Translations under genes and position numbers: made by a program
Notes under the pieces: generated by a model
Database searches by the model: none
Told to the model about the DNA's origin: nothing
What the model saw: the letters and a program-made list of their open reading frames with translations, nothing else
Assembly: GCA_012862495.1 (NCBI GenBank)
Contig: BLSG01000086.1
Location: 327,031-380,665 of the forward strand
Length of the DNA: 53,635 bases
Direction of reading: 5' to 3'
Source of the DNA: Thraustochytrium aureum
Lineage: Eukaryota
Shown: one piece after another, positions 1 through 53,635 of the stretch
Position numbering within the stretch: position 1 is the stretch's first letter
Layout of the letters: each line of letters starts with the position of its first letter

Positions 1-522
1 AGCAGCAGCACCTCGCGCCGATCCAAGTCCGCGCGCTAGCCCATCAGAAGGAGCGCCGGGGACCGTGTTTGCGTCGCTCGTTCCCGGCTGACTTCATTCA
101 GTAGCGAGAAAACCAAACAAAAAGGAAGCGTCCGGTTTCAGCTTGCCCAGAGGCAGCCTCTCCAGCGGGGCTCCGCCCCCTACCGCAACAGCGGGGCGCG
201 AGTGCGAGTGCGCCGCGTCTCACGAGCTCTCAGCGTCGCCACATGCCTTGCGGCTGCGGCGAGTGGATGTCGCAGGGCGTTCAGCACAGCCAAACCTGAA
301 CACGAAAGGGCGTGAAAAGCAAGAGGAAAAAGACGCGCGCATGTACAGACACGCAACCACAGCAGCGGCGCAAGCACAGTCACGTCACGAGCAGGAACAC
401 GAGCAGTGCAGGCGGCGGGCGCGAACACTTGGCACCGCGCGTGCGCAGGCCCTGGGTTTTCGCGAGCGGGAAGTGCTCGGGCTGGAGTTTCTCTTCTCTC
501 TTGCGGGAAAGGAAACTCCAAC

Positions 523-1389
523 ATGAGCGTGGCTCTGACGATGCGGCTGGCACAGATGCGGGGCCTCGCGACGGCAGCGCGCTGCCGGGTATCGCAAGGC
601 CAGGGCCGTATGTCGGGACGAGCGCTGCTGCCCGGCAGGCTAGAGACGGGCAGAGTTGTTCGGCACTTCGCGGTTGGGCCGAGCAACTTGCCGCCAAGGG
701 GGACCAAGCCCAACGTGGCGAGGCCGCCTGCTCCGGAGGAAGAAACCCAGGCGCCGGAGGGGAAAAAAACGTTTTCGGACATGCTTGCCCGGCACGGGCC
801 CGTCTTTATGGTCTATTGGGGCGGCCTCTGGCTCGGGACCGGTGGCCTTATCTACACGCTCATCAAAATGAACGGCCCAGAGACGGCGCTCGAGATCGCG
901 CGAATGGTCAAGCTAGACACGATCCTTCCGGTCGACAACCTCGACCCAGCGCTCGGAAATTTAGCTCTGACCGTCGCGCTCAACGAGGCTCTGGAGATCG
1001 TGCGTCTTCCCTTTGTCGTTGCGACAACGCCGGCGCTGACGAGGCTCGTGGAGCGCGTTTCTGGTCGCTCGATGGAGCGCAGCCCGGGCCGGTTTGCTAC
1101 GATGATGAAGGAGCACGGCGTGTTTTTCATTGGGTACTGGACCTCGGCGTGGGCGCTCACCGGGCTTGGCTGCTACGCGGCCGTGACGCAATTCGGCCCT
1201 GAGGCGGCGTTCGACCTTCTCCGCTACCTTCACCTGGACGGCTTCGTGAGCCTCGACTCCCTCGACCCGACGCTCGGGAACGTGGCTGTGGCGGCGCTTG
1301 TGAACGAGGCGCTCGAGCCGCTCCGTCTCCCCATCGTCGTTGCGACCCTGCCCTCGCTGAAGCGCCTCCTCTTCCCCCCAAAGCTCTGA
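523..1389 (+). CDS. FAM210/DUF1279-like mitochondrial membrane protein with two tandem domains
   Basis: Arg/Ala-rich, acid-poor N-terminus (MSVALTMRLAQMRGLATAARCR) resembles a mitochondrial presequence. Two internal repeats (HGPVFMVYW...LGNLALTVALNEALEIVRLPFVVATTP and HGVFFIGYW...LGNVAVAALVNEALEPLRLPIVVATLP) fit the DUF1279 pattern. Confidence 0.7.
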   Translation: MSVALTMRLAQMRGLATAARCRVSQGQGRMSGRALLPGRLETGRVVRHFAVGPSNLPPRGTKPNVARPPAPEEETQAPEGKKTFSDMLARHGPVFMVYWGGLWLGTGGLIYTLIKMNGPETALEIARMVKLDTILPVDNLDPALGNLALTVALNEALEIVRLPFVVATTPALTRLVERVSGRSMERSPGRFATMMKEHGVFFIGYWTSAWALTGLGCYAAVTQFGPEAAFDLLRYLHLDGFVSLDSLDPTLGNVAVAALVNEALEPLRLPIVVATLPSLKRLLFPPKL

Positions 1390-1850
1390 GCGAGCGCCTT
1401 CAAGCGGTGCCTCGTCGCGGCTTCAAGGCAAGGTCGAGTCAGATTAGCAGATCGGATGGGCAGATCGGATGAGCTGATCAGGGGAGCGCCCCCCTTGTCT
1501 TGCGGCTTCGCGACGCCTGAACTAGCGCCCACACGTCTCCTCGAGCGGAACGCTCAGATTTGTGCTCACGGACCCCTAGAATCATCACGCCGGTGCTCTC
1601 GTCCCGGACAAAGCCCAGCGCTGCGACGACAGACTGTGTTGCGAGCGAACGAGCAAAGTTCAGCGTGTTAGCAGGGGGCGGGGGCGCAGTGCGGGCTTCG
1701 CGGCGGGTCTCGCCACACCTGTTAGGTATTGCAACGCCCCTCAACTTACTTTGACGACCTGAAGATCTCCAGCTCCATCTTGCCTCAACTGAGCATAGAC
1801 GATGCCTTCGCACTCGAAACGGTACAACTCCATCGTCTGCGGCCACGACG

Positions 1851-3013
1851 TCAGCGAGCGCGACAGACGAATTTGCGAGCGCGACAGACGAATTTGCGAC
1901 CGCGCAGCCAACTTACCCTTGGATCTGTGGCGAGAATCAAAAACGTCCCTTGCGCCTCGCCGAGGTATGCTCTCGCAAGCAGCATCTTTGTGCCGATACG
2001 GAGACCGCACCTCACCTCTGTTGCGCCCGCCAAGTCGACAAAATCGCCGCCGCTCTCTCCCCCTGACTGGGCGGCACCAGAATCGGCAAGACCAGCCCCC
2101 CCACCGACGCCATTGCTTGCCTTGTCCAACTCTGCACCCCCATGGACGTCATCGCTTGTATTGTCAAGCTCTGCCCCCGAGGCGCTTTCGCCAGCATCTG
2201 CCGCTGGGCTGGCGGTTTTGTCGTCGCAAACCTCGTCTCCAAGTGTTGACNNNNNNNNNNNNNNNNNNNNNNNNNNNNNNNNNNNNNNNNNNNNNNNNNN
2301 NNNNNNNNNNNNNNNNNNNNNNNNNNNNNNNNNNNNNNNNNNNNNNNNNNNNGGACACCGCCTCCTCGCTGCCAAACTCCGCACCGGCGCCGACCGTCAC
2401 CGCTTCTTCACTGTTAGGCTCTTCGCCAGCGTCTCCGAAAGCCGCCGCGCTAATTGGCAGCTCAGAACGGGCCGTGGTCTCCATCTCAGACGCGGGGAGC
2501 GAGCGGACGGCGCAGAGCTCCTGGAGCTGGTCGCGTCTGCTGCGTCCTCCGCGTAGTCCTCGGCGCGGTAGCCTTTCACGTCTTGTTGCCGTTGTTCGAC
2601 GGGTTCAGACATCGACTCGGGGCCAGGCTCGGTTTCGGGCTCGGCGTCGGGCTCGCGCTGTGCCGGCGCCTCGTTGTTGGCAATACTGGTCGGGCCACTA
2701 AGCGCCTTCGCCGCTCGAAACGCCGACCCGGCCGGCCCTGCCGGTGCGTCCGCGAAGGAATCCGCGCCTTTTCTGCTGCCCTCCACCGTGGCCAGAGCTT
2801 GCTCGCGCACCATACCTGCAGCTCCGCGCGCGAGAGGAGGACGTGGTCCGCCTTGTTTGGCGACAGCTCAAACATAAACCGCGCCAAGAACAGGAAGGGG
2901 TCCTCTGGCCGCGCGATCCCGAGCCTCGTGAGCCCTTCAGTCAGTGCCGGCACCACCTGCTGCGTCAGGTACGCCTTGGTGCCGCTCTTCAGCGGCGTCA
3001 TAAGCCGCTCCAT
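1851..3013 (-). CDS. Dpy-30/RIIa-like dimerisation-motif protein with acidic low-complexity tail (frameshifted, gapped, 3' end uncertain)
   Basis: KAYLTQQVVPALTEGLTRLGIARPEDPFLFLARFM matches the Dpy-30 motif. The reading continues through ORFs 2397..2813, 2164..2484 and 1851..2250 (A/D/E/G/S-rich) via apparent indels and an N-gap. Confidence 0.6.
1857..1899. repeat. 21-bp tandem duplication (agcgcgacagacgaatttgcg x2)
   Basis: Two adjacent copies visible in the sequence. Confidence 0.8.
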
Positions 3014-3170
3014 CCCGTCCCGTTGCCCGAAGCGCGCCCACTCGACTTGGCACCAGAACAGCGCCCAACAGCCAGCCAGCGAGCCAGCCGGAGCGCGTCA
3101 ACAAGAGTCAGCCTCTGCGCAGTGGCGTGCCGCTCGCTGCCTTCGCTCGCGCGAGCCGCCTCAACGCGCG

Positions 3171-3171
3171 C

Positions 3172-3204
<33 letters not shown>

Positions 3205-3660
3205 CACAGGCACTTGCGCGCTTGCTCGCCAGTCTGCAATCAATTCCGCGCCGCCCAAAAAAACACACCCAAACCCCAAATCCCAAACGAACGAACGAAC
3301 GAACAAAAAATAATAATAAAAATTATTTTTATCGATTTCCGGCTATTCCCGATATTTCGGCTAAAATCATGATAAATAATAAAGGTTTAATTCTTCGACC
3401 GTTCAAGGGTTTGTATTATGCGATGATACGAGATAAATCGCCTAAAGACCCTCTCGAGGATGCCCTCTGCGCCGGGACTTTAGCGGTTTTTTTTCGCTGT
3501 AGAGGGTTGGGTTAGGTCGGGGGAGGGTTGCGATCATTGGACAGTGGGGAGCCGCAGGAGCGTGCGAGGCCCAGGCAAGTGCCGATCGCTGGGTGAGGAC
3601 GGAGAGGCAGGCAGGCGGGCAAGCAAGCAAGCAGGCAGGCAGGCAGGCGGGCAGGCAAGA
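3171..3660. promoter_or_regulatory. Probable bidirectional promoter region: AT-rich core flanked by (CAGA)n and (GCAG/GCAA)n microsatellites
   Basis: Lies between divergent starts at 3013 (-) and 3719 (+). AT-rich stretch at about 3255-3440 in a GC-rich background; microsatellites at about 3171-3202 and 3607-3657. Confidence 0.5.
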
Positions 3661-3718
3661 GGACCGATCGGGGCGCGCTTGCTTGAGGCCGGCCGGCTGC
3701 GCGAGTCGCTTGGGCAGG

Positions 3719-5001
3719 ATGAGCGATATGGACGCGCTGTTTGCGAGCCGCAAGAAGAAAGGCAAGAAGGGCAAGCTGCTCAACATGAACCAGGTGCTCG
3801 ACCAGGTCGACACCCTGCCTGTGGAGCGGCAGCTGGTGCAGCAGTTCGATGATGACGGCAATGTGATCTCCCTGGATGAGGTGATCGTGCCCAAGTCGGT
3901 CGGCGGGCTCACCGCCGCCGTCAACGCGAGCAAGAAGAAGCCCAAGGAGTCTGACAGCGTCATCGCCGTAAAGGGCGCCGACCTGGTCTCTGGCGAGTGG
4001 CAGGACGAAAACGAAGCGGAAACCGGCACGGCGCCCACGACCTTCTTGGCGAGCGCAGCGAAGCGTGTGACCGCACTCGAAAACTTGCCCTCCTCCATGC
4101 CCGAGGAGACCAAGTCGCGCGAGGTGCTCGAGGAAGAGGAGCGCAACCGCAAGATGTTTCACTGGACGCGCAAGCAGGCGCTGCAGGAGGCCGAGGCCGT
4201 CGTGCACAAGCCGGCGGAAGTGGAAGAAAAGCCAAAGTTTTTCCGCCCGCGCGAGATGGTCCAGGCGCGCGCTGGCGGCGCGGCAGCTCTCAAGGAGCTC
4301 GATAACGAGCAGGTATTCCCGTCGCTCGGCGGACCCGCCGCAAAGGCCTCGGCCGCCAAAAAGTCCGCCGGTGCCCCCTCAGTTTGGGGCGTCGTTCGCG
4401 AGGAGGTCATCGAGGACCTCCAGGTGAAGCAGCTCGACGGGGTGTACCTTGGCTCCGAGTTTATGGAGGCTGAAGAGTTCGGCGGGGCAAAGCCCGGCTA
4501 CAGCTTCAAGCTCGGCCACAAGGGGCTCGGGTACTATTGGGAAGGCCCGCGCACGGAAGTCTCGCCCGCCGTCGAGGCAGCCGATGCCGAGCAAGAGGCC
4601 GAAAGCGAGGCCGCCGCACAAGACCAAGCCTCCGCCGTGAGTGAGGAAACCAAGGCGCCTGCGCCTGCTCCTGTCCCAGGCGATGCAGCGCGCCAAGCCG
4701 CGCTCGCCAGGCGCAAGGAGGAGGAAGAGGCGCGCCAGCGCGAGATTGACGAGGAAAAGGAGCGCAAGCGCCGGGCAAAGAAGGCTGAGAAGGAGCGCCA
4801 GAAGGCCGATGGGAGCGCGAACAGCAGCTTGCTCTGGAGCGCGAGCAAGCCGAAGCGCTCAAGAAGAAGGAGGACGTCGCTGCGGGATCTGTCGCGGCTG
4901 TTCCAGCGCCCACCAGTGCAGCGGTGGAGCCCCCGCCCCCGTCGGACCGCTTCGCGGGGCTCAAGAAGAAGAAGAAGACCAAGAAGCCGACGGAGGAATA
5001 G
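3719..5001 (+). CDS. CDV3-like protein with an extra GYxFKxGxxGLGYY motif (frameshift near 4810)
   Basis: MDALFASRKKKGKK, GEWQDE, KFFRPR and ELDNEQVFPSLGG follow the motif order I recall for CDV3. After the indel near 4810 the frame reads EREQQLALEREQAEALKKKE...DRFAGLKKKKKTKKPTEE*, stop at 4999-5001. Confidence 0.6.
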
Positions 5002-5486
5002 GCGGATCTGCCGTTCGTTGACGCGCCGGCTAGTTTGACCAGATTTTTACGCGCCTGGCTCGGCGATGTGGTTGCATCGGCGCTGTCTCGCGCCTCCCGC
5101 ATTGCGAGGTTTTGTCGACTGGGGCGCGTTTGGGGCGGGCGCGCCCATTGCCGCGCAGCTCGGTGCGCGCGCGCGTCCCTTTCGGCTCGGTAAATGATCG
5201 TGCTCTCTTTGGTCGCCGCCAACAACGCCCTCGGACGGGCCTGGGGCAGCGAGGCAGCCGCGCAGGTCGGTCGACCTCTGTTTTGCTAGTGGAGGCTAGA
5301 ACTCTTGCCGCCGGGCGCGCCTCCGAATTCGTTAACAACCACGCACTGCATACAACCTGCCTTGCCCCATCCTGCGCGAACCCAGCGCGCCCACTTGGGA
5401 CCGCGCTCACGCGCACGCGTTTTTCGCACCGCGCCACTGTCGTCCATCCTGAGCCTCGCTCGCACCGCACCAGATCCCAAGCGCTA

Positions 5487-6188
5487 ATGTCCAGGTCGCT
5501 CGCCCTCCAAGTGGCCCGAAACGCCGCGGCGCGACACAGCAGCGCAAGCAGCAGCCTGCCGAGCGCGTGCGCAGCTGCAGCAGCGGCCGGCTCGAGGCGA
5601 GCTGCACATTCTCGTACGCACCTGACGCGGACTTGCTTGAGCAGGACGTGGCACACGAAGGGGCGAGTCCAGGCCGCCGCGCACCTGCAGGCTACTGCGA
5701 CAATGGCGACGACGGGCGGCGCAGGGCGAGCGCCGCTGGAGAGCGCCAAGTCCGAGGAAGAGTGGAAGAAGCAGCTCACGGACGCGGAGTTTCGAGTGCT
5801 TCGGAACAAGGGCACGGAGCCGCCCTTCACGGGCGAGTACGACGGGTTCAAACCCGCCGAGGGCTACTTTGCGTGCCGCGCTTGCGGCAACCCGCTTTAC
5901 TCGGCGCAGTCCAAGTTTGACTCGGGCTGCGGCTGGCCTGCGTTCGACAAGTGCTACAAGGACTCGATCATGACCGAGGTGGACAAATCGTTCGGCATGA
6001 CGCGCGTCGAGATCATGTGCAGCAAATGCGGGGGGCATCTCGGCCACGTCTTCCACGGCGAGGCGGCTACGCCTACGGACGAGCGCCATTGCGTCAACTC
6101 GCTCAGCATCAGGTACATGAAGGCGCCGCACCCGGCAGGCGAGGCCGCAGAGGAGGTCCTCAAGGACGACAAGCTCAGCCACATCTAA
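5487..6188 (+). CDS. msrB: Peptide methionine-R-sulfoxide reductase (Cys type, Zn-binding); possible targeting presequence, alternative start 5703
   Basis: FRVLRNKGTEPPFTGEY, CRAC, KFDSGCGWPAF, RVEIMCSKCGGHLGHVF and RHCVNS are MsrB signatures. Confidence 0.95.
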   Translation: MSRSLALQVARNAAARHSSASSSLPSACAAAAAAGSRRAAHSRTHLTRTCLSRTWHTKGRVQAAAHLQATATMATTGGAGRAPLESAKSEEEWKKQLTDAEFRVLRNKGTEPPFTGEYDGFKPAEGYFACRACGNPLYSAQSKFDSGCGWPAFDKCYKDSIMTEVDKSFGMTRVEIMCSKCGGHLGHVFHGEAATPTDERHCVNSLSIRYMKAPHPAGEAAEEVLKDDKLSHI

Positions 6189-6797
6189 GCACGCGCTGGG
6201 CCAGCGCAGCCTTGGCCGGCGCAGCCTCGGCCTCCGTGAGCCGGCGCCAAGCGGCCGGCGAAACAGGGCGCAAGCGCGAGCGCGCGCGGCCGCCGCTCCT
6301 CCCTGCCTTCCACAGCAGCAAGACCAGCAGGCTGCCTTCCAGCAGCAGCAGCGCAAAGACCAGCAAGCACACGAAGAGTACATCCATCCACCCCAGCATG
6401 CGATCAAAGCCTTTCCTTGCAGCCTGCCCATCGCCGCAGAGCCGTGCCGGCGAGCGCCGGACACACGCGGCCCAACAACAGCTTCTTCTNNNNNNNNNNN
6501 NNNNNNNNNNNNNNNNNNNNNNNNNNNNNNNNNNNNNNNNNNNNNNNNNNNNNNNNNNNNNNNNNNNNNNNNNNNNNNNNNNNNNNNNNNNNNNNNNNNN
6601 NNNNNNNNNNNNNNNNNNGTAGCGCGAGCAGTGCCAGAACACCTCTTGGCTCTCCCTCCGAGCCCCGGCTTGCCGCTGCGAGACCCTCGCCCGGGCGCCA
6701 GCGGACACGGCCCGTGCGCGCGTTGCAAAAGCACCGCCAGCCGCTGCTTGACGGCGAGGCCTTGGGGCGCGGCGGCGCGAGTGGCGGCATCGCGACG

Positions 6798-7652
6798 ATG
6801 ATGGGCGCTGGGCCGCTGCTCCTGCCCAAGGCGAAGCGTGAGGCGGTCGAGGCGGCCGCCAAGCGCTGGGCAGAGCGGCACGCCGGCAAGCTTCCTGATG
6901 GCTTTGCCGAGTACGCGCTGGGCGCTGTTGCGCGCAGGCCGAACAAAGGCAGAGCGGAGAGCGAGCAACCGCAGGCCGAGTCGGGCCAAACGCAACACAA
7001 CAGCCTCCGCTTCCTGGTGGACAACTACGCTGTTCCAAGCAAACCCGAGTTCAAGCCGCTGGAGGAGAGCATCCTCAAGCGCAACTTTCACTTGGAGGCG
7101 GACCCTTCAGCGCCAAAGCCGCTGGGTGGCCGGCGGAGTGTGCCCAAGCTGAAAATCCGCCAGATGCCGGAGGAACCCTCGCGGAAGCGGTCCAGAGCTG
7201 GCACCGGGAGCGACGACGAGGGCGCCGACAATGCGGCTGCGCGCCGGAATTTTGAGCAGAACCGCCTCGAGCAGGTGCTACACGAGACGACCGATCAGCT
7301 CATGCGGTGCAAGATTAGCAAGCACGGCAAGCATGGTTTCACTTTCGAGGGGTGTGGGTTTCCTTTCGACAACCCCTTTGCTGTGCGCCTCGAGCGCGGC
7401 GGCAACGTAGTGCCCGACTCGTACTTTGAGGTCGTGACAGAGCCATGCGACCTCACCAAAATCAAGGACAACGTGACGAACGGGAACTACAAATCGTTTG
7501 CCGAGTTTGAACGGGACATCCACCTCATCATCTCCAACTCGTACAAGTACCACACGAACCGAGGCAGCGCGCTGCACAAGGCCACCGCGCTCTTTGAGAA
7601 GGAGGCGAACAAGATCCTTGCTCGGAAGCGCGACAAGCTCGGAAGCGCCTAG
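6798..7652 (+). CDS. Bromodomain-containing protein
   Basis: FPFDNPF...PDSYFEVVTEPCDLTKIKDNVTNGNYKSFAEFERDIHLIISNSYKYH...LHKATALFEKE fits a bromodomain. The true start may lie in the upstream gap. Confidence 0.8.
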   Translation: MMGAGPLLLPKAKREAVEAAAKRWAERHAGKLPDGFAEYALGAVARRPNKGRAESEQPQAESGQTQHNSLRFLVDNYAVPSKPEFKPLEESILKRNFHLEADPSAPKPLGGRRSVPKLKIRQMPEEPSRKRSRAGTGSDDEGADNAAARRNFEQNRLEQVLHETTDQLMRCKISKHGKHGFTFEGCGFPFDNPFAVRLERGGNVVPDSYFEVVTEPCDLTKIKDNVTNGNYKSFAEFERDIHLIISNSYKYHTNRGSALHKATALFEKEANKILARKRDKLGSA

Positions 7653-8014
7653 TACATTCCCCCCCGCGGCTTCGGGCCATGAGGAGCGCTGATTCATCGG
7701 CCAGCGCTGCGACCTGGTCCGACTCGTTGCTCTCAATCCATAGATTTATAATCAAGCGCAGCAGAGTGGCGGTTTAAGCTCTGACTGCGCTCTTGATGAT
7801 CCATGGTGTTTCTGGGAGGACACAACTGCAGAAAAGACGCTAGGGATTCGGCTGCCTCCGCTCCTTCGGCTGCCAGGGACGGGACATCGCTGCGCTCGAC
7901 GAAGGGCGCGTGCTGAAGAGGCCCCAACCCAGCTCCGTAGAAACCAGACTGGCGCGCCTGATGAATAATGGCCTTGCGATGTTGACACGAAGCATCCGTG
8001 ACGAACTTGATGGA

Positions 8015-8044
8015 CGATCGATCGATCGATCGATCGATCGATCG
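8015..8044. repeat. (CGAT)n self-complementary microsatellite
   Basis: About 7.5 perfect units, between convergent gene ends. Confidence 0.9.
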
Positions 8045-8462
8045 CCCGCGGATCGAAACACTTGCACCACGCAACCTCTTGTTGGAGCAGCTGGAGTGAA
8101 CCAGACGAAGAATGCGTGCCTTAGCCACCAGTTGCCTCGATCACGAAGGGTTCTTAGTTGGAAAGGTCTTGCTGGAGAGCGACACGTTAGCTGCATGTTT
8201 GTTTCCTTTTTCAGCTTCGCGAATCGCCGCGGCACGGCCGGCCTGGCCCGCGCAGGTGGGGTAAGGCATGGCAGCGGGGTTTAGCGCTCGAGGCGGTTTC
8301 GCGGCACAGTCAAGAAGTCCACCTGCCACAAGTGCGCAAGGCCCCACCTCCAGGGAACACCATCTCGCGAGGGCGCCTGGGCGGCCCGGGCGGTCTCAAC
8401 GTCTTCAAGGTCAATCGTGGAGTAACAAAGATGTTCCTGCTTTTTCACATGGAGCGGTCACG

Positions 8463-11400
8463 TCACGAGGGCACTACAGAGCTAAAACGCATCATATCAG
8501 AGACGAGCCCTGGTGGCGTTCCCAGCGACAAGAGGAACGTCGTCAGCACCAGCAGCAAGTGCGGGAGAATGTAGTTGTACGTCCAGCTTGCCAGCTTGGC
8601 GAGCGTCGACCGTCGCTTGTAGAGGACGTAGCGGCCGGCCTGCACCGGAGCAGCTCCCTGCAACGTCACGCCCGCGGAAGTGCCGAGCCCCGGCCCGCCT
8701 GCCGGAGGCGCGACATTCTGAGGCACGAGGTCGCCTCGTTCTGTGAGGATCCCTGACGGAGAGCCTGGCCGCGCGTACATCGCCAGACCCAAATTCTTCA
8801 CCAAGTAGGCGTAGTCAGCCTCGCGCTCGGCAAGTTGCTTGGCTAGATCCTCAACGCGAGCTGATTTCTCGAAGGCGTCTTTCAGCGCTTGCTGCAAGTC
8901 GGCCTCGAGTCTTGAAGCAGAGTCGCTTGCAGAGCCGAAGTTCAATCCGGCTGCGGTTAAAGTCTTGCTCGATCTGCTCTAGCCGCTCGCGCATCTCGCA
9001 CGAGGCGCGCTCTGCGTCCCTCTTGGCCTGCTCGAGCTCAGCGCGGCGCTGCTCGGATGAGCCAAGGCTCGTCTGCGCCTGCCCCAATTCAACCTGCATC
9101 GACTGCACTGCGGCCTCCAACTCGGAAGAGGCCTCTAGCGCGCGCTCGAGTTCGCTCTCCGNNNNNNNNNNNNNNNNNNNNNNNNNNNNNNNNNNNNNNN
9201 NNNNNNNNNNNNNNNNNNNNNNNNNNNNNNNNNNNNNNNNNNNNNNNNNNNNNNNNNNNNNNNNNNNNNNNNNNNNNNNNNNNNNNCGGTGGCCGCGCTC
9301 CATCCCAGCTCCTCCTCGAGATCACGCACCTTCTCCTCGAGGCGAGCTCGTTCTGCCTCCCACTCGCTCGCTCGCTCTTCCCATTCCTCGAGGGTGCTAG
9401 GGCCTTTGCCTGCGCCATCCTCCCTTGCGTCGACGCTTTCTCGCTCCTCGTCGCCTTCGGCGTCGGAGCCTCTGCGCATGTTGTTAACGAAGGTCGACCA
9501 TTGGAGTACAGGTGCGCCTGGCGACCCAAGAGGGCTTGACGGGCCAACATTGTCTGTGGACTCGGCGGCGTCGAGGCCGTCGCACAAGTCGCCATCGCCG
9601 GGAGATTCCTCCCCAAAAACGTCCCCCGCAGCGGGCGCTTGATCATACGCCTGGCCGCCGCCATAAGAGCTATCCACGAACCCGGATTGGTCGCCATAAC
9701 CAGATTGGTCCGCGAACCCAGCTTGGCCCGCGTACCCAGCTTGGCCCGCGTAGCCTGATTGGTCCGCATAGCTGCTCTCGTGGTTGAAAAACGATCCAGG
9801 CTCGCTCGGCCCACCAGCGCCATACGGCGGAGGGAATGAGCTATTCGTCTGGCTTGCAATTTGCTCGCCCTGCTGGTTCTGGCTTTGAAGGTCGAACGGA
9901 TGCCCTGGCATGGATTGTCCAATGCTGGGCAACTGAGGCGGGAGCGGCGGCGAGGCAGGCTGGGGCACCGCCGAGAACGTCGCGATGGAAGGCAGAGCCT
10001 GCCGTGACAGGCGAACCGAGACCCATTGGCGGTGCTGGGGAGCCAAGCGGAGCCCCGTTACTTTGGTCAGAACCGGCAATTATGTCGGTGGGCTGGTTGT
10101 TCAACTCGTACGGCAGGTAGGCCGGCTTTGGGTGTGCTCCTCCGTGGCCCATCTTTGAGGTGTCAGCAGAGCTCCGCTGAGAAATGTTGCTCAAGGTGCG
10201 CGAACGAATTTCGGCGGCTGCCTTGAAAGGGTCTGACATATCGCTGGGTCGGCGCAACCCTGTCGGTTCACTGTCCTGCTGGTGCTCGCCCTCCTGCGGG
10301 GCGTCCTCGCTCTCGTCAAAGTCCGAGTTGTCGTCCTGAATGCCCGCTTCGACCAAGTCCCGGTGCTTGCCGATCCCAAACATGCGACTCATAAAACGTG
10401 GCGCACTTGACGGGCTTGGCTTGGCTTCCTTGACTTGGCCTTGGTTCGGAAGCGGCTTGTCCATCCCGATTCCCGAACCGCTGTCGCTTGGCGTTGGTGC
10501 GAACTGGACCTGGGCGCAGGCGGGCGCGCTCCATGCACACCGCCAAACGGCTGCTGCGACTGCGAAGCCTGCATCGGAGCGGCGCCGAACGGCTGCTGCC
10601 ACGCGCCAGTTTGGCCACGCGCCTGCGAACCGGCTGTTGTCGGGGTTGTACCTACGGAAGACTGGCCCGGCGAAGAGACACCACCTGGCGAAGTGACGCC
10701 GATAATGCCGCCCGCGAGGCTGCTCCCGGGAGTATCGGAGGTTGCTGCCGTGCTGGGCGACCGTCGCGACGGCGGCAACATACCCCCATACGCAGAGGCC
10801 GGAGAGCTCGGCTCGTACTCTGTGTCGAGGGGCGCAGGCGGACTCAGAGGGATGCGGGGCGGCGCGTGAGGGGTCTCCTGCTGATCGGTTACGTCAGGAC
10901 CCTCGCCACCATCTTCAGAGCTGCTCGCGTCGTCCTGGTCCCACCACTTGTCGCTCCATGGCGTCACTAGGGGCGAATCCGGCGGTGCGGGAACCATGGA
11001 TTCGTTCATCAGGCGCTGCGTGGCGCGATCCACAGCCGAGACCGCCGCGTTGCTTTCTGTGGCGACCCAGCCGGCGACCCGCCCGACGACATGGCAACCA
11101 GGTGCGAGCTGGGCGAGAGCGAAGACCCTGAGCCTGGCCGAGGAAACCTGCCGATTGTAGCCGGTGTAGAGAGCCTGCTAACCCCAACCTCACGACGTGA
11201 CGGGATTTCGGTGCTGTGCTGCGACACGATGCTGCCGCGGTGCGGAGCAGTGCCTTTCGACCCGAAAATAGACTTGCGCATGGCCAGCTGCTTTTCAAGC
11301 TTGACGAGGCGTTTGATTGCTTCGTCGCGCTCCCGGGCCAACTCGTCGCGCTCCCTCCGTACGCGCTCGAGGTCTTTAGCGCCGGCAGTGGTAAGAGGCG

Positions 11401-14400
11401 CGCGGGTGTCGGGATCGGGCGACCCGGTTGCGAGCGCGTTCGCAAGTTGAACACATTCGCGCACTTGCTGAACCACCTCCAAAACTGCCTCGGCCTCCAT
11501 CGCGCGCTTCGCATCTCGGAGCTCTGCGAGCTCGAGCTGCGCCGCTTCGATCTCTGCGAGCGCCGCATTGAGCTGCTTACGCGTTTCGCCACCGACTTGA
11601 TCCGTCGCTTCAACCTGCTGCTCTTGTGGAGCTTCGGAAGGTGCGGCGTCGTTTTCGAGGACCTCGCCCGTGCAGGTTTCGCCGTCTCCCAGCTCGGGGC
11701 GGCCGCCAGCCGCCTCCCTGGAGCTCGTCTCCGCTAGCGCTCTAGCGAGTTCTAGCTCGAGCTCCTCTACCCGCTGTGCTGCAGAGCATGCGCACTGCGT
11801 TGCCTCTGCGCCTGAGTCGGGCACCTCGCTCTCGCAAACCTGCGGATCCCCAGGACCTAGGTCAGGCTTTGAGTGCAGCTCGAGCTGGGCGCGAACGTCG
11901 TCCAGGAGAGTCTGCAGGCTTGCTGTTTCTCTGCCTCCTCCCGCAGCTGCGCGTCGCGTTCCGCCAAAAGAGCGGCCGACTCTTCCAACGCTGCGCGGGA
12001 TTCGGCAATGGAAGCCTCCGCCGCTTGCAAAGCCTGCGAAGCGGCGGAGAGTTCGGACTCTAGCGCAGCAAGGCGGACGTTGGCGAGCTCGGTTCGTCCC
12101 GACTCGTGCGCCTTCGCAGCCAGGGCGGCGTCCGCGAACTGCGCACACTCAGAGACAGCCTGCATGACCTCGGAGACAGCGCCTCGGAAATCGTACTGGA
12201 TTGATTCCTTGGCGACAAACTTGCCGAGTTGTTGGTCGAGCTGCTCGAACGCGGCGTGAAAATCGTCGATCGTTGCGATCGCATCCATATCCTCTTCTGC
12301 GTCCGCTGGCTCGGCAGCCTGGTTGTCAGGCGCTCCGTGCAAAACGCCCTGCATGACTTTGCTGATCCCCCGCGAGCCAGGGAGCGGGCTCTGTGATCTG
12401 CGTCGGAGCGCGCCGCCGCGCTGCTCGATAGGCTCGACTAGGTCAACTCGGTAGAGCGCGGCGGCTTCTTCGTGTGCGCGGTCTCGCTCTTGCTCGAGCT
12501 TTTTGTTCAGCCCCATTAACTTTGTCGTTCGACTGGACAGCGTCGCGAGCGCCAGGTCGCGCACTTTGAGCTCGTCGCGAAGCTTGTCAAGCTCTCGAGT
12601 GTCGCTAAGCTTGAGCTCGAGCGAGGCGCGCTCTTCAGCCGCCAGCTTGAGCTCCACCGCGGAGCGGTCCAGGTCCTCTTCGAGCTGGGTGATCTTCGCG
12701 TCGGCGTTCTCAACGTCAGCGTCGCGAGCCGCCAGCTTTGCAGCTAGTTCAGCTCGTGCATTTGCGGCTTCCTCCACACGGAGGGAGCGTTCCTCCTCGC
12801 TCTTTCGCAGGGCCGCCTCTGCTTTGGCCTTTTGCTCCTCGAGCTCTGCTATGGAGGCTCGCATGCTCCCAAGCATCTCGTTGTTGGTGGTGATTTGTGC
12901 CTGCAGCTCGTCGTCCTTGGCGCGTAGCTCGCCCTCCTTTGCATGCAGATCAGCCTCATGCTGGGCTTCGGCTTGCTCGGCCGCAGCCTCTAGCGCCCGA
13001 ATGCGACGCTCAAGCTCGGCCCGTCCCACCTCAAGCTCGTACCGCTGCTGGTTTCCTTCACGGCCTCTGCCTCTGCCTGCGCGAGCTGGCTTTTCAGCTC
13101 GGCTTGCTCAGTTGCAAAATCCTCAGTCGCACTCTGGAGGTCTATCTCCGCCTGGGCGAGCTGGCCCTTGAGCGCCGATCGCTCTGTTCTGAGGTCCTCC
13201 ACTGCCGCGTTCATGGCTGCAAGCCTCTCCTTCGCATCGTGCAGCTCGGTTTCGAAAGCCGCACGCGCCTCCTGTATCTCACTGTCTCTTTCTGCGCGAG
13301 TTGACTCGACAAGCGCGAGTTGGCCCCGAAGGTCTTCGGCCGATTTGGCGGCCTCGGCGCGCGCCCCTTCGGTGTCCTCGAGTTGGCTCTGCAGCACTGC
13401 CCGGGCAGCGACAGCTTCTGCCAATGACCTTTCGAGGTCTGCAAAGCGGGATCTCAAATCGACGAGTTCCTCAGCTGCAAGCTCTCGCTCGCTACAGACC
13501 GCCTTCACTTCGTCGGCAAGCGACTGTGCTTCGGCCCGCAGAGACGCAACAAGGCCCTCCGCCTCGCCTTGTGCTTGCTGCGCAGAGCGAGCTTGTTCTT
13601 GGGCTTCGCGCAGGGCATCTTGCAGCTCGGCCAACTTTTGCTCCAGCTGGTTCTCGCTGCCCGCCTGCGCGGCGCGGAGTTCGGCGAGCTCGGCTCGAAG
13701 CGTTTCCAGCTCGTTTGTGCTCCGCCCGACGTCTTGCGCAAGAGACGCGCAGCGGCCCTCAAGCTCGCCCANNNNNNNNNNNNNNNNNNNNNNNNNNNNN
13801 NNNNNNNNNNNNNNNNNNNNNNNNNNNNNNNNNNNNNNNNNNNNNNNNNNNNNNNNNNNNNNNNNNNNNNNNNNNNNNNNNNNNNNNNNNNNNNNNNNNN
13901 NNNNNNNNNNNNNNNNNNNNNNNNNNNNNNNNNNNNNNNNNNNNNNNNNNNNNNNNNNNNNNNNNNNNNNNNNNNNNNNNTTGGGCCTCAGCAAGCTCGT
14001 CGGAACGTTGGGCGGCTTCGAGTCTGGAAGCCTCCAAGGCTGACAGATGCCCGGCACAAGCCTCTTCCAAACCCTTCAGCTTTTGCACGAGCTCGTCGTC
14101 TGGTGCACTGGACCCCCAGTTCCCGCTGCCACCGGCTGGTTCAGCTGTGCCGTGTTCCTCGTTTTCGTACGTGTCGAAGAACCCAGACGACTCGGCGTTT
14201 GCGCCACTCGTTTGGAAGGGGTCGCCAGCTCCGCCCTGGAACGCTGACGGTGTCGCATCTTGCCCCACAGTGGGTGGAAAGCCTTGGTCGTCCTCGCGGT
14301 CGTCCTTCCAAGAGTCGAAGAACCCGGCCGCATCCCGCTCAGCCGTCGCCGACGACGTGTGGTCTGGCAGAGGTTCCAACGCCGACTGAGGAGTAGCATG

Positions 14401-16919
14401 TGCTGCGGTGCGCCGCTCCGGGGTCGCGAGGGCGTCCCAATCAAGCGTCGCCGCGGGTTCCGCACCGTCATCGCCGACTGGCTCACTCTGGTCCGAAACT
14501 TGACTGCTTGCGCCCTGCAGGGCCTGCGACTGCGCAGAGCCAGGCTCATGTTTGCGTTGCCAGGCCGCCGGGGTATTGGGAGGTGGCGAGGGCGGCGCGT
14601 TTTCAAAAGCGGGCGCCGCAGCCGAGAGCTTGTCGAGGCGCGAGAGGGCATCGTCTAGTTCGCTTCCCTTGTTGAGCAGGTCTTCTTCAAGGAGCTCCTT
14701 CTCTGCGCGCAGCTCTCGCAACTCAATTTGAAGTTCTCGCATTGCAGCGACATGTGCGTTCGCGTCCTGAAGGTCTTCCTTCACTTGCGCGTTCTCGCGC
14801 ACCAAGTTTTCGAGCTGCGCGGCGGCCTCTTCCAGCTGCCGGGACAAGGCCTCCATGGAGGCCAGCGCCTGGTCGCGCTCATGCCGCAGATCCTTGATCA
14901 GCTCGTGCTCAGCTCCATCCAAGGAAACGCTTCGGGTCTCCGTAACGGCCCCGGGCTGCTCGACGCTCGCGACAGAATCAGGCTCTTGGTTGTCAGTCGA
15001 TGCAGGCCCGAAGAGGTCCGGTGGAGCGAGGGGCGTAATTGGGCTCGTACGCCCTGGACTAGGAAATCGCGATTGCTGGGGCTCCTGATCTGCGAACCAC
15101 TCCGAGGCGTCGTTCGCCCCGGCATCGCGCTCTGCAATAAAGGCGCCCCAGTCAAGCTCGGCGGCAGTCCCACCGTTGGCCGTAATCGGCGGTATGACTG
15201 CAGACGCGGGGGCGGCGCGCGGGGAAGCGGCACGCTGCAGCGGAGGTTGAGGATCGGCGGCACTCGTTTCGCTCACTCGCTGGGCTGCCGCGGCAAGTTG
15301 CGACTGCAGGTCCTCGAGACTCGTCTCCAGCTCCTGAATCCTATCATGCAGATGGCGCTCGGCCGCGGCGCTTGACTCGCTATCCCTGGTCTTTTCCAAA
15401 ATGACCACAGACTGCTCGTCGTACTCGGCGCGAAGCTTGTTGAGCTGGGCCTCGAAATCGACACAAAGGGCACGGCTCTCCTGAAGCTTTTGGTGCAAGT
15501 CAGCAATGCGGCGCTCCTGTGCCTCGCTTTCCAGGTGGGATTCTTCGGAGACGGCCGCCTTTGCGGCTTGCTCGTTTTGCAGGTTGTCGAGATGCTCTTC
15601 GAGGTCTTCCTTCTCCTTGGCGGCGATGGCAAGCTGGTCGCGGACGGCGTCTAGATCGCTGCCAAGGGTGTCGAGCTCCAGTTGCAGCGAATCACGATCG
15701 CTCTCGAGCTGCTTGATCCTCTCGTCGGCTTCAGCGAGCTGCCGTGCCGTTTGAGCGCTGGCTGCGTCCAACTCCGCAGCCGCCGCCTCCTGCTCCTCCC
15801 TGGCTGCTTTCGACTCTTCCAGCTCCGCTTGGCGCTTGCGGTACTTTCTTGTGAGCTTTGCGAGCTGGTCCTTTTTCGTCTCGAGCTCCGCGTTTGCTGC
15901 TTCGATCCTGGCCTGCAGTTCCGTCTGCACCTCTGCGGCCTGCTGGTTCGCAGATGCCAAGTCGAGGGAAGCCCGCTCGAGCTGCGACTTTAGCAGGGCG
16001 TGATCGTCCGGGTCAACGGACTCTGAGAGTTGCAACTCGAGCTGCGCGACCTGCTCGCACAAATCGCGCTCTCGCATCTCCAGATCGTTGAAGCGCGACT
16101 GCAGCTGGTCGTGCTGCTCTTTGAGTTGGTTGTGCGCTAGCGTTGCCGTGGCGGCACGCGCTAGCTCGTCGCGCAGCTCTGTCGCCTCGCGCTGCAGGGC
16201 CTCCAAGGCTTCGCCTTGGGCGGCCCGCTCGCATCAAGCGTCGCTTGAAGGGCGCTGATCTCCGCCGCGGCGGCGGCAGACGCGGCGCTGCTGGCCTCGC
16301 CCTCACGCCTAGCCTCTGGGCCTCGAGCTCAGCTTCGCGTAGCTGCGCGAGCAACGGGGCCGTGGCGGCCTCCTTGGCGCTCTCGACCTCGGCCATTGCT
16401 GCTTCGCGGTGCTGTTCGAGCGACTTCTCGAGCTCCGCCGCTCGCGACGCCAGCTCAGCGAGCGCTTGCTGGGCGCCGCCTCAGCGGCAGTGGCAGAAAN
16501 NNNNNNNNNNNNNNNNNNNNNNNNNNNNNNNNNNNNNNNNNNNNNNNNNNNNNNNNNNNNNNNNNNNNNNNNNNNNNNNNNNNNNNNNNNNNNNNNNNNN
16601 NNNNNNNNNNNNNNNNNNNNNNNNNNNNNNNNNNNNNNNNNNNNNNNNNNNNNNNNNNNNNNNNNNNNNNNNNNNNNNNNNNNNNNNNNNNNNNNTGAAG
16701 CCAAGTCAGCTTCTGCTTGATCGTGCGGTTCTCCTTTTCGGTCATCGCCAGCTTTTTGCGCAGCGCTCGGATCTCAGAGTTGAGCGAGTACGCCCTCTCT
16801 TCCGCGCGCAACTTGACCGAAGCGAGGTGCTCCGACAGCAGCTGCACCTCTTCCTCGCCAAGGGCCGGCGAGTCGCCCCCAACCGCCCTCGCCGCCGCGT
16901 CGCGCGGAGGCGTCTCCAT
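8463..16919 (-). CDS. Very large coiled-coil protein with a C-terminal hydrophobic segment (golgin-like); several frameshifts and gaps; may be more than one gene
   Basis: Successive minus-strand ORFs (16455-16919, 16013-16396, 13759-16206, 12990-13770, 11857-13029, 11009-11900, 10389-11033, 9841-10602, 9135-10079, 8851-9160, 8463-8945) are E/L/A/Q/R heptad-rich or low-complexity and join through indels. The end includes LASWTYNYILPHLLLVLTTFLLSLG. Confidence 0.55.
9681..9770 (-). repeat. 18-bp coding tandem repeat, 5 units (YADQSG/YAGQAG/YAGQAG/FADQSG/YGDQSG)
   Basis: Visible in DNA and in the translation of ORF 9135..10079. Confidence 0.85.
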
Positions 16920-17900
16920 CCCGCGCGCCTCCCGAAGCACCTCCAGGTGCCGCGGGCCGCCGCTTCGACCTCCTCTTCGGGCTCGGGCCCGTCGCCGCCT
17001 CCCCCGCAGCCGCGCTCGGCCCCAGCGCCAGGTTGGCGGTCGGTGGCTGGACGGACGACAGTCGGACGGCCTGATAGACAGATGGATAGAGGGAGTGCCA
17101 AACGGATCGAGAGAGGCCCCCGCCCCAGCGGCTCGGCCGGCAGGCACGCCCGCGCGCTCCACGCCCGCTCGCCGCTATCCCTCGCGCGGACACTACCGAG
17201 CGCCCTGCGCGCCACTCAGCCCTTCGCGACTCCGGCTCTGCCTGCCGCGCTGCGTTGCGTAGTGCTTGCGCCCAGCCGCTCGACTTGGCCCACAGCCCGC
17301 GCGCCGCGTGCGGTTCCACCCTCGATGCACGCTCTTGCGCGCCGCTCGACCCCTCGAATCATCCTCCTGCGCAGCTTTTTCCCCCGACGATCAAAGAGCT
17401 ATTCGGAGATTCTAGCACTGTCTATCTTCAAGTGTCTGACGGCACAGAGGACTCGTTCGATCAAGAGCGACGATGGACAATGCGGTCTTGATGGAGCTGT
17501 GAGCGCGGCGCCTGCATCCGCTATGAAGCAGGTCAGTCGGGGTCGACGGCAGCAGCGCTCAAGGCCTGCCTTCAACTCGCTCGCTTCTCTCGTGTCTGTC
17601 CTGAACATGTTCCAGGGGCGCTGGACGTCCAAGGCACTCAAGACCCGCGAGGCTGATCAGTGGCGGGCGGCGGTGGAGCGACGAGGCCATGTCGTTGTTG
17701 CAGCGAGTGCGCATCAAGTCGCTGCCTCGGCGGCGTGGCGCGCTTCGAGCACCGCTTGCTCTTGGCGGCGACGCGGACCGCGCGGCACGCTGAAGCCGGA
17801 GGCCGGCTGGCCGGGTTTCGGTCCTCCCCGGCCGATTCTGACCGCGCGAACGGCCGGACGCGGCCACGACGAGGCAGGCGTGTGAGGCGCACAGGCCCTG

Positions 17901-20900
17901 ATGGATCCGGAGGAGGAGCGCAAGCTGCTGACGCGGTGCGACCGCGAGCCTATCCACCTGGTGCCCGAGATCCAGGACACGGGCGCGCTTGTCGTCGTTG
18001 ACGTGACCAAGTCGCTCCTCGCCGCAGCGACCTTGCAAGGCGCCGTCCTGGAGCCGCTTGTCGTGCAGGTGAGCGAGAACGTCGAGCGGTTTGGCCTGGC
18101 GAGCCCAAACAAGCTGCTGGGCAAGTCCTTGCTGGACTGGTTTCACGACAAGAGCGACTTTAGCGACTTTTTGCGGCGCGTGCTCATGAAAACTGCTGAT
18201 GCCGGGGGCGTGTACGAGCACACGATCGAGCTGGACGCTTCAGCGGCAGACGGCAGCAGCGGCTTGGTCAACGAGTGGTGGGACAAGTGCTTTACCTACG
18301 ACGCCCACCTGGATTTCCTCAAGCAGTGCAAGCGCAACACCGAGACGGAGCTCCGGGCTTGCACTCGGATCTTGTCCCTCCTCAGCAACCCCAACGGCGA
18401 GGACGACGCAATCCAGCGACTGCACGTTCTCGGCTACGTTGTGCCCCACGGACCGCGCACCCTTATCGCGCTGGAGTTTGAGCCCACGGACGTCCTCTCC
18501 CTGACCAGTTTCGACGCTTGCAACGTGGTCCAGTCGATGACCAATCTCGCCATGGAGCTCTCGACGGCTCGCTCTGAGGCCGAACTGTGCGAGCGCGTCG
18601 TCCACGTCGTGCAAGAGACCACAGAGTACGACCGCGTGATGGTTTACAAGTTTGATGGGAGCGGGCACGGCACAGTCGTCGCGGAGGCGCTGGGCGAGAG
18701 GCTCGACAAACGCCTCGCAAGTTTCGAGGGGCTCAAGTTCCCCCGAGCGGACATTCCACATCAGGCACGCGCCTTGTACATCCGGAACAAGGTTCGCGCG
18801 ATCGCCGACGTGGCGGCGCCGCCCGTCCGCCTGACGCCTGCTGTGATCGACTTGAAGCCCGTCGACATGAGCGATTCGCGGCTCCGTAACCTTGCTGCGG
18901 TCCACCTGCAGTACCTGCGCAACCTTGGGGTGACCGCGTCCGCCTCGGCAAGCATCGTGGTGGAAGGCGAGCTGTGGGGCCTGATCGCGTGCCACCACTG
19001 CTCTGGCCCGCACGAGCTCAACGCGTTTCGGCGCATGCGCCTTATGACCGTGGCCGCCTTGGTGCAAAACAACATGGAGGCGCAGCTCAACAGGGATCGC
19101 CAGGAGTTGCTGCGTCGCGTGCACCGGGCCACGGCTATTCCTGGAGAGCCCCGGGCGCAACCCAGACGACTGTCTGGAAGCGATGGCGGCCGACCTTGCC
19201 AAGATCTTCCGATCCGACGCTGTGTTGCTTGCCACCTACAAGCCGGAGGTGGTGGAGGCCCTGGGCGAGGCCGGCGAGGACGTGCGGCTGACGATTTCGA
19301 AAATTGAAGCCCGCGGCAAGCCAGTCGACGTTGCCTTTGTGCACAAGTGCGCAACCGAGCTCGTCCATCGCTGCAAGAGCAACGGGGACGTGCCCTTCAC
19401 CAGCACGCTGCCCGCCACTCTGCCAGAGCTCTGGGAGCAGTACGAGCACAAGGAGGGCAACATCAAGCCGTGCGGGATCGCTGTCGCGAAGTGCATGGCG
19501 TACGACCTCATCCTCGTTCGCGACGAAATGCGCCGGAACGAGCGCTGGGCGGGAGCTGAAGGGTATCGACTTGGGCTGAGCGGCATCAAAGGCGTGAGGA
19601 AAGGCGAGACTGGGGCAGGCGACTGGAGGGGCGACGACCGGGGCGCAGAGTCCACAGGCGAGACGCGGCTGGAGCCGCGCGCCTCGTTCAAGGCGTACGA
19701 CCAGCAAGTCGTAGACCTGGCCGAGCAATGGCAGAGCGACGAGGTCGAGGGCATCAAGCTCGCGCGGATGCGGCTCCTCGCCGCTGCGGAGCGCGTGCAT
19801 CTAACGAACGCGCGCGTGTCGCTGCGCATCTCCAAGATGACCAAGCAGTTCCTGGCGCACATGAGCCACGAGCTGCGGACCCCGTTCAACGGGATCGTGG
19901 GCATGCTCAGCGTTCTCCTCGAGGACGACTCGCTCCCCGCTCACGTAGGCAAGATGCTGCAGACCGTGAACCGTTCGGCGGAAGCCATGCTCGACATCCT
20001 GGATGACATCCTCACTGTGACGAAGCTTGACGAGGGCAAAATGACGCTGCGCAGCACCCGCTTTTACATGGAAAGCATCTTGGAGGATGTCACCAAGCTG
20101 TTTCAGGTGCGAGCGGACAAGCTCGGCGTGCGGATCTCGTCCGAGGTGGACTCGGCCACGGCGCGCGAAGAGCTCGTCGGCGACGGCGGTCGCATTCGCC
20201 AGGTGCTGCTCAACGTGATCGGCAACGCGCTGCGCTTTGTCCCGGGCAAGACTGGCAGCGTCCGGGTGCACTTCAAGCTGGCGCGCTCCTTCGAGGAGTT
20301 GGTGCCGGACATTGCCAAACTTGAGGAGTCGTATGCGATCGGAACGCACAGCGTGACGCAAATTGTGAACGCCGTCAACAGGTCTTTCCGCGACGCCAAG
20401 GAGCGCTCTCGGAGCGGCGTTTGGCGCGGCGATGAGGCTCCGCAGCTCCAGGCCCCGGAGGCGGCCCCGGTCGCAGCCGCTCGGCGGCCAGAGGGCATGC
20501 AGCGTTGGGCTCTTTTGACAGTGTCAGACGACGGCATAGGGATCGACGCGAGCGGGACTAGCAACCTGTTCCGAAAGTTTTCGCAGCTCGACTCGAGCGT
20601 GAAAAAGTCGTACCAAGGCACCGGGCTCGGGCTGTCCATTTGCTTTCAGCTCTGCCGGCTCATGGGTGGCGCGATCTGGTGCTTTTCGACCAAAGAAAAG
20701 CTGCAGGGCAGCAACGTTGAGGACGGGCAGAGCAAAAAGCGCCGGCGCGTAGAGGCCGCGGACACCTCAAAGTGTGTGGGCACAGCGTTCCAGTTCGTGA
20801 TCCCGCTGCAAGCCGTCGAGGGCGCGCACTCGGAAGGCCTCTCCGGGCTCAGGCCGTGCGAGGACATGGAGACCTCGACCTTCGACGGCCTCGGTGGCGC

Positions 20901-21456
20901 GCGCACGCCGTCGCACCGAACAGATGAGACGATGGCGGCGAGCTCCAGCGCCCAGACAAGTGCCTCTGCGGGATCGCCTCCTCAAGCAGTTGGCTTTGAC
21001 ACTTCTCTCGCAGAGCAATCGGCCAGCATTCGGCTCGTGCAAGGCCTCAGCACTTCAGAGGAGCACATCCTCTCGGAGGCCTGCAAGTCACTGCAAAGGA
21101 TCGTGCTGGCTGCAGATGACAACGAGGTGAACCGTGCAGTGCTGCAGAGCACGTTTGAGCGCAAGATCCCGGAAGTGCAGCTCGCGATTTTCGAGGGGGG
21201 CGCCTCCGCGCTGAGGGCGTCCAAGCACCTCGACGAGCCCAAGGTCGCGGCAGTCCTGCTCGACCATCACATGCCAGACCTCAGTGGGGTGGAGGCTGGT
21301 GTGCTCATCCGCAAGCGGTTCCCCAACACGCCGATCTACATCATCACGGCGGACTGCTCGATTACTGCTGAGCAGGTGCAGCGTTTGGGTCTCACCGGCG
21401 TCGTGCACAAGCCGGTGTCCGTGATGAAGATCCGCAGCCTGCTCCCAAACCTCTGA
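17901..21456 (+). CDS. Phytochrome hybrid sensor histidine kinase (PAS-GAF-PHY-HisKA-HATPase-REC); one frameshift near 19139
   Basis: LTRCDREPIH (N-terminal bilin Cys), YDRVMVYKF, FPRADIPHQARALY (DIP), HLQYLRNLGV, LWGLIACHH, WAG...LEPRASF (PHY tongue), FLAHMSHELRTPFNGIVG, QVLLNVIGNALRF, VSDDGIGI, GTGLGLSIC, and receiver ADDN...LLDHHMP...ITAD...HKP. Deleting one base in ATTCCTG joins the two ORFs (RATAI-LESPGRNPDDCLEAMAAD). Confidence 0.92.
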
Positions 21457-22670
21457 TGCGCATGCGTGGCATCTCCACTGTCGCTTGTCCGTTCATCAGG
21501 CAGCTCCGATGCGCCGCCGCCGCATCATCCGAGTTCGCATTCGCCGAATTCGCAACGTCTCGATACATCATGATCGTGCATCANNNNNNNNNNNNNNNNN
21601 NNNNNNNNNNNNNNNNNNNNNNNNNNNNNNNNNNNNNNNNNNNNNNNNNNNNNNNNNNNNNNNNNNNNNNNNNNNNNNNNNNNNNNNNNNNNNNNNNNNN
21701 NNNNNNNNNNNNNNNNNNNNNNNNNNNNNNNNNNNNNNNNNNNNNNNNNNNNNNNNNNNNNNNNNNNNNNNNNNNNNNNNNNNNNNNNNNNNNNNNNNNN
21801 NNNNNNNNNNNNNNNNNNNNNNNNNNNNNNNNNNNNNNNNNNNNNNNNNNNNNNNNNNNNNNNNNNNNNNNNNNNNNNNNNNNNNNNNNNNNNNNNNNNN
21901 NNNNNNNNNNNNNNNNNNNNNNNNNNNNNNNNNNNNNNNNNNNNNNNNNNNNNNNNNNNNNNNNNNNNNNNNNNNNNNNNNNNNNNNNNNNNNNNNNNNN
22001 NNNNNNNNNNNNNNNNNNNNNNNNNNNNNNNNNNNNNNNNNNNNNNNNNNNNNNNNNNNNNNNNNNNNNNNNNNNNNNNNNNNNNNNNNNNNNNNNNNNN
22101 NNNNNNNNNNNNNNNNNNNNNNNNNNNNNNNNNNNNNNNNNNNNNNNNNNNNNNNNNNNNNNNNNNNNNNNNNNNNNNNNNNNNNNNNNNNNNNNNNNNN
22201 NNNNNNNNNNNNNNNNNNNNNNNNNNNNNNNNNNNNNNNNNNNNNNNNNNNNNNNNNNNNNNNNNNNNNNNNNNNNNNNNNNNNNNNNNNNNNNNNNNNN
22301 NNNNNNNNNNNNNNNNNNNNNNNNNNNNNNNNNNNNNNNNNNNNNNNNNNNNNNNNNNNNNNNATGCCGTGCGCCGAGGCGAGCGCGCGGGCGGGCTGGT
22401 GGTCGTGGGCGGCCAGGTCGTGGCGCGCCCTGGGGGCTTGGGAGACTCGGCGACGGGCCGAACGCGACGCGTGCTTGTGACGGGGTGCGGCAGGGGAGTG
22501 AATTGGAAAATGCAGCGTGGTCAAATGCCACGCTCATGGGCCGCCTGGCCGCCGCTACCGCGGAGTCGGGCTTTGGACACGGCTTTGCTTGTACTGCATC
22601 GTGAATAGCTTGTGAGCGTGACAACAAGAACAAGAAAGGTTTTCTTTTATAAAACGTGCCGCCGGCCCCA

Positions 22671-24307
22671 CTAAAAGAAGCTCTTCACGGAGCTGCGGAT
22701 GGAGGTCCAGGAAAAGTGTCGCGCTATTACAAAGGATGGCTCGCGCGCTTGACCTTCTGCGTCATCGAGCGGCCGATTAAATTGCGCTCTTGCCCCCCTC
22801 AGCCCCCGCGGGTCCGGAGACCTCCTCGCCAAGGGCGGTAAGAACACGGGAGACACCTCCAGGTCACTCGCCAACGACGAGCCCACCGAGGAGGAAAACG
22901 CCGACGACCCGGACGACGACATGCGGGACTTGCTCACCGCAACGTTGCCAAAGGTCATCTCTTGGGACAATTGTCGCTTCCTGTTCCGAGCGCGCAGCAC
23001 AGCGAACATGAAGCCAGCCGCAACGAGACAGGCAATGGTGCCCCCGGCGATGACGCCCCCACTCGGCGAACTGTCGCTGGATGCGCCGTCGGACGGAACT
23101 TTCACAACAACTTCACCATTGTTGCCGCCGTCGCCGCCGTCACCAACGCCGCCGTCGCCGCCGTCACCAACGCCGTCACCGCCGCCGCCCTTTTGTGTTG
23201 GCGACCCTGTTGGGCGCGTTGTCGTCACCGGCGCAGTTCCAGGGCTTGGTGTTGGCGCAAAGGTGGCATCGAGCTGCTCTCGCATCGCAGATCGCCAGAA
23301 GAGCCCTGTGCATGACAGGTCAGTGAAGGTCTGCGATGCGCAGGCGTTCTCGGCAAGCAACGCGTACGTCGATTCCCTGTCGCTCCAGTTCCACACGGTC
23401 CAGCTCAGGCGAACTTGTGCACCCACAACCTGGCCACTGAGTAGCCGCAGAAAGCGCTGCGAGGAAGCGACAGAGAGCTGCGAAGTGCTGCTGCTGGAAA
23501 AGCCGATCTCGACGACAAACAGCGGCGTGTGGGGCAAGGCGCGCAGAATGGCGTCGTACATAAAGTCGTCATTGCTCAGGTAGGCCTTGACAGCGTAGGT
23601 GACGTTGCCTGGCTGCGCCACGCCGCCCTTCTCCTTCACGACGTGCGCGTCGCGGCAGTTGTTGGTCGTCCCAGCGATGATCACGGTCCCGGGTCAATAG
23701 GTCGAATTGCGCTAATCACAGCGTTGTGGTAAGCCAGGAGCTGGGTCCAGCCGACGTTCTCGGGCCTGCCCGTCAGCTCGTACAGGACGTGGTCACTGCT
23801 GTTGTACTTTCGAGCAACCTCAGTCCAAAAGTCGATTGCGCCGCCTGTGCTCGCCCCCTCCGCGTCCAGAAGGTTGTTCGGGTTGCCCGAGTAGTGGAGC
23901 GCGACGATCACATATATACCAAACTCTTTGCAAAGGGCCACGACGCTGTCGAGCAGAGCCATGTCGCTCGCCGAAGGCATCACCTTGTCGCTCAGAACTG
24001 GCATCGCCGCGCGAACCAGCGTGGCCCCGTACGTCGTCGCAAGGGCTTCGATCGCCGCTCGCGTGAAGCAGTCTGGGTGGAAGGGGAGGAACCTGGCGCT
24101 GACGCCAGCAAGCTGGATCGGCCGCCCGTCGGCCCCGCACAGCTCGACGCCGCAAACCTGCACCTTGCCGCGACGGTCCGCAAACCCTTGCTGGTTTATT
24201 GGCGTCGCCGGGAGCGCCTCGAGTTCAGGGCATTCCACTGCAGCGCAGTCGCCCCAGCTCCAACAAGTCACCAGTGCCGCAAGAACGAGAAAAAGTCTGG
24301 TTCGCAT
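22671..24307 (-). CDS. Membrane-anchored GH5 (cellulase-like, subfamily 2-type) protein with degenerate active site; frameshift near 23690
   Basis: Signal peptide MRTRLFLVLAALVTCWSWG; GKVQVCGVELCGADGRPIQLAGVS, GATLVRAAM, GIYVIVALH, FWTEVARKY...HVLYEL, VISAIRPIDP-(GT)VIIAGT, PLFVVEIG; then a P/T and G/D linker, TM GVIAGGTIACLVAAGFMFAVL and a Ser-rich cytosolic tail. Confidence 0.8.
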
Positions 24308-24380
24308 TTTCCTTGGCGGGCGTTCCCGTCCTCCGCGCGAGACTGCGCTTGGACCAAGGCGCTCTGGCCTCTGGGCCCGC

Positions 24381-24428
24381 CGACCGACCGACCGACCGAC
24401 CGTCCGCCCGCCCGCCCGCCCGCCCGCC
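24381..24428. repeat. Compound (CCGA)n/(CCCG)n microsatellite upstream of the GH5-like gene
   Basis: Visible in the sequence. Confidence 0.85.
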
Positions 24429-26109
24429 AGGGGATCGGCCTTGTTGGCCCTCGCGCTCTGTCGCGGCGCAGCTGCTGCGCGCCTTGCGTCGGCCAGGGGA
24501 TCAGCGTTTGCGTGTTGTTATCAGTGTCTGCCGCCCATGTTGGAGATGAAGTGAGAGCAGGTGCTCTCGCACACGCCTCGAGACGGTACCAGAGTNNNNN
24601 NNNNNNNNNNNNNNNNNNNNNNNNNNNNNNNNNNNNNNNNNNNNNNNNNNNNNNNNNNNNNNNNNNNNNNNNNNNNNNNNNNNNNNNNNNNNNNNNNNNN
24701 NNNNNNNNNNNNNNNNNNNNNNNNNNNNNNNNNNNNNNNNNNNNNNNNNNNNNNNNNNNNNNNNNNNNNGTCCGAGGCATGGGTACTCTGATGAGAAATC
24801 ATCTGCGCTCGAACCGCTTGGGCGAGGCCACGCCTCTCGAACGTGCGCGATCGATGCTGCTGCTGATGAGATAGATGCTCGACCGACCTTGGGGTCTCCT
24901 TCTGCTCGAAGCCTCGAACTCCATTCGCTGCTCGCAATGGTACCTACAGTACAAGCCCTGGCGTAGCCCGGCTGCTGCCATGAATAAAAAACGCAAAAGG
25001 CCACCTGGCCCCCTCGCTTGTTTTGTGCGCTTGGGAGCCGGCTCGGCTTGGTCACGTCGCTCGTTGCCGCCGATTCGGAGGGGTTGGTTGCAGATCAGCG
25101 AGCGTCAATCATCGTCCTCCTCGCGGCCTCGTCCAATCCCGGTCAACGAGGTCGGATTCTCGGACTCACGTGCCCAGCTGGGCCAATGGATTGAAGTGAC
25201 GCACGCCACATTTATGCTGTTCTGCAAACTCTGTTTCCTCGCTTCGCCTCTGAAAGATGAGCGAACCTGCATGCGCCAACGACAGTGCGCCAACAGAACG
25301 GCCGCAAGCTAAAGGTGGCTTGGCGTCGAGCTATTTCGGGTCGTGTGCCACACTTCATTCAGTTCCAACCCCGTTTTGCACCCACCAGTCGCTGCGTTGC
25401 TGCGTCTTCGAGCGTGTCGAAAACGTCGGGACCAAGCGCCCCGAACACCCCACCCTTGCGCTGTGCGCGACGATGGACTCGGATCGGGACGAGGAGCTCG
25501 CAACCGGACAAGGAGGTTGCGAGCTCCTTGTCGGCACAGTTGGCCGCCGCCTCCATCGTGCAGTGGACCTGGGCGTGCGTGCAGAACAGTGCGGAACAGC
25601 TCACATTTGCGGGAGCCGTGCCCGCTGTTGCACGTACCGGACATATTCGCTGGGGGCTGGCTGGGACTTTCTTCGCTCTTTTCGTCGCTGTTTGCGGTCG
25701 GTTTCCGGTCCGCCAAGGCCGTGATTTGCGCGGCAAGTGTGGGATTGGTTGATGGTTGATCGTTGATCGCGCCACCGTTCGATCGACGGCGACGCGGTGG
25801 CATCCTTTGTCTTGGTAGTTGGGTACTCCCGGCGGCGCGGGAGAGCTGTTTCGCGGCGGCGCTCGCCAAGCCAACCGCTTTCGCCAGCCAGCTAGCTACC
25901 GCTCGCTCTGGTCGCTCTGCAGAACGAGCAGCGGTCGGTCGGCCGGCCAGCTCTTCGCCGCGCGCCAGTGAGGTCCGCACGGCGGCAACGGGCAAGCGCA
26001 GCGCGCTGCGCAAGCCGCAGAAAGGTCGCGCGGTCGCCTTGGCGAGCCAGTTGATCAAGCCGAAGCGGTGTGGATAGATAGCACGAGCGCGTGCGCGCCG
26101 CGAGCCGAG

Positions 26110-26649
26110 ATGGCGCACCAAGTGAAGCAGCTCGTCGAGGCGGAGGAGCTCTACGAACTGCTCGAAGACGAGGGGCGCAAGTCCGACCAGGTCTTCGTCC
26201 TGGACCTGCATCGCGGGTGGGCCGGGCCGTGCGCGGTCATGCACCCTACGTACACGAGCCTTGCGGACAAGGCGGGGGAGCGACTCGACGCCGCCGTTGT
26301 TCTCCTCGCCGTCAGCGTAGACCTGCTGGCCAAGTGGCTCGAGCGCGAGAGCTCCGCCCGCCGGCAGGGCCAGAACGGGGTGCTCAACTTTGAGTCGAGG
26401 GACCAGCAGAAGCGCGACAAGCGGTACTTTCGCGGACTTTCTGGTGTCTTGTCGCCGGCCGAGCGGGCCAAGCTCGAAGAGCTGCTCAAGGGCTTGGCTG
26501 GCTCGTGCAAGCCGCACACGCTCATGCTCCGCGCTCAGCCGACGGCAAAGTCCGAATTTCCCATCTCGATCCTCAACAACGTGAGCGGCGCAGACGCGCC
26601 GCAAGTTGTGCAGGCCTTTGAGGCGGCGCTCGCCAGGTGCTCGGCGTGA
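26110..26649 (+). CDS. Thioredoxin-like protein resembling NME8/axonemal dynein thioredoxin light chains, WAGPC active-site variant
   Basis: VFVLDLHRGWAGPCAVM, GSCKPHTLML and VSGADAPQVVQ resemble the VVDVYQGWCGPC...GKCEPTFLF...GANAP pattern recalled for this family. Confidence 0.65.
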   Translation: MAHQVKQLVEAEELYELLEDEGRKSDQVFVLDLHRGWAGPCAVMHPTYTSLADKAGERLDAAVVLLAVSVDLLAKWLERESSARRQGQNGVLNFESRDQQKRDKRYFRGLSGVLSPAERAKLEELLKGLAGSCKPHTLMLRAQPTAKSEFPISILNNVSGADAPQVVQAFEAALARCSA

Positions 26650-26810
26650 AACGGCAGGCTGGTGCGCGCGCAGCGTTGAACACTGCGCAAGACCGGGTCA
26701 ACGGGGCAAGGGATGGTTGCGATCAGCACGCCGCGCCACACGAAAGGCAGCGCGGAGTGCGCGGTCCACACCAGAGCAGCACAGGCGTAGTCAGCCTTTG
26801 CATTTGTGAC

Positions 26811-26905
26811 TGGCAAGGAGCGACGCTGGACAAGGAGCGACGCCGGGCAACGAGCGGCGCTGGGCAACGAGCGACGCTGGGCAAAGAGCGACGCTGGGCA
26901 ACGAG
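26811..26905. repeat. Degenerate tandem repeat (unit approximately ggcaaggagcgacgctg, 5-6 copies)
   Basis: Visible in the 3' region of the thioredoxin-like gene. Confidence 0.75.
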
Positions 26906-27230
26906 CTCGGCAGCCGTGGATGTTCGATTCGGCGAGCCGCCCATGCCGAGCCGCTCATGCCGAGCCGAGCCGGACCGAACAGCAGCAAGCTGAGCTGCTG
27001 CTGCTCGGCTTGAACTAGGACAGGAGAAAGGCACAAAGCAATTTTATAATAAACCAGAAACAGTCGCTTAAGGTCGACAGAGGCGAGCTTATCGCGAGCC
27101 AACCGCGAAGAACGCTAACGCCTGCTGCGGAGAAGCGACCTCATGGTGTTTTTTGATCACGGAGAGACACAAATGCAGTTTCGCGCCAAGGGGGCTGAGC
27201 GTGCAGCCGCCCTCGGCCGGGCCGGGCCGC

Positions 27231-27818
27231 TCAGCCAAGGATGCGAACCGTGCGCGGCGTGTCAATCCCTGGCGGTGGTGGGAGCGGACGGCCTGGGGTG
27301 AGAACATACGTGGGCTGAGAGTTGCTGTATCCGCTTTCGCGAACGTATGGCGAGCCCCCCCCAAAGCTTCCGTTGCCGGGCCTGCGTGGCAGAGCGGGAG
27401 GTGACTGACCCGTGTAGCTGCTGTAGGTCGAAACGTAGGAGCCACGCGAATTGTAAGAGTTGCCTGGAAAGTTGTCCGAGCGGTAAGTGGACCAGGACGA
27501 GCGCGAGCGCCGCGACCGGTTTGACTGCGAGCCGTTGCTCGAAAGCTGCGGCACCTCCTTGTCGCCGTACATGACGCGCTCCCTGTTGTAAGTGAAGCAA
27601 AAGGCGACCAAGGCAATCAAGACAGTGACGCCCACGACGCTCCCAATAATCGCAGCAACTGGAAACCCTGACTCGTCGCTTGACTTGGGTTTATCGTTGG
27701 GCCCAAGTCCAAAGTCTTGCAGCTCACGAGCGGCGTCCATTTCCGCAGTGGCCCACAACGCAGCCGCCCCAACGTTTACTGTCGCAGCGTGCCGCGCCGT
27801 TCCCAATACGCCCCGCAT
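27231..27818 (-). CDS. Small single-pass membrane protein with Ser/Tyr/Pro-rich cytosolic tail (alternative start 27740)
   Basis: TM FPVAAIIGSVVGVTVLIALVAFCF followed by an S/Y-rich tail and PLPPPP. Confidence 0.6.
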   Translation of the reverse strand: MRGVLGTARHAATVNVGAAALWATAEMDAARELQDFGLGPNDKPKSSDESGFPVAAIIGSVVGVTVLIALVAFCFTYNRERVMYGDKEVPQLSSNGSQSNRSRRSRSSWSTYRSDNFPGNSYNSRGSYVSTYSSYTGQSPPALPRRPGNGSFGGGSPYVRESGYSNSQPTYVLTPGRPLPPPPGIDTPRTVRILG

Positions 27819-29589
27819 CCCTCTGCTCAGCCAGTGTCGCCAACGGTGTGGTGGACACTGGCCGTTCGAGCGGCGGCGCCCCTGGCGTCCGTTCCAGCTC
27901 GCGGATATTCCCAACCTGCGTCAGCAGCGCCTTGACTCGAAGACGTGGCGCGTCGCGCTGGCCGTGCGCTCAGCTGCCTGCGCGCAGGCAATGTCCTTCG
28001 GTAGTGGGCTTGTCGCACTGCCGTGGGCAGGAATGGCGTCGGAGTCTGTCGAGCTCTCCTCATGTAATCTTCGCCAGGCTGATGAGGTACGGTGGTTGAG
28101 TTTGCAAACGAGAAGGCGAAAACGAAAGCAACAAAACGCAGCCGGCCACCTGCCTGCTTCTCAAGGACCAAACGCACGGCCTCACACGCTGTCGGCGCTC
28201 GGGCCGCTGGTGGCCGTGTCGAAGACTTGTCGAATTCGGTGGGGTGTATCTGAGAGGCCTACCCTCTTGCAAACCAGGCCAAGAATCTCGTGCAGAGGTA
28301 TGTTTTTATCTCGTTTTCTAACCTTTAGGGCTGGCTGCGACTGATCCAATGGCCGTCTGCGCCTTGGAGGTGGGTCTGCTGGTGGTGATCTGCGTCCCGA
28401 GGCCGAACGAAGCTTGCCTTTCGCGCGCGAGGAGGGATCCGAACCAATTCCATGCTTGCCAACACGGCTCCTACGTTCACGAAACGTGCGCCTTCATGCC
28501 TGCGCGTCTCTCCAATTTTCTCGAGTTGTGCACAGTCCACCCACTTGGTCCACCACCACCACCACCACCACCACCGACAAACTCCTGCTCGGCCGGCCCA
28601 GGGCCAGGCTGGGCGGTCTGCAAGTCGACTCGAGTCGGGCGATGGCCGGCCTCGCTGTCATCAGGCAGGCCAACCTCCTTGGTGGGCAGGCAGGCAGCCC
28701 GGTCGCCTTCCTGCTGTCGCCTTTGCACGCGAGAAAGCAGGAAGGGAACATCAGCGGCAGCCGTGGCGGCGCCGCGTGCGCATGCCAGAGGCTGGTACGG
28801 TTTGGTACTTGATTTTGTGGGTTCTCGCCAATCGAGCAACGGGCGCGTGGCAGAAGGCCATCGAAAGTCGCGATTCTCTGAGCGCGACCTCGTCATCTTC
28901 TCATTCTCTCATGAGGCTGGCTGTCCAAGGAGGATCCGACTCGGTCCGCCTCATTATCATGCCTGACCATGCCTCCAACAGCGCCCGCCAGCCAGCCCAT
29001 CAAACGGCGAGTGTGCATTCGAAAACGCAGTCANNNNNNNNNNNNNNNNNNNNNNNNNNNNNNNNNNNNNNNNNNNNNNNNNNNNNNNNNNNNNNNNNNN
29101 NNNNNNNNNNNNNNNNNNNNNNNNNNNNNNNNNNNNNNNNNNNNNNNNNNNNNNNNNNNNNNNNNNNNNNNNNNNNNNNNNNNNNNNNNNNNNNNNNNNN
29201 NNNNNNNNNNNNNNNNNNNNNNNNNNNNNNNNNNNNNNNNNNNNAGAAGTGGGCGCGTGGCCAAGCGTGTTTTTGGCTGCGTTTGTCCTTCCCTTTGCTC
29301 AACCAGGAAAGAACAGTGCGCTGATCGTTGGTGGCGCGGCGCTTTTGGCGCGAAACGTGCTTTCTATCGTCATGTGATTCGACCAAGGGGCTGGATGATG
29401 CCATCTGAACTCGACGCAACGTTTTCGGTCCAGGCGATGCCGTTCGAATGCCGGCGCTAGCCGAGCGTGCAGCCTCGCGGCGCGCAGACCACGACGACGA
29501 CCACGACAGCGTCACGGCAGCGAAAAGGCAAGGCCAAGGCAGGGAGTCGCGGAGAAAAGCGCCTCTTGCACAGACGCAAGGGCGAGGCT

Positions 29590-31017
29590 ATGTCGCCCAG
29601 CCAAGCGCTGACGCGCGCAAGCTCGCTTGCTGCGCTCGTGCGATGGGCCAAGGCGAACGCGGTGTGGTTCCTGACCAGCGAGGTGCTGCAGCGGGTCGTG
29701 CAACGCGTCGCAGGCTGGACGGGCTCGCGTGGCAAGAGGTTTGCCGTTTTTGTGTGCGCTTCTGACCCGCACAGCCTGGTCCTCCTCGAAGGGCTGCGGG
29801 TGCTCCTGGAGAGGTATGCAGTCGAGGCAGAGGTGCACGTAGTGCGCGAGACCGCGGAGGAGGGGCTTGCAGCGTACGCAGCTGATCCAGAGCAGCAATT
29901 CGCTTGGCGGATCCACGATGCGCAGCTGCTCGCTGGGGTGTACGCCGACCTCGGCATCAAGGGCGTGCCAGCACAGAAAGAGCACCCTGACGCTGGTGTA
30001 GCCAAAGAGGGCGCAGAGCTGCTCGCCGCTGCGCTTGGCGGCCGCCGCGTGGGGCGCGCAGACGACCCGCGCCTTGCCGCGGGCATCGAGATCAGCCGCG
30101 CCACATTGCTGGGCAGCCTCGCCACGGCCCGCGCGGCCCTGGACGCACTCGACGGCTCGGCTCTCGGCGGCCGCGAGCGGCTGGACCACCTCAGCAAGTC
30201 GGCGGGGCTGCTCGCCTCCAGAGGCCAGTACTTGTCGGCGACCGCGCGGTACGGCGCCGAGTGGTTTTGGGGCCTAGACAGACTTCGCTTCCTGGAGACC
30301 CAGCTGTCAGAACTGGGACACAATCGACTGGGAGCCAACGAGCCGGCCATATTCACGCGCACGCGCATGCCGTCGGCAAAGTCTCTGGCGCGCGAGCACA
30401 GGGCGCTCCGCGGCGCCGCCTCGCGACGCGCCGACCTCCCTCACATCGAACTGTTTTACTCGTTCCGTTCACCATACTCGCAGGTAGTTCTGCGGCCGCT
30501 CTTTGCAATGGCCGACTTTTACGGCGTCGCGGTCGAGCTGCGCCCTGTGCTGCCCATGGTCATGCGCGGCTTGGAGGTCCCGCTCGCCAAAAAGCTCTAC
30601 ATCGTGCGAGATGCGGCTCGCCTGGCGCGCGAGGCATCCTGGTCGCACTACGGCTGCTTGAACGATCCGGTGGGAACGCCCACCGAGTTTGCCTTTGCTC
30701 TCTTCTCCCATGCGGACGACCAAGGCCTTGGGCGACAGTTTTTGCTCTCCTGGTCAACAGAGGTCTACTGCTCTGGAACCGATGCGGTGACCCGCGAGGG
30801 CCTCGAGCGCATCTGTGACCGGGCGGGTTTTCGCTTCTCAGCGGCCTTGCTCGACTCTGACCGCTGGCGCGGCCGCGCAGACGCCAACAAAGCCCGGATG
30901 TTGGACTTGGGTCTTTGGGGCGTTCCCACACTGCGGTTCGGTTCCACGGCGGTTTGGGGGCAAGACCGCCTCTTCTGCATCGAGCGCGAGGTCCGCGCCG
31001 CCTTGGCATCCTCGTGA
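29590..31017 (+). CDS. Two-domain 2-hydroxychromene-2-carboxylate isomerase / DsbA (GST-kappa)-like protein
   Basis: C-terminal domain IELFYSFRSPYS...LRPVLPMVMRGLEVP...LGLWGVPTLRFGSTAVWGQDRL. The N-terminal domain ends YGAEWFWGLDRLRFLE. Intronless. Confidence 0.85.
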   Translation: MSPSQALTRASSLAALVRWAKANAVWFLTSEVLQRVVQRVAGWTGSRGKRFAVFVCASDPHSLVLLEGLRVLLERYAVEAEVHVVRETAEEGLAAYAADPEQQFAWRIHDAQLLAGVYADLGIKGVPAQKEHPDAGVAKEGAELLAAALGGRRVGRADDPRLAAGIEISRATLLGSLATARAALDALDGSALGGRERLDHLSKSAGLLASRGQYLSATARYGAEWFWGLDRLRFLETQLSELGHNRLGANEPAIFTRTRMPSAKSLAREHRALRGAASRRADLPHIELFYSFRSPYSQVVLRPLFAMADFYGVAVELRPVLPMVMRGLEVPLAKKLYIVRDAARLAREASWSHYGCLNDPVGTPTEFAFALFSHADDQGLGRQFLLSWSTEVYCSGTDAVTREGLERICDRAGFRFSAALLDSDRWRGRADANKARMLDLGLWGVPTLRFGSTAVWGQDRLFCIEREVRAALASS

Positions 31018-31544
31018 CACCTTGCCGCCGAGAAACCAAGCCAAGGCAGGTCGAGGCCTTTAGTACTTCTCTGAAAGATGTAATTACCCAACTACACAAA
31101 AGCGCAGGCGCAGCTGCGCACCACAGCAAAAGCCGCCGCTGCCCGTGCAACGTCCAAACCGCCCGCCGCCTTTCGAAAGGTATGCTTGCACGCGCCCGAA
31201 AAGGTCTGCCTGCGCCGCTTGCGTTCGCGCTCGCATCGCAACAGCTGTTTGACGAAAACGATCGTGTAGCGGACTGCGCACTGCGCGCCGCCTGGGCAGC
31301 GCCCCAGCGCCGCGACACAAACGCCGCGCTCGCCAGGCGGTTTGTTCCGGTGAGTACGTAGGTCGAGCTGAAGGCCATTTTGGACCCCGTCACGGTGGGA
31401 GTCCGCCAACGAGGCTCGAAAGGGCGCCGCCAAAGCCCGCGCAGCCTGCTCGGCTGCAGGCCGCAGCGCAGCCTCGGGACTGCGGCGAGGGGCAGCCTTG
31501 CGAGCAGAGCGACGAGGAGGATCGGATCTGCCGCGCGCTGCACG

Positions 31545-32782
31545 ATGGACCCCGCCGACGATCTCTACGTGCTCGCCAACAGCTACGAGGAGCTCGCGCT
31601 CGCGCCGCAGCCGCGCGAGGCCTCGCCGTACCTCGAGCAAGTCGGGCTGCACGTGTACCTCACGGAGGCCTTTGCGCTCATGATGATGCAAACCCGCGAG
31701 CGCGGCGACGCGCGAGAGGTATTTGGGGCGGAGCGCCAGGTGGTCCGCCCTCGAACGGCCGGAACCGCCCGGCCTGGCTCCGCCGCGCCGCCAGGGCTGG
31801 CCGCTTTTACAGCTGGAGTTGCGAGCCAGACGCGAGCGCTCTCACGGCAGCAGCAACGAGCGGATTCATCGCAGCACATAAAGGCTCGGCCGGAGGCCGG
31901 CCGCCAACGGGCAGACGACCGCCGGCCCACAACGCGCAGCAAGCGGCCGGGGACCGCTCGGGCAGCGCTAAACCGACCAAGCTCAGCTAAGCCGCTCGCT
32001 GAGCTCGATGGTCTGGGAATAGGGGCGCATCTCGGAGCCGAGGCGGGCCGCGACCAGGTCGACCCACTGAGATTCTTGCACCAGTACTTTGACCGCGTCG
32101 CTCGCGGCGAGCACGTCATTGGAGCGCGCTTTGCGTTCGTGCTCGCGACAGACTACAATCGCATCCAGTTCGCGCGGGTGGCGGCTCGCACGTTCCAGGG
32201 ACTCGGCGGCGATCGGCTGGTGAGCATGGACGACGTCGTGCAGCTCTTGCGGCTATTGTGCGAGGACTTCTCCTCCGACCTCGTTCGCGTGTCCTGGGCG
32301 CTCGTGACAGAGGGCGCCGACGAGGCAAGCCCGGGGAATGGGGAGAAGGCGAGTCTGCGGGCGGGTCGCCCCGAGCCAGTGCCCTCGAGCAGGTGGAGCT
32401 CCGCGAGGCACTTCGCGCAGTTTTGCTCTGGGTTGTCTACGGCACCTTCTTCGACTCGTTCATCCACCAGATTGCCCCAGCAGGGGAGACAGCGGCGGCG
32501 TTGCAGGTCGCCGACTCGGCCAGCCGGTCATTGTGGGAAGTGGTGGTGCGCCGTGAGGCGGCGCAACGCGCTCTTGACGACGCAATCGATGCGCGTGTCA
32601 AATGGCGAGGCGACCGTGCAAGCGCGCCGTTCCGCGTGCCGCCAGTCTTTGCCCTGCGCGCGGCACAGGCCGCCCTTGGCGCGGCTGTTGGCGAGCTCAC
32701 GGTTGCCAAAGTGCTTCGGATAGTTGTCGAGGCAGCTGACCTCCACGCCCACATCTTCCCCGGCCCAGGCCCCAAAAGGTGA
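31545..32782 (+). CDS. CSTPP1/C11orf49-like tubulin polyglutamylase complex regulator; frameshift near 32370
   Basis: YLEQVGLHVYLTEA, RFLHQYFDRVARGEHVIGARFAFVLATDYNRIQF and LLRLLCEDFS match the pattern I recall for C11orf49. Continues in ORF 32258..32782. Confidence 0.65.
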
Positions 32783-32943
32783 ATGCGGGGCGGCTGGGTG
32801 ATCGATCACCGATGACAAGGAGCGAAACCTCCCACTCTCGAGCGAGCAAGAGCTCGAGCGAAGACAACAGTGTAGTAGTGGCAGATGTTGTTTGTTTTGT
32901 TCGATTGTTGATTGTTTGCGCTGCCGCCGTGCTGCAACGTCGC

Positions 32944-35900
32944 TCACGGGCTCTCGGGAAGCGGCATCTGCGGCAGCTGGTACGAGATGTCCGAAGTGTC
33001 GTGGCGGTACAAGCCCGCCTTGAGGCGGCGCTGGTCGTAGTAGTGACCCATGAAGCCCACGGACCGGCCCAGGACAAAGAGGCCGTTGAGCGTGCCATTC
33101 TCGATGACTTCATCGACCTCCTCGGCGGTGAAGGAGCCGCAGCTCCGCATGAGGTCCACAAAGCAGACCGCGATACAGCCGTCCACATTGAGGATCAGGT
33201 TGGCCTTCTTCTTGGTGGTGAGCTTCTCCACCTCCAGAGCGAAATCAAGAATCTCGGTGCTCTTGAAGTGCTTGATGGCGTACTCCTTGATGATGCTGAC
33301 GCGCATGTCCGGGTTGGTGATGCTCTTGACCTTGTGGCCGATCCCGTGAATGAGCTGGCGCGAAGTCCGCATTGACGAGACAAAATGCTCTGGCGAGTCG
33401 CCGCGGTCCACGGCATCGCGGAACGTGGTGGCGGCCTCGTCGAGGGCGCCGCCAAAGCGTGGGCCAATGGTCAGCAAGCCGCTGACGAGCGAGGAGATGA
33501 GGTCCTTGCCGGCGCGCGCGCACACGATAGTGTTGTGCGCCCCCGACACGGAGGGGCCGTNNNNNNNNNNNNNNNNNNNNNNNNNNNNNNNNNNNNNNNN
33601 NNNNNNNNNNNNNNNNNNNNNNNNNNNNNNNNNNNNNNNNNNNNNNNNNNNNNNNNNNNNNNNNNNNNNNNNNNNNNNNNNNNNNNNNNNNNNNNNNNNN
33701 NNNNNNNNNNNNNNNNNNNNNNNNNNNNNNNNNNNNNNNNNNNNNNNNNNNNNNNNNNNNNNNNNNNNNNNNNNNNNNNNNNNNNNNNNNNNNNNNNNNA
33801 GTGACCATGAGCACCATCTCAATAAACTTGGTGGCGTAAATCGGAAGGCGGCGCTTGAACCAGAGCAGGCTGAGCACGCCGCCGATGCCAATGTCCTCCT
33901 TGAACACCTGGCTGATAGGCATGCCCGAGTAGAGGAGCTCTTCGCCGCGGTCGTCGCAGATGGTCGTCACGAAGGAGGCAGGCTTGCGGATGAGCCCAAG
34001 AGACTTTGCCCAGTCAAAGTCCATCGGCACCTTGGGGACGGGAGGCTCGGGCTGCTCCGTGATCAGGCCCTGCGCCTTCATCTTGCGGTACACCGCGCCA
34101 AGCAGGTCGCCAAACTTGGCGAACGAGTTGGGCACAAAGGCGCCGGCCTTCTTCAGCGCAGTGTTCTTGGCCGCCGCGGTCTCGGCGAGCCCGTTCGCGA
34201 GCGCGCCCGCGTGGCCAAACTGCACCTCGGTGTTGAACGCAGAGCCGCAGACGCCGATGCACCACGCCACGACAGGCTTGGTGATGCGGCCCGAGGCGAT
34301 GGCCTCGATCACCTTGTACTCCTCGATGCCGCCGACCTCCCGAGCAGCACGAGGATCTTGACGTTCGGGTCGTCGTTGAAGCGGAGCAGGTGCCCAAGAA
34401 AGTTGCTGCCAGGGTAGCGGTCCCCGCCGATGGCGATCCCCTCGTAGACCCCGTTGGTGGTCTGCGAGATGATGTTGTTGAGCTCGTTGCTCATGCCTCC
34501 GCTACGCGAGACGTACGCCACGGAGCCTGGCCGGTACAGCTTGGAGGAGATCACGTTGGAGATCTTGCCGGCCGTGTTGCCAATGCGAAAGCAGCCCGGC
34601 TTGATTCCGCCCACAGTGGCGGGCCCGATCAGGGTCACGCCCTTGCGGTCTGCCTCGCGAATGAGGAGGCGCGCCTGCTGTTCCGGGATCCCCCTCGGCG
34701 ATGATGGCCACTACGCGCAGCTGTTCGCTGTGCTGGAGAGCCTCCATGGTAGCCGAGTAGGCCGAGCGAAAGCTGGCAAAGTTGACCATGATGTCGACGT
34801 CGGGGTTTTTCTTGAGCGCCTCATCGAGGTGGGTGAAGACGGGGATGAGCATCTCGTCCTTGCCAAAGTAGAACTTTTGCGAGTGGTTGCCCGAAAACGG
34901 GAACACCATGGCAGCCACCGAGGGGAGCTCGCGCTTGCAGAGAAAGTCAAAGTCGAGCATCTCCTGCACGGCGCGGTGCTGCAGGCCGTACACCACAGCC
35001 CGCGTCGTGTTTGAGAAGAGCGGCTTTGCGTGGTCGGCGGCAGGCTTGTTGTTGCTGCTGGGCGGGACGTACTCGGCGTACTTGATCTCGCCCAGGTCGG
35101 CGCCCGCGTCGACTGCGTCGGACGGCGCGTAGCCGAGCGCGCGCGGGACAACGCCGACAATGTTGTCGTCGGGCCCGTACACGTGCATCGGCACGCCGAT
35201 GCGCTTGCCCACGGCGCGCATCATCTCGAGGCCTTCCTCAAAGTTGGGGCCGCCGCGACGCACCCAGATCTCCACTTTGCCCTTGATGAGCTTGGGGGCG
35301 AACTCGGTGAGCGCGCGAACGATGCCCTTGAACGTCTTGGCCACGTCGGTGAAGTTGGCGATGCCGCCGCCAATGATGAGGACCTTGCCGCGGTCGTCCT
35401 CGGTGCGCGTCATGAGGTCCAGGAGGCTTCGGGCGTACTCGAAGGTCATCTCCTCGCTGGGGGCCCCAGAGTACTCGCCATAGTTTGCCAGCTCGTGGCC
35501 CGCGCCGTGGTCGCAGATTGTGTCCGCGTAGACCACAGAAGCGCCGCCGCCGGCAACCATGGTCACACGCGGCCCTTCGGGTTGAGCACGGTCAGCTTGA
35601 GCGAGGCCCCGGTCTTGCCGTCCAGTTCGTGGATGTACTGCTCGGCGGGCAGCAGCGGGCGCCCGAAGGGGGCGGAAATTCGAACTCGCCCCACTTGGAC
35701 TCGCACAGAAACGCGGCCGTTTCGTCGATCTTGGCCGCCAGGTCGAGCGGGATCACGCCTTCCTTGCAGACCACGATGGGGTTGATCTCCAGGTAGGCAA
35801 AGTGCAGCTCGCGGTACGTCTTGAGCAGGGCCACCACGAAGCCCGACACGCGCTCGCGCACGGCGTCGTCCTTGATGTTGAACAGCAGCTTGGCGCACAG

Positions 35901-36404
35901 GTCGGCCGCGGAAGGCGAGGCGGTGAGCTCGATCTGCAGCTTGACCGCCTTGGCGTCCACGTCGCCGACGTCCACGCCGCCTTCGTGGTGAAAGAGGATC
36001 TCCTCGCCCTCGCGCGTGTTGTGGATGCAAACGTAAAACTCTTCGTCTTGGGCGTGGGGCACGAACGGCTCGACGATAAAGGTGGTCAGCACGCCTGTGA
36101 CGTGCTCGACCAGGACTTGGCGGTTCATGCGGGCTTTGATCCACTCGATGGCGCCGTCCCAGGTCAGGTTGAGCCCGACAAGGCCAGCCTTGCCGCGGCG
36201 CTTGATCAGCTGGTCGGGCTTGACCACGAGTTTGTCAGTGAGGACCCAGGGGTTTTCCTTGACGAGGCGGTCCACCTCGTTGAGGCTTTCGGCGGTCACG
36301 CGAACAAACTTGTCCATGATGTGATGCTCGCCCGAGCTAAACTCGGGGATCCACCGGGCGAGCATGTGCTTGCCATCGTACTCGGACACGGCGCGGGACG
36401 CCAT
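32944..36404 (-). CDS. ACLY: ATP-citrate lyase, single fused polypeptide; four homopolymer frameshifts and one gap
   Basis: [123 protein letters not shown] (phospho-His), [23 protein letters not shown]. Confidence 0.97.
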
Positions 36405-36683
36405 GGTCTGCTTGCGAGGTCGCTCTTTTGAGAGTCTCTTGGGTCTTGGGGTTCTGCTGGTCTGGTGCTACAGTTTTGGGGCGGCGGCTATGGTTGGTGC
36501 CTGCTTCTGTTGGACTGCTGCTGCTTGCTACCTGCGTCGACGCGTCTTCGGGGGCCAACGCGCGCCGTGCGCTGCGTCGCGGCGACCGTCCCGCACAACA
36601 AGGCCGTTGTCCTTGCGAGTACTACCTACGTCTTCGACTTGAGACTGCCTCCGCTTTCGAACCTTGGGGATGCGAGCTCGCTT

Positions 36684-36722
36684 GGTTTGTTTGTTTGTTT
36701 GTTGGTTGGTTTGTTGTTTGTC
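36684..36722. repeat. (TTTG/TTGG)n microsatellite upstream of ATP-citrate lyase
   Basis: Visible in the sequence. Confidence 0.85.
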
Positions 36723-39185
36723 TCTTTCTTGTCACGTCTCCCTCGTTCGCAGCAACGCACAGAACCGTCACGTGCTGGGAAGAACGAGGCTGGGCCACAA
36801 GCGACCGGGCTCGCTCTGCCCCTCCCTCGTATCTCGCTTCTGCAGGAGCGGATGGATCACTACGCGCGCGGCCTCCGGGTATTGCGTATGCGGGCGATGT
36901 GGTTTCGGGTCTGCACTCGTCGAGCGCAATGCAGCCAATCCGCTTGCGTAGCACCTTGCTGGCTGGCCGGCCCGCCCTTCACAGTCCACAGCAACAAGGC
37001 GTGCAGCCCCTTCCCAGCAGAGCCGCGCTCTCTCCCTGGCAGTGGCGCTGGCAAGGCGGAGTCAGGAGAAAGAAAATGCACAAAGACTCCTTTGCGCGAA
37101 GAATGACTCGCGAGAGAGACCGAAAGCGCAGGGGAGCTGCATGCACGCTTGCACAAATCAACGCGACCACTCCCTCCGAACCGATGCGGAGCGGTGGGAA
37201 AGCGGGGGCATGAGGAGCAGCCTGTTGCGGTCTTGAGGCTCGACTTGCAAGCGCCACGGAGGAGGCCGAGGCCGGTTTTGGGGCCGCCGCGCCTTGCGTT
37301 GGTTGATCGCAAAGCAAAAGAAATCCTGCCGGACCCTCTATTTTACTTCCCACAAGAGGCAGCTGATTTGTGCCGTTCCGGATTCTGCGCAGAGGGAAGG
37401 CGGCGAGGAGGACGCGGAAAGAGATCCATCCATCCAGCCCATCCAACTCGCGTCCAGCTAGCTACTCGCGTCCAGCTGCTACTCGCGCAGCGCAGGACGG
37501 ATGATTCTCATCAACGACGTCGAATCAACGGGACGAAACAGCAACGACTCGGGAGTTCAGATTCTTCGGGGCAGCGTGATGGCCGCTGCCCAGCCAACGC
37601 TGCCGTGCGTGCCTGCGGCCGCGGATCTCGCTGCTGGCCTGACTCGGACGCAGGCCCAGACGCGGCCAACGGACGACANNNNNNNNNNNNNNNNNNNNNN
37701 NNNNNNNNNNNNNNNNNNNNNNNNNNNNNNNNNNNNNNNNNNNNNNNNNNNNNNNNNNNNNNNNNNNNNNNNNNNNNNNNNNNNNNNNNNNNNNNNNNNN
37801 NNNNNNNNNNNNNNNNNNNNNNNNNNNNNNNNNNNNNNNNNNNNNNNNNNNNNNNNNNNNNNNNNNNNNNNNNNNNNNNNNNNNNNNNNNNNNNNNNNNN
37901 NNNNNNNNNNNNNNNNNNNNNNNNNNNNNNNNNNNNNNNNNNNNNNNNNNNNNNNNNNNNNNNNNNNNNNNNNNNNNNNNNNNNNNNNNNNNNNNNNNNN
38001 NNNNNNNNNNNNNNNNNNNNNNNNNNNNNNNNNNNNNNNNNNNNNNNNNNNNNNNNNNNNNNNNNNNNNNNNNNNNNNNNNNNNNNNNNNNNNNNNNNNN
38101 NNNNNNNNNNNNNNNNNNNNNNNNNNNNNNNNNNNNNNNNNNNNNNNNNNNNNNNNNNNNNNNNNNNNNNNNNNNNNNNNNNNNNNNNNNNNNNNNNNNN
38201 NNNNNNNNNNNNNNNNNNNNNNNNNNNNNNNNNNNNNNNNNNNNNNNNNNNNNNNNNNNNNNNNNNNNNNNNNNNNNNNNNNNNNNNNNNNNNNNNNNNN
38301 NNNNNNNNNNNNNNNNNNNNNNNNNNNNNNNNNNNNNNNNNNNNNNNNNNNNNNNNNNNNNNNNNNNNNNNNNNNNNNNNNNNNNNNNNNNNNNNNNNNN
38401 NNNNNNNNNNNNNNNNNNNNNNNNNNNNNNNNNNNNNNNNNNNNNNNNNNNNNNNNNNNNNNNNNNNNNNNNNNNNNNNNNNNNNNNNNNNNNNNNNNNN
38501 NNNNNNNNNNNNNNNNNNNNNNNNNNNNNNNNNNNNNNNNNNNNNNNNNNNNNNNNNNNNNNNNNNNNNNNNNNNNNNNNNNNNNNNNNNNNNNNNNNNN
38601 NNNNNNNNNGCACGCAATCACCATCATTCACCACTTGCGCCATGTCGATCGGGTCCCAGGAAGCCTCGCCCAGCGGCGCGCCGCAGCGCCGCAAGAGCCT
38701 TGCGCGAGAGACATCGGCGGCGCTCGGCGTGGATGGCCGGCGCGAAGCGAGCCGCGCTGACCGTCCCACGAGGGCGGCGCGGCTCTGTGGTTTCACGACG
38801 CCATTGCCGTTTGATCGTGCTTGACTGAGCGATTGAATGAAGGTGGAGGAGACAGCCGAGGACGAGCAGAACCCTTTCGAAGGGCGGCGGCGCTGCAGCG
38901 GCGCGGGAGTGGCGCGGGAGCGGCGGCGGCGCGGGCGGCGGAGGCTAGTTGCTGCATCGGACAGCGCGCTCGCTGGCGCGCGAGGGTGCCCTTGCCGCGT
39001 TTTGCGATCCGGGCCGCGGGCGTGCGCTTTTTCCTGCCGTGGGACGCGACGCGCGGAGGCGACAGCGGTCGCGCGGAGGCGACAGCGGTAGCGAGGGCTT
39101 GCGCTGCGACGCTGCGCGTCGGCCGCGCTGCTGAGGACGCGGGCGGGAGGCGCTGGAACGGGGCGTGACGAGAAGGGCGCCCGCC

Positions 39186-42135
39186 ATGGCTGCGACGAGG
39201 AGCACCAGCGCGAGCAAGCTGCGGCAGCTCGCGCAGCAGATCGATATGGACGAGCAGCGGCAGGCGCGCCGAATCGAAACCCTGAATCGGGAGATTCGCA
39301 CCTTGCGCGAGGAAAAGGACGACGTCGAGGAGCGACTGGCAGAGGCCGGGGACGAAAAAAAGGTCCAAGACGAGCTGATCAGCGCGCTCCGGACCCAGCT
39401 CGACGAGGCCAAGGCGCGGGCGAAAGAGGTGGAGGAGCGCTTCGCGCACGAGATTATAGGGCTGCGATTCGAGCTCGCTGAAACTTGCCAAGCGCTTCGA
39501 AAGTCGAACCACAAAGAGGCAATCTCGCGCGAGCTCCGAGGGGAAAGCGAGCCAGGTGATCGCGATGGGACGAGCAGCGCCGCGCGCGACGGCCCGAGCT
39601 TGACGGGGGCAGGGCTGTCCCTCTTCTCCGCAGAATCGCTGATCCACGGCGCAGACCCGGACCTTATGCTCCCTGGCGCGTTCGTGGACGCGGCCAGGCG
39701 CGGCCTGAGCGGGGTGGTTCGCAGCGTGCTCAAGCCGGAGGCCAACCAGAACGCAAAGAACGCCTGCGCGACACGCTCGGGCAGGCCCTGCTCGAGCTAT
39801 GCGCTCAGGGCACCGCGGCGCTCGATACCATCAAGATGTTGCTCGAGTACGGCGCGGACCCCAGCGTGGCCAAGCCCGCCGCCGAGGGTGGCCGCACAGC
39901 GCTCCACGTGGCTGCCGCCAAAGGCAGCAAGGAGCTTGTCGACATGCTTCTTGGTTGCGCGAGCGTCGAGATCGATCGTGTGGACGCGCGTGGGAGAACC
40001 GCTCTGCACCTCTCGGCCCGGCTCCGAAAAGCCGAGGCGAGCAAGGCACTGCTGATGAAGGGCGCAGACCAGAGCATCCCGACGCCCGAGGGCCATACGG
40101 CGCGCGACCTCGCCCTCAACAGCGACGGCGCGGGATCCTTTTCTCTCTCGTTCGCGCCGATGAACATCAAACAGGTGTTCGAGAGCCCGTCGGTCCGGTT
40201 TTGGAACAGCTCGGCGCTCGCGTTGCGCCGGTACCGCGAGGAGCGATGGACGGATGCCATGGACGCCTTCACGAGCGCCGTGGATCTGGCCAAGGCAAAC
40301 CCGCGCGTTGCCGGCAAGAACAACTTGGCGCGACTGTACTACAATCGCGCGAGGCTCTCGGTCAAGCTGGGCGAAATTCTCCAAGCGCTTGAGGATTGCA
40401 ACGAGGCGCTCAACTTGGACGAGGCGTACACTAACGCCCTTGAGATCCGAGCCGACTGCCACTGGTCCTTGTTCGATTTCGAGAGGGCCGCTGCGGACTT
40501 TGACACGCTGCGCGACCAGGCCACCGACCCGGCCAAGAGGGCGGAGTGGAGCAAGCGGCACGCCGAGTCGCGCCGATGCAGTGAGGCCTCGCATTACCAG
40601 GTCCTCGGCTTGGCCAAGCGCGCCACCGCGGCGGAGATCAAGCGCGCCTTCCGCGCAGAGTCGATCAAGTGGCACCCGGACAAGCACGCGCGATCCCACG
40701 AGGACGCCCACCGCGCTCGCAAGCAGTTTCAGCGAATCAACGAGGCGCGCGAGGTCCTGCTCAACGCAAACCAACGTATCGTTTACGACGCGGGGCAAGG
40801 CTTCGGGAGCAACAGGTCGTACTTTTTCGACGACGACCTCTACGACCTCTCTGACGACGAGGAGGACGACCGAGGCGCGGGGCGTGCCGCTCGGGGGGCT
40901 GCTCGTGCGAGCGCCTTTCCGTGGAACGACAAGGTGCTCTCCACGCCGCTCCACGAAGCGAAACACTCGTACAAGGAGCGCCAGCTCGAAAAGGAGAAAG
41001 CTGTCGCTGCCGCCTCAGCAGCAGCAGCAGCAACAGAAGCCGCCGAGGCGCAAGCCGCCAGGTCTGCAACCGCAGCGGCTGCTAGTCGAATGTCGTCGGA
41101 GCGCGCCCCGGAGCACCAAAAGCCTGGTGGCCTCAACGCGAAGCCCGAGTTTGGCGCCGCAACTGAAACTGCGGCAGCCGCCCCACCTGCCCCGCCCGCG
41201 TTTACGTCGACGTCGGCGTCGACGTCGGCGTCGGCGCCGGCCACTGCGCCGATGACTGGCAGAGNNNNNNNNNNNNNNNNNNNNNNNNNNNNNNNNNNNN
41301 NNNNNNNNNNNNNNNNNNNNNNNNNNNNNNNNNNNNNNNNNNNNNNNNNNNNNNNNNNNNNNNNNNNNNNNNNNNNNNNNNNNNNNNNNNNNNNNNNNNN
41401 NNNNNNNNNNNNNNNNNNNNNNNNNNNNNNNNNNNNNNNNNNNNNNNNNNNNNNNNNNNNNNNNNNNNNNNNNNNNNNNNNNNNNNNNNNNNNNNNNNNN
41501 NNNNNNNNNNNNNNNNNNNNNNNNNNNNNNNNNNNNNNNNNNNNNNNNNGGGACGGCGTCGATGCTTCGATCCCTCGAGGCATACAAGGAGGCCATCTTG
41601 CGCAACGAAGCGATGGCTTTCAGCGAGGAGGACCCGTGGGGAGCGAGCTTTGAGGCCCTCCTTGGGGGACCTAGGGAAGCGCTACGGATTTCCACGCGTG
41701 GACGGCAGCGAGGACGAGGAGGACTCGAGCACGAACGAGGTGGAAGGCGGCGAGCAAGAAAGCGACTCTGAGGGTAACCTCCAAGACGAAACGGAGTACG
41801 CGCATCACTTTGCTCGCAAGTTCGGGTTTGGGGTGCACTTGACTCAGCCCCGGGGCGAAAAAAGTGCAACGTCTGCCGCTGGTGATATGGCGGGCGCGAG
41901 CGCCTCGTCGTCAGCGTCGTCTACGACCCCCTCATCCTCGTTGGACGGGGACGATCTGGAGCGTCGAACAACTGCAGACTCGCCCACTCCACCTCCCGCG
42001 GTGCCGGGAGCAAAGGCTGTCCCTCTCGCCGGTGAAGAGCACTTTTCGCCAGGCGCGTTCTCGGCAAAGCCAACAACGCCAAAGTCTGGCGGCCGGAGCC
42101 GCCGAGCGCGCAACCGCAAGCGCGGCACGCACTGA
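39186..42135 (+). CDS. Coiled-coil + ankyrin + TPR + DnaJ-domain co-chaperone; frameshifts near 39800 and 41670, one gap
   Basis: Ankyrin repeats (MLLEYGADPS, GRTALHVAA, GRTALHLSA, GHTARDLA), TPR-like segments (ARLYYNRA...ALEDCNEALNLD), J-domain HYQVLGL...EIKRAFR...KWHPDKH...FQRINEAREVL, and an acidic/low-complexity tail. Confidence 0.85.
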
Positions 42136-44049
42136 CGCCCAGCCCGAGCCCACCGCTACTCCCGGGCCGCTGCTTGCTTGCCGTGTCGCTCTGCGCGGTG
42201 GAATTCCCCGAGCTGAGACTGCAGTAAATGTTTCAATTGTTTGAAGACGCGTGTTTATTGTCGCCGCAGCGGCCTTCTCCCGGTTTGCCTGCCAGCTCCT
42301 AGGTACTTCGGTAGTACCTGCGCTGCGCTGCGAGTGGCTGCGTTCTTGAAACCCAGCTCGACGCCGCAAGGCCTTGCGCCTGCTCTTGAGCAAGGTCGCC
42401 ACCTCCTCGCTGCCGCAACATCCGAGGGTGTCACATCACAAGAAACGGACGCCGCGTCGCCGACCGCGGTCGCCGGACCCTCGTAGGGCTGCTTGGCGCG
42501 CGCTTCAAAGGCAGCAGAGCGGCGAGCGGCACTCGCTCGTGCAGCGGCCGGGACGCCGTTCGCAGTATTGCGAGGGCTGCGGCAGCTCCACATCACCCCC
42601 GCGCGCGAGGTGTACTTGGTTGGTAGTCGTTCAAAGAATCTCGTCGATCAAGGAATCGCTCGTCGCCTCCGACAAGCGTGATGCGCCGAGCGCACTCCCT
42701 CGACCGCACACCCTGCGGCCAGCGCCTCCGCGGCAACTTGTGCAAGCCTTGCGTGCTTGAGCCGGCGGGCCTCGCGCGCGATACGATCCGATACATGAGG
42801 GCCTCCAACACCCAGGCGCTCGCTAACACTCCTGCAAACCAGCTAGCGATTCTGCTATGCACCGACGTGCCGAGAGGCGGGCGCGTCAAGCGTCAGAAGC
42901 AGAGGCTCAATAGGGTCTTCGCTGCCCACGCAAGACGCGGCGGTGTCCGTGCCAGGCAGGCACGACATTGCAGGCTCGCTGCCCGCCATCGTCCATTCCT
43001 TCCATCGGCCGACAAAACTGTGCAATCGGCAAAACTGCACAATGAAAAAAGAACAAGAGAAGGGTGCCCTGCTTGCTCTTGCCTGAGCAGCGCACAAGGC
43101 GGCGCACGAAGGCTGATCCATGAAAGCGACTCCCTCGGTGGAAGCAGCGCAGAGCCGAATCTTGAGCCCGCGCTGGCGTTGTTAGCAACCGTTTTCGGCG
43201 CCGGCGCCACTGGGATAAAGCAGGCGATCTGGAGGGGGCAAGCACGGCCGTGGGATGATCTTCCAGACGCCAAGGGCCCTGGCAGCGCGCTGGCTGGGCC
43301 GGCCTCGGCAATCGGATTCGGAGCTCGGTGGAGCCTCCAGCGACTTACTCGGCCAGCTGTAGAGCAGAACAGCTCCAGAGAGCGGCAGGCGGTGGGTGGG
43401 AAAGGAGAAAACAGGCTAGGAAATACATTTGCTCATGTTGCTCTTNNNNNNNNNNNNNNNNNNNNNNNNNNNNNNNNNNNNNNNNNNNNNNNNNNNNNNN
43501 NNNNNNNNNNNNNNNNNNNNNNNNNNNNNNNNNNNNNNNNNNNNNNNNNNNNNNNNNNNNNNNNNNNNNNNNNNNNNNNNNNNNNNNNNNNNNNNNNNNN
43601 NNNNNNNNNNNNNNNNNNNNNNNNNNNNNNNNNNNNNNNNNNNNNNNNNNNNNNNNNNNNNNNNNNNNNNNNNNNNNNNNNNNNNNNNNNNNNNNNNNNN
43701 NNNNNNNNNNNNNNNNNNNNNNNNNNNNNNNNNNNNNNNNNNNNNNNNNNNNNNNNNNNNNNNNNNNNNNNNNNNNNNNNNNNNNNNNNNNNNNNNNNNN
43801 NNNNNNNNNNNNNNNNNNNNNNNNNNNNNNNNNNNNNNNNNNNNNNNNNNNNNNNNNNNNNNNNNNNNNNNNNNNNNNNNNNNNNNNNNNNNNNNNNNNN
43901 NNNNNNNNNNNNNNNNNNNNNNNNNNNNNNNNNNNNNNNNNNNNNNNNNNNNNNNNNNNNNNNNNNNNNNNNNNNNNNNNNNNNNNNNNNNNNNNNNNNN
44001 NNNNNNNNNNNNNNNNNNNNNNNNNNNNNNNNNNNNNNNNNNNNNNNNN

Positions 44050-44699
44050 CAGTGGCCGCAACGAGTCCCGTGAAGCAAGTGGCAGGCTCAATCGCCCACA
44101 CTGCGCGAGAGTCGGAGCCGCCCGTGCTCAGTGCTGTAGGCCCTGGCTCCGTCAACCAAGCCGTCAAAGCGGTGGCCATCGCGCGTTCCTACCTCGAGGC
44201 CGAAGGCATCGACCTTGTGGTGGAAGTAATGCGCGACGAGTCAGGCGGGGAAATCAAGGACCTCATCTTGTTCAACCTGAAAAAGGTCATAGTGCGGCCC
44301 CACCCCAAAGGCGTTGAATACCAGAACCTCAAGTCGGCTGGCAAGTCTGGAACCAGCCAGCTCGCTGGCGCTATCGCCAAGAACCTGCGCGAGAACAAGC
44401 GCATCAAGATCACCGCCGTCGGCCAGAACCCCGTTTTCCGCGCCGTGGACGCCATCGTCTTTGCGCGAAAGTATCTCAATGTAAGTCTAGCTCTGGTTCG
44501 CCTCGCTCGCCGCGCTCGCCCCGGCCCTGCCCTGCCCGACCCGCTTCGCTGACTGGTTTGGTTTTCGATCCCAACGTTGCGAACGTCTCAGGACGATGGC
44601 ATCGACCTTGACTTCCAGCCCGAGTTCACTCACGTCACATTTGCCAACGGAACAGAGGCAAACGCCATACAGCTCATCATCCTGTCGCACCAGGTTTGA
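44050..44699 (+). CDS. Tandem SpoVS-domain protein, 5'-partial (gap); exons <44050-44480 and 44592-44699
   Basis: VAATSPVKQVAGSIA...SAVGPGSVNQAVKAVAIARSYLEAEGIDL and KSAGKSGTSQLAGAIAKNL...TAVGQNPVFRAVDAIVFARKYLN. Removing the phase-0 intron adds DDGIDLDFQPEFTHVTFANGTEANAIQLIILSHQV*, which completes the second SpoVS domain. Confidence 0.88.
44481..44591 (+). other. 111-nt spliceosomal intron in the SpoVS-like gene
   Basis: GTAAGT donor, GCTGAC branch motif (44548-44553), CAG acceptor; removal restores the domain in frame. Confidence 0.9.
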
Positions 44700-46126
44700 T
44701 GCGACCGGGCTGCGTCATGTCCCCCACGCCAACTCAGGGGTTTTCCTCGCGACGGCTCCGCAGCAACCCCACGTACTCCCCCTCCCTCTGCCCAGACTCC
44801 CTCTTCCTCCAGCCCCTCCCGACAAAGCCTCTTCCCGCACGCCGACATCCTCTCTGCTCCAACTCGCTCCGTTATCCTGGTGCTCCAATTGTGATCACCC
44901 AACCTTCCTGAACCTCGACAATTTGGACTCTGTCCAAGCCCTGACACCCGACCTTTTTCGACAACTACCACGGCAACATCTGCTCTGCCTCATCTGCTTC
45001 ATTACATGTACACCCTTCACCTCATCCTGGCGCCGCGCTCTTCGGATCTCGGTGCGGTCGGGACCTTTTCCACCTTCAACTCAACTTTTTCTCCTCGGCA
45101 CGCAGGCTGCAGCACTCGTTGAAAGGCGGGTGCTGTCTTGTCCAGCTGCCGTCGCGGGCCGCACATCCAATGCACAACAACCAACAACCAAGCGACTGGC
45201 TACGCGCCACCTTTCGAGTTGCGGCCGCCCACGTGGGCGAGGCGAGCGAGCGAGCGAGGGCAGATCGTGCACGGCTTCGTCGCAGCGCCAAGCGCTGTAC
45301 TCTGTGCTGTCCATCGCTCGCCGCTCGTGCCATCTCCGCTGACCGCATCCTTCGTTCTCCAGCCGCCAGACTCCTCGCCACCTCGCCGCACGAACCATCA
45401 TGACAACCCTTGGTTTCGGCGATGCGCCTCACATTTGGTGTTGTTGGCCCACGACACAATTTTCAACCCAACAATCGGCTGCGCCTCGCGTGCCCGGCCA
45501 GCGGCCTGCGCGCGAGAGAGATTTGCTCGACCGAGTCGTCAGCCCCTCTTCTCCGCCCTGCTCTACCATGAACCAACGGATGGCGCTCCGCAGCCCATTG
45601 CGGCGCGCTCGCCGTTCTCTTAAACCTCAACCTGCACCATGACCTTCACCTCCAGCCTACTTGCATGTTCTGTGGACTGCGTTCCGGCGCGTTTGCCTTG
45701 TTTTGCTGGGCCACGTCAGGCCGTTTCATGTGTCCCATTCCTCCGCGCATGCACCGGCCTTCGACACCGGGTACACAGCCGCAGCGCATTCGCACGCCGG
45801 CCTTTCCCGTCCTTGCCCCCTCCCCCGCAACCACTTGGCTGCCTGAACACTTCACTTCCTGCTTCCGGCGACCGTGTGGGCCTGAGTGGGAGGGAGCCCA
45901 TCCAGGCAACGCGTTGTACATCGAGGAATCGCCCCGATCAAGACTTGGGCGAGCCACTTCCCCCAAGCAAGCCGCTTCAATCTCTTGAAAGTTAGCCACC
46001 GCCGCGGCGCGAGTCAGAGCTGCTTGCGGCGGCGCCGAGGAGAACACCGCGGCAGTCGGTACCTCGGCAGCAAAGCAGGCGGGACAGTCGCACGACAACG
46101 GATTTTGGCTTTTCGCTCCTTTGTTC

Positions 46127-46443
46127 GCTTCGCTGAACGAAGCGAACGAGGCCGTTCAAGTCCGTGGCCACCGCGTTGAAAAGAAAATGGTACCTAGCGA
46201 CACCGCACGGCTTGTNNNNNNNNNNNNNNNNNNNNNNNNNNNNNNNNNNNNNNNNNNNNNNNNNNNNNNNNNNNNNNNNNNNNNNNNNNNNNNNNNNNNN
46301 NNNNNNNNNNNNNNNNNNNNNNNNNNNNNNNNNNNNNNNNNNNNNNNNNNNNNNNGCTTCGCTGAACGAAGCGAACGAGGCCGTTCAATCAATCAAACAA
46401 AACAAAAATGGTACCAGTAGGTACGACACCGCACGGCTTGTTG
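46127..46443. repeat. Imperfect duplication of about 90 bp on either side of an N-gap
   Basis: gcttcgctgaacgaagcgaacgaggccgttcaa...aaaatggtacc...cgacaccgcacggcttgt occurs at about 46127-46215 and 46356-46441 with different spacers. Confidence 0.8.
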
Positions 46444-48300
46444 AGCTCGAGACTGGAGTACGGTGCCCACGGTACGCCTTGCTCGATCCAACCAGCCTCC
46501 GTCCACCGGCTCGAGCATCGAGCGATCATCCGACACGATCATCGAGGCGCGAACACAGGCTATCCGTCTTTCGTCACTCGACGTGCGGTTGCTGCTTCCA
46601 TCGTGCTACCTGCGCGGTCGTGCCTGGTGGGCTGTAGCGCATCGGACACGAGCCCCGCGGAGGACTACACGGGCATCGTTGCGCTTTGTTTGGAGCGAAT
46701 CGACCTAGGGACCAGGACTTTGACTTGCAGAGCCGTTGGCCGAGATTCGTCGCAGCCACGCACCCGCACATCTGCATCAAGTGCAACGAGGGGTTCAGGG
46801 CTCCGGGATGTGACGAGCCATTAACGACAACAGACGCTTTAGCGCGGCCCAATTGCTTGTTTCGCTTGGACTGCGAACATTCGCTCAAAGGCCGAACACA
46901 CGCAGCTCGAGGCTGACTCCGGAGGCACGAGCATCGCGCGCAGCGACCCTTTGAGAAGCAAGATCGCAGGGAGGCTGTCGGTCTTGCAAGGGAAGAGGCG
47001 GACGCTTGGCGCGCGCGGCAGGCAACATGTTCGCTCGCGAGAGCCTGGACGTGACGCGCAACTCTCCAGCCAGGGTGGGACTTGGTCACTGCCTTCGTTG
47101 CCGTCGGCACGGCGCTGCTTGCGATTTGCGATTCGCGCCTTGCTATGCGGGTGATCGTGGCCAAGAGGCTCAAGCATGTTCCAGAACGTGCCGCAGCTCG
47201 CAAGAACGTCGCAATTCACATTTCTGCCCTTGGGATCGCGCAGAATATCACTTGCGTGCTGCCCCCTCGCGAGACCACACGAATCTACGCGGGCGCCGTT
47301 CTACTTATATATATTTCAGTTCATGATCGGGATGATTCGCATCTCCAAGTGGATCGAAGGACTCCGCACTGTGATCAAGTCGACCCAAATGCTCAAGATC
47401 ATCAAAGTCTCCGCAAGCAGTGTCGAGGCCAGGAACGCCTACTTTGTGCAAGTGCCGTTCTACGCCCTCCTGGTCGCTTTTACGGTGGTCTTCGTGCCGG
47501 ACTCGGGTATCGCAGACCCGCGACAGCGAACGATGTTTGCATTTGCGTGGCTCTTTCGCGCCATCAACGGCGTTGCCATCATTCCAATGACTATCTGGTC
47601 GTCACAAACCCCATGTTTGGTCGCTGGGCGCTCGCGCCAATCAGCGGTGTGCCGTGCGCCGCTGATTCAGATGGGGTGCAGAAGCGAAACGAACTTCTGG
47701 GCGCAATTCGAAAGAAGGTCGTCCGTCATGCTCACCGTTTTCTTCGTCACGGCGCCTTTGATGGCCATTCCACTCTTTGGTACGTTTTCAATTTTCGCGC
47801 TTTACGCTCGGCAGGGTGGCGATCGCTGACGGGGAGGCGGGGCGACCTTTTCGCGCAGCCGCACTTGCCTTTTCGGAAGCGGCCTACAAGCCGACTTTCT
47901 ACAAGGTTGGTTGTCATGGTGTACCCGGTGTTTTGCTCGCTTCAGCTTGAGGTGCTCTTCCCCGTCAGCTTTTGGAGAGCCAAGAGCTCGGCAGCACGTC
48001 CAACGACCCAGGTTGTGCCGGTCTCAGGCGCAACGCGGTCGGCCAAGACTATCTCGAAGAACGAACGCAGCCATCGCGAGAGTTGCCAAGTATTGTTCCT
48101 ACATTGCCGCTTTGATGCAGAACCCCGCTTGCTCTGCCGACAGTCCAGCAATCGAAACGCAGTCGCATCAGTCATCTCCTTGGCCGGCCGCTGCCAGGGA
48201 GCGCACCGCACCGAGCTTGTGTGCAGCCGGCCTACGAGAAGTCGTGCTCAAAGGGCCCGCAGCAGCTGCGCTTGCCAGGAGAAAACCAAACCGGCTCAGC
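46408..48300 (+). pseudogene. Fragmented or degenerate multi-pass membrane protein with a Cys-rich N-terminal segment
   Basis: Protein-like pieces in shifting frames: CIKCNEGFRAPGCDEP, LVTAFVAVGTALLAIC, FYLYIFQFMIGMI, VPFYALLVAFTVVFV, MFAFAWLFRAINGVAII, VMLTVFFVTAPLMAIPLFGTFSIFAL. No continuous ORF. Confidence 0.35.
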
Positions 48301-48337
48301 GCGCGCAAAAGCGGCGAATAGCACGACCTGCGCCGCG

Positions 48338-49686
48338 ATGGCAGAGGCTGCGTTGCTCGACGCAGCCGGCTGTCCAGAGTCCAGTTCCGAAGGGCGAGGA
48401 CTGGACAGGTTAACTCGATCCTTTTGGAAAGGCGCGCCGTCGTTCTCGGCAGTGACCACGCCGTTGTCAACGTCGCTTGGTCGAGGCGCTCGACTCGGCG
48501 TTCACGCACAGGGANNNNNNNNNNNNNNNNNNNNNNNNNNNNNNNNNNNNNNNNNNNNNNNNNNNNNNNNNNNNNNNNNNNNNNNNNNNNNNNNNNNNNN
48601 NNNNNNNNNNNNNNNNNNNNNNNNNNNNNNNNNNNNNNNNNNNNNNNNNNNNNNNNNNNNNNNNNNNNNNNNNNNNNNNNNNNNNNNNNNNNNNNNNNNN
48701 NNNNNNNNNNNNNNNNNNNNNNNNNNNNNNNNNNNNNNNNNNNNNNNNNNNNNNNNNNNNNNNNNNNNNNNNNNNNNNNNNNNNNNNNNNNNNNNNNNNN
48801 NNNNNNNNNNNNNNNNNNNNNNNNNNNNNNNNNNNNNNNNNNNNNNNNNNNNNNNNNNNNNNNNNNNNNNNNNNNNNNNNNNNNNNNNNNNGTGCCTGTT
48901 CGATGCCGAGTACTTTGCCGACGACCCAGAGCCTTTCTACAAGTTTGCACACGTGCTTTACCCGGACAGCGACGCGACACCCTCTGGGACGCACAGGTTT
49001 CTCCTTGCACTCGAGCGCTGCGGCCAGCTCCGGCGCGTGTACACGCAGAACATCGACGGTCTCGAGCGCAAGTGCGGGAACCGCAAAGTGGTACAGTGCC
49101 ACGGGACCCTCGAGTCTGCGCGCTGCACACGGTGCCGCAAGGCCTTTCCGCCAGAAGAATTCCGAGCCGCTGTAGCCCAACGACGAGTCCCGCGGTGCGC
49201 CAAGCCGCGCTGCGAAGGGGTTGTCAAACCGGACATAACCTTTTTCGGCGAGCCCATTGCGGCCAAAGCTTCGCGCGCCCTCGCCAAGGACGCAGCGCAG
49301 GCGGACGTCCTTCTAGTGCTAGGAACGTCGCTCCAGGTTGCGCCCATGTCGAGCGTTCCTGACATGCTCCCTGAAGGCGCGCTGCGTGTGCTCGTTAACA
49401 ACGAGTCTGTGCGCTCGCGTGCCGCGCGCCCCTTCGACGTCGAGCTCCTCGGCGACTGCGACGCTGTCGTGCTTTTTCCGCATCTGCGATGGCAACGACC
49501 TGGACGCCGCTACGGGTCGGCAAACTGCGCTCGGCTCTCGCGTGGCCGCCAAGTGGCCCTGGTGGCGAGCGCCTGCGCTTTGCGCCTATTGGGCAAGCCG
49601 GGTCAACAGCATTTGCTGTGCTGCGCGCCGACCACGATGCTGCGCCAGGAGCGCCTCTGCGGGACGCCAGCGAACCCCGCGATTAG
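48338..49686 (+). CDS. Class I sirtuin (Sir2/SIRT1-like NAD-dependent deacetylase); gapped, C-terminus uncertain
   Basis: LFDAEYFADDPEPFYKFA, YTQNIDGLE, QCHGT, CTRC...CAKPRC, VKPDITFFGE, LGTSLQVAP, FDVELLGDCD. A probable indel near 49470 leads into ORF 49489..49686. Confidence 0.9.
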
Positions 49687-49863
49687 TCACCCCGCATTTT
49701 GGATGTTTCTTGTTTGTTGTTACTTTGGAGCACTCGAGCTACTCTGCCACGCGGCCCAGCGCCTTGGGGAGGGGCGGGGCGTTTCCACTCCCGGATTGCG
49801 CAGTGTGGGCGCGATGCCGAACCCTCAACTCGCTCTGGCCCGTCCAAGTAGCGTTGTGCACTC

Positions 49864-52163
49864 TTACGGCTTTGCAGAATGGTGCAACAGGCACTTGCGG
49901 AGCGCCGCGAGCCAAAACGAAGGCGATCGTGCAGTTTCTCCAGGCCCAGGCAGGCTCAGGCCCGAAATGTCACAAGGTGTCTGCAGCCGCGCGTGCAGGT
50001 CGACGCACGCCAAACCGTCGCCATCCAGGCCTTGGGCAAACACGCTCAAAATTCGGCGCCGAACGCTCGAGCTAGCCAGCCGCTCTTGAGCAACCGGCTC
50101 TGGAACCTCCTCCAGGCCCAAATGGCGCAGCACCCACTCCTCGTCCGACAGGTCGTGCCGCGAGGAGCCGCCCGCAGTACAAGAGCACCGTAGGCTCTCA
50201 ATAACGGGTGCGGCGCGCTGCCGCATCACCATCATGTCGTGCTCCTCCATGTCGGCTTCGTCGTCCTTTGCTGACTGCAGCCAATCATCGTCAAAGTCGA
50301 GGACGTTGACGTCAAGAGGGGGGTCGAACAGGAGGACGCAGGCGTCGTCCGCGCTCCTGGCGTCTGCCCAAGCCGGGTCGACGCGCGTGTGGGGCTCTCG
50401 CGGAAACCCACACATTACGCCCGGCCCGGCCTGCTGCCCTTGGCCAGGCTGCTTGGCGAGCGGGTCGACCAGGAGCTTGGCCTGAGCGAGCTCGGACTTG
50501 AACTCGGTCATGAACAGCGTCCGAAGCCTTCCCTCGTCGGACTCGGACCCGTCCTGAGCGACTCGGTACCGCACATCGAGCCCGCCGGCGGGCCACTCCC
50601 CGAACTTGTCAGGCCCGGTAAGTGCTCCTGGAACGTCCAAGAGCCCGGGGCCCCGAAGGACCTTGCCGGCCTGGGCGACGCCGTCCAAGTCAAAAGTACA
50701 CAGCTGAACGGAGGGGGCGAACCAGTCCGCCTGGAACACCGGCGTGCTCGGGAGAGCGCCAATGGGGCGCATAAAAAAGTCGTGGCAACGCTCCGTGACT
50801 TGCTCCATTGCGGCTTCAGAAGGCTCGCTTGCTTGTGCCTCGACTCCATTCCCGGCCGCTTCCTCTGCTGGCTCCACCGCGCTTGGAGGACCCTGGCCGG
50901 TGTGGCCTTGGTTTAGCGGCCCTGCGAGGGAGGCGCCGCCTTTGTGGCGCTCTTTGCGCAAGTGCTCTTCGCGCTCGGCGTCTTCGCTCGCTTGCCGCAT
51001 CGCGTCAATTACGCGCCGGGACACTGTCACGTTGCTGATTACCTTTGCAGCAACCGCAGCTCGACTCTTGCTTGCCCAGCCCTGCCCTTGCAACTCGTCC
51101 GCTTCCTGCGTTTTGGCCTGCTCGTGCTCTTTGGCCTCTTCGAGGGCCTTTGCAATGTAAATGTGGTCGGTAGCATGCAGCATTGCGCCGCCTCGCGCAA
51201 GAGCTTGCCGTTTGAGCGTCCGCAGACTCGACTGTCGCTGCGGGAGCGAGTGCTGCGGCGCGTGGCCCGAGAAGAGGTCCTTGGACCAATACACTTTGCG
51301 CTCTATTTCAAGCTCGCCGCCCGGCCCGCCTTCGCACATGGCCGCCTCGCTGATCTCAGCTCTTGCTTCAGCGCGCTTGAGCGCCATTGCCGCCGCGCTG
51401 ACTCGCTCGAGCTCTTCGAGGGCGTCCGTGCGGTAGGGCAGAGAAAGGTGAACGGCCTCGTCAAGCACCGCCTCCAAGTTGTCCCTAGCCGACTTGGATG
51501 GGCCACGCCTGGCTCGCACTTGGCCGCCCGCTGCGGCGTTGCGCGATTTATGGCTTGAAAATGTGAACAGCGAGCGGAGATGCCCTTCGTTCTTCGCCAC
51601 AAAACCGCGCACCTCCTGCAAGTCGAGCGACCTCGCGGCTTCGATCCGCACCATGCTCATCCCTCGCACGCGATTGGTTTCCTCGTCAAAATGTTGCGCT
51701 TGTTCATGGCAGCGATGCGCGGTTTGCCGACCGACTCGACGAGGGCCAGGAGGCGACGTTCGATCTCAAATGCAGCGACCTCCTCAAACGTTGCCGCTGC
51801 CTGTGAGTCCTCTGCTCCTTCGTCGTTTGCGGGAACGCCAGCCCCGCGTTGCTGCAAGGTCTGGTTTGCGGAGAAGCTACCTGTTTGGTTTGCACTCTGC
51901 GTGGGGCCGTCTTTGCTTGTAGTGAAGCCTGTGCTTTCCTCGGCGGTGGAGCCATTGTGCGGCCGGCGCGTGCCTGTTCCCGCCGAGGTTTTTGACCGCA
52001 GGTTGCGACACCGCGAGCTCCAGTCCACAGGCTCAAGCTCGTAGACTGTGCGCCGGTCAGTTTGAGAGCGGGTCTTCTCCTCGGCGTCAGATGCAGTGGA
52101 AGCACCGCTCACAGCGCTTGGCCTCCGCTTTCGGCCTTGTGCAGCTTCGCCGGGGTCTACCAT
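49864..52163 (-). CDS. Hypothetical protein (frameshift near 51665; both ends uncertain)
   Basis: A 601-aa ORF with protein-like composition preceded by ORF 51657..52229 (MVDPGEAAQG...). No family recognised. Confidence 0.55.
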
Positions 52164-52729
52164 ATCGGCGCTCGTCGCGAGAAGACGCGGACCTGAGCAC
52201 CACTGGGCGGTGTGAGCGAGTCCAACCAATCTGTGGCGCGCTCACTGCGAGCGATGTTCACGACGTGCGCAGGCGAGCGCGAGCGCCAAGCCGTCGTTCG
52301 TNNNNNNNNNNNNNNNNNNNNNNNNNNNNNNNNNNNNNNNNNNNNNNNNNNNNNNNNNNNNNNNNNNNNNNNNNNNNNNNNNNNNNNNNNNNNNNNNNNN
52401 NNNNNNNNNNNNNNNNNNNNNNNNNNNNNNNNNNNNNNAGCTTGTTGGCACAAAGCAGCTTGTTGCCAAGGGATCGCTATTCCAGGGAAATACTCGTGGA
52501 CGGTTTCAGGCGGCCCTTTCACTTGCTTGGTTCCTGGCGCGCTGTGCTCCTTCTCGCGGACGGCTCGGGTCGTGGCCGGCTCGGGTCTTGGCGGGTCGTG
52601 GCCAGCTCGAGCGAGACTCGCGCATCGCCGGACACATTTTCCGCAATTCCGACGTAGAGAGGGGCACAGAATAGGGTCGGTCATAATCTTGCAAAAACAA
52701 TTCTCGTTAACCGAATGGTGCAAACCTAC

Positions 52730-52882
52730 GCCCGTGTAACTCGTACGTTTTACTCAATTTGCTGGTGGTGGTGTCGCGCGATCACCTCTGACGTTAGAAT
52801 CCCGAATTGTGCCCTCGCAGAGTTGGTTTAGAGTGTCTGGCTTATGACCAGAAAGTCGCGGGTTCGACCCCCGCCACGAGCA
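52730..52882 (+). tRNA. tRNA-Ile(UAU) split by a 78-nt intervening sequence between positions 13 and 14 (exons 52730-52742 and 52821-52882)
   Basis: Joined sequence: GCCCGTG TA ACTC AGTTGGTTTA GAGT G TCTGG CTTATGA CCAGA AAGTC GCGGG TTCGACC CCCGC CACGAGC A. D, anticodon and T stems pair perfectly, the acceptor stem pairs 6/7 (C3:A70), and U8, A14, the D-loop GG and the B-box are present. Confidence 0.9.
52743..52820 (+). other. Spliceosomal-type (GT-AG) intron within the tRNA-Ile gene
   Basis: Begins GTACGT, contains CTCTGAC (A at 52791) and ends TTGTGCCCTCGCAG. The junction cannot slide. Confidence 0.75.
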
Positions 52883-52902
52883 CGTCATCAAACTTCTTTC
52901 AC

Positions 52903-52917
52903 TTTTTTTTTCTTTTT
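52903..52917 (+). terminator. Oligo-T RNA polymerase III terminator-like tract
   Basis: T9-C-T5 beginning 21 nt after the tRNA discriminator base. Confidence 0.7.
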
Positions 52918-53164
52918 CCTCCTTCCCGCTGGTGTTGCGGCGAGACGAGATCAGCCATCTTCGTGCGAGCTCGTCATCGGGCAAGCAGAGGATGGATCGA
53001 CCTCGTGCGAGCTCAACATGAGGCATGCAGATCATCGTGCGAGATCGCATGCTCTCAATCGAAAGCTGACGGCTTTGGCCACGGGGTTGACGCGCGGATC
53101 GACATGGACTTGCCTGAAACGGCCAGCGCACAGGCGGGACTGCTCGCTGCGGCTGGCTGTTGGG

Positions 53165-53240
53165 GCAGAGCTGGAAAGGATGTAAGATAGATACAATTGG
53201 TAGCAGAGCTGGAGAGGATGTAAGATAGATACAATTGGTA
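53165..53240. repeat. 38-bp tandem duplication with one mismatch
   Basis: gcagagctgga[a/g]aggatgtaagatagatacaattggta x2, just beyond the stop of the minus-strand gene. Confidence 0.9.
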
Positions 53241-53254
53241 GTGACGATTTGTAG

Positions 53255-53635
53255 CTAGTCCAGCATGGCCAGCGTGTAGTCGTTCTTGACGATCGCCGCC
53301 AAACGCAAGCGCACGCGGTCGTAGAAGCGCTTAAAGTCAAAAACAGAGAGGTGGGCGGTCTCGCGGAGGAACTCGACCATGTAGTGGCCAGCCTTGATGA
53401 GGTAGATCCGCACGGTGTAGAGCTTGGTGGCGCCAAGGAACACGTCCAACTTGTACGCCGCCGGGTCGACCACCACGGCGCGATCCGCCGGTCCGAGAGG
53501 TGGCTCCGCGAGAACAATCTCCTTGATGCGGCGCAGCACCTCTGCCGCAGGCACACAGGTCGAGAACCGCGTCGACCTCTTGACAGAGTCGGAAAAAGCG
53601 GCAGGCCCTCGCCTCCTGCTGCTACCAGGCCCGGC
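53255..53635 (-). CDS. C-terminal KA1-like regulatory domain of a Chk1/CIPK-type Ser/Thr kinase (5'-partial)
   Basis: SVKRSTRFSTCVPAAEVLRRIKE...HYMVEFLR...FDFKRFYDRVR resembles the KRxTRF...VExR...EFxRF pattern. The frame is open to the window edge. Confidence 0.65.
   Translation of the reverse strand, partial: AGPGSSRRRGPAAFSDSVKRSTRFSTCVPAAEVLRRIKEIVLAEPPLGPADRAVVVDPAAYKLDVFLGATKLYTVRIYLIKAGHYMVEFLRETAHLSVFDFKRFYDRVRLRLAAIVKNDYTLAMLD

Follow-up and report, generated by a model that had tools for sequence, protein, structure and literature searches.

The window, the whole stretch of 53,635 nucleotides of Thraustochytrium aureum DNA analysed here, contains a tRNA-Ile(UAU) gene (52730-52882) in which an insert of 78 nt separates position 13 of the tRNA from position 14. 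This split arrangement is confirmed as a real feature, and the signals carried by the insert indicate that it is likely removed by the major spliceosome, giving rise to a working tRNA-Ile(UAU). The detached 5' piece of 13 nt pairs with the acceptor 3' strand in six of seven positions and with the D-stem 3' strand in four of four. This pairing had been put forward in the first-pass annotation and was reproduced; the coordinates and motifs listed there for the split gene were likewise all recovered when the sequence was re-read by script (Table 1). Within the 5' exon, C3 is located opposite A70, resulting in a mismatch, and A10 opposite U25. The anticodon loop is uninterrupted, with no intron at 37/38, and the insert divides the A box. 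A lenient A-box-like match extends across the 3' junction, but a stretch of 250 nt contains five matches of this kind. The longest T run inside the insert comprises four residues, and no second copy of the insert is present anywhere in the window.

Table 1. Coordinates of the split tRNA-Ile(UAU) gene, of the mRNA-type intron used for comparison and of related metagenome loci
Feature	Position	Strand	Remarks
5' exon, tRNA positions 1-13	52730..52742	+	acceptor 5' strand, U8 A9, D-stem 5' strand
78-nt insert at 13/14	52743..52820	+	read as major-class (U2-type) spliceosomal intron
5' splice-site-like GTACGT	52743..52748	+	GTAAGT in the RNA-confirmed mRNA intron
Branch-site-like CTGAC	52788..52792	+	A52791 as predicted branch point; distance to the 3' end of the insert 29 nt
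3' splice-site-like CAG	52818..52820	+	
3' exon, tRNA positions 14-73	52821..52882	+	D-loop, T-arm, acceptor 3' strand, discriminator A
Anticodon TAT	52843-52845	+	within 3' exon; G37 present
B box	52862-52870	+	intact, within T-arm of 3' exon
Run of 9 T	52903..52911	+	likely RNA polymerase III terminator, 20 nt past the tRNA
mRNA-type GT..AG intron, 111 nt, for comparison	44481..44591	+	spliced in RNA assemblies
Bathycoccus-like tRNA-Asn(GUU) loci			L010, L013, L035, L049, L087, L113, L115 and 13 more
tRNA-Asn(GUU), example locus	L063:1990-2116	-	GT..AG insert class of 52-58 nt, at 13/14
tRNA-Thr(AGU)	L122:240-362		50-nt GTGAGT..CTAAC..CAG insert at 13/14

As it stands, the window does not yield any tRNA when searched with ARAGORN, and the only Rfam match at the locus, which is also the sole Rfam match in the entire window, covers the 3' part of the gene (52817-52874, corresponding to model positions 10-63, with 30.6 bits). 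The gene is thus missed by standard finders; the first-pass annotation had expected such genes to be called truncated pseudogenes. It had also expected a tRNA finder to recognise the spliced sequence and, once the insert is cut out in silico, ARAGORN calls a tRNA-Ile(TAT) with a restored cloverleaf, in which the invariant bases are present and C3·A70 is the one mismatch. By itself, ARAGORN does not pick out the GT..AG cut. Rescoring of 462 cut pairs around the junction gave 205 that pass the default threshold and eight that attain the top threshold; one of these eight is the GT..AG cut and, by inspection, it is the sole cut that keeps A14.

A set of 117 distinct Ile(UAU) genes without interruption, derived from 120 viral-collection loci sampled out of about 1900, served for comparison with the restored tRNA. 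The pair A10-U25 is found in 21 of these genes, G10-C25 in 92. Since the less common pair bridges the insert, the two halves of the gene match each other. The possibility that G37 marks decay was discarded, as 56 of the 117 genes have this base. The C3·A70 mismatch occurs in a single one of them (1/117), and the six closest uninterrupted genes display T3-A70 in five cases and C3-G70 in one. This mismatch may represent early decay of the tRNA-Ile(UAU) gene. Taken further, the gene could be a dead or dying copy with an intron-like piece that is spliced poorly or never, the function being served by another, uninterrupted gene. Besides the rarity of the mismatch, the split A box would fit such a copy, as would the rare use of AUA (4 of 98 Ile codons in eight ORFs of the window) and hence weak selection. 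However, the remainder of the cloverleaf is intact, including A10-U25 across the insert, as are the B box, the terminator and all three splice signals. Moreover, the exons of a Bathycoccus-like tRNA-Asn described below are nearly frozen while their insert drifts, so that an architecture of this kind can be under selection. Decay to a non-functional copy is therefore regarded as unlikely.

An assembly artefact or a chance juxtaposition of the two pieces is already largely refuted and scarcely credible. The window contains 15 N runs, and comparison with RNA contigs revealed single-base indels at 39747, 41664 and 53592; the assembly of the window is thus likely to carry small errors, which could be held to favour an artefact. 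However, the tRNA gene is covered in full by a 434-nt contig from DNA run X1, with no listed difference inside 52730-52882 and several differences in the flanks, giving the assembly support looked for, with the qualification that X1 may be the source sample. Contigs of runs X2-X4 cover the neighbouring gene and do not reach the tRNA, a gap that carries no information on its expression. A contig shared by X5 and X6, which give identical tables and probably represent one data set, aligns at 52451-52752 with eight differences in 302 letters and stops 10 nt into the insert. To assess chance, the 313 nt preceding the 3' piece were subjected to dinucleotide shuffling 5000 times: 61 shuffled sequences contained a 5' piece with a score of 12 of 13 or better, and in just two was such a piece followed by GT. 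In addition, the same anatomy is present in other organisms.

The insert displays the hallmarks of U2-type introns, namely a GT 5' site, a CTRAC branch motif at normal distance and a 3' YAG. Its signals had been likened to those of the mRNA intron at 44481-44591 (GTAAGT / GCTGAC / CAG), and this likeness holds. In contigs from runs X2 and X3, precisely 44481-44591 is missing and 44480 is joined to 44592, which indicates that X2 and X3 are RNA and that the host splices this intron; it is the one RNA-confirmed intron on which the comparison with the host consensus rests. The branch context reads CTCTGAC in the tRNA insert versus GCTGAC in the mRNA intron, the distance from the branch A to the 3' end is 29 nt versus 39 nt, and the pyrimidine share is similar (0.61 versus 0.58). 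One AG of the insert is situated directly after the branch site. The window as a whole appears intron-poor. A putative 79-nt GT..CTGAC..CAG stretch at 47780-47858 (+) starts with eight bases identical to those of the tRNA insert. As a relative of the insert this stretch was rejected, since the likeness is insignificant (353 of 1000 shuffles score equally high).

In principle, the insert could be released by the tRNA splicing endonuclease acting elsewhere than at its canonical site, in the manner of Cyanidioschyzon, archaea and the nucleomorph of Guillardia, in which case the GT/AG ends would be coincidental. Algae are known to have non-canonical tRNA introns, and a review of such genes describes many in the Guillardia nucleomorph without a defined bulge-helix-bulge (BHB) motif (PMC3978253). 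At the tRNA-Ile junction a BHB is absent, with 0 of 4 pairs in the central helix and 1 of 10 in total. The nine intron-containing tRNA genes called by ARAGORN in one archaeal genome served as positive control, and in seven of the nine the same script detected at least 8 of 10 pairs; the claim that no BHB can be built at the junction is thereby upheld. Of 304 cut pairs nearby, a single one (52745-52825) gives a BHB-like placement, which, however, would remove A14 together with the GG of the D-loop and is absent from the top cuts of ARAGORN. The eight related inserts of the metagenome tRNA-Asn and tRNA-Thr genes reach 2-5 of 10. Furthermore, the inserts of three unrelated genes (Ile, Asn, Thr) share a GT start, G at +5 and CTRAC-like motifs, whereas the archaeal control introns have no fixed end sequences. 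Cleavage by the endonuclease is thus considered very improbable. A self-splicing group I or group II intron was ruled out, given that the insert measures 78 nt and a ribozyme core several hundred nucleotides, and Rfam detects nothing but the tRNA over the insert region.

The first-pass annotation had proposed a search for further tRNA halves split by GT...AG inserts, and these were found in metagenome genes for tRNA-Asn and tRNA-Thr. The pattern used for scanning consisted of a tRNA body with AG before position 14 and any anticodon. It thereby forces the 13/14 site and the final AG, while GT, branch motif and 5' piece lie outside the pattern; the shared 13/14 site is imposed by the search and does not point to a hot spot. 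The metagenome scan returned at least 120 of about 130 loci. Scores were obtained for 119, and 107 of these have at least 80 nt upstream; one locus (L065), whose acceptor strand ran off the contig, was left out of the tally. Among the 119 scored loci of the matches listed, a detached and well-pairing 5' piece is present in 26, and in 21 of these GT follows. These GT-type loci among the matches listed comprise 20 tRNA-Asn and one tRNA-Thr. The other five loci with a detached piece continue with AG, and their break accordingly lies elsewhere than at 13/14. In prokaryotic genomes the same pattern matched 32 loci, two with detached pieces and none (0/32) with GT, and viral scans for the split form gave three distinct places, in none of which GT comes after a detached 5' piece.

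The 20 tRNA-Asn(GUU) loci represent one orthologous gene in seven insert variants of 52-58 nt and are counted as such, not as 20 independent cases. Next to 11 of these 20 loci lies a gene with 82-87% identity to a protein of Bathycoccus prasinos. All seven inserts share GTAAGA at the start, CTAA internally and AG at the end; CTAAA replaces CTAAC in five of the seven variants, and one variant ends with AAG. In total, 29 of 58 insert columns vary versus 2 of 74 exon columns, which are plain counts over related sequences. From this pattern, the insert architecture of tRNA-Asn(GUU) can be kept under selection, the signals appearing fixed while the rest drifts. After removal of the inserts, all 22 genes, including that of the window, are called as tRNAs. 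For the locus with the tRNA-Thr(AGU) gene (L122), ARAGORN with intron search miscalls a tRNA-Gly. Three further loci (L016, L072 and L129, the last a Woesearchaeota record) contain a tRNA-Thr(UGU) with about 29 extra nucleotides that form a D-loop hairpin, for which the script found no BHB placement.

Within each of the nine distinct inserts the longest T run amounts to 3-5 residues and is always shorter than the downstream T run of 5-9, as read-through by polymerase III would need. Alternatively, the spliceosome could act on a capped RNA polymerase II transcript from which the tRNA is subsequently cut out. Such a route would agree with the interrupted A box, with the description of spliceosomal introns for mRNAs and other polymerase II transcripts in a 2025 paper (PMC12530127), and with the T5 runs within two of the tRNA-Asn inserts, which could stop polymerase III. 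However, a T run of the polymerase III type is situated close downstream in all nine distinct genes, the B box is intact, and with U6 there is a precedent among polymerase III transcripts, as reviewed in PMC5855946. The polymerase II route is accordingly given little credence.

In the proposed pathway, RNA polymerase III would transcribe the leader, the 5' exon, the insert and the 3' exon as far as the T9 run, relying on the intact B box and on upstream DNA, given that the A box is split. GUACGU and CUGAC of the insert would be recognised by U1 and U2, respectively; excision would release the insert as a lariat with its branch at A52791 and ligate C13 to A14. The cloverleaf is predicted to close after splicing and not before, which would place splicing ahead of RNase P/Z trimming and CCA addition. 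The spliced product would then read the rare AUA codon. Maturation of the tRNA via the spliceosome, as inferred in the first-pass annotation, is supported by the lack of a BHB, by the host-intron-like signals and by the conserved inserts of the same type elsewhere. Beyond the single gene, it is likely, though somewhat less so, that these inserts belong to an unrecognised class of tRNA introns in unrelated eukaryotes, including a labyrinthulomycete and Bathycoccus-like green algae; these introns would be removed by the spliceosome from polymerase III pre-tRNAs, and their genes would systematically be missed or called truncated pseudogenes.

Apart from the tRNA gene, the window contains a phytochrome-like sensor (17886-21453, +; GAF, PHY, histidine kinase and receiver) that extends across two frames, in a host that is likely non-photosynthetic. 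A fused-type ATP citrate lyase is encoded at 34505-35752 (-), its frame apparently being broken near the 3' end; in a tree it is located outside the oomycete/ochrophyte and opisthokont clades, together with Durusdinium-labelled proteins. At 29590-31017 (+) lies a gene for a DsbA/HCCA-isomerase-like protein shared with thraustochytrids, with best named relatives in Hondaea fermentalgiana (39%) and Mucochytrium quahogii (38%) and otherwise bacterial or environmental proteins as nearest relatives; it may stem from an old gene transfer. On the basis of this one protein with named relatives, the host is likely to belong to the labyrinthulomycetes.

Introns with canonical splice signals are known from another polymerase III transcript, U6, in many fungi (Tani & Ohshima 1989, 1991; Canzler et al. 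2016, as reviewed in PMC5855946). Like these, the tRNA inserts are short, possess a canonical 5' site, branch and 3' site, and reside in a structured non-coding RNA made by polymerase III. Further points of likeness are that fungal U6 introns are otherwise unconserved in sequence and were probably gained repeatedly. Unlike U6, the host RNA here is a tRNA, for which a protein-only splicing pathway of its own exists. In addition, the insert cuts the internal A box, whereas the U6 intron of S. pombe holds a B box, and the hosts of the tRNA inserts are not fungi. A tRNA, in contrast to U6, is no component of the spliceosome, and the explanation of gain by closeness to the active site is not directly applicable. 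Nevertheless, by analogy with the fungal U6 genes, the insert likely originated by intron gain in a non-coding gene. The U1, U2 and U5 snRNA of Rhodotorula and the rDNA of ascomycetes are transcribed by polymerases II and I, respectively. Spliceosomal introns have also been noted in Rhodotorula U1, U2 and U5 snRNA and in ascomycete rDNA (PMC5855946); these, too, are spliceosomal introns in non-messenger RNA, albeit in different host RNAs.

Canonical tRNA introns, whose removal depends on TSEN, are situated at 37/38 and are described for Tyr-GUA and Ile-UAU as well as for Leu-CAA (PMC12530127). The gene reported here shares with them that it is a nuclear tRNA gene and that Ile-UAU is among the usual intron carriers; it differs in the position of the insert at 13/14, in the GT/branch/AG signals and in the absence of a 37/38 intron. 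Non-canonical introns of the BHB type and permuted tRNA genes are reported for archaea, Cyanidioschyzon merolae, Mamiellales and nucleomorphs (PMC3978253). Here the break likewise lies outside the anticodon loop and the genes are overlooked by standard tRNA finders; as mentioned above, the low BHB score at the junction sets the insert apart from the archaeal controls. According to the same review, green algae possess almost no tRNAs with ectopic introns, in contrast to the insert of the Bathycoccus-like tRNA-Asn. The word 'tRNA' is absent from the main text of the Bathycoccus genome paper (PMC3491373).

The three nuclear intron types are treated as apparently unrelated in the 2025 paper (PMC12530127), and tRNA splicing is held to be independent of the spliceosome in a current review (PMC13149111). 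No description of spliceosomal introns in tRNA genes was found in the literature searched, where a passing mention in a genome paper is possible. The insert most likely represents an mRNA-type intron residing in a tRNA, a host RNA for which no report was found, the U6 introns being the known precedent.

If the proposed removal is correct, a tRNA dependent on the spliceosome would link the pathways of mRNA splicing and tRNA splicing, and the gene would offer a natural substrate for splicing of a polymerase III transcript with a leader and a first exon of 13 nt. It would also lend itself to the question of how a gene whose A box is split can be transcribed. The easiest system for testing the idea is the Bathycoccus-like tRNA-Asn with the same kind of insert; Bathycoccus has been cultured and its genome sequenced (PMC3491373). 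Moreover, tRNA sets of eukaryotes would be under-annotated and, provided that the class as a whole is real, some of the tRNAs used for decoding would depend on mRNA splicing.
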